Source of the DNA: a virus
Lineage: Duplodnaviria > Heunggongvirae > Uroviricota > Caudoviricetes
DNA: 9,493 nt
Direction: 5' to 3' (one strand)
IMG/VR virus record: IMGVR_UViG_2537561618_000014
The number at the start of each line of letters is the position of its first letter. Positions within the stretch are counted from its first letter, which is position 1. A program made the position numbers and the translations under genes. Under the pieces are notes generated by a model. The model made no database searches and was not told the origin of the DNA. It was given only the letters and a program-made list of their open reading frames with translations. Shown piece by piece: positions 1 to 9,493 of the stretch.

Positions 1-87
1 ACTGAACAGCAGATTTACCGTCAGCTGACTGACGAGGTACTGGCCCTGCGATTGCCTGAAAACGGCTCACAACTGCACCATTCATAA
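1..87 (+). CDS. 3' end of an unidentified gene entering from the left edge (last 28 codons, ...TEQQIYRQLTDEVLALRLPENGSQLHHS*); partial
   Basis: Only frame 1 is open from the window edge to TAA at 85-87; the other two plus frames stop within about 30 nt. It converges on the minus-strand gene at 267-743. Product not recognised. Confidence 0.3.
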   Translation, partial: TEQQIYRQLTDEVLALRLPENGSQLHHS

Positions 88-121
88 TCACATCGCATAA
101 ACCACAGACCGGACTGACTCC

Positions 122-150
122 GGAAAAACAGAGGCCCGCCCCCGGGCCTC
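122..150 (-). terminator. Rho-independent terminator (minus strand) downstream of the 267-743 gene
   Basis: Perfect GC-rich palindrome GAGGCCCG-CCCC-CGGGCCTC at 131-150; on the minus strand it is followed by TGTTTTT (complement of the A-run at 124-128). Confidence 0.5.
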
Positions 151-266
151 CCCTGATTCATCCGTTTCCCTGTTCAGCCTGACAGCACGCCCCGGCTGCC
201 GGATGACAGACTCCGCTTCGGTAAGCAAAGCGGTCTTCTGTGATTCCGCCAGTTGCGGCTTATTCA

Positions 267-743
267 TTACTTAACGTCAAACGCCCGAATTGAAGCCAAA
301 TCATCCAGACTGCTCAGCTCCTCTTTCATCTCACGCTGACGGCGATAAATCTCATCGTTGCGATCGACCTGCGCCTGCACCATTGCTGCCGCCAGTTCTT
401 CCAGTTCCGGCATCGACAGTTTCACCTGCTGATTATCGGCATCGCTCCACGCCATATGTGTTTGTGCTGTGACAGATTTTGCCAGCATGACTACCGGGGA
501 CAGGCGGCCCAGTGAGTCGGCGCCAGCATTCCAGATACGACCGTTCCATTCAAACGTGAACGGCTTCGCCTCCTGTTCTGTGCGCCATGCTTCAATTTCC
601 TGACGTCTGGCCTCTCTGGCCGCTTCCAGCATTTCTGGTGTCACAGTGAATGGGGCTATCTCACCCCATTTGCCACTTTGCAGTTCCTGCCAGATTTGCT
701 GACCCGTCGGTGCGACATCATCAGCGGTGGCTGTGTAGGGAAC
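267..743 (-). CDS. Phage-associated protein, 5'-truncated by IS600; weak resemblance to tail-fibre-assembly-like proteins (WNG..W motif) but lacks the usual Tfa C-terminal signature
   Basis: Track ORF 267-644 (GTG at 644). The same frame stays open upstream to the IS600 boundary at 743/744 (...VPYTATADDVAPTGQQIWQELQSGKWGEIAPFTVTPEML...), so the gene continues into the insertion point and has lost its 5' end. Product assignment is tentative. Confidence 0.5.
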   Translation of the reverse strand, partial: VPYTATADDVAPTGQQIWQELQSGKWGEIAPFTVTPEMLEAAREARRQEIEAWRTEQEAKPFTFEWNGRIWNAGADSLGRLSPVVMLAKSVTAQTHMAWSDADNQQVKLSMPELEELAAAMVQAQVDRNDEIYRRQREMKEELSSLDDLASIRAFDVK

Positions 744-1645
744 TGAGGTGTACTGGCAATAGCGGACACTACCATTTGTCTTTTTTTAAGCAGCCATCTG
801 ATGATATTTTTCCCTGAAGGCTGCCGGGGAGATATTCCCCAGACGAGAGTGACGACGCTGACGATTGTAGAAAATCTCAATGTATTCCCGTATTACTGAG
901 ATGGCTTCATCCCGGTTATTAAAACGATAGTGGCTCAGGCTCTCATTTTTCAGCGTTCCCCAGAAGCTTTCCATCGGAGCGTTGTCGTAACAGTTACCTT
1001 TACGCGACATTGATGTTTTCAGACCAAACTGCTCCTGTATGACCCGGTAATCGTATGCGCAGTACTGTGAACCTCGATCAGAGTGGTGGATTAGCCCGGC
1101 AGGTGGGCGCTGGCTCCTGAGCGCCATAAACAGGGCTTTACCTGTCAGCTCTTTTGTCATGCGCTCTCCCATGGCGTAGCCGACAATTTCGCACGTATAA
1201 ACATCTTTGATGCCAGCGAGGTACAACCATCCCTCCTGTGTGGCAACATACGTCAGGTCCGCCACCCAGACCTGATTTGGTGCTGTAGGAGCGAACGTCT
1301 GGTTCAGCAGATTTGGCGCAACTGGCAGATTGTGGTTCGGGTTCGTAGTCGCTCTGAACTTGCGTTTCTGCTTACAGCGTAGCCTCAGCTCCTTACGAAG
1401 ACGTGCCAGTCGGTCACGACCAACGATGATGCCATTCTCTGCCAGCTCCGTCTGGAGCCGCCGGGTTCCATATGTTTCGCGAGTGCGGATATGTGCCACC
1501 TTAATCTCCAGTTTTAGCCGCTCATCACTTTGTTTTCTGTCTGAGGGTTCATGCTGTACCCAGTTGTAATAACCGCTCCTGGATACACCAAATACCTGAC
1601 ACATCGCTTCAATGGGAAATTGTTGTCGCCATTGTTCGATTAACG
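744..1645 (-). mobile_element. IS600 (IS3 family), truncated copy: right end plus orfB retained; orfA and left inverted repeat replaced by IS1
   Basis: Starts with the terminal repeat TGAGGTGTACTGGCAATAGCGGACACT at 744, the same sequence that starts the complete copy at 7770. Near-identical to 7770-8672 apart from a few substitutions and one indel. Homology stops at 1645 where IS1 begins. Confidence 0.85.
786..1604 (-). CDS. IS600 OrfB transposase catalytic region, orphaned (no orfA upstream)
   Basis: Track ORF 786-1820; residues from MCQVFGVSRSGYYNW onward match the second copy's OrfB (7813-8631) almost exactly. The first ~72 residues of the track ORF are read-through into IS1 and are not real. 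Without orfA and the frameshift site it is unlikely to make a functional OrfAB transposase. Confidence 0.85.
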   Translation of the reverse strand: MCQVFGVSRSGYYNWVQHEPSDRKQSDERLKLEIKVAHIRTRETYGTRRLQTELAENGIIVGRDRLARLRKELRLRCKQKRKFRATTNPNHNLPVAPNLLNQTFAPTAPNQVWVADLTYVATQEGWLYLAGIKDVYTCEIVGYAMGERMTKELTGKALFMALRSQRPPAGLIHHSDRGSQYCAYDYRVIQEQFGLKTSMSRKGNCYDNAPMESFWGTLKNESLSHYRFNNRDEAISVIREYIEIFYNRQRRHSRLGNISPAAFREKYHQMAA

Positions 1646-1700
1646 GGTAATGCTGCCAACTTACTGATTTAGTGTATGATGGTGATTTTAAGGTGCTTGC

Positions 1701-1976
1701 GTGGCTTCCATTTCCATCAGATGTCCTTCCTGCTCCGCTACTGAAGGCGTGGTGCGTAACGGCAAAAGCACTGCCGGACATCAGCGCTATCTCTGCTCTC
1801 ATTGCCGTAAAACATGGCAACTACAGTTCACTTACACCGCCTCTCAGCCCGGTACGCACCAGAAAATCATTGATATGGCCATGAATGGCGTCAGATGTCG
1901 CGCCAGTGCACGCATTATGGGCGTTGGCCTCAACACGGTTTTACGTCACTTAAAAAACTCAGGCCGCAGTCGGTAA
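1701..1976 (+). CDS. insA: IS1 InsA (transposition inhibitor / N-terminal part of the InsAB' transposase)
   Basis: 91-aa [38 protein letters not shown]..., the IS1 InsA family with zinc-finger-like cysteines. Confidence 0.9.
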
Positions 1977-2398
1977 CCTCGCGCATACAACCGGGCAGTG
2001 ATGTGATTGTCTGCGCTGAAATGGACGAACATTGGGGCTACGTCGGTGCTAAATCACGTCAGCGCTGGCTGTTTTACGCGTATGACAGGATACGGAGGAC
2101 GGTTGTGGCGCACGTCTTCGGGGAACGCACTCTGGCCACACTGGAGCGTCTTCTGAGCCTGCTGTCGGCCTTTGAGGTCGTGGTATGGATGACGGATGGC
2201 TGGCCGCTGTATGAATCACGCCTGAAGGGAAAGCTACACGTTATCAGCAAGCGTTACACTCAGCGCATTGAGCGACATAATCTGAATCTGAGACAACATC
2301 TGGCAAGGCTGGGACGGAAGTCACTGTCGTTCTCAAAATCGGTGGAGCTGCATGACAAGGTCATCGGGCATTATCTGAACATAAAACACTATCAGTAA
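1895..2398 (+). CDS. insB: IS1 InsB frame (expressed as InsAB' by -1 frameshift)
   Basis: 167-aa ORF in the -1 frame relative to insA and overlapping its 3' end; the standard IS1 arrangement. Confidence 0.85.
1952..1958 (+). other. IS1 -1 frameshift heptamer A AAA AAC
   Basis: AAAAAAC at 1952-1958, with AAA and AAC as zero-frame insA codons (...LKN...). This is the known IS1 slippery motif. Confidence 0.6.
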
Positions 2399-2458
2399 GT
2401 TGGAGTCATTACCAAGAAAGAGAAGGTAAAGAAGGTAAGTCCATACTGTCTCCACTAT

Positions 2459-2482
2459 AAAAAAACCGCCAATTTCTGGCGG
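2459..2482 (-). terminator. Rho-independent terminator (minus strand) of the exported-protein gene
   Basis: Stem CCGCCA / TGGCGG (2466-2471 / 2477-2482) with a 5-nt loop, followed on the minus strand by a T7 run (complement of the A-run at 2459-2465). It lies 9 bp past the stop codon at 2491. Confidence 0.65.
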
Positions 2483-2490
2483 CTTATATA

Positions 2491-2973
2491 TTAATCATCA
2501 TTAATATCTTTCATATTCAATTTGCAATTTTCGTAGGTCACTCCCGACTCGCCATTAACATTAACTCCAGCTCTGATATTCCCGTTTTCTTTTACATCTA
2601 CAAAAAACTGGCCTCTTGGCATCTTGAACGCAAATGTAAAACCAACAGTATCTGAATCAAAATCATCATCTTTATATATTGGGATCAAAAATGTCATCGT
2701 CGCTGGTGATGCATTGTTTGCAAAATCAAATACACCTATACTTTTGCCGAATTCATAAGAAGCTTTTCTCAATATAATCGCACCGCTGGCAGAAGGGGAT
2801 GGGCACGATATCCTCAGTTGTCTGAATCCATCTGTATCCAAGTCAACGTCATTATCTGCAGATGTTTTAACGTTACTAATAAATCGTGAAACAATCTCCT
2901 CATTTGTTAGTATTTTCGCCTGAGCACAGCAAGAGGTTAATATTGCAACCGTCATTAAAAATGGCTTTATCAC
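2491..2973 (-). CDS. Hypothetical exported protein or lipoprotein (160 aa), AT-rich, function unknown
   Basis: Track ORF with a GTG start at 2973 preceded by GGAG at 8-nt spacing. N-terminus MIKPFLMTVAILTSCCAQA has a basic residue, a hydrophobic core, a lipobox-like LTSC and an AQA signal-peptidase motif. Sampled 60-nt stretches are about 30-33% G+C by hand count, against about 60% in a sampled stretch of the adjacent tape measure gene. Own terminator downstream. Confidence 0.7.
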   Translation of the reverse strand: MIKPFLMTVAILTSCCAQAKILTNEEIVSRFISNVKTSADNDVDLDTDGFRQLRISCPSPSASGAIILRKASYEFGKSIGVFDFANNASPATMTFLIPIYKDDDFDSDTVGFTFAFKMPRGQFFVDVKENGNIRAGVNVNGESGVTYENCKLNMKDINDD

Positions 2974-3040
2974 AAAACAAACTCCATTGTTAGCATGTTA
3001 CGCGATAATTTTGCCTCATCTTTCACCACAAAAAAAGAAC

Positions 3041-4990
3041 TCACCTTTTAAATGGAGAATACCCAACATCATGGGTGATTTTCATAAAGGGATCGCCTGT
3101 TTTCGGCAAATCGATAACGCGCATTCCAGGCGGCGCGTTGTCAAACGTCACCTTAAGTTCGCTGCGGGTTGCCGGTGAAGATGCAAGGCTTAACAGCTGA
3201 TTCCTTTCCAGTGATACATTCGGGGTGTAGCGTTTATCGGGAGATAAATACCCATCACCACGTGGCATCTGCCATCCGGTCATGTCATAGACAAAATCAT
3301 GGAACTGTTTGCCCCACTCGTCGAACTTATCATTCAGACCAAATCCACTGTTCAGTGCATCAGCCACAAAATTTTTAACAAGCCAGGGATGTTCTTTTTC
3401 AAACTCCTGCGCCATCATGCCCAGTTCAAGCAATCCACCAATCAGACTGATCTTTCCGAGGCCCTTTAATTTCAGCCCTGTTTTTCCTGCCGCCGTTGTC
3501 CATTGATTCTGGGCGACTGTTGCCGCACGAATACTTGCCACCGCCTTCACACCAATATACAGGGCAGAAACCGTTGCTATTGTTTTTACTGCCTGTTCCC
3601 ATCCCCCCATTGCTCTGACAACCTGATCAACCTCCTGCCAGACTTTTTTCACAACCGGACCGACCGTTTCCCAGTTATCAATTATGAGATATGCACCACC
3701 GACGAGAAGCGCAATTAATCCCTTTGCCGGCGTCATATTCATCACGCTACCCATGATTTTTGTTATGCGTGTCAATGTGCCAATCGCCACGCCCATCGTC
3801 AGTAATGCCGCACCAGTTTTCGCGATGGTTTTTACGACCTCAGGATTTTCTCTGACAAACGTGCGCACTTCTTCCAGAAAAGGCTTCATCTCTTTTATGC
3901 CTTCATTGAGTGAAGGCAGGAAGGTTTCCCCCAGCGTGGAAGAAATCGCATTGATCTGGTTCTGCAGCAGCAACAACTGATTTTCTGTCGTCGCGGCACG
4001 GGCGGCATATTCTTTCTGCATTGAGCCGCCATACTGCTGCGCATCCGCCACACGATTAAAGTTGGTTCGCAACAAATCCAGATTCGTGAGCAGCGGCGCA
4101 ATGGCCCCCAGGGATTCCTTCCCGAACAGCGCTTTCAGCACAGCAGCCTGTTTTTCTTTCGGCACTTTTGCCAGAGAATCCAGTACGTGCAGCATGGCCC
4201 CGCGGGCGTCTTTCTGCATATCCGCCGCCAGTTTTTTCGGGCTAATGCGCAACGAGCGGAGCACTTTTTTCTGCGATTTGGTGGCAGAATCCCTCGCTGT
4301 CAGCGACAACATAAAATTCTTTATCCCCGTCGCAGCAATTTCTGACTCCACCCCCATTCCGGCAATGGTTGCCCCCATTGCGGCAATCTCTCCGGAGGCC
4401 ACACCCGCAACACTGCCTAAAGGGCCAATACGGGTCACAACATCAGAAATCTTTTTCGCACTTGCAGGACCGGTATTGCCAAGATAGTTAATCTTATCCG
4501 CAAGCCCTGCCACCTCTCCCTGTGTCAGTTTAAAGGCAGTGCGCCACTGCGCCATCATCTGACCGGATTCTTCTGCCGTGGTGTCAAAGGCCACGCCCAT
4601 CTTCACGGCATCGTCAGTAAACTGCATCAGCTCGTCACGGGCGATACCAGCCTGACCACCCGCCGCCACAATTTCGGCGATACCTTCCGCCGACATGGGC
4701 AGTTCTGTTGACAGGTCGCGCACCTGCTCCGTCATTGCCTTAAACGCTTCCGGCGTATCCAGACCATCCACCACTTTCCGGACATCCGCCATTTTTGATT
4801 CAAGGGCAATGGCAGATTTGACCGGGAGCGCCAGCGCCCCCAGTACTGCGGTTCCGGCACCCGCTGCGCCCAGTGACAGGCTGGCAAACTCCTTTTTAAA
4901 ACCTTTCAGCTGGCGCTGCATTCCCTTCAGCGGTGCCGATACCTTATCCACGGCAGTGATGATCGCCTTCAGCTGAAAACTGTCAGCCAT
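3041..4990 (-). CDS. Phage tail tape measure protein
   Basis: 649-aa ORF, Ala/Gly/Leu-rich with predicted helical stretches and hydrophobic segments, positioned immediately after the tail chaperone gene whose frameshift extension ends overlapping this ATG (ATGGCTGA). Confidence 0.85.
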   Translation of the reverse strand: MADSFQLKAIITAVDKVSAPLKGMQRQLKGFKKEFASLSLGAAGAGTAVLGALALPVKSAIALESKMADVRKVVDGLDTPEAFKAMTEQVRDLSTELPMSAEGIAEIVAAGGQAGIARDELMQFTDDAVKMGVAFDTTAEESGQMMAQWRTAFKLTQGEVAGLADKINYLGNTGPASAKKISDVVTRIGPLGSVAGVASGEIAAMGATIAGMGVESEIAATGIKNFMLSLTARDSATKSQKKVLRSLRISPKKLAADMQKDARGAMLHVLDSLAKVPKEKQAAVLKALFGKESLGAIAPLLTNLDLLRTNFNRVADAQQYGGSMQKEYAARAATTENQLLLLQNQINAISSTLGETFLPSLNEGIKEMKPFLEEVRTFVRENPEVVKTIAKTGAALLTMGVAIGTLTRITKIMGSVMNMTPAKGLIALLVGGAYLIIDNWETVGPVVKKVWQEVDQVVRAMGGWEQAVKTIATVSALYIGVKAVASIRAATVAQNQWTTAAGKTGLKLKGLGKISLIGGLLELGMMAQEFEKEHPWLVKNFVADALNSGFGLNDKFDEWGKQFHDFVYDMTGWQMPRGDGYLSPDKRYTPNVSLERNQLLSLASSPATRSELKVTFDNAPPGMRVIDLPKTGDPFMKITHDVGYSPFKR

Positions 4991-5410
4991 GCTTCATCTC
5001 CTCGTTAATGCGGACGGCCTCGGCTTCCAGTTCTGTAAACTGCGAAACAGCCACCCGTCGCAGCTCCAGTGGATTCAGTTTCCAGAACCAGGCAACATTG
5101 TAGAGTCGTTTCCGGAGGTGCTTCCCGTCTCCGACTGGGTAAAAAAACGCAGGATCTGCATGCTGGTCTTAAAAATATCCAGTTTTGCCATCTGCGCCGC
5201 CGATGAACACGGGATCCCCGCCAGCAACGGGATATATTTCAGTGCCACCTGGCTGTCCAGTTTAATACTGCCTTCACCGGAAATAATGAAAGGAAAACCC
5301 AGCGCCTCGATTTCGTCATACGTGGGCTCGCGCAACTCCAGCACATGCAGCATTTCGTTATGCGCTGTCACCGGTTTTTTTAAAACTATTTCTGTAACGT
5401 TCATTGCCAT
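4983..5410 (-). CDS. Predicted -1 frameshift fusion of the tail assembly chaperone (E+E'-like / G-T-like product)
   Basis: After a -1 shift at the T7 run, the frame reads ...RFF YPVGDGKHLRKRLYNVAWFWKLNPLELRRVAVSQFTELEAEAVRINEEMKHG* and stops at TGA 4985-4983, overlapping the tape measure ATG (4990-4988). Confidence 0.55.
5075..5410 (-). CDS. Phage tail assembly chaperone (P2 gpE / lambda gpG analogue), zero-frame product
   Basis: 111-aa ORF between the tube and tape measure genes. Its ATG overlaps the tube stop (TAATGG) and is preceded by GGAGGG. It contains an in-frame T7 slippery run near its 3' end. Confidence 0.8.
   Translation of the reverse strand: MAMNVTEIVLKKPVTAHNEMLHVLELREPTYDEIEALGFPFIISGEGSIKLDSQVALKYIPLLAGIPCSSAAQMAKLDIFKTSMQILRFFTQSETGSTSGNDSTMLPGSGN
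5141..5147 (-). other. Slippery heptamer T TTT TTT for programmed -1 ribosomal frameshifting in the tail chaperone gene
   Basis: Plus-strand A7 at 5141-5147 is T7 on the coding strand, in phase X XXY YYZ with zero-frame codons TTT TTT (F89 F90). Confidence 0.55.
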
Positions 5411-5765
5411 TACTGATACCCTCCCTCTTCGCCGTGGAATTCAAGATCTGCCGTGCCTTCTTCGGCATTATGATTAGCCTCTCCGTGCAGCCATGCCGCC
5501 GAAAGCACATACACCATGCCGTTTGCCAGCTCAGCGGTAATCGTCATCTGGTCTGAGGTGGTAATTTTGTCGACCGGAAAGTTTTTGGGCACTTTAAACG
5601 TGCCCTTAACGTAAGGTGACCGCCAGGTCTCCTTGTAATCCACATCCCCTGCCATGCCGACGATGTCATCCCGGACATTGGTGTTCATCGGCACTTCAAT
5701 GCCACCTGTCAGCGATAACTGCTGACCATCCACTTTAAAAAACAGGTTCCGGCGATCTTTGCCAT
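5410..5765 (-). CDS. Phage tail tube protein; apparent frameshift near the 5' end (possible pseudogene or homopolymer error)
   Basis: The track ORF 5410-5835 would start 70 nt inside the sheath gene with no Shine-Dalgarno. A well-placed ATG at 5765-5763 with GAGGAG 8 nt upstream overlaps the sheath stop (TAATG) but is in a different frame and stops after 18 codons. One extra T in the T6 run (plus-strand A6 at 5737-5742) would join it to the long frame, giving about 118 aa (MAKIAGTCFFKVDGQQLSLTGG...). Tube assignment is by size and position between sheath and chaperone. Confidence 0.7.
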
Positions 5766-7261
5766 TATGCTGACTCCTCTGAATACTGAAGACGGAACTG
5801 GTTAACCACCGCAAAGACACGTAACTGATTAACATAATCCGGCGGGAACAGCGTATTCAGTCGGTTCGGGTTATCTGCATCACGCTCAACTATCAGATAC
5901 TGTTTAAACAGATCGTAATTTTCCACAATACCGGCACGCTCCATCTGACGATATGTCGCCAGAAGTTCCCCTTTGATAACGGCAGGAGTGACAATCGCCT
6001 GCCCCGGACCAAAACGGGTACCATCATTTGCCAGCTTGTGACGTCCGTACTTGCTTGTGATGACCGATTTCAGTTTGCGAAGAACATATGCACTGGTATG
6101 CAGAGTTTCACTGTCCAGATAGCTGTTGTCTGCCACGCCATACGCATTCTTTTTGTAGGTGGTTACGGAACGCTGGATCTGCAACGTGCCGCCTTCCACA
6201 TAAGCCGTCGCCACGCCGTGAGATAAAAGGGTCTGCTGCTCTGTCATGATGAATCGCTTACCTTTCGGTGCCGGAAGCATCCCCACCAGCTCCCCCGTCT
6301 GTGTCGGACGGGCAGGATCATTCCGGATAAATACCGCTTCACGGGCAAGGCGACTGGCAACCAGTTCATCGACAGGCGACTGGGTTTCTTTTTCGTAACC
6401 GGCAAGCGTGATATGTTGCTGATTATGCATATCTCCGGCACCAACCAGCTCTGACAGCGTTCCCAGTTTTGCGGTATAGACATGCCCGTATAACTGGCGC
6501 GCATAACTCCAGCGACCGCTGCTGTCATTCATTTCGGTCATCATCATATTGATGGAGGCGGCATCGTTGAACGGCAGACCGATAAAGTCGAATGCCTCAT
6601 CGCCCATAGCAGCAACAGCGGCGGTAAGATCAGGCGCTCCGCTACCGGCAGCACCGACTTCCGTCACCACCCGAAGCCCTGCTGGCAAAATCTCACCACC
6701 ACCAGAACCATAATAATTCAGACAGACCGGTAACTCATTACCATACAGCCCCTTATGACGGGCAGTCAGCGTCACCACGCCTGCATCAGATGACGCCGTA
6801 AACGGCAGGGTGATAACCCCGTTTACCGCTTCCTTAATCGCGGTGGCAACCGCAGTGGCATCATCGCCATTCACCACAGGCACCTGTACACGGGAGCGCC
6901 CGACATACAGACTCAGGGTGCCGCTTTCCTCTGCTTCTCCGGCAACCGTCACCCTGACCGTCGCCGCCGCCCCTCTGGCTTCCGGTACTGCAATAACATA
7001 CAGTTCACCGAAAGGATCTGTCTGACGGTAGACTTCCACCATACGCGCCAGCTGGCTCCCCGCCCCACAAATCTGGCGGGCATAATCTGCCGATGGCATC
7101 AGCACCAGGCTGTTAACCTCAATGGCTGCATCGTTGCTGGCATGCCCGATCAGTAATGCAGGCGCGCTGGTCACCGCTGTATTTGCCGCAGAATTGTTCA
7201 TCTCGGCGTAGAACAACGGCACCAGCGTATTCGACGGAACAGTATTAAAACTTATCGTCAT
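5765..7261 (-). CDS. Phage contractile tail sheath protein
   Basis: 498-aa ORF, first gene of a sheath-tube-chaperone-tape measure cluster. Its size fits sheath proteins of Mu-like rather than P2-like phages. Its ATG at 7261 overlaps the stop of the small upstream ORF (ATGA). Confidence 0.85.
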   Translation of the reverse strand: MTISFNTVPSNTLVPLFYAEMNNSAANTAVTSAPALLIGHASNDAAIEVNSLVLMPSADYARQICGAGSQLARMVEVYRQTDPFGELYVIAVPEARGAAATVRVTVAGEAEESGTLSLYVGRSRVQVPVVNGDDATAVATAIKEAVNGVITLPFTASSDAGVVTLTARHKGLYGNELPVCLNYYGSGGGEILPAGLRVVTEVGAAGSGAPDLTAAVAAMGDEAFDFIGLPFNDAASINMMMTEMNDSSGRWSYARQLYGHVYTAKLGTLSELVGAGDMHNQQHITLAGYEKETQSPVDELVASRLAREAVFIRNDPARPTQTGELVGMLPAPKGKRFIMTEQQTLLSHGVATAYVEGGTLQIQRSVTTYKKNAYGVADNSYLDSETLHTSAYVLRKLKSVITSKYGRHKLANDGTRFGPGQAIVTPAVIKGELLATYRQMERAGIVENYDLFKQYLIVERDADNPNRLNTLFPPDYVNQLRVFAVVNQFRLQYSEESA

Positions 7262-7419
7262 GATTTTTTAGCCTTATCCTGTTTAACACGTACCACATCA
7301 CCCGCCGCTATACGGCGGAACCAGTAGCTGCTTTCTTCCACATTTCGCCCTTCGGAAGGCAAAAGGTCTCCACGGGCAGGGTCAGGAACCGACCGCCCTT
7401 TCAGGGGTTTCACAAACAT
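7258..7419 (-). CDS. Small hypothetical phage protein (53 aa), translationally coupled to the sheath gene
   Basis: ATG at 7419-7417 (MFVKPLKGRSVPDPARGDLLPSEGRNVEESSYWFRRIAAGDVVRVKQDKAKKS*); stop TGA 7260-7258 overlaps the sheath ATG. Below the 60-aa cutoff of the supplied track. Weak SD (AAGAG). Confidence 0.35.
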   Translation of the reverse strand: MFVKPLKGRSVPDPARGDLLPSEGRNVEESSYWFRRIAAGDVVRVKQDKAKKS

Positions 7420-7428
7420 GAGGGACTC

Positions 7429-7769
7429 TTAATTCTGAGGGAAACGCATTTCCAGATGGTGCTCAATGTCACCATCCGGGCCAGTACCAGGATCGATGTA
7501 ATCCACATCAATACTCAGCAGGGATAAATCCGGCAGGGCATTCACGTCCTCTGCCTGTCGCGTGTCTTCTTCCGTGATTTCATACTTCGCCGTAAAATCA
7601 AACTGGTAATACAGTTCGTAACGGTTCAGATCCAGCAGGGTGCCACCGACATAAACAATCTCGCCCCCTTGCGGGTCCGGCATCCATCCAAGCAGGGCTT
7701 TCCAGAGTTCTCTCCGGACATCATGAACGGCGTCATAGGCTGCCCACTGCCCTTTTTCATCACGCTCAT
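7429..7769 (-). CDS. Phage structural or morphogenesis gene upstream of the sheath (possible neck / tail-completion protein), 5'-truncated by IS600
   Basis: Track ORF 7429-7785; the first five codons lie inside the IS600 terminus, so the true N-terminus is missing. About 113 C-terminal codons remain (NERDEKGQWAAYDAVHDV...EMRFPQN*). Function inferred from position only. Confidence 0.55.
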
Positions 7770-7812
7770 TGAGGTGTACTGGCAATAGCGGACACTACCA
7801 TTTATTCTTTTT

Positions 7813-8631
7813 TTAAGCAGCCATCTGATGATATTTTTCCCTGAAGGCTGCCGGGGAGATATTCCCCAGACGAGAGTGACGACGCTGACGATTGTAGAAA
7901 ATCTCAATGTATTCCCGTATTACTGAGATGGCTTCATCCCGGTTATTAAAACGATAGTGGCTCAGGCTCTCATTTTTCAGCGTTCCCCAGAAGCTTTCCA
8001 TCGGAGCGTTGTCGTAACAGTTACCTTTACGCGACATTGATGTTTTCAGACCAGACTGCTCCTGTATGACCCGGTAATCGTATGCGCAGTACTGTGAACC
8101 TCGATCAGAGTGGTGGATTAGCCCGGCAGGTGGGCGCTGGCTCCTGAGCGCCATAAACAGGGCTTTACCTGTCAGCTCTTTTGTCATGCGCTCTCCCATG
8201 GCGTAGCCGACAATTTCGCACGTATAAACATCTTTGATGCCAGCGAGGTACAACCATCCCTCCTGTGTGGCAACATACGTCAGGTCCGCCACCCAGACCT
8301 GATTTGGTGCTGTAGGAGCGAACGTCTGGTTCAGCAGATTTGGCACAACTGGCAGATTGTGGTTCGGGTTCGTAGTCGCTCTGAACTTGCGTTTCTGCTT
8401 ACAGCGTAGCCTCAGCTCCTTACGAAGACATGCCAGTCGGTCACGACCAACGATGATGCCATTCTCTGCCAGCTCCGTCTGGAGCCGCCGGGTTCCATAT
8501 GTTTCGCGAGTGCGGATATGTGCCACCTTAATCTCCAGTTTTAGCCGCTCATCACTTTGTTTTCTGTCTGAGGGTTCATGCTGTACCCAGTTGTAATAAC
8601 CGCTCCTGGATACACCAAATACCTGACACAT
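7813..8631 (-). CDS. IS600 OrfB (transposase DDE catalytic region; expressed as OrfAB fusion)
   Basis: Track ORF; the OrfB frame actually opens further upstream to the frameshift site near 8716. IS3-family OrfB with DDE-type integrase fold motifs (e.g. ...HSDRGSQYCAYDY...). Confidence 0.9.
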   Translation of the reverse strand: MCQVFGVSRSGYYNWVQHEPSDRKQSDERLKLEIKVAHIRTRETYGTRRLQTELAENGIIVGRDRLACLRKELRLRCKQKRKFRATTNPNHNLPVVPNLLNQTFAPTAPNQVWVADLTYVATQEGWLYLAGIKDVYTCEIVGYAMGERMTKELTGKALFMALRSQRPPAGLIHHSDRGSQYCAYDYRVIQEQSGLKTSMSRKGNCYDNAPMESFWGTLKNESLSHYRFNNRDEAISVIREYIEIFYNRQRRHSRLGNISPAAFREKYHQMAA

Positions 8632-8666
8632 CGCTTCAATGGGAAATTGTTGTCGCCATTGTTCGA

Positions 8667-8969
8667 TTAACGCGTATTTTTCAGCGACTCCTGTGCAAAA
8701 TACGCTGTTGCTTTTTTTAATATATCTCGCTCAAGGCGAGCTTCATTTAACGCCTTACGCAGTTGCAGAATTTCAGATTCCAGTTCAGCCACCGTGCGGG
8801 AACCAGGAGTACCGAGCCCTTTTCTGGCGGCGGTAACCCATTGTCCTAAAGTGCCTTCAGGAAGAGATAATCGGGAAGCGCCTTCACTGATCGAAAGTTG
8901 ATTTTCAAGAACCGTTCTGACAGCTTCGGCTTTGAACTCTTTAGAGTAACGTTGGGTTTTTCTGCTCAT
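8667..8969 (-). CDS. IS600 OrfA (helix-turn-helix / leucine-zipper DNA-binding component)
   Basis: 100-aa ORF MSRKTQRYSKEFKAEAVRTVLENQ...ERDILKKATAYFAQESLKNTR, matching IS600 OrfA as I recall it. Confidence 0.9.
   Translation of the reverse strand: MSRKTQRYSKEFKAEAVRTVLENQLSISEGASRLSLPEGTLGQWVTAARKGLGTPGSRTVAELESEILQLRKALNEARLERDILKKATAYFAQESLKNTR
8712..8718 (-). other. IS600 orfA-orfB -1 frameshift site (A AAA AAA G)
   Basis: Plus-strand T7 at 8712-8718 is A7 in orfA codons L-K-K. A -1 shift reads ...KKSNSVFCTGVAEKYALIEQWRQQFPIEAMCQVFGVSRSG..., joining into OrfB. Confidence 0.6.
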
Positions 8970-9033
8970 TATTAGCTCCTTCTGATGCCATTCTATTTCA
9001 GGAAGGAGTGTCCGTTAAACTCAGGCTACCTCA

Positions 9034-9269
9034 AAAAACTAGTATTAAGACTATCACTTAAATAAGTGATACTGGTTGTCTGGAGATTCAGGGGGCCAGT
9101 CTAATGAGTTCAGTAATATAAGCGAACTGAAGGATGCTGTTACGGAATATATTGAATACTACAACAGCAGAAGAATTAGCCTGAAATTAAAAGGTCTGAC
9201 TCCAAATGAATATCGGAATCAGACCTATATGCCTCGTGTTTAACTGTCCAACTTTTTGGGGTCAGTACA
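9034..9269 (+). mobile_element. Right-end remnant of a second IS3-family element (IS150-group-like), cut by IS600
   Basis: Contains a transposase C-terminal fragment and ends with an inverted-repeat-like terminus ...GTTTAACTGTCCAACTTTTTGGGGTCAGTACA (reverse complement begins TGTACTGACCCC..., resembling IS150-type ends). Begins abruptly at the IS600 boundary. Confidence 0.6.
9070..9243 (+). pseudogene. C-terminal fragment of an IS3-family OrfB transposase
   Basis: Open frame ...GGQSNEFSNISELKDAVTEYIEYYNSRRISLKLKGLTPNEYRNQTYMPRV* with stop TAA 9241-9243; typical C-terminal end of IS3-family OrfB proteins; no start or catalytic region present. Confidence 0.6.
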
Positions 9270-9284
9270 AACCGAGGCCAACGA

Positions 9285-9343
9285 ATGAACCAAGCAATTC
9301 AGATTGTTAGCCTCTTACCCGCCATCCGGCAAGGAGAAAGGCT

Positions 9344-9347
<4 letters not shown>
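9285..9347 (+). CDS. Short mok-like leader ORF (20 codons) coupled to hok
   Basis: ATG at 9285, MNQAIQIVSLLPAIRQGERL*, stop TGA 9345-9347 overlapping the hok ATG (ATGA). Much shorter than canonical mok frames, so the assignment is tentative. Confidence 0.3.

Positions 9348-9493
<146 letters not shown>

Follow-up and report, generated by a model that had tools for sequence, protein, structure and literature searches.

Shigella flexneri genomes differ from one another by inversions mediated by insertion sequences (IS), one of them mediated by IS600 (PMC1550401), and IS600 is among the five IS that have expanded in all Shigella, where IS cause deletions and rearrangements (PMC7373316). The phages to which the DNA studied here is compared, Stx2e phage phiP27 and the Shigella serotype-converting phages SfV, SfII and SfI, combine a lambdoid organisation with an HK97-like head and a Mu-like contractile tail. 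The window (the whole stretch of DNA analysed, 9,493 nucleotides) comes from a Shigella flexneri-type chromosome and represents a decayed myovirus prophage, phiP27/SfV-like and carrying ipaH, in which two IS600 copies, designated A and B from left to right, enclose an IS1 and the tail block of the prophage remnant. Three kinds of IS event have very probably remodelled this remnant, with copy B being a recombinant of two older IS600 insertions.

Gene content of the prophage remnant

The window opens with the 3' end of ipaH, encoding a T3SS E3 ubiquitin ligase effector (1-87, plus strand), which shares 99% identity with ipaH loci annotated in enteroinvasive E. coli, whose annotated CDS ends at the equivalent of window position 87. 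It is followed by a hypothetical 59-aa ORF that accompanies ipaH islands (88-267, minus strand), the exact protein being found beside ipaH and DUF4376 in many Shigella-type chromosomes, and by a DUF4376 (phage tail-fibre-associated) gene lacking its first 147 nt (267-743, minus strand; Pfam DUF4376, E = 7.5e-17), which copy A cuts at 743/744. The uninterrupted DUF4376 gene of loci L001 and L002 runs on at this point as ...GGGAAC/TGCCTGG, and the fragment protein of the window has no exact match on record.

The intact prophages of E. coli FDAARGOS_944 (L001) and of locus L006 serve as references. The prophage genes to the right of IS1 all lie on the minus strand. The first is a DNA-circularization (Mu gp43-like) gene of which only the first 31 nt are left (2414-2444), window position 2414 corresponding to position 9001 of L001, within CDS 7640-9031. 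Next comes a 160-aa low-GC ORF (2491-2973) with a signal-peptide/lipobox-like N-terminus, a prophage cargo gene present in the intact prophage, for which a Pfam search gave no match; this is the gene that had been called an exported-protein gene from the sequence alone. The tail genes proper comprise the tape-measure protein (3041-4990; Pfam PhageMin_Tail, E = 1.4e-44, and so annotated in L001), the tail assembly chaperone (5075-5410; Phage_TAC_7), a frameshifted tail tube gene (5410-5835; Tail_tube, E = 9.5e-30), the contractile tail sheath protein (5765-7261; three Pfam sheath domains), a small DUF2635 tail protein (7258-7419; Pfam DUF2635) and the 3' part of the tail-terminator gene (7429-7769), which matches Phage_tail_terminator profile positions 83-147 of 150 and is cut by copy B; the intact gene in L001 and L006 encodes 187 aa. 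The tube gene, whose native span would be 5410-5766, has lost 1 nt from an A-run at 5736 relative to all eight related loci, and an exact look-up of the frameshifted protein matched solely a 5.3-kb draft contig.

The order terminator-DUF2635-sheath-tube-chaperone-tape measure, together with nucleotide similarity to phage, places the tail block in the phiP27/SfV-like group, and the tail gene order in intact relatives is identical. Identity over 3050-7769 amounts to 96.7% with phiP27 and to about 77% with SfV, SfII and SfI. Unlike these phages, the window is a remnant without head, baseplate and fibre genes and with a frameshifted tube gene; unlike phiP27, it also has ipaH and the 160-aa cargo ORF, the latter not found in phiP27. 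In related chromosomes the block spanning 744-9033 always sits at one ipaH/zinT-linked locus. A scan of GTDB genomes returned only two close loci, each with the common arrangement, and an Rfam scan of the window gave zero matches.

The truncated IS600 and the IS1-bounded deletion

Copy A (744-1645, 902 bp, minus strand) keeps 902 bp of IS600 from the IRR end onward, orfA and the IRL end being gone, and its identity with copy B (7770-9033) ends at 1645. Both copies point the same way, the transposase being encoded on the minus strand, and an alignment of about 903 columns shows 4 substitutions and 1 indel between them (about 99.4% identity); their starts are 7026 bp apart, with 6124 bp of DNA between them (1646-7769). 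These measurements bear out a sequence-only reading of the window, which had described two same-orientation IS600 copies, near-identical over some 900 bp and separated by about 6 kb. That reading had also placed truncated phage genes at the right ends of the copies, which is incorrect: it is the left ends that adjoin such genes, the DUF4376 gene (743) for copy A and the tail-terminator gene (7769) for copy B, and the right ends meet IS1 and the IS2/IS150/hokB region, respectively.

The left junction of copy A at 744 is identical in every related genome examined. With its IRL end missing and a single end left, copy A does not allow a target-site duplication to be scored; the earlier claim that neither copy has such a duplication stands for copy B only, which is flanked by CAT and AAA. 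The IS1 that truncates copy A (1646-2413, 768 bp, plus strand) is bounded by 23-bp terminal inverted repeats (arms 1646-1668 and 2391-2413), and the homologous genes of related loci are reported to carry InsA and InsB Pfam domains. Its flanking 9-mers differ (CGATTAACG versus AAGAAAGAG) and thus show no 8-9-bp target-site duplication, which is consistent with a deletion end-point. Relative to the intact prophage, exactly 8,157 bp are missing between window positions 745 and 2414 (L001 844-9000; L006 12578-20734), comprising the baseplate and tail-fibre genes and everything between DUF4376 and the circularization gene. The rearrangement end-point on the copy A side is the outer IS1 end (2413/2414) rather than the IS600 end at 744, and it is in this indirect sense that copy A marks a rearrangement junction, as had been proposed for both copies.

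As the initial event, an IS600 would have entered the DUF4376 tail-fibre gene, and IS1 would later have landed inside that IS600. The last 362 bp of IS600 beyond IS1 would then have been lost along with the 8,157 bp that cover the tail-fibre and baseplate genes, fusing copy A to IS1, either by IS1-mediated adjacent deletion or by recombination between two IS1 copies. The arrangement resembles an IS1-mediated adjacent deletion in that IS1 is kept, with its original target (IS600) still attached on one side and a distant part of the same prophage joined on the other, no 9-bp duplication is present and 8.5 kb are gone; such a deletion is indistinguishable here from recombination between two IS1 copies.

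Judging from the sequence, recombination between copies A and B that would excise about 7 kb is plausible, because they have 902 bp in common at 99.4% identity in direct orientation. Locus L027 shares the DUF4376/IS600 junction with the window, has a full-length IS600 and lacks the tail block; considered as a product of such a deletion it is not clean, since a lambdoid phosphatase gene lies on its other side.

The complete IS600 and its two probable parental insertions

Copy B (7770-9033, 1264 bp, minus strand) is a complete IS600 with TGAGG...CCTCA ends, reading TGAGGTGTACTGG... at 7770 and ...CAGGCTACCTCA at 9033, which form imperfect inverted repeats with 5'-TG and CA-3' tips. Its orfA (8667-8969) encodes a HTH_Tnp_1 domain and its orfB (7813-8631) HTH_21, rve, rve_3 and rve_2 domains (Pfam); the two frames overlap around an A7G slippery run, and the gene calls of related loci include a fused 385-aa product. 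Sequence identity reaches at least 99% with elements that E. coli RefSeq lists as "IS3-like element IS600 family transposase"; with copy B as the query, 80% or more of its length is covered by 1,746 records. Its OrfB variant has no exact protein match on record. Copy B thus agrees with the IS600 of Shigella and E. coli (IS3 family, IS3 group) in its 1264-bp size, termini, ORF pair and identity. Unlike standard IS600, copy A is just a 902-bp fragment and copy B has mismatched flanks, CAT (7767-7769) and AAA (9034-9036), as a recombinant of two insertions would. Recombination after insertion, and not non-membership in IS600, would explain why copy B lacks a matching duplication. In keeping with the earlier claim, refinement of the boundaries by empty-site alignment revealed only a 2-nt TG ambiguity, common to the IS end and the target, and no 3-bp duplication in the window.

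To its right, copy B adjoins the terminal 70 bp of an IS2 (9034-9103, minus strand), the rest of which lies across IS600 at the hokB locus of relatives; there the sequence is ...CCAATGACTAGTCTAAA/IS600/AAAAACTAGTATTAAGAC..., and transposase genes of IS2 type lie alongside. Beyond it, upstream of hokB, lies a 166-bp 3' remnant of IS150 (9104-9269, plus strand) with a 55-aa rve_2 fragment (9076-9243), corresponding to the IS150 family transposase annotated beside hokB in E. coli. Exact matches to the fragment protein occur solely at standard hokB loci, and the alignment with a relative without the IS (L015) begins only at 9270. The window closes with the type I toxin gene hokB (9344-9493, plus strand), annotated as such in the chromosomal trg-hokB-ydcA-cybB neighbourhood.

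Comparison with relatives traces each flank of copy B to a separate locus that holds a complete IS600 with a matching duplication. At the tail-terminator site, CP034060.1 (L011) carries a simple insertion with CAT on both sides (...CACGCTCAT/IS600/CATTGCTGAGC...), and the empty site in L001 and L006 reads ...CACGCTCATTGCTGAGC.... At the hokB site, most related S. flexneri-type chromosomes carry a simple insertion with AAA on both sides, in the IS2 nested in IS150 upstream of hokB, and this AAA/AAA duplication is seen in loci L014-L023. The window combines the two as CAT/IS600/AAA, with ...GCTCAT of the terminator gene on the left side and AAAAACTAGTATT... on the right. Window positions 1-9033 are colinear in eight S. 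flexneri-type chromosomes, all of which part from the window exactly at 9033/9034, and seven hokB loci (...TCTAAA/IS600/AAAAACTAG...) are colinear with 7770-9493, beginning exactly at 7770. Since the window follows the tail locus as far as 9033 and, starting at 7770, the hokB locus, we infer that copy B is a hybrid of two pre-existing IS600, and, its flanks coming from two loci that each have their own duplicated IS600 in relatives, that it marks a recombination joint. Shigella flexneri SFBU1023 is a chromosome of the kind colinear with window 1-9033.

The earlier description of copy B as a rearrangement junction rather than a simple insertion is therefore upheld for the joint, with flanks from two loci, yet the element began as a simple insertion, as the matching duplications of the ancestral state in relatives (CAT/CAT and AAA/AAA) indicate. 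Among other IS600 copies of the same genomes, 3-bp duplications are the rule at simple insertions (CAT/CAT, TGT/TGT, AAA/AAA), and mismatched flanks are also common. Three versions of the tail IS600's right flank occur among strains, as do two of the hokB IS600's left flank, and L019 shows a 2.06-kb adjacent deletion at the hokB IS600. Within copy B, the diagnostic SNPs at 7804, 7808 and 8054 carry tail-copy alleles, and 8345A is otherwise found in hokB copies only; 8430A, to the right of this hokB-type allele, matches just a subset of tail copies, so that the few informative sites do not describe a clean single crossover.

Origin of the joint and comparison with IS-mediated rearrangement in Shigella

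The succession of events at copy B would be as follows. A second IS600 would have entered the tail-terminator gene by ordinary transposition with a CAT duplication, and a third would have entered 70 bp inside the IS2 nested in IS150 upstream of hokB with an AAA duplication. The tail-terminator copy would then have recombined with the hokB copy over the 1.26-kb element in this strain, presumably by homologous recombination, yielding the CAT/IS600/AAA hybrid, through which the tail remnant comes to lie right beside the hokB region. The parental copies are separated by 220-229 kb in two reference chromosomes, where they are directly repeated and the hokB copy precedes the other, so that the joint would be the tandem-duplication or circle joint of the intervening segment, or the outcome of at least two inversions: one recombination in these layouts places it on an excised circle or at a duplication junction, not on a simple deletion chromosome. 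That the joint is the junction of an IS600-bounded tandem duplication or excised circle of the ~220-230-kb hokB-to-ipaH segment is supported by this geometry, which gives it in one step, but we regard this outcome as tentative and on balance unlikely. The counterpart joint predicted by recombination between the two copies would read IS2 body-TCTAAA/IS600/CATTGCTGAG, continuing into the 5' part of the terminator gene, or be followed by GAGTGTCATCTG (IS66 tnpC).

The exact joint was found in none of 5,426 complete E. coli genomes and in none of the Shigella-type chromosomes reached by exact-protein look-ups; in the complete E. coli genomes, coverage of the window at a single place never exceeds 56%, and none has an IS600/IS2/IS150/hokB joint beside tail genes. 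That the window alone has it among all genomes examinable would suit an assembly artefact, in which the left flank of the tail locus was joined to the right flank of the hokB locus across a 1.26-kb repeat present in dozens of copies. The joint is, moreover, not the product of a simple viable deletion in the reference layouts, and the mosaic SNP pattern might equally be the consensus of a collapsed repeat. IS-bounded strain-to-strain rearrangements are nevertheless abundant at these very loci, the window has private variants, one of which, the tube frameshift, recurs in an independent assembly, and the sequence itself gives no sign of a misjoin; we thus consider an artefact improbable.

IS3-family elements are able to generate adjacent deletions, and the one-sided deletion beside the hokB IS600 of L019 provides a local precedent for copy B having moved, or having deleted or inverted adjacent DNA through intramolecular transposition, with 9033/9034 as the new joint. 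Both flanks, however, correspond to the base to sites occupied by IS600 in other strains, each with a 3-bp duplication; a de novo event would have to strike the identical nucleotide inside IS2, and the hybrid contains the hokB-typical 8345A allele. Because both flanks coincide with already occupied sites, we reject de novo transposition as highly improbable. The outermost ends of 744-9033 do form a correctly oriented pair, copy A IRR and copy B IRL, as expected had the block moved as a unit in the manner of a composite transposon. Its outer flanks are nevertheless AAC and AAA, without duplication, everything from the left flank through 9033 lies in the same place in all related chromosomes, the right flank alone varying, and its interior is colinear with the resident prophage; the missing duplication and fixed location lead us to dismiss this explanation as scarcely credible.

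Recombination between the two older IS600 insertions explains, for annotation purposes, the abrupt end of the ipaH island beside hokB and the state of the tail genes as a non-functional remnant, and it provides a worked example of a hybrid IS with both parents identified to the base. Otherwise it adds nothing to the established picture, in which IS1, IS2 and IS600 expansion leads to deletion, inversion and prophage decay in Shigella. The joint could matter locally if it marked a large duplication or a strain-specific inversion useful for typing; were the reading as a duplication or circle correct, a large segmental amplification including an ipaH effector gene would be present, perhaps heterogeneously, in the source strain.

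The event is of an already known kind, namely the routine IS-driven scrambling of Shigella genomes. As in the IS-mediated rearrangements described between S. flexneri 2a and 5b and across Shigella, an IS present in many copies supplies portable homology, the joint falls exactly at the IS ends, the flanks come from two distant loci and the arrangement at one IS varies among strains. What differs here is that both parental insertions can be named to the nucleotide and that the direct-repeat geometry with the hokB copy upstream suggests a duplication joint or multi-step inversions in place of a one-step deletion.

IS600 copies and their surroundings

Repeat finding and pairwise alignment revealed that window positions 744-1645 and 7770-8672 are direct repeats of one sequence, with four substitutions and one 1-nt indel between them. 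The second of these IS600 copies extends to 9033, for a total length of 1264 bp, has TGAGG...CCTCA termini, and matches, at about 99% identity, E. coli RefSeq features labelled 'IS3-like element IS600 family transposase'; within it, the minus strand encodes orfA (8667-8969, HTH domain) and orfB (7813-8631, rve domain). Its flanks read CAT on one side and AAA on the other, and the sequence-only reading was correct in the coordinates, identity, orientation and missing target-site duplication that it assigned to the IS600 copies. The first copy is cut short at 1645 by a 768-bp IS1 (1646-2413), whose terminal inverted repeats are 23 bp long. The same reading had truncated phage genes abutting the right ends of both copies; it is in fact their left ends that do so, the right-end neighbours being IS1 for the truncated copy and a stack of IS2, IS150 and hokB for the complete one.

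Positions 1-743, a region that is multi-copy in enteroinvasive E. coli, carry the 3' terminus of an ipaH effector gene, followed by a 59-aa ORF and a tail-fibre-associated gene of the DUF4376 type. In the tail block (2414-7769), a 160-aa cargo ORF is followed by the genes for tape measure, tail chaperone, tube, sheath and DUF2635 and then by the tail-terminator gene, of which only the 3' part remains; the block is 96.7% identical to Stx2e phage phiP27, compared to about 77% for SfV, SfII and SfI. Beyond the complete IS600 lie the terminal 70 bp of IS2 (9034-9103), a 3' remnant of IS150 (9104-9269) and chromosomal hokB (9344-9493).

Deletion of fibre and baseplate genes at IS1

The whole prophage is present in E. 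coli FDAARGOS_944 (L001) and in a 4.37-Mb chromosome (L006), where ipaH and DUF4376 are followed by tail-fibre, fibre-assembly and baseplate genes (gp48, gp47, gp46, gp45 and gp44 homologues), the gene for the DNA-circularization protein, the 160-aa ORF, the tail genes from tape measure to terminator, and lastly head genes and terminase. Comparison with an intact prophage had been proposed as a means of mapping missing segments, and it located one: window position 745 aligns with L001 position 843 and 2414 with 9001, and the truncated IS600 and IS1 therefore stand in place of exactly 8,157 bp of fibre- and baseplate-gene DNA. The 9-mers on the two sides of IS1 are unrelated, indicating that the outer end of IS1 is the deletion end-point; the deletion may have arisen either by IS1 adjacent deletion or by IS1 x IS1 recombination. 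The earlier view of the truncated IS600 as a rearrangement junction was thus right in spirit, with the junction lying at IS1.

The 160-aa ORF (2491-2973, minus strand, 37% GC) has a lipoprotein-signal-like N-terminus (...AILTSCC...) and no Pfam match. In the intact prophage it lies between the DNA-circularization and tape-measure genes. Both phiP27 and many E. coli relatives of the tail block lack it, and it is therefore a candidate phage 'moron'.

Origin of the complete IS600 copy

An exact-protein look-up with the tape measure returned ten Shigella-sized NCBI chromosomes, eight of which are colinear with window 1-9033 (99.8-99.9% identity) and part from it exactly at 9033/9034; the Shigella flexneri SFBU1023 record is equivalent to these. 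The tail-terminator IS600 of CP034060.1 (L011) is a simple insertion (...CACGCTCAT-IS600-CATTGCTGAGC...) relative to the empty site of the intact prophages (...CACGCTCATTGCTGAGC...), and in the other seven chromosomes its flank on the IRL side lies within an IS66-family tnpC gene (GAGTGTC...). Across strains, this flank takes three forms: terminator 5' part, IS66 tnpC and IS2/hokB. A HokB look-up retrieved the hokB locus from the same kind of genomes, ordered as trg, IS150 5' part, IS2, IS600, 70 bp of IS2, IS150 3' remnant and hokB. Seven hokB loci read ...GACTAGTCTAAA-IS600-AAAAACTAGTATT..., where AAA is a 3-bp duplication from a five-A run in IS2, and are colinear with window 7770-9493, beginning exactly at 7770.

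Being colinear with the tail locus to 9033 and with the hokB locus from 7770, the window follows the tail locus through IS600 and the hokB locus from IS600 onward, and the CAT-IS600-AAA joint reads as one half of each parental duplication. Both flanks match, to the base, sites occupied by IS600 in other strains, which argues against a new transposition, and the joint is best explained as the product of homologous recombination between two resident IS600 copies. The complete copy is hence a rearrangement junction, as had been claimed, with flanks from two loci, but it began as a normal insertion (CAT/CAT in CP034060.1, AAA/AAA at hokB) and recombined later. Its alleles at 7804, 7808 and 8054 are those of tail copies, the allele at 8345 is otherwise found only in hokB copies, and 8430 again resembles some tail copies, leaving the crossover without a clean placement.

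Both loci were fetched for CP020339.1 (L010/L020) and CP034060.1 (L011/L022), in which the parental copies are direct repeats about 229 kb and 220 kb apart, respectively, with the hokB copy upstream of the tail copy in window orientation. A single exchange in that layout would place the joint on an excised circle or at the new junction of a tandem duplication; the same joint could also arise, with DNA neither gained nor lost, from two inversions in succession via other IS copies. Misassembly across the 1.26-kb repeat would likewise fit the finding of no second genome with this joint among complete E. coli genomes and the Shigella-type chromosomes reached by exact-protein look-up, but we consider it improbable.

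IS600 junctions and variants in related genomes

Upstream of hokB (window 9034-9493; hokB locus L018, 5929-10150), three IS3-family elements are nested: IS150, next to hokB as it is in many E. coli, harbours IS2, and IS600 lies 70 bp into IS2 with an AAA duplication. In L019 (GCA_048288385.1; 8402-8427), the hokB IS600, which gave the window its right flank, has an adjacent deletion on one side: its IRR side is joined to the interior of the IS150 5' part, and IS2 and about 2.06 kb are gone. The tail IS600 of most S. flexneri-type loci adjoins tnpC at ...GATGACACTC-IS600 (L005, 5901-5975); in CP034060.1 (L011, 4300-4400), that tnpC is broken off 2 nt sooner and fused directly to the 3' end of the capsid gene, with no IS. 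These junctions suggest that the IS66 element once contained an IS600, which one lineage may have lost together with adjacent DNA and which in the others may have recombined with the tail copy.

Recombination between the truncated and complete copies would delete 7,026 bp and leave truncated DUF4376-IS600-flank. L027 (GCA_900457225.1) has the DUF4376-IS600 junction exactly as in the window, a full-length IS600 and no tail block, but it is not a clean product of this exchange, as its other flank is a lambdoid Ser/Thr phosphatase gene. This IS600 (8259-9524) has AAC on both sides, yet the flanking genes are unrelated; the unoccupied phosphatase site of L028 has a native AAC. Either two insertions happened to share the AAC triplet and recombined afterwards, or IS600 entered a fusion that already existed.

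Differences between the window and its eight colinear relatives gather in multi-copy DNA, namely the ipaH flank, IS600 and IS1 (1-743, 744-2413 and 7770-9033), whereas no relative differs from the window at more than two places in the 5.3-kb single-copy tail block (2414-7769): a substitution relative to three of the eight and, relative to all eight, an A-run at 5736 (5730-5740) one A shorter. Such clustering suggests that the repeats have undergone gene conversion, not ordinary divergence. The A-run indel frameshifts the tube gene (5410-5766) near codon 10; the identical 141-aa ORF is on record in one draft assembly only (GCA_018025975.1), and the frameshift is therefore probably a real lineage marker, not a sequencing error.

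Among the fetched loci, simple IS600 insertions carry CAT/CAT, TGT/TGT and AAA/AAA duplications, and copies with mismatched flanks are at least as many; the tail and hokB copies both differ from strain to strain. IS600 is one of five IS expanded across all Shigella species, in which IS have caused deletions and rearrangements (PMC7373316), and one of the multiple IS-mediated inversions between S. flexneri 2a and 5b has been attributed to it (PMC1550401). The IS600 joints of the window are thus of an already known kind, in which a Shigella prophage decays and is reshuffled by IS in the ordinary way.

Follow-up and report, generated by a model that had tools for sequence, protein, structure and literature searches.

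A candidate accessory gene cassette in the late tail operon of an eroded Shigella prophage

The locus described here raises the question of what a short, AT-rich gene with an apparent export signal is doing in the tail operon of a phage, directly after the tape measure gene. The gene lies in a window of 9,493 nucleotides (by the window we mean this whole stretch of viral DNA), and a first-pass annotation of the same DNA had described it as an orphan gene for an exported protein or lipoprotein and as a possible horizontally acquired cargo gene, or moron. We conclude that a single-gene accessory cassette of the moron type, carried in the late tail operon of a temperate phage, is on balance the probable explanation and the best one for the feature as a whole. 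In this respect the gene is one among very many uncharacterised phage morons and shows nothing unexpected for the class. What its product may do is a separate and more tentative matter, to which the last section is devoted.

The gene and the eroded prophage around it

The gene is a 160-aa coding sequence at 2491..2973 on the minus strand, taken from the list of open reading frames and its translation, with a GTG start codon at 2973-2971 and a TAA stop codon at 2493-2491. Its product begins with MIKPFLMTVAILTSCCAQAKIL..., ends with ...KDINDD and contains four cysteines (C15, C16, C57 and C150). The 160-aa product corresponds to RefSeq WP_000594909.1, annotated as 'hypothetical protein', and RefSeq places the gene at matching coordinates in an E. 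coli prophage that is 100% identical. The GTG start is also backed by alignment, in which K3 and F5 line up with homologues beginning MKKMF.

Translation and termination signals are readily recognized. The leader that extends from the tape measure stop codon to the GTG start (2974..3040, minus strand; 67 nt, read from the sequence) contains the Shine-Dalgarno motif GGAG at 2985-2982, located 8 nt 5' of the GTG. A terminator scan found an intrinsic terminator after the gene (2459..2485, minus strand), with stem arms GCCGCCA and TGGCGGT forming a stem of 9-10 bp at 2485-2463 and seven T directly after it; the predicted fold has a free energy of -14 kcal/mol (z = -2.9 relative to shuffled sequences). 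The Shine-Dalgarno motif, the GTG start, the terminator, the four cysteines and the residues LTSC, all of which the first-pass annotation had listed, can be read directly from the sequence as described. A search of the window against Rfam returned no match.

On its 5' side the gene is preceded by the tail tape measure gene (3041..4990, minus strand; 649 aa), which matches Pfam PhageMin_Tail (E=1.4e-44) and is annotated in RefSeq as 'phage tail tape measure protein'. On its 3' side lies the beginning of gene N, a Mu-N/gp43-type 'DNA circularization' gene, whose first 31 nt are left (2414..2444, minus strand, with the ATG at 2444-2442). This remnant is identical to the start of N in another copy of the locus, L001, up to position 2414, where the end of an IS1 element follows. 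The IS1 copy occupies 1642..2413 on the plus strand, as determined by blastn to an IS1 variant over 1642-2413; it contains InsA/InsB-type ORFs at 1701-2398, its Pfam IS1 domains match the corresponding gene in Shigella chromosomes, and its terminal repeat begins at 2413 with GGTAATGACTCC... The IS1 boundary is also the reason why the region delimited by the first-pass annotation begins at 2414. Two IS600 copies are found at ~786-1640 and 7813-8969, and the tail-terminator gene in the window is truncated. No baseplate genes follow the gene because IS1 has removed N beyond its first 31 nt and all that lay downstream. The earlier statement that baseplate genes would normally come at this position is therefore accurate for intact relatives, where the gene is placed between the tape measure gene and N, the first gene on the baseplate side, but not for the window itself, where the baseplate genes have been removed by IS1.

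The original arrangement can be seen in E. coli FDAARGOS_944, which has a 100% identical stretch. There the same ATG opens the 463-aa 'DNA circularization protein', behind which lies a complete Mu-type module for baseplate and fibres, and HK97-type head genes are located 5' of the tail genes. The source phage thus combined an HK97-type head with a Mu-type contractile tail, and what the window contains is an IS1/IS600-eroded remnant of it that is now fixed in Shigella. Shigella chromosomes carry this remnant too, joined to IS1 at the same point and adjoining an ipaH gene. A public assembly collection indexes the exact protein in 2,783 blocks, which belong to Shigella or E. coli wherever they are named and are mostly contigs of 5-10 kb with IS elements at their borders; the ORF is intact in the eight places shown out of these blocks.

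An optional insertion between the tape measure gene and N

Complete genomes show that the gene is optional. The ORF is present in 11 of 5,426 complete E. coli genomes, and in every one of them it separates the tape measure gene from N. A query made of the ORF and ~550 nt of either flank retrieved at least 10 further prophages whose flanks are 96-97% identical and which lack 583 nt, and additional cassette-free prophages with 94-95% identical flanks. Alignment of filled sites (L001 and the window) with empty ones (L007 and L008) delimits the inserted cassette to ~605 nt at 2445..3049 on the minus strand, standing in place of ~23 nt of the empty sites, where 15 nt separate the tape measure stop codon from the N start codon. 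The cassette comprises the last two sense codons and the stop codon of the tape measure gene, the leader, the ORF, the terminator and a new Shine-Dalgarno motif for N (GGAG at 2453-2450), so that the downstream gene receives its fresh ribosome binding signal from the insertion itself.

The base composition of the ORF sets it apart from its surroundings. Its G+C content is 36.9%, compared with 52.1% in the tape measure gene, 53.8% in the sheath gene, and an average of 52-54% (range 47-59%) in the adjacent tail genes, and at third codon positions the contrast is 31% versus 55% in the surroundings. The 483-nt stretch with the lowest G+C content in the whole window falls in the cassette region (minimum 36.4%, starting at 2484), which lies 4.2 standard deviations below the windows outside this region (z = -4.2). 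The AT-richness is not a chance fluctuation. The first-pass annotation had given hand-counted values of 30-33% against about 60%; the contrast is real but these figures are not, since values as low as 30-33% are reached only in windows of 100 nt or less.

The moron definition of Juhala and Hendrix, as summarised in PMC3594210, consists of four criteria, including a promoter that is active in the repressed prophage. Extra DNA between adjacent genes is present here (~605 nt inserted versus a gap of 15 nt), as is a deviant composition (36.9% versus 52-54% G+C), and the cassette has a terminator of its own (2485-2459), as have three diverged copies. With respect to the promoter, a consensus scan across 2300-3300 found no sigma-70-like site, and the same scan gave no sigma-70-like promoter in the leaders of the three diverged copies or in the tape measure gene near its 3' end, either here or in those copies; weak or non-canonical promoters could escape a scan of this type. 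The leaders of four diverged cassettes were in addition inspected by hand, which revealed no convincing -35/-10 pair, and the leader sequences of the diverged copies produced no convincing alignment. On this evidence expression from the repressed prophage is no more than possible, and the cassette gene may be expressed only together with the late tail genes.

The reading of the feature as cargo follows from the filled and empty sites, the G+C content, the terminator and the occurrence of relatives at unrelated mobile positions (described below). In this respect the first-pass proposal is upheld: prophages that are 96-97% identical differ by exactly the cassette, which has a deviant composition and ends in its own terminator.

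A diverged family of predicted exported proteins

The gene had been regarded as an orphan, which turned out not to be the case. The protein matches the PHROG 5586 profile over its full length (E=9.7e-89, residues 1-160 on profile positions 1-161), it is indexed in the 2,783 blocks mentioned above, and homologues extend down to 24% identity. Membership in PHROG 5586 does not explain the function because this PHROG has neither a function nor an annotation. The family was gathered by word-indexed searches and exhaustive HMM searches. It includes a copy in a Yersinia enterocolitica prophage that is 74% identical, a clade at 50% identity with 416 member sequences from E. coli and Salmonella, to which the isolated phage vB_EcoM-720R4 belongs, a further clade at ~40% identity, and remote members at 24-31%. 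Among phage records the ORF is carried by one of 50,697. Three weak, partial matches in Firmicutes MAGs (L020-L022), covering ~50 residues at 32-36% identity and obtained with a narrower alignment, were rejected as spurious after tblastn at 1e-5 did not reproduce them.

Diverged copies of the gene keep its position. Of 28 IMG/VR contigs with the gene, 27 have a tape measure match on one side of it and an N match on the other; in the 28th it lies directly before N, without a tape measure match. The order of tape measure gene, cassette gene and N is found in vB_EcoM-720R4 and in the Yersinia prophage as well. Listed in the order sheath, tape measure protein, ORF product and N, the identities are 82/79/74/67 (Yersinia), 83/71/50/53 (720R4 clade) and 79/53/40/51 (L050); as judged from these sequence comparisons, the divergence of the ORF goes in step with that of the tail module. 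Each of three diverged copies ends in a terminator that is unrelated in sequence to the present one. The Yersinia and 40%-clade terminators are scan matches, and the one in the 50% clade was identified by eye, since the greedy stem extension of the scan overlooked it.

The diverged copies are AT-rich too, with 34-38% G+C compared with 47-55%. This bears on the earlier suggestion that low G+C is the mark of recent acquisition. We reject recent foreign transfer as the cause because the low G+C content persists in the same slot in copies that are only 74%, 50% and 40% identical. Judged by these comparisons, the gene is a long-standing and dispensable resident of its slot, and its low G+C content is a maintained property. 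The protein is under purifying selection according to the dN/dS ratio, which amounts to 0.09-0.28 in comparisons with the Yersinia and 720R4 copies, where dS is saturated. Dispensability is indicated by two copies: in one prophage the gene is split by IS1 with a 9-bp target duplication, and the Yersinia copy appears to be frameshifted inside the signal peptide.

The remote relatives occur in different surroundings. One is located between an IncFII repA gene and a PemK/MazE pair, near parA and a cI-like repressor gene, on a putative phage-plasmid; a relative from Pantoea is found in a region resembling that IncFII repA/PemK/MazE context; another lies 3' of a tape measure gene and a HIRAN-domain gene. 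The first-pass annotation had asked whether the gene always travels with this tail remnant; the copies in the 11 complete E. coli genomes all occupy the slot between the tape measure gene and N, and the remote relatives have other mobile contexts. It had also named homology to a housekeeping periplasmic protein in a conserved chromosomal context as an observation that would speak against a cargo gene. Among the relatives seen, none has a chromosomal housekeeping context.

The N-terminus has the features of a signal peptide. Residues 1-19 (MIKPFLMTVAILTSCCAQA; 2917..2973, minus strand) form a predicted signal peptide with a signal peptidase I site AQA↓K, as assigned from sequence rules and from the aligned sites of the family. 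K3 is the sole basic residue of the n-region, the hydrophobic core covers residues 4-14, and AQA↓K occupies positions 17-19/20; in this rule-based check the charge of the n-region, the core and the small residues at -3 and -1 all agree with Sec-dependent export and cleavage by signal peptidase I. Each full-length relative likewise begins with a short basic n-region and a hydrophobic core, and aligned AxA↓K or AxA↓G sites are present in nine full-length relatives (ALA↓KD, VSA↓KD, VFA↓KK, ALA↓KA, AMA↓KA, SFA↓KP, AIA↓KD twice, and ANA↓GS). The product is very probably exported by Sec and most likely cleaved at AQA↓K, as these motifs suggest, which would give a mature form computed at 141 aa and 15.5 kDa with an acidic pI of 4.6.

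A lipobox-like sequence, L12-T13-S14-C15 (2929..2940, minus strand), overlaps the signal peptide and represents an alternative signal peptidase II site, fitting both [LVI][ASTVI][GAS]C and the PROSITE-style pattern. The lipobox and the signal peptide cysteines Cys15 and Cys16 are confined to the Shigella/E. coli and Yersinia copies; all other clades lack them. The suggestion that the product is a lipoprotein is weakened accordingly, since the lipobox cysteine is missing outside the Shigella and Yersinia copies while the AxA↓K site is aligned throughout the family. For the Shigella/Yersinia clade, the motif makes it possible, if somewhat less than probable, that the product is lipid-anchored via Cys15.

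The other two cysteines are conserved in the family. Cys57 (codon at 2803..2805, minus strand) forms a nearly invariant column in alignment A2, as does Cys150 (codon at 2524..2526, minus strand), which is invariant in A1 and A4. From this conservation the two residues probably form a disulfide bond. Conserved signal peptides with AxA↓K or AxA↓G sites, together with the conserved pair Cys57/Cys150, lead us to regard the family as one of Sec-exported periplasmic proteins with one disulfide, and the description of the product as an exported protein agrees with this family-wide conservation.

Structure prediction succeeded once remote homologues from the exhaustive search were added. With a 13-sequence alignment that included the remote members, AlphaFold2 reached a pLDDT of 85.6 and a pTM of 0.78, compared with a pLDDT of 44.5 with ten close sequences only. 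In the model a helix at residues 24-41 is followed by eight beta-strands, with Cys57 just past the first strand (52-56) and Cys150 inside the last strand (146-152). The mature protein is accordingly predicted to consist of an N-terminal helix and an eight-stranded beta-barrel. Searches for relatives of known function were negative: the protein had no match in Pfam or NCBIfam and no defence-model match in PADLOC-DB at E<=1; Pfam searches with 13 family members gave no match at E<=10; a profile search of PDB sequences gave none at E<=10; and Foldseek against PDB and BFVD found nothing at E<=0.001. Literature searches on WP_000594909.1 and on phage vB_EcoM-720R4 found nothing. The profile and structure searches proposed in the first-pass annotation thus led to a family, PHROG 5586, but to no family of assigned function.

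Candidate functions of the product

The functional options are narrowed by the fact that the gene is a single unit, that its product is small, acidic, probably disulfide-bonded and by all signs exported, and that the gene is optional, confined to temperate phages and phage-plasmids, and tightly bound to a single tail module. By analogy with known phage proteins we tentatively propose that the product may act in the cell envelope as a binding protein or inhibitor and so protect the lysogen or the infected cell, most likely via superinfection exclusion at the periplasmic stage of entry. It would act alone, without a conserved partner gene, and would interfere with the periplasmic stage of entry by related contractile-tailed phages. 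The exclusion reading fits the linkage to the tail module, the divergence in step with the tail and the single-gene architecture.

The closest architectural parallel is HK97 gp15, the product of a tail-operon moron, whose ability to exclude an incoming phage depends on that phage's tail region (PMC3594210). Like HK97 gene 15, the present gene is a single-gene insertion in the tail operon of a temperate enterobacterial phage, adjoining the tape measure gene, with a G+C content unlike that of its neighbours, a terminator of its own and an envelope-directed product. The two products themselves are different, however. HK97 gp15 is a small, YebO-related inner-membrane protein with a defined promoter, whereas the present product is a predicted cleaved beta-barrel of ~141 aa, soluble or anchored, with an unrelated sequence and no detectable promoter.

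T4 Spackle, a helical protein, provides the mechanistic model that we favour. Spackle (gp61.3) acts in the periplasm, where it binds gp5, the tail-tip lysozyme of incoming related phages (PMC7677548). The present product resembles it as a small Sec-exported phage protein proposed to work alone; T4, unlike the phage considered here, is lytic, and Spackle is the product of an early gene. Spackle is absent from the PDB sequence and fold matches listed for the present protein.

A more specific version of this proposal, which we regard as rather unlikely, is that the family constitutes a previously unrecognised periplasmic self-exclusion class of temperate Mu-tail phages, in which the barrel would bind a tail-tip or hub component of the incoming phage (N/gp43-type protein, tape measure C-terminus or spike) and thereby block DNA delivery. 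If this were true, linkage to and co-divergence with the tail module would keep inhibitor and target matched, and the family would do in temperate phages what Spackle does in T4, with a fold class new for that job.

An alternative for which we see a small chance is that the product is an outer-membrane lipoprotein that masks or inactivates a phage receptor, made in the lysogen or late in infection, and so excludes superinfection or guards progeny from debris. Cor and Llp are the precedents for exclusion at the envelope (PMC3594210, PMC9586334); T5 Llp and the Cor proteins of phi80, HK022 and N15 are phage-encoded envelope proteins that block the receptor FhuA. The lipobox-like motif likens the Shigella-clade copy to this group: L12-T13-S14-C15 fits the lipobox and the PROSITE-style pattern, has no Asp at +2, and is kept in Shigella/E. 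coli variants and in the Yersinia copy, and a late-operon position without an own promoter would fit late expression. The motif is not conserved in the family, however. The clades at 50%, 40% and 24-31% identity are without the lipobox cysteine and all have the aligned AxA↓K signal peptidase I site, a cysteine at position 15 would imply a very short signal peptide, and the PHROG, Pfam and BFVD searches gave no match to a named family, with neither sequence nor fold similarity to Llp or Cor.

We attach the same low probability to a host-directed fitness or virulence factor, that is, a periplasmic or anchored beta-barrel inhibitor of a lysozyme or protease, similar to MliC/PliC, or a calycin-type binder, that would aid enteric lysogens in the gut. 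The parallels with MliC/PliC would be a periplasmic or lipoprotein location depending on the clade, the predicted eight-stranded barrel, a probable conserved disulfide and an acidic character (PMC2267010). The present protein differs from MliC/PliC (COG3895, Pfam MliC) in having an extra N-terminal helix and ~50 additional residues and in being phage-borne and not chromosomal. Membership in the MliC/PliC family was ruled out by a profile test, since hhalign against E. coli MliC gave a probability of 13.8% and aligned the signal peptide only; the Pfam searches with the 13 family members at E<=10 likewise speak against it.

Still less probable, in our opinion, is a role confined to the phage's own lytic cycle, in which the gene would be expressed late only and its product would help in lysis or egress or condition the periplasm without taking part in lysogenic conversion. 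Such a role would agree with the lack of a detected promoter, with the location of the gene on the same strand in the late operon behind a good Shine-Dalgarno motif, and with the retained slot and the divergence along with the tail module. It is difficult to reconcile with the absence of the gene from prophages that are 96-97% identical and also from other phages with Mu-type tails (of 50,697 phage records, one carries it), with a conserved terminator 5' of N, which is sensible mainly if transcription must stop in some state, or with remote relatives located among plasmid-prophage maintenance genes and not among late genes. An o-spanin was set aside by judgement on account of the size of the present protein and its location outside a lysis cassette.

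Finally, a structural or assembly component of the tail or baseplate, or a decaying non-functional ORF, is very improbable: in spite of the position among tail genes and the degradation of the surrounding prophage by IS elements, a tail structural protein is made unlikely by the predicted Sec signal peptide, which we take to be incompatible with virion assembly in the cytoplasm, and by optional presence in near-identical prophages, and decay is contradicted by the dN/dS ratio of 0.09-0.28 and by the ORF being intact in the eight places shown.

Returning to the proposed envelope-acting protein, its function, once worked out, would add one more envelope-acting accessory protein of prophages. With ~2,800 indexed blocks, from Shigella and E. 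coli wherever they are named, such a protein could bear on the phage susceptibility and envelope biology of an important pathogen. Independently of function, the strict tie of the gene to one slot of Mu-type tail modules, with natural filled and empty sites and three diverged alleles, offers a clean system for studying the co-evolution of an accessory gene with a tail. We also note that the fixed slot and the co-divergence could point to a role of the gene in the phage's own cycle and not in protection of the lysogen.

The cargo gene and its slot

The gene for the 160-aa predicted exported protein (2491-2973, minus strand) lies between the tape measure gene and N, the Mu-N/gp43-type 'DNA circularization' gene that is its downstream neighbour in intact relatives. 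Two of the prophages that carry it (L026 and L029) are mosaic, in that their tape measure protein is only 75% identical to that of the window while the cargo gene and N are both 96% identical. These identities imply a breakpoint of recombination that lies either within the tape measure gene or a short distance upstream of it. Judged from these sequences, the arrangement implies that in L026 and L029 the cargo gene would have travelled together with N. In a low-G+C relative (L006, 2387-2974), the tape measure gene is followed first by a HIRAN-domain gene and then by the remote homologue of the cargo gene, which suggests that the slot is not limited to a single cargo gene.

A second cargo gene is carried by the same prophage. 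In Shigella chromosomes (loci L012-L017), the gene for the type III secretion effector ipaH (LRR and NEL domains) adjoins the tail-fibre-associated DUF4376 gene of the prophage remnant and a 59-aa ORF (window 88-644) and is placed just outside the window, past position 1. A frameshifted ipaHe occupies the equivalent position in an intact E. coli relative (L001, 1544-3185), and the prophage therefore has two cargo genes.

Interrupted and apparently frameshifted copies of the cargo gene

In an IMG/VR prophage (L028, 4122-5378), an IS1 variant splits the cargo gene inside codon 37, so that the first 36 codons stand apart from the rest; the variant is 91% identical to the IS1 of the window and is flanked by a 9-bp duplication of its target, CGTTAAAAC. 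For the Yersinia enterocolitica copy (L003, 7976-8003), the start that would be expected (ATG AAA AAA CCT...) and the remaining ORF differ in reading frame by one base, which points either to a frameshift within the signal peptide or to a mistake in the assembly. The tape measure gene of this locus (6589-7899) is missing its first ~213 codons.

Insertion sequences and the tail genes of the window

IS1 (1642-2413) interrupts N after its first 31 nt (2414-2444) and has removed the entire baseplate and fibre module; the same IS1/N junction is found in several Shigella chromosomes. It adjoins an IS600 copy without orfA (786-1640). A second IS600 copy (7813-8969) adjoins a truncated tail-terminator gene (7429-7785), whose Pfam match covers only model positions 83-147 of 150. 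The name IS600 was taken for both copies from RefSeq, where matching loci in E. coli are so annotated.

A gap of 84 nt lies between the gene for the tail assembly chaperone (5075-5410; Pfam Phage_TAC_7) and the tape measure start (region 4990-5410); a programmed-frameshift extension is usual for such chaperones.

Follow-up and report, generated by a model that had tools for sequence, protein, structure and literature searches.

One missing T in the tail tube gene of an IS-bounded Shigella flexneri prophage fragment: homopolymer under-call or neutral decay

Introduction

When a phage gene breaks at a homopolymer that is one base short, is the gene dead, recoded or simply misread? The question arises at the tail tube gene in a 9493-nt stretch of DNA, here called the window, whose minus strand holds a run of six T close to the 5′ end of that gene. 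Working from the letters alone, the original prediction proposed that the tube starts at an ATG with a proper ribosome-binding site, that one added T would restore a continuous protein of 118 aa, and that the shortfall reflects an inactivating mutation in a decaying prophage, slipped-strand variation or a homopolymer sequencing error. Here, we compare the window with phage relatives, complete genomes, other loci of the same prophage remnant and draft assemblies of the same series, and weigh these explanations against each other.

Results

Start and frame of the tube gene

The predicted start was recovered in full on the minus strand: GAGGAG, an 8-nt spacer and an ATG at 5765–5763 that overlaps the sheath stop codon (TAA 5767–5765) as TAATG, followed by a stop after 18 codons (Table 1). 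The T run extends from the third base of codon 8 through codon 10, the tube frame is lost after codon 9, and the gene as written does not keep an uninterrupted frame from its conserved start. Adding one T to the run yields, as anticipated, a continuous 118-aa protein that matches WP_001062338.1, the annotated tube of E. coli FDAARGOS_944, at every residue and is present on more than 1000 public contigs. Against Pfam family PF10618 (Tail_tube), this restored protein scores 115.7 bits (cut-off 23) and covers profile positions 1–115 of 117. Its position fits the family as well, with the tube lying between the sheath on one side and the chaperone and tape measure on the other, in the same order as in seven relatives. 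In the PDB, a single-sequence search returned one weak match, the 118-aa tail tube chain 9khy_G (E = 0.14), and a profile search with the tube returned no match.

Table 1. Features of the window, with positions counted from its first letter.
Feature	Position	Strand	Remarks
IS600, partial copy	744..1649	-	about 907 nt; abuts IS1
IS1 copy	1642..2413	+	ends approximate; the prophage breaks off at it, just inside the DNA-circularization gene
Phage gene, 160 aa	2491..2973	-	without Pfam family; final complete gene before IS1 cuts in at 2414
Tape measure protein gene, 649 aa	3041..4990	-	intact; ORF and Pfam
Chaperone -1 frameshift site and extension	4983..5147	-	slippery T_TTT_TTT 5147–5141; 52-codon extension to TGA 4985–4983
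Tail assembly chaperone gene, 111 aa	5075..5410	-	Phage_TAC_7; start overlaps the tube stop as TAATG
107-aa ORF from in-frame GTG 5733	5410..5733	-	tube gene of older annotations (P0003)
Tail tube gene as it stands	5410..5765	-	PF10618, Mu gpM-like; 356 nt, against 357 nt (118 aa) in relatives
141-aa mechanical ORF from ATG 5835	5410..5835	-	deposited in one draft annotation as HBB9386607.1
Frame opened by ATG 5765	5709..5765	-	18 codons, MAKIAGTCFLKWMVSSYR, then TGA 5711–5709
T6 homopolymer	5737..5742	-	T7 in intact relatives; plus-strand A6; site of the 1-nt shortfall
Shine-Dalgarno GAGGAG of the tube gene	5774..5779	-	8-nt spacer to ATG 5765; conserved in aligned relatives
Tail sheath gene, 498 aa	5765..7261	-	intact; ORF and Pfam
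DUF2635 gene, 53 aa	7258..7419	-	intact; ORF and Pfam
Tail terminator gene, C-terminal part	7429..7771	-	cut by IS600; about 74 first codons missing; homology ends at 7771
IS600, complete copy	7770..9033	-	orfA 8667..8969, orfB 7813..8631; sits inside the terminator gene

Relatives and the ancestral run

The temperate myoviruses phiP27, SfV and ST64B share the gene order of the window (terminator, DUF2635, sheath, tube, chaperone, tape measure) together with the sheath–tube TAATG, and their tube, also a member of PF10618 (Tail_tube), resembles Mu gpM according to the phage records. The restored window tube is 98% identical to L45 of phiP27 and 77–82% identical to the tubes of SfV, ST64B, EPP-1, YeP1 and AH07. 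All six phage tubes are 118 aa long, begin at the ATG adjoining the sheath stop and have in common the N-terminus M-x-x-[IV]-[AG]-G-T-x-[FY]-[FV]-K-[VI]-DGQQ, and the nucleotide changes within their codons 2–12 fall mostly at third positions. The ancestral frame and N-terminus that had been predicted are borne out by these six homologues and by the Pfam match, which begins at profile position 1.

Of the complete E. coli genomes, the nearest one, at 99.8% identity, carries T7, as does phiP27 (95.7%), and both annotate a 357-nt tube at the TAATG. SfV also has a 357-nt tube at the TAATG, but there TGT TAT TTC replaces the homopolymer. Direct alignment with the relatives, as opposed to a statistical pattern, places the single absent base within the T run. 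An 81-nt query centred on the run matched 51 complete E. coli genomes, 50 of which have one extra base at the run compared with the window; the remaining one, ETEC1746, is identical to the window. In IMG/VR, a gapped pattern scan found T7 in 28 of 29 contigs, T6 in one and T8 in none. The comparison with relatives shows, at the level of sequence, an ancestral run of T7 and an ancestral product in the 118-aa frame from ATG 5765. Unlike the phiP27/SfV group, the window is one T short of T7, and IS600 and IS1 have left only 5.36 kb of its prophage.

The tube of E. coli ETEC1746 (QDW99_RS14920) holds the same T6 allele in the same 81-nt context and was annotated by PGAP as a ‘frameshifted’ pseudogene. 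It differs from the window in that its prophage, 96.7% identical, is otherwise complete-looking, so that T6 there represents either an independent occurrence or an independent error. A literature search on this specific tube lesion returned nothing specific. The window case is not new in kind, the identical allele having already been annotated as a frameshifted pseudogene in ETEC1746.

The prophage fragment

Homology to intact prophages is limited to approximately 2414–7771 (5.36 kb). The phage genes that survive in this interval are the C-terminal part of the terminator, DUF2635, the sheath, the tube, the chaperone, the tape measure and the 160-aa gene. Beyond the partial IS600 copy lie a DUF4376 gene and then the last 28 codons of an IpaH-type gene. 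As written, the tube has the marks of a frameshift pseudogene, namely relatives that are in frame, a premature stop and a neighbourhood degraded by IS600 and IS1. Of the three causes first offered, the setting of a decaying prophage is confirmed, given an IS-bounded fragment of this kind. The Shigella fragment is unable to build a tail whether its tube reads T6 or T7: the head, baseplate and fibre genes have been cut off and the terminator is split, leaving the tube frame without functional consequence.

Error profile of the source series

Over its whole 9493 nt, the window matches contig AFHC01000041.1 of the draft assembly GCA_000213475.2 at 100% identity; the names given to its protein products refer to Shigella flexneri. 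We compared sibling assemblies of the AFHC series with the same remnant on a contig longer than 4 Mb (L017, CP026788). Each of the six indels in AFHB was a 1-nt under-call, in a run 6 to 8 nt long. AFGZ was short at another T7 and, outside the L017 comparison, at an A6 and an A5, and AFHA was short at a C5. With the tube run excluded, four of 25 runs of 7 nt were short in the siblings (16%). The tube run itself was T6 in three of the four sibling assemblies examined, which is above this 16% background expectation. The Logan assembly of SRR060519 and AFHB have a common SNP and two under-calls in common, yet they read the tube run as T6 and T7, respectively, which suggests that the call at this run is assembler-dependent.

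The shortfall in the window is a lone single-base loss in a long run, and the same class of error occurs in assemblies from the same source. It resembles the homopolymer under-calls of pyrosequencing or nanopore type in draft genomes, with one base gone from a run of at least 7 nt relative to loci on contigs longer than 4 Mb. Unlike the error-prone siblings, however, the window has its other 7-nt runs, seven in all, at full length, which makes AFHC the cleaner assembly; apart from the tube run, the window has a 1-nt gap relative to the siblings only beside an A7 run at about 780. Even so, given the sibling error profile, a homopolymer sequencing error, one of the causes named at the outset, is no less likely than a real mutation in the case of this assembly.

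The same remnant in other assemblies

Used as a handle, the IS600-truncated terminator ORF led to the same remnant in 470 blocks of the public collection. Among the remnant matches listed, all ten S. flexneri loci have an intact 118-aa tube with T7, and eight of the ten lie on contigs longer than 4 Mb (e.g., CP001383, CP007037, CP026788 and LR213452). Compared with four of the long-contig loci (L017, L018, L019 and L021), the window differs over 5337 nt only by this T. The DUF4376 protein of the window was found on no contig other than its source contig, AFHC01000041.1, and accordingly no sister assembly of the same lineage was found.

Broken tubes are represented in the collection by the GTG-initiated 107-aa product, listed in 44 blocks, which is what gene callers return when the 5′ end of the tube is broken. 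The lesions vary among the examples fetched. T6 is present in L005–L011, L013 and L014, whereas L012 keeps T7 but has lost a G in ATGGCA, and L015 has a 10-nt deletion at the tube 5′ end. T6 occurs with both alleles of the T/A SNP at 5918, the only informative SNP of the remnant, and forms no single clean clade, a distribution that requires either recurrence or error. Next to bamD-rluD lies a second copy of the phage (99.8% identity), which has decayed differently and has IS600 and IS1 at other places; all four of its assemblies read T6, and three of these are free of indels. The third-party TPA draft GCA_018025975.1 (L005) likewise has T6 and no other indel, and only a T6 allele can encode the stretch ...NGKDRRNLFFKVDG... 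found in the E. coli protein P0012. Genuine T6 alleles do exist, then, in some other genomes.

A real deletion or an under-call

These alleles give weight to the main competitor of a sequencing error, namely that T6 is real also in the window. Here, slipped-strand loss of one base from T7 would have followed the wreckage by IS600 and IS1, and the tube would be a true pseudogene drifting neutrally. We regard this as a serious possibility, though one that falls short of an even chance. The remnant is non-functional in any case, its terminator split by IS600 and its head and baseplate genes gone, and selection would not act against the lesion in a remnant that is dead whatever the tube frame. The other tube 5′ lesions that the same remnant has acquired in other strains (the deleted G of L012 and the 10-nt deletion of L015) are consistent with such decay, as is the presence of T6 in assemblies from other sources (L005, the second phage copy in L006, L007 and L013, ETEC1746 and P0012). 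Depletion of U7 and A7 runs from the genes of E. coli and Shigella has been reported, and may reflect a liability to indels and slippage that would make such runs hot spots (PMC4066793; PMC5009743). In addition, no other 7-nt run of the window is under-called.

Several observations nevertheless argue against a real deletion. The window has zero private SNPs in 5.3 kb relative to L017, L018, L019 and L021, which leaves very little branch length on which a specific indel could have arisen. T6 is incongruent with SNP 5918, the tube gene is intact in all ten listed remnant loci, and the source series makes exactly such errors at a rate of about 16%. Weighing these points, we set an artefact base rate in the series of roughly 8–16% per run against a frequency of real T6 in a random lineage with the remnant that is seemingly at most about 5%, with no private SNPs in the window. 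The sibling error rate of about 16% and the failure of T6 to track the informative SNP favour an under-call, and we consider it rather probable that this particular base was lost by the sequencing chemistry or the assembler.

Recoding, slippage and phase variation

A different account holds that T6 is leaky or programmed, with a −1 ribosomal slip or polymerase slippage producing a full-length F10L tube, either as a ‘pseudo-pseudogene’ or as an on/off switch. By sequence logic, the heptamer T_TTT_TTA at 5742–5736 lies in the zero frame, in register with ATG 5765, and a −1 shift on it would enter the tube frame exactly. T_TTT_TTA is a slippery heptamer of the HIV-1 type. The chaperone of the same module uses T_TTT_TTT for its own frameshift, and T6 recurs in several phage lineages. 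The heptamer is created automatically when the run is deleted to T6. All functional homologues, however, have a single-frame tube, most of them without a homopolymer at this place (TAT TTC).

No Shine-Dalgarno-like stimulator was present within about 15 nt upstream of the T run, and a search for a stimulatory RNA structure found the fold of 5745–5640 unremarkable (z = −0.75). For heptamers that lack a stimulator, published shifting in E. coli is no more than 2 to 10 times above the background of 0.055%, or at most about 0.5% (PMC4066793), whereas the tube protein is needed in large amounts. Transcriptional slippage, as reviewed, concerns runs of 9 A or T (PMC5009743). The z-score and the low published shifting speak against a programmed frameshift at the tube, and the fragment also lacks the other genes that a tail needs.

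Phase variation of the T run fared no better. T6 is rare (1/51 in E. coli, 1/29 in IMG/VR) and T8 was never seen, so the tract does not vary in both directions; the slipped-strand variation suggested originally, understood as phase-type variation, finds no support. In its strongest form, the leaky-expression account would have T6 real and tolerated, slippage on T_TTT_TTA supplying the F10L tube, and the T7/T6 tract acting as a dimmer switch on phiP27-like tail production, which we judge highly improbable; leaky or programmed decoding in general is just as improbable.

The closest known parallel is the −1 frameshift of lambda G/GT-type chaperones, which takes place on a T-rich slippery heptamer in the same tail module. 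The true example of it in the window is the chaperone site at 5147–5141, which is conserved in phiP27, ETEC1746 and SfV and for which the fusion protein is predicted to have 142 aa. Unlike lambda G/GT, the tube site has no stimulator, its two frames are not kept separate in any relative, and a shift there would do no more than repair the deletion.

Alternative starts

There is next to no chance that the tube gene is intact with another start, the 141-aa ORF (ATG 5835) or the 107-aa ORF (GTG 5733) being the real product: both ORFs are open, and draft annotations list each of them as ‘phage tail tube protein’, but Pfam coverage, the missing Shine-Dalgarno sequences and the N-termini of the homologues led us to reject these starts. 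As had been noted for ATG 5835, neither start is preceded by a Shine-Dalgarno sequence. The 141-aa ORF, whose frame differs from that of ATG 5765, overlaps the sheath by 71 nt, in agreement with the overlap expected; its residues 1–30 overlie the 3′ coding end of the sheath in another frame and have no homology to the tube family, and its PF10618 match begins only at residue 31 (profile position 8). The 107-aa ORF matches only from profile position 12 and lacks 11 N-terminal residues, among them the invariant G6, T7 and K11. No T7 relative uses a start equivalent to 5835 or 5733, we found no intact homologue that begins at either position and shares the T6 run, and PGAP flagged the T6 allele as frameshifted in E. 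coli ETEC1746.

Discussion

The tube lesion of the window is ordinary, an under-call or neutral decay, and is neither a recoding nor a regulatory feature. The tube of a phiP27/SfV-type prophage with a Mu-like tail is written here with six T in a lineage that has seven; on the under-call explanation, which we prefer, the true genome would carry T7, like nearly all other Shigella flexneri. Translation of the sequence as written halts after 18 codons from ATG 5765, in a fragment that IS600 and IS1 have already severed from its head, baseplate and fibre genes. Should T6 instead be real, translational coupling to the chaperone (TAATG at 5410) might be lost through a polar effect, and termination–reinitiation at GTG 5733 would be possible.

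For annotation, a single-base frameshift at a 7-nt run in drafts of the AFHC series should be scored as a Shigella pseudogene only when reads support it. The ‘tail tube proteins’ of 141 aa and 107 aa that have been submitted from such drafts are artefacts that arose in annotating a broken frame. The −1 frameshift of the chaperone, where this module truly recodes, has by comparison been left unannotated. For the biology of the remnant, the weight of the tube lesion is small, as the fragment makes no tail either way.

Other lesions and a second copy of the phage

In other strains that carry the same IS-bounded remnant, the tube gene is damaged at its 5′ end in different ways. In L012 (GCA_000493265.1, ~4060–4100), the T7 run is retained and ATGGCA has become ATGCA, while L015 (Logan SRR13429671, ~2019–2070) has lost the 10 nt bracketed in GCCGG[AACCTGTTTT]TTAAAG. 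Because our look-up through the 107-aa product, the tube ORF read from GTG 5733, detects 5′-end lesions only, their clustering there is an ascertainment effect.

In other genomes, a further copy of this phage with 99.8% identity adjoins bamD–rluD. It retains the baseplate genes. Its IS600 lies 19 nt upstream of the point where the sheath gene begins, and an IS1 has inserted at window-equivalent positions 2864–2872. The tube run is T6 in all four assemblies of this copy.

Coordinates of the features discussed (window numbering)
Feature	Position	Strand	Remarks
IpaH-type effector gene, final 28 codons and stop	1–87	+	...LPENGSQLHHS*
DUF4376 gene	267–644	−	
Second phage copy	2864–7280 (window-equivalent)		L006, L007, L008, L013
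Tail assembly chaperone gene and −1 extension	4983–5410	−	Slippery site 5147–5141
IS600 side of the window	7770–9493		IS600 inserted within the tail terminator gene

A putative frameshift in the tail assembly chaperone gene

At codon 88, the chaperone gene carries the zero-frame heptamer T_TTT_TTT, beyond which the −1 frame extends for 52 codons to a TGA stop (4985–4983), so that its end overlaps the ATG of the tape-measure gene (4990). A fusion product of 142 aa is predicted. Comparison of phiP27, ETEC1746 and SfV revealed that the slippery site and a homologous extension are kept in all three, although the SfV heptamer is T_TTT_TTC. The site looks like a canonical G/GT-type programmed frameshift, for which we found no annotation in the records examined. 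The wild-type tube gene of the T7 relatives (TGT TTT TTT AAA, window region 5736–5744) likewise has the heptamer T_TTT_TTT in the zero frame. Slipping by −1 at this point would lead at once to TAA, yielding a 10-residue peptide, and this heptamer is probably without significance.

The two ends of the window

In some S. flexneri genomes (L018 and L019; 3527–3760), the head genes and an N-terminal terminator fragment of 77 aa remain upstream of IS600. In the source contig of the window, cybB–gapC-side sequence abuts IS600 instead. This arrangement implies either that an IS has mediated another deletion or rearrangement or that the assembly contains a mis-join.

At the left end, positions 1–743 differ from the sibling loci L010–L012 by five SNPs across ~740 nt, and the exact DUF4376 protein of the window was found on no public contig besides the source contig. 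This end may belong to a rare lineage, may have arisen by recombination, or may be a consensus into which paralogous prophage copies were collapsed. A second one-base shortfall relative to these siblings lies at ~780 in a partial IS600 copy, directly adjoining a 7-nt A/T run (window, GACAAATGG; L010–L012, GAACAAATGG). At the place equivalent to the IpaH-type gene end, L010–L012 carry a NEL-domain gene; the prophage fragment is therefore part of an ipaH-carrying phage-remnant island.
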